NCBI GenBank assembly: GCA_018985225.1
Contig: JADGIF010000077.1
Location: 1 to 22,985, forward strand
Direction of reading: 5' to 3'
DNA length: 22,985 nucleotides
Source of the DNA: Amoeboradix gromovi X-113
Lineage: Eukaryota > Fungi > Sanchytriomycota
The number at the start of each line of letters is the position of its first letter. Position 1 is the stretch's first letter. The position numbers and the translations under genes are program-made. Below are positions 1 to 22,985 of the stretch, piece by piece. The notes below the pieces were generated by a model, which saw only the letters and a program-made list of their open reading frames with translations, did not search any database and was not told the origin of the DNA.

Positions 1-10735: not shown

Positions 10736-11282
10736 GCCAAATTGTGTGAAGGAGATCATTCTTAGCCCAAATGACATCTGCCTAATGAAAATCGTTTGGC
10801 ACAAGCTCATTGAGACGGGACCTGAAGAGATGAAAGTGGATTTCAAAACTGAAAGAGGGGTTGGGTTTTCAAATGCCCTTGCATCCTTAAAAAGTATCCA
10901 AAACTGTGTGGCACAATTCTTACAGCTTTTGTTATTTATTCAATAAACCATTTTCTTAATTAAATCACAATTCCTTTATATAAAAAGTATTCTGATTGTT
11001 TAAACACTCAATATTCTTCCTTTACCCAAATGAAAAATAGAATCAAATTCTGTAATCCAGAATGTGTTAAATCTAAAGAAATGGTTTAAAGGTAATCCCA
11101 CCTCAAGGTAGCGAAAGCGAGAGCTATCAATGTAACGCAACGACTAAAACTGTTGCTTTCTAAATGGAAATTCTCGATTAACAAGGAAACCAGGACTTTC
11201 AAAGAAAATTTAAGAAATGAGAATGTGATTTATTACAGTAATGGCAGTTGCAGTCGCAGCAGAGATTTTCGCTGCTCTATAA

Positions 11283-11515
11283 TCCTCGTTAAAAGTCTTG
11301 ATTTCCGAGAAAATCGACAATTTCCACAGAGAAACAAGCAATGCTAGATGCTCCGTTACGGTGATTCCTCACGCTTTTCACTACCCTGAGGCGGGATTGA
11401 ATAAGGATGCAGATAATTGATGTATATGTTTCTTGCTGCCATATGGTCTCTATCCATGTCAGTTTCTCAATGTCGATGAGTGTTCAAGTATCTACAAGTT
11501 ATTTATTCAAATCTA
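11283..11515 (+). repeat. Dispersed decayed coding repeat, family 2, fragment 2
   Basis: 11283-11453 is a close inverted match to 21356-21525. About 11454-11515 (CAGTTTCTCAATGTCGATGAGTGT...AGTTATTTATTCAAAT) more distantly resembles about 4686-4740. Confidence 0.88.
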
Positions 11516-11616
11516 AGATTTCAGGATTGCGAGTTTAGAGCTACTTCTCATAAATGAATAGCAGGTATATCCTGCTTTTATCCCATTCGAAATATTTAGA
11601 AAATAAGAGTATTTAT

Positions 11617-12089
11617 GGGACACCAAATATAAAAACTAGACTAACTCGTTTTTAAAGGAGGTGCACCATAAGGAGGAAATCATTAATAAAAGATCTTCTT
11701 CTATTATACCAATTTTCTTTCATTGATTGTATTCCTCTTTTTAAAATAAAACTAGAAGACCCTGCATCTCGTTCAAATATATGAGGTCTTTGAGCATCTA
11801 AGTAAAAGGTGCATTTTCTTAGACGGTACTCTTTTCTACAGTCGTTTTGTAATGTTATACTAAAATCATTACTCTTGTCTATTTCTTTGAAGTGTAATAG
11901 TGATATTTTATTTCAAATAAAGATTGTGTAAGAGAATAGCTGTACAGAATATTTATTTTCCTTTTATACTCGTCAACTCCGCAACTAGCTGAATGTCCAC
12001 TCGCCTCTTAGATCCATAACATTAATAAAGCTGAAATAATGTGCCAAATCGTTACAGAAAGTTAGTCCAGTTTTTATATTTGATGTCTC
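11617..12089 (-). mobile_element. Fanzor-associated MITE copy C (473 bp)
   Basis: GGGACACCAAATATAAAAACTAGACTAACT at 11617-11646 and AGTTAGTCCAGTTTTTATATTTGATGTCTC ending at 12089. The minus strand reads FKEIDKSNDFSITLQNDCRKEYRLRKCTFYLDAQRPHIFERDAGSS. Confidence 0.93.
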
Positions 12090-12449
12090 AAATGTAGAAG
12101 ACATGTGCTCTCGATAATTGGTTTATTAAGTAGAATTCGTCGTCTGTATTTACCAACGTTTCTTTGAATTTTGACATATTCAGGGCGATGCTACGTGTAC
12201 AATTTGCAACTGATGATTAACGAAGTTATCGGGTTTCTTATGTGGTATGAGAAGTCTAGAAAGAGAGAAAATTTGAGCAATGTAGCTCATGTAATCACGA
12301 TATATTATTTGATTAATTAAATCGATGATTGCAATTAATCTTTGATTATTGGCTATTTTCTAAATAGCTGGTAACTGGAGCAAACTTAATATAATCGAAA
12401 TGGCATTGGCATTTAAGTGGCAAGTACCAATTTCTGTCTCAAAATTTAA

Positions 12450-13181
12450 ATGATTTCTCTGTTTTTGTCAACAGCATCATCTCAGTCTGCGAACTGGTTT
12501 ACTGACACATATCTAGCTCCTTACAATTATTTTAAATCTACGATTACAGTTCCTAAAATACCACCTAAAGAATGGAAAACATTGTTTCTGTGGCCAGGGT
12601 TACAGCCTGGTGGTGGGAAAAACTATTATCCAATTGACAATGGTGTACTACAGCCAGTTCTCACCTATGGTGAATCATGTGCACCAAATCCGCTTAACTC
12701 AAATAACCAAACATTAAAAAACTACGAGAACTCTTGGTGGATCTCTGCTCAATATGTTAACACTGTTGGTACTTTTCCAAATTATTCTGGGTGCTATGGT
12801 GGGGAGAGAATGAAGGTCAAAGCAGGTGACTCCCTTGATCTCATTTTTGAATTTAAAAAACCGATTTGGAGACAGAAAGTTTTGAATTTACGAAATTACC
12901 GCTCTGTTTCTTTTGATATTGACATGTTAGGCCAGGCTCAGGGATGGGCAGAATGGGTTGTTGAGCCCGCTGGTGGATGGCACAAGCATGCACCGCAATT
13001 TAACGTCACAAATATTGAACTACGAACAGCTACATCACATCCGAAAAACTTTTGTGTTTATTCACAAAGTATTTCTCCAGATTTCACTGGCGCAAATTTG
13101 AATTGTGCACAACCGAAATTCCCAAAACCGAATATTTGTCGAATCTCCAGCTGTGTTTTTAACTTGCCAAATAATAAATAA
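12450..13181 (+). CDS. Secreted beta-rich protein, possibly peptidase G1 (eqolisin)-like
   Basis: Short signal-like N-terminus. LFLWPGLQP...GVLQPVL and WAEWVVEP resemble the G1 Gln and Glu motifs (ILQxG, AEWIVE). The family call is tentative. Confidence 0.55.
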   Translation: MISLFLSTASSQSANWFTDTYLAPYNYFKSTITVPKIPPKEWKTLFLWPGLQPGGGKNYYPIDNGVLQPVLTYGESCAPNPLNSNNQTLKNYENSWWISAQYVNTVGTFPNYSGCYGGERMKVKAGDSLDLIFEFKKPIWRQKVLNLRNYRSVSFDIDMLGQAQGWAEWVVEPAGGWHKHAPQFNVTNIELRTATSHPKNFCVYSQSISPDFTGANLNCAQPKFPKPNICRISSCVFNLPNNK

Positions 13182-13645
13182 AGCTTGCTGGTCGTAAATT
13201 GTATTAAATAGCCTTTTATGTGGTACTTATGAAAGCAATCACTAGAGGAATTTTTATCAGACTCTTTCGATTTCCAATCTCGCCCACCAAATTACAACGG
13301 CAAAATTCATTTTTAATTAAGTAATTTGAGTTTGCTGCTTTTGACGATTTCATGTAGCATTTCAGTAAGAATAACATAGTTTTACTTACTCTTTTGTGGA
13401 ATGTTTGATATCTAATGAGAGATCTCTATTTACTTTTGTCAATCCTTTTCACTACCTCAATTCTACATCCATAATGCCTTCCTTTTATTGTTAAGCCTCT
13501 TTAAAAATCATATGCATATATAAATCAGAATTATGTTTGGAAACTGGTGAGAATGTATGGCGGACGAGCAGACTAGTTACTTGAAGTGATGCAGTTCAAC
13601 TAGATCATCGTTAGTTTAAGTGAAAAGAAAAATAAATTTATTAAG

Positions 13646-14893
13646 TTACGAATTTTCATGTAAGATTCCTTTATCCCATAACTCCTTTGGATAAAATGTA
13701 CATAATACGGTCTTATCGTAGTAAACTTTACCATTAATCTGATCAGCAGCTTCAAAAGCATCCGATTCATTTTCAAATTCAACAAAAACCTTTGGAACTC
13801 CAATCTTTTCTAAAACGCTAGCCGGATTGTCTGGATCAATCCATGTGTTAGGTCTAGGTATCTCAATTTTGACAATTTTCTTCAGCTCTAAACCTACATC
13901 TTTTTTAATTCTTTTTATTTGATCGTCACTGACTACATCACTATCGTCCAGCAAGTTATACAGACACAGAATGTTGGATTTTTCCACTGATAGCTTGTTG
14001 AAAAGCTTGCTGAAGTCAGGGTATCCCTGAGGTATTCCATTTGGCAACATCTTAGCTGGACAGTAAGTCGATTTACTACCAAACAAAGCACGTTGAACGC
14101 CTAATCTACTATTAGATATCTCCATACCATTGAGAGAATTAATTGCAATGTCAGTAAATGTTAAATCTTCATATTCGCAGTAACAATGACCTTTATGATG
14201 TCCATGAGGCCCTTTCTCTAATTCAAAGGCTTTTAAAGGTCCTACAGTATTCAAAAGTTCCTTGATCTGTTCTTCGTTAAAGTCCAGAGGAATGTTTGTG
14301 ACTACAAGTTTATTCTCACTCTCCTCAACGTGATCAGGCATCATCAAATCATCCTTTGTAGGAGCTACGTAGTTGGGTGGACGCGAAAGCAGGATATCCT
14401 GATTCTGAAATTGTATGTTAGTCAGACTAAGAGCATTTGTAGTGTCATTAATGGTGGCAAATTCTACGAACTCATTTGTAACTCGTAAAACTGGTTCAAT
14501 CTTATCATGCGCCAATTTTTCATTCAGAAATACACGCAAAAGCTGTTTATCCAGCTTGTTAGCATTGGATATTCGCAGTCTTTTGGCTTCTCTAAGGCTA
14601 AAATTGCTGGTGTTCAATAAATTAAGTATAAAACCGTATGCAAGATTAAGGCTGGGAAGAATAGTGTCACCATTTTGACGAGCAACGCCCACATGAAATG
14701 GCAAAGGGAAATGTTGAGTCTCTTTGATCGCCGCAGCATTGTCCCAAAATTGTTCATACCCTTCAGGTTTTAAATCCCAATAAAATATACGCCTTTTCCA
14801 ATTCTGGAGGTTGAGCAACTTACCTTGGTCGTCATGTCCATCATGCTGTTTTTTACTAGCTCGTAAAGTTGCTTCTAATTGATCAATGTGCAT
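13646..14893 (-). CDS. U2AF2: U2 snRNP auxiliary factor large subunit (U2AF65 homolog)
   Basis: ULM-like KRRIFYWDLKPEGYE, RRM1 remnant (FVEFAT...RPPNY), RRM2 (NKLVVTNIP...KGHCYCEYED...AINSLNGMEI...LGVQRA) and C-terminal UHM (ILCLYNL...IEIPRP...GVPKVFVEF). Confidence 0.9.
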   Translation of the reverse strand: MHIDQLEATLRASKKQHDGHDDQGKLLNLQNWKRRIFYWDLKPEGYEQFWDNAAAIKETQHFPLPFHVGVARQNGDTILPSLNLAYGFILNLLNTSNFSLREAKRLRISNANKLDKQLLRVFLNEKLAHDKIEPVLRVTNEFVEFATINDTTNALSLTNIQFQNQDILLSRPPNYVAPTKDDLMMPDHVEESENKLVVTNIPLDFNEEQIKELLNTVGPLKAFELEKGPHGHHKGHCYCEYEDLTFTDIAINSLNGMEISNSRLGVQRALFGSKSTYCPAKMLPNGIPQGYPDFSKLFNKLSVEKSNILCLYNLLDDSDVVSDDQIKRIKKDVGLELKKIVKIEIPRPNTWIDPDNPASVLEKIGVPKVFVEFENESDAFEAADQINGKVYYDKTVLCTFYPKELWDKGILHENS

Positions 14894-15089
14894 GGTTCAA
14901 GGAGAGGAATTGAAAATAAGTAATTTATTGTTCGCTGCTCTCCATATCTATCAAATACCTGTAGTGCAAATTACGAAGAGTGACTGATACAGCTATTGCG
15001 GAGGTTATTATGATAAATACTGTTTTTGTTTGACTTGACATTCGCAGGGTAAAATGTGTTTTAGGGAATTAATATCGTTGTAAACATCT

Positions 15090-15388
15090 GGGACATCAAA
15101 TATAAAGACTAGACTAACTTTCTGAAGTAGTTTGAGTCATTATTTTAGATGTGTACTAACCAGTACTAAATTAAATTAATCTTATTGGTTACATCTTTTG
15201 CTTAGATGCTCAAAGACCTCATATATTTGAACGAGATGCAGGGTCTTCTTGTTTTATTTAGAAGAGGGGATTGAAAGTAATGAAAGAAAATTGGTATATT
15301 AGAAGATCTTTTATTAATGATAGCATTTCCTCCGTATGGAGCACCTTCTTTAAAAACGGGTTAGTCTAGTTTTTATATTTGGTGTCCC
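15090..15388 (+). mobile_element. Fanzor-associated MITE copy D (299 bp, shortest complete copy)
   Basis: GGGACATCAAATATAAAGACTAGACTAACT at 15090, right TIR ending GGTGTCCC at 15388. Retains FCLDAQRPHIFERDAGSSCFI; lacks the TATA block. Confidence 0.92.
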
Positions 15389-15455
15389 AACTCTTGGCTA
15401 TTTCTCCTTATCAGCCCGTATTGAAATCGATTTTCTCGAATTTCTAGTGTGTCAC

Positions 15456-16475
15456 ATGGAGCACAAACTAATTCTACAGCAATTCAAAGCTCCGATTCGA
15501 CATGCTATAGGATATGGTTCTCGCATATTTCTTCAATCTGACAAGACTAATTCCAAAAAGCAGATAGATTTCATCATTGGTACCACACATGCTGCTCACT
15601 TTCATTCAGTAAACTTGGAGCAATATCCAAAGCATTACAGTTTTCTTCGGCTGTTTGGCAGCGAACCTGTAGCCGCTATTCAACAACAGGGTGCGGGTGT
15701 TTATTATAACACATATTGTAAACATGAAAATAACCATTTCAAGTATGGTGTAGTCACAATTGATCAACTATGCAGTGATCTGATCCAGTGGAACACGTTC
15801 TTTTTTTCTGGAAGATTCCAAAAGCCGGTTCTTACATACTACCAGGATGTCAGAGTGTCCATTGCTAACCAGGTCAACCTGATGAATGCTGTTAGACTAG
15901 CCATTTGTATGAATTATGGCAAATACAATAAATACATAGCTAATTCTCCTAGACCTGGGTGGGACTCATGGGTCGAAATACCATTTGTTGACATTTGTAG
16001 GGAAATTGCCTCTTTTTCATATTATGCTGATTTTAGAACAATTCTTGGGATAGATTCTGGCAAGGTAGATAGTATAGTTAACTATCAGTTGCATTACTTT
16101 AAAACTTTATACCATCCAATTATAAGAAATGGATTATATGACTCAGTAATGATTAAAGATGATTTACTACTATGTAGAGTAGACTCTAAAGTACTAGCTA
16201 AACATTTGACCGAGCTGCCTTCTCATTTTAAATACAAGCTAGCTAGAAGACATTTTAGAGACGAAGGAATAGTCCATCGCGTTCCAGAAAATAATTTATT
16301 AGATGAGACAAAAGTTGGGTTAGACATGCTGGAAGATCCAGCCAGGCTTCGGAAGTTATGCATTAGTTCCCTTAAAAGTATTGGAATTCAACCAAGTTTG
16401 ATTGAGGTTTCCAAGGGGTTACTAAGCGCAGGTGCTGTCAAAAGTTTTAAATATGTGATACAGAAACTAATTTAA
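15456..16475 (+). CDS. TAM41: Mitochondrial phosphatidate cytidylyltransferase Tam41
   Basis: AIGYGSRIFLQ, QIDFI, HFHSVNLEQYPKHYS, GAGVYYN, KYGVV, SGRFQKPV and SYYADFR motifs of the Tam41/Mmp37 family; first ATG at 15456. Confidence 0.93.
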   Translation: MEHKLILQQFKAPIRHAIGYGSRIFLQSDKTNSKKQIDFIIGTTHAAHFHSVNLEQYPKHYSFLRLFGSEPVAAIQQQGAGVYYNTYCKHENNHFKYGVVTIDQLCSDLIQWNTFFFSGRFQKPVLTYYQDVRVSIANQVNLMNAVRLAICMNYGKYNKYIANSPRPGWDSWVEIPFVDICREIASFSYYADFRTILGIDSGKVDSIVNYQLHYFKTLYHPIIRNGLYDSVMIKDDLLLCRVDSKVLAKHLTELPSHFKYKLARRHFRDEGIVHRVPENNLLDETKVGLDMLEDPARLRKLCISSLKSIGIQPSLIEVSKGLLSAGAVKSFKYVIQKLI

Positions 16476-16598
16476 TAATAAATTGTTCGTTTTGAATGAA
16501 TTAAATTTTGTTCGTATTTATGCTCTTATCATGTGATTGTTAGTAGTTTCTTAGTGACGTGTTACTTTTAATGTTTGAAACAAGTATACTGACTAGAA

Positions 16599-17087
16599 AT
16601 GATTCAGGAATATGTAGCTGCTACGAACGATATCCAGAAACTTAGCCAAGCTTTGAAGATAATAAACCATTGCCATCAAAGCATGAGCAATGATGATTTT
16701 GAGTACCTCTTATATTTGGTAGGAAGTTTGATAATTAAAAAGGTTACACGGCATGTGTTTCTAAGGAAAACGGATGAGAGATCAGAGGACATGATTAAAC
16801 TATGTGACTTAGTCTGTGATGCACCATTTGCAGTAAAGTTGTTACCTTATTTAGCAGAATACACTGTTGATAAACATGACCATTGTAAATACATTTCAAA
16901 AATGTTTATCACACTATTAAAGCTAAAACTTAAAGATGCGTCTCGGGTCATAGGTATGCTAAAAACATATCGGATGGAAAAAGCTCAAGTGGAGGCCATT
17001 TTTAGCTTGATTCGACATGATTCGGAATTATCAGAAGCTTTCAAGGCTTTCGTCTTACCGGATATGATCCACATCATAAGTCGATAA
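16599..17087 (+). CDS. Hypothetical alpha-helical protein
   Basis: 162-aa ORF followed by AATAAA at 17096-17101, like the other genes here. Confidence 0.6.
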   Translation: MIQEYVAATNDIQKLSQALKIINHCHQSMSNDDFEYLLYLVGSLIIKKVTRHVFLRKTDERSEDMIKLCDLVCDAPFAVKLLPYLAEYTVDKHDHCKYISKMFITLLKLKLKDASRVIGMLKTYRMEKAQVEAIFSLIRHDSELSEAFKAFVLPDMIHIISR

Positions 17088-17315
17088 CTAAGTTTAATAA
17101 ACAACTCATATCGTAATCACAGCTAGATAATAAACTAAAGTACTTTTTCCTTCAATTTATTTAACTTTTTTATGGTTTGCCTGCGTTAAATGCGAAGATT
17201 TGAAATAAATTGGAGACCTCATTCTCAAATATAACACAACTTAATTTTATACCTAACTTGCGCTAGTTCCATGAGTGAGAGCTACAAATTGTATTTAGTA
17301 AAAAAGAAACACACT

Positions 17316-18283
17316 CTGTAAAAACTAGACTGGCTTTTTATACATTTTATTTCAGATAAATTGTAGTTTCATAATACCTTTACCTAATAGGCTGTTTTTC
17401 ATTTCGTAACCTTGTAGAAGAACTAGTTTTCTTATAAATACAGTCTTTTCTGTAAAACTGTATGGCTAAAAGACGAGAACCTTTTTTCTATAGAAAACGC
17501 AAAAAATAATATCAGACAGTGAAAACACTAAAGAGGGTCCTTTAACTGTTAAAAAGAAGCTAACACGCTAAAAAACTAGGATTAGAGATACATTTCGTCG
17601 TCTTCATCACATAGAGCTTCAATCTCTTCTCTTTTGGAATTGGGTTTTAGAAACCAACAACTACCTAATGATTTTAAACCTTCTCAATACCATGTTACTA
17701 GATTGCAAGGCTTGTTTACTCAAGACTTTAATATTTTTAAAATTAGTAAACTGAGGAGCAGCTTATAGGTGAACTTGTTCAAGAGCAACCCATGCCTATA
17801 TTTAATACAGACCTAAACCAAATGATGGCAGAGTATGACTTGAAAGCTTGGCGTAAAAAAGTCTTCAAAAACAATCTGGTCCAGGTAAAAAGACCCTATT
17901 ACTTTGGGTTGATGGCAAGCTCAATACCAACTTTAAAAAGAACAATTGTAGTCCTTGCCATAGTATTGGAGACTTTTTTGCAAGAGCTTGTAAATCTAAA
18001 GTGGTCTTTGTTCTAGTCAATGAAGATTACATATCCAAGCATTGTAGTGTTTGCAAGTCTTTTATTGACAAATGATATGATACAAACGAAGCTGTTAATA
18101 AATGATAAAACAGAAAAAGTTCGTCTAAGAAAATGCACCTTTTGCTCAGGCGCTTTTAGACCTTGTTACTTTGAACGAGATACTGGGTCTTCTTGTTTTA
18201 ATTTAAAGAGGAGTAGATTTATTAAAATCAATCTTTTCTCTGTATGGGGTCTCCTTAAAAATAACTTGGTCTAGTTTTTACAG
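17316..18283 (+). mobile_element. Non-autonomous TIR element carrying a decayed Fanzor gene
   Basis: Perfect 15-bp inverted repeat CTGTAAAAACTAGAC (17316-17330) / GTCTAGTTTTTACAG (18269-18283), sharing the core TAAAAACTAGAC with the MITE TIR. About 18120-18280 is homologous to the MITE right halves. Confidence 0.85.
17462..18274 (+). pseudogene. Fanzor1 (eukaryotic TnpB homolog) pseudogene, frameshifted and internally deleted
   Basis: The frame starting at 17881 reads PGKKTLLLWVDGKLNTNFKKNNCSPCHSIGDFFARACKSKVVFVLVNEDYISKHCSVCK. After a frameshift it reads VRLRKCTFCSGAFRPCYFERDTGSS. This fits the TnpB/Fanzor pattern VxExxTSxxCxxC...CxxC...RD. TATAAATA at 17433 and ATG at 17462 (MAKRREPFFYRKRKK) lie upstream. 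RuvC-I is not seen. Confidence 0.85.
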
Positions 18284-18300
18284 TATATTCTATTTATTCT

Positions 18301-20682
18301 TTATCCTTCTTGCCTATTTATATATATTTTCCCACTCGTCCAAGTCTCTTTTCCATCATTAAATGGTTTGTTTACGATAATCTTTACAAAATATTCACCG
18401 TCTTCCAAACTTTTCCAATTGACTTTCCCAGCATCCATTGACTTACTATAACAGGCAACACAGCTCCCGTACACCCATGGAATCTGTAGTAAATATTTAA
18501 ATGCCTGATCCTTATCATAACTGCTATATGTCCTAGATAATGCCTGCTGCTGATAGACGTACCCAATTCTCTTGTTGTCTTTATACAATTCGATGGTTAA
18601 TAATGGACTCGGTTGCAAGACTCTTAATTGAAATACAATGGTTCCGTTGTATGTGAAGTCGGCACTTATCACATCAGTTGCATTGTGTATTCCACTAAAC
18701 GGATCATCCAATCTTCCACTTGTTATAACATTAGGAAATATGCCATCATTGCCCAAAACACTAGCACTTTTCAAGGATCCCTTGTATCCCATGTATGGTA
18801 CACTAATTGGATGTGCATTGATGTTGTTGACTGGTATAAGTTGAATATATCCACTGTATATCCATTTTTCATAATTACTCAGCCATGGCGGGAATATACG
18901 CACATTTATGGATCTAGATTGTTTGCTCTTTACAGTGATGTATCGATCAACCAATACCTTACTAAAGGCTGCCTTGGTAGCAACACTCCCAAATTTATCA
19001 CCATTTATACTCAATGCAGGTATGTGCTTTACTCTGAACTTGACTGACTTGTCGTCATTGTTGCTGATACTTATTTTTTTGTATTTGTATAACGAGTACC
19101 ACTTTTGATCTAGTAGTTCTAGTTTGCAAGGGCTAGCAGAGACTGGATTGAATAACACTTTTGTTGCATTAACTAACCCGGCGCCTTGTTTGATCACCGG
19201 ATACACTCCATTGTTACTACTAATTTCGCCGTTATTCATAAGCAATTCCTTCATTCTATAGCTACTAACGGGACCATGCAATCCTATGTACAATGCCACC
19301 ACTCCACTTATGTACGGTGCGCTCATTGAGGTACCTGAAAGTATTCCATACTTACCTTGGTCCAATGGTAAAGAAGAGAAAACAGCACCACCAACACCGG
19401 CTGCCTCTGGCTTCAGCTGCAGTAAACTACCAGGACCCCAACTGCTAAAATCAGAAGGATATCCACTAGCAGTAGATATTTGCTGCGACTTTTTGTCAGT
19501 GACTGCAATAGTCCCCTTTTTAACTCTGAGCAATTGACCATCCAATCCAGATAACAAGTAAACACCCACTGCAAAAGACGAGTCTTGATACCCAGTACTA
19601 AATGGACCATCAGATAGATTATAAAGCAGTACCAATCCAGCACCGGCTTTGATAGCATTGTTAATTTTATCACTTAATGGACAGCTTCCTCTTTTAATTA
19701 AAACCGCATCGTCTGAGTTAAACTTGTAAGAGTAAGGCATACAACCGTCGTTGGATACCTCAGTTGGACTGCTAACAGCAATATTGTACTTTCCCGTTCC
19801 TTCGTTTACTATCTCTGCACTAATAGAGGATTCACCGGACTGAAGCTGCTGGTAATTCAAGAATATTTTGTTATTAAAACTAGCAACACTTATGGCAGAT
19901 TTAGAAATAGCAGGAGAACCTCCCATGAACAAGCCATCTGCACCTTCATTACCCTGAGATATCACAACAATTAATCCTAATTCGCTTAAACGGTCGATTA
20001 ACCTGCAATACGGTCTGTTATCCCAACCTGACCAACTGCCAAGAGAGAGGTTAATGACATGCATACCATCATGATAAGCTAGCTCCATTGCACGCATTAT
20101 GATTGATTCCCTAGCACCACCCTTACATGGGAACACTTTATACACAGCCAACTCAGCTTGTGGCGCCACGCCTGTAAACAGCTCATCTTTACCGGCGACG
20201 ATGCCACTCACATGAGTACCGTGCTCATTGCAATTGTCCATCGGGTATTCATCTTCAGTAAATCCGTCGTCACCAGTAAAATCGTAACCATTAATGACCT
20301 TACAACCAGGAGACTTGAAACAGCTACCGAAAGCAGGATGATTGTAGTCTATTCCGGTATCAACAACACCTACCTTTGCACCATGACCATAATGGCCGCT
20401 TTCATGCAATTTAGACACACCAGTGAGTTCATGAATGGCGTTGTTCACAGTGATGTTTGAGTATGCAATTTGTATATCAGGTCTAGGAGCATCCACAACT
20501 ATGTCTTCCCATACATTCTTAACGCCTTTTAAGCTGCTTAGAGTTAAAATGGATTCACTGGAATCTATCACAACTGTATCGGACAACTTGAACTTGTAAA
20601 CGGTTTTGATACTTGTGGGAAGTTTATACGATGCATTTAGTTCTACAATGTACTGTTTAGAAAGCACTAATGTAAGAAGCAT
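18301..20682 (-). CDS. Subtilisin-like S8 serine peptidase with PA insert and C-terminal Fn3-like domain
   Basis: Catalytic triad VGVVDTG, HGTHVSG and GTSMSAP; oxyanion SQGNEG; PA motif LIKRGSC; KQGAGLVN. First ATG at 20682. Confidence 0.95.
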   Translation of the reverse strand: MLLTLVLSKQYIVELNASYKLPTSIKTVYKFKLSDTVVIDSSESILTLSSLKGVKNVWEDIVVDAPRPDIQIAYSNITVNNAIHELTGVSKLHESGHYGHGAKVGVVDTGIDYNHPAFGSCFKSPGCKVINGYDFTGDDGFTEDEYPMDNCNEHGTHVSGIVAGKDELFTGVAPQAELAVYKVFPCKGGARESIIMRAMELAYHDGMHVINLSLGSWSGWDNRPYCRLIDRLSELGLIVVISQGNEGADGLFMGGSPAISKSAISVASFNNKIFLNYQQLQSGESSISAEIVNEGTGKYNIAVSSPTEVSNDGCMPYSYKFNSDDAVLIKRGSCPLSDKINNAIKAGAGLVLLYNLSDGPFSTGYQDSSFAVGVYLLSGLDGQLLRVKKGTIAVTDKKSQQISTASGYPSDFSSWGPGSLLQLKPEAAGVGGAVFSSLPLDQGKYGILSGTSMSAPYISGVVALYIGLHGPVSSYRMKELLMNNGEISSNNGVYPVIKQGAGLVNATKVLFNPVSASPCKLELLDQKWYSLYKYKKISISNNDDKSVKFRVKHIPALSINGDKFGSVATKAAFSKVLVDRYITVKSKQSRSINVRIFPPWLSNYEKWIYSGYIQLIPVNNINAHPISVPYMGYKGSLKSASVLGNDGIFPNVITSGRLDDPFSGIHNATDVISADFTYNGTIVFQLRVLQPSPLLTIELYKDNKRIGYVYQQQALSRTYSSYDKDQAFKYLLQIPWVYGSCVACYSKSMDAGKVNWKSLEDGEYFVKIIVNKPFNDGKETWTSGKIYINRQEG

Positions 20683-20843
20683 CTGTAGAGTAGGAACCAA
20701 AGAATAAATAAGTTTGATATTGGCGAATGATGGTGCGATTATGTAGAATTGTGATTAATCACTCGATAAGAAATATCCAAAATGATGGAATATGGCAAAA
20801 CTTTTTGACATGTTAAGTACCTATCAAAGAAGTTTGTGCGATT

Positions 20844-21525
20844 TTAAATTTCCAATGCTTTTTTTGATTTTTCACGCATTGGCCTCGCCGATTTGGTAGA
20901 TTTAACAGAGTTTTTCAAGTTATTACGCTGAAACACAATTTGTATTTTCTTTGCTTTAGTGTTGGGTTGTGGTGTTACTTTTGGATGTTTAAAACCTTCA
21001 GGCAGATAATACCTTACGGTGCTAGCACCAAGAAACAATCCACTGCCATAAACAGCTCGATTGTTTTCTTGAATAAATCATTTATCGCGAATTTGTATGT
21101 ATTTTTGTATAATTTCATGACTTCCAGATTTTTCCAATAGCCTAAAAACTCGATATTCTTCCTTTTCACAAGTGGTAAATCAAATCTAAAGAAATAACTA
21201 GCAGGTAAAGCATACATTCATCAACACTGAGGAACTGGTCCAAGCATGGAACAATTAGATGCCTTTTAATACCCAGAAAGAGATCAACGATAAATAAACC
21301 TGTAAACCATTTATTTAATAATTAGTATGCTCTTGGTCTTACAATATGTGCAACAATAGAGACCATATGGCAGCAAGGAACATATACATCAAGTGTCTGC
21401 ATCCTTATTCAACCCCGCCTCAGGGTAGTGAAAGCGTGAGCAATCACTGTAACGGAGCATCTAGCATTGCTAGTTTCTCTGTGGAAATTCTCAATTTTCT
21501 CGGAAATCAGGACTTTTAACGAGGA
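20844..21525 (-). pseudogene. Decayed coding repeat, family 2, longest fragment (probable transposon-gene remnant)
   Basis: Contains in series the segments matching 11283-11453 and 4601-4862, with broken reading frames on the minus strand. The lower boundary is approximate. Confidence 0.7.
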
Positions 21526-21896
21526 GTAAATAATAAATACGAAATTAATAATATGCTACCTTGTTTCTTGCCATAAGGGGAAGTTGACCTTCTCATTGGA
21601 AAAGTATAGCAATCATATCGATACTTGTGATTTACTTTATTGGCTTCAGATTTAGTGCTCAGTTCCAAGTTTTCTTGGCTATGCAATGGAAAAGTATAAT
21701 GTCAATTATGCAACATTCTCTATAAAAACTGAACTGTACGGAAGTAAAATGTACAGCAAAAAAATGGTGTCGAGTTCTTTAATGTCTTTGAAGTACAGAG
21801 AAACTCTACAGGACTGCGCAAAACCGTTGTTTAAATTGACGAGAATATCCTCCCAAAGGGAATTTTTTTTCGAATCTGGAGTCTCACTTAACAGTA

Positions 21897-22343
21897 GAGA
21901 CATCAAATATAAAAACTGGACTAACTTTCTGTAACAACTTAGCACATTATTTCAGCTTTATTAATTTTATGGATTCAAGAGGCGAGTAGACATTCAGCTA
22001 GTTGCGGAGTTGACGAGTATAAAAGGAAAATAAATATTCTGTACAGCTATTCTCTTACTCTTTCATCCAATCTTTATTTCAAATAAACCTCTGATTCATA
22101 ATACTAATTCATAATAGGGTATATTTTCATTTAAGAACTGTCTTGCCCATAAATAGAGACCTTTCCTAATAAAGTTATGGCCAAGAGAACGAGATGCAGG
22201 GTCTTCTAGTTTTATTTTGAAGAGAGGATTGAAAGTAATGAAAGAAAATTGGTATAATAGAAGATCTTTTATTAATGATAGCATTTCCTCCGTATGGTGA
22301 ACCTTTAAAAACGAGTTAGTCTAGTTTTTATATTTGGTGTCCC
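21897..22343 (+). mobile_element. Fanzor-associated MITE copy E (447 bp) with 4-bp TSD AGTA
   Basis: AGTA|GAGACATCAAATATAAAAACTGGACTAACT ... AGTTAGTCTAGTTTTTATATTTGGTGTCCC|AGTA. Confidence 0.94.
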
Positions 22344-22363
22344 AGTATTTTAGGTGAGCAGTT
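22187..22363 (+). ncRNA. Candidate omegaRNA (scaffold within 22187-22343 plus flank-derived guide); equivalents at 9391-9544, 11617-11774 (minus), 15229-15388 and 18173-18283
   Basis: Smallest 3' block shared by all complete copies. It abuts the right end downstream of the Fanzor RuvC-III codons, where TnpB/Fanzor guide RNAs are encoded. Expression cannot be seen from sequence. Confidence 0.5.
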
Positions 22364-22985
22364 AAAAATTCACGATTACTTGTTTTAAAAGATGCAGTTT
22401 TATTGAGTTTGGTTACTCTGTATTAGAGCTAGTTTATTCCGAAAGCATTGAATACATATCATGTATTGCCGGGCTTCAAATGTACCAAAATTTATAATTT
22501 TTTGTTCCAAGTAGTTTAACAGCTTTGTGCTCACTTTTTCATGTTTAATCAAAGCCGTAACTACAGTCTCATACATATCCTTAGTATTTTTAAATTCAAC
22601 AGAAGACATCAGCTAATTCAAGGAGTTTTGTGTCAGCTCTCTTATAATTCGCCTCTAGGAGAAACTCTTACGGCCAACCTCTCCTTAAATTATGGCAGCA
22701 GTTAATTAGCACTTTAACATTACGCTAGACTCGTTTTATCTTTACACTTCAATCCTGAAACTATTCTGAAATTAGGCTGGATCGCCTTCTCCGAGTAGCA
22801 AAGTTTGTAGATCGGCAATATTATACAATTAAAATAAAATTTCGTTTTCAAGTATAACATAATTCAGAGCTTGTAGTTATCCATAATGTCCTCTCCTTTC
22901 TGAATATGGCTACCTTGATGTTTGAATCAGAAACACCCGATTCAGTGGACCACGTGCCAACTTTAAAGCTCATGTGATAAACAAA

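Follow-up and report, generated by a model that had tools for sequence, protein, structure and literature searches.

The natural role of Fanzor proteins in eukaryotes, to restore excised transposons, is still deduced mainly from bacteria. One of the closest described systems is SpuFz1 of Spizellomyces punctatus, which resides in Spu-1, a TIR element of about 2 kb with a single ORF of Fanzor1 fold and no transposase, and which is accompanied by ghost loci (PMC10432273). Spu-1 has a CA conserved upstream of its left end, the TAM of SpuFz1 is formed by CA and the TA duplication, and the element has many protein-less derivatives (42 + 134 loci; PMC10432273). Fanzor1 genes are also known from the Sola2-Fanzor1 elements DFa-1/2/3 of Dictyostelium fasciculatum and PPa-1/4/5 of Polysphondylium pallidum, which have Sola-type ends and 4-bp A/T-rich TSDs, are 10–15 kb long and intron-rich, encode Fanzors of 1,000–1,800 aa and often a transposase, and occur in 2–12 copies (PMC3627910). 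Moreover, the Fanzor1 of the insect virus SfAV-1 measures about 600 aa and is carried by a non-autonomous element of about 1.95 kb with 13-bp TIRs, a 4-bp TSD and a TTTAN target; one more upstream base is conserved, and TIR and TSD are included in the RNA scaffold (10.1101/2023.08.09.552727). Known Fanzor1 systems use the 5' TSD within the TAM and the 3' TSD within the scaffold (PMC13565253; 10.1101/2023.08.09.552727).

We analysed a stretch of 22,985 nt (termed the window) from Amoeboradix gromovi, whose genome is eukaryotic, 10.5 Mb in size and intron-poor. The window carries a degraded member of an element family which resembles Spu-1 in its single-ORF TIR architecture of about 2 kb without transposase, in its Fanzor1 fold, in the CA upstream of the left end and in its many protein-less derivatives. 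It differs from Spu-1 in having a probable 4-bp ANNT duplication of variable sequence instead of TA, in an ORF that enters the TIR, so that scaffold and coding end have to overlap, and in its ~780 elements in 10.5 Mb; at the level of models, SpuFz1 and the family share 11–14% sequence identity. With the DFa and PPa elements it has the Fanzor1 gene, the Sola-type ends and probably the 4-bp A/T-rich TSDs in common, but it measures 2 kb, is intronless, encodes a protein of ~600 aa and would depend on a transposase in trans. It is similar to the SfAV-1 element in protein and element length, non-autonomy, probable TSD length, the additional conserved upstream base and the predicted inclusion of TIR and TSD in the RNA scaffold, whereas the target here is (A)CANNT and the GRG TIRs are ~30 bp long. 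Fanzor1 in Sola elements, ghost loci and the upstream CA are already published. The clade, its number of copies and a gapped target rule that can be read directly seem not to have been described in the literature we searched, in which we found nothing that joins Fanzor with a sanchytrid or names DUF7869. At a probability of roughly 80%, we favour a joint explanation in which the locus is a Fanzor1 deletion relic that would have been mobilised in trans by a Sola-like mover, with TAM and guide modelled by analogy to the known systems.

The Fanzor1 remnant and its relatives

The initial annotation had described a Fanzor1 relic in a TIR element at 17316–18283. A TIR element is indeed present, but these limits mark the inner TIR only (15/16 complementary). 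Comparison with sibling copies places the true start at 17306, giving a span of 17306–18283, and reveals a right TIR that lacks its outer ~10 bp. The left TIR (17306–17331, plus strand) is of the B subfamily and begins with GAA instead of the consensus GAG; the truncated right TIR occupies 18268–18283 (plus strand). Six-frame translation and codon checks recovered every residue that had been named, i.e. Glu at 18022, the Cys pairs at 18043/18052 and 18134/18143, and Asp at 18179. The frame starting at 17881 reads LLLWVDG...VVFVLVNEDYISKHCSVC and continues beyond the frameshift with RLRKCTFC...FERD. The proposed reading of a frame at 17881–18072 followed by a frameshift holds, with the correction that a stop at 18070 precedes the frameshift. 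The ORF calls at 17792 and 18020 mask the real frame, as had been suspected, and are both alternative frames over the frameshift-broken gene.

The N-terminal part of the gene, which the initial annotation had overlooked, is also kept (17462–17756, plus strand). It comprises ~100 codons starting with the ATG at 17462, contains frameshifts and a stop, and aligns with aa 24–111 of the metagenomic protein P0003 and with copies C33 and L082. At an internal deletion junction (17756/17757, plus strand) the gene picks up again at aa ~245 of a genomic paralogue termed L035, and therefore ~350 codons including the RuvC-I DPG are gone, in agreement with the earlier proposal that the middle of the gene had been deleted. 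Next comes a remnant ahead of the WGDG strand (17757–17890, plus strand), which corresponds to L035 aa ~245–287 and accounts for the ORF call at 17792. The RuvC-II region (17866–18096, plus strand) holds the strand itself, in which WVDG is a decayed WGDG (WGD in four sibling copies), as well as the catalytic Glu, the first CxxC and the stop at 18070. The second CxxC, the RuvC-III RD and the C-terminus follow at 18122–18274 (plus strand), in a frame that terminates at a TAG within the right TIR. The arrangement E-x6-CxxC then CxxC-x(5-20)-RD within 250 nt was produced by none of 2000 shuffles of the element. These results confirm that 17306–18283 is a non-autonomous TIR element with N- and C-terminal Fanzor1 remains. 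Since RuvC-I is absent, the frame is broken several times and the right end is truncated, no nuclease is made: the copy is an inert fossil, which is probably immobile and probably makes no functional guide.

Exactly the same junction is found in five genomic copies, the window copy and its siblings on contigs C632, C389, C819 and C821, which are 89–95% identical; a further copy (C1071) retains 245 bp more at the deletion. Thus, the dead form has itself been copied, which requires a transposase in trans. This shows that the locus is a ~980-bp deletion derivative of a ~2-kb Fanzor1-only TIR element, that, once the deletion had occurred, it was copied no fewer than five times, and that it was moved in trans.

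A genome search with a 63-aa piece of the window copy retrieved L035 (contig C1157; 69% identity), a 436-aa stop-free frame that is cut by the contig start. L035 contains FIGIDPG (RuvC-I DPG at aa 125), WGDG, NESYTSKHCSVC, CTFC and ERD. Another copy (C33) is 1.66 kb long and has both ends and RuvC-I, but it carries stops and its REC part is deleted. Of the intact relatives that had been predicted elsewhere in the genome, less damaged copies of this kind were found, but no complete intact gene of the focal subfamily is present in the assembly, where the cut copy on C1157 is the best one; assembly may have collapsed an intact gene. In the genome match tables, long frames free of stops do turn up for other Fanzor1-like subfamilies, on C363 (693 aa) and C1184 (748 aa). 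These two frames (C363:1478-3364 and C1184:3833-5710) match P0016 at 41%, belong to another subfamily with fragments of its own (62 matches) and possibly encode intact nucleases. A third Fanzor1 subfamily comprises L060 (C574:~8550-9870), C1001, C133 and C490; it is nearer to metagenomic P0003 (53–62%) than to the focal family, and its end type is alike.

Relatives outside the genome are few and metagenomic, P0003 (616 aa), P0006 (585 aa) and P0007 (642 aa), with 31–42% identity; the next-closest proteins are canonical Fanzor1-like (~28–31%). In a tree calculated without named reference sequences, these three proteins and the genomic copies form a supported clade (99/98). Neither P0003 nor L035 retrieved a relative in scans of viral contigs. 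L035, P0003, P0006 and P0007 all conform to the pattern that has been published for Fanzor1, DPG-x(120,280)-E-x6-[CH]xxC...C...RD (10.1101/2023.08.09.552727). The window copy has lost the DPG, which is present in the other four, through the deletion; it retains the RuvC-II Glu six residues ahead of the zinc finger (Glu 18022/Cys 18043; E340 in L035) and the C4 zinc finger followed by the RuvC-III RD. The Asn usually found five residues past the RD is missing in the focal clade (L035, P0003, P0006 and P0007). When the PDB was searched with a family profile, SpuFz1 was the best match (E 1.2e-4), with RuvC-I, II and III aligned, and a single-sequence PDB search with L035 gave no match. Foldseek searches with a model of P0003 (pLDDT 67) recovered seven Fanzor1 chains from SpuFz1, PpFz1 and GtFz1 (E 5e-8 to 2e-6), and Fanzor2 and Cas12f only at E 0.02 or worse. 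For the L035 model SpuFz1 ranks first, with Cas12f close behind.

The checks that the initial annotation had proposed, a genome search with the peptide and a structural comparison, led to L035 and to models that match SpuFz1 best or among the best, and motifs, profile search and model comparison together uphold the Fanzor1 identity. It is very improbable that the gene instead belongs to Fanzor2 or encodes an unrelated zinc-finger protein. In VIA-align, Fanzor2 (Z 8.8) and TnpB (8.5) score about as high as GtFz1 (9.2), and Pfam TNB scores stay under the cut-off; the pieces of the window copy, searched separately with their frames unstitched, gave a weak TNB match only (E 0.13). Foldseek and HMM searches, however, prefer Fanzor1 by orders of magnitude, and the length of ~600 aa and the TIRs without serine recombinase also speak against Fanzor2. 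The hallmark of Fanzor2/IS607 is a serine recombinase and no TIRs, and the full-length elements that we read contain no recombinase frame. Moreover, the real Fanzor2-like family of this genome is a separate one without TIR. The combined evidence supports the window gene being a Fanzor1 fossil of a divergent clade with Sola-like ends.

Family ends and candidate mobiliser

The ends of the family have the form GRG...CYC and share GRGACA...TGTCYC. A-type TIRs yielded 803 + 770 matches (1,573), none of them in the reversed control, and B-type TIRs, the type of the window element, 105 + 102, likewise with none in the reversed controls. The ~1,570 matches correspond to ~780 elements in the 10.5-Mb genome. 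Besides the B-type copy, the window harbours four complete A-type miniatures of ~390 bp (9154–9545, plus strand), 473 bp (11617–12089, minus strand), 299 bp (15090–15388, plus strand) and 447 bp (21897–22343, plus strand; perfect 4-bp TSD, C|AGTA...AGTA), as well as the left end of a further relative that is cut by the contig start (1–181, minus strand). Twelve complete miniatures were checked; they measure 299–672 bp and are nearly all unequal in length. All twelve retain the 3' end of the ORF (150–330 nt), together with 60–370 nt of the left end, and their internal junctions nearly all differ. Left and right halves of the miniatures, compared in a test for mosaicism, gave rho 0.29 (p 0.06). 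The distant relatives L060, L079 and L084 share this type of end and likewise have CA upstream. The element encoding P0007 has a right TIR identical to that of the family but a T at -5 in both of its left flanks, from which a different TAM would be expected for P0007. A 51-bp element at L089:2132-2182 consists of two overlapping family TIRs only, flanked by AAGT and AATT.

The Pfam domain DUF7869 has 29 matches in the genome and none in 14 prokaryotic controls. On contig C488, a 4.2-kb DUF7869 element with GGG...CCC ends is nested in a Fanzor1 copy. Its TIR resembles the B TIR, it is flanked by C|AATT...AATT, and a paralogue has the single-copy (empty) site; in this one example read, TIRs are common to the family and a DDD-transposase element. 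We take its motifs FDYSQN, HADNCxGQNKN and GHTKFxPDxxFG to be Sola-like, and the Sola label for DUF7869 comes from these motifs together with the ANNT duplication of 4 bp instead of from a name in a database. Sola elements produce 4-bp, AWWT-like duplications (PMC10741241, PMC3845634). The Sola-like DUF7869 transposase is the likely mobiliser of the family. No element uniting transposase and Fanzor was seen, that on C488 being a nested insertion. On C781, C367, C567 and C766, DUF7869 matches and B-type TIR matches are 1.8–3.5 kb apart and oriented accordingly, which suggests that there may be further transposase elements with B-type ends.

Target motif, predicted guide and rival explanations

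CANNN precedes 281 of ~297 exact left ends (~95%; the left-end patterns behind this count differ by 1–2 inner bases), compared to a CA background of 6.6%, and ACANNN precedes 223 of them (~75%). By hand count, T is the last base in ~3/4 of the listed left flanks. A is the first base in 36 of 37 right flanks, metagenomic L085 being the exception; T is found at +4 in ~60% and G at +5 in only ~30%. Since C occupies -5 in ~95% of left ends and G occupies +5 in ~30% of right flanks, the rule is one-sided. The window copy has no C in this flank (AAAAA); its siblings have CAAAA and CATAT. In a B-type copy (L003; C389 ~7965), an A-type element is joined by its left end directly to the right TSD ATAT, and a CANNN target is thereby formed by the B-type element's own end. 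By analogy with the known systems, the (A)CANNN bias would predict the TAM. At every occupied right end the last C of the element and the first A of the TSD recreate CANNN before the guide. Base -6 is A at ~79% of the CANNN left ends and C or T at right junctions, and because CANNN is rebuilt at occupied ends, this base is a probable self/non-self discriminator. Guide targets elsewhere in the retrieved loci were almost only self-junctions.

The stop codon lies within the TIR in L035, P0007 and the window copy, and 8–11 nt from the element end in P0003, P0006 and P0009. Thus, an omegaRNA scaffold, if there is one, has to extend over the end of the coding sequence. In the window, the putative scaffold region, consisting of ORF 3' end and TIR (18176–18283, plus strand), is the portion that all miniature copies retain. 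Over the last ~50 nt, the TIR can pair with sequence upstream of it into a possible hairpin (92% of cells paired vs 40–55% in slid controls), with changes in the inner stem being mostly A-to-G and preserving G-U pairs. Covariation is weak, with one pair changed on both sides and 27–92 of 500 shuffles scoring as high, and the folding of some copies does not surpass that of shuffles. The window copy has lost the outer hairpin stem, and the terminal stem of the region is destroyed in it. The hairpin is suggestive of a predicted omegaRNA scaffold. An Rfam search of the right end gave no match, and a bacterial promoter scan, irrelevant here, stayed at chance level.

In the mechanism that we propose, the Sola-like DDD transposase (DUF7869) would recognise the GRGACA...TGTCYC ends and insert the element at 5'-(A)C|ANNT, duplicating 4 bp. 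In intact parents, transcription of an omegaRNA would pass over the ORF 3' end, the right TIR and the 3' TSD and continue into the flanking DNA, the guide beginning past the 3' TSD; this step is modelled on SpuFz1 and the insect-virus Fanzor1. Fanzor would then cut the empty donor site, where the 5' TSD and the upstream AC would serve as TAM ahead of the guide match, and sister-chromatid repair would restore the element. The hundreds of miniatures would be 'ghost' loci that retain both ends and the scaffold region.

The relic might also be a Fanzor1 in a family where ACANNN is a mere transposase target preference and the miniatures give no guide RNA. Their retained 3' end would then reflect cis needs of transposition or abortive gap repair, and we regard both parts of this account as possible but rather unlikely. 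It would fit with the nested transposase element also sitting at AC|AATT, with the miniatures keeping left ends and differing in their junctions, and with the weak covariation of the hairpin. The one-sidedness of the bias, however, speaks against it, as it is not predicted for a symmetric transposase alone, and so do the mostly A-to-G changes of the inner stem, which preserve G-U pairs, and the working omegaRNAs of published ghost loci (PMC10432273). A bolder and improbable reading takes the ~800 miniatures as a live genome-wide guide library, which a surviving Fanzor1 would use in trans with a gapped TAM (ACANNN). Since the last C and the 3' TSD rebuild CANNN, only base -6 would then tell an empty site from an occupied one. 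Flanks would be swapped through leaky self-cutting and repair between copies, which would explain unmatched TSDs, and the system would be an engine of genome rearrangement.

Perfect 4-bp TSDs flank the copies on C389 and C196, the window miniature at 21897 and metagenomic L079, in addition to the nested element on C488. Among the twelve complete miniatures, however, only two have one, which is not above permuted flanks (p 0.12–0.17), and ten are mismatched, with the ANNT bias seen on both flanks. The retrieved loci include no empty sites of miniatures, and the contigs of the only sequencing run break inside the miniature at 15090. It could be argued from the ten unmatched pairs that insertion occurs without TSD between CANNN and ANNN, in a non-DDE or Fanzor-assisted manner, and that matching TSDs are due to chance. 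We consider this quite improbable, since the nested DUF7869 element is flanked by a perfect TSD whose empty site is present in a paralogue, the TSDs of C389 and L079 are perfect as well, and the same bias on both flanks is that of transposase-made junctions from different events or mis-joins. Because both flanks look transposase-made, we favour flanks from different events, joined by assembler mis-joins or by recombination between copies. With ~780 elements derived from Fanzor1, a candidate transposase and a rule for the target taken from ~300 insertions, this small genome makes TAM-target co-evolution directly testable. The clade is divergent and compact (~600 aa), with intact metagenomic members (P0003, P0006 and P0007), and its predicted unusual gapped TAM might be of use in genome editing.

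Neighbouring genes and other repeats

The window element has a 162-aa gene without annotation on one side and a subtilase gene (18301–20700, minus strand) on the other. Further host genes in the window encode a HECT-like ligase (2025–4346, minus strand), a short-chain dehydrogenase-like protein (9776–10846, minus strand), a U2AF65-like RRM protein (13646–14893, minus strand) and Tam41 (15447–16475, plus strand). All five named genes are without evident introns, and the subtilase, U2AF65-like and Tam41 genes were checked with Pfam. A second repeat family, distinct from the first and descended from a Fanzor2/IS607-TnpB-like gene, is found in the window at 4601–4862, 10978–11453 and 21046–21524, at L016:801-1378 and in L047. 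It has a Cas12f1-like TNB domain (E 3e-18 in L016), the motif RDHMAARNI, a right end finishing with GG and no TIR. PF07282 has 560 candidates in the genome, and C542 contains a 672-aa stop-free frame.

Intact relatives (L079-L081, L084, L086-L091) are located on gene-dense intronless contigs, which encode a dCMP deaminase, a U-box protein, an AAA_25 helicase and repeat proteins and look like giant-virus DNA. The P0007 element is multicopy there, and one of its copies follows the end of a histone H3-like gene.
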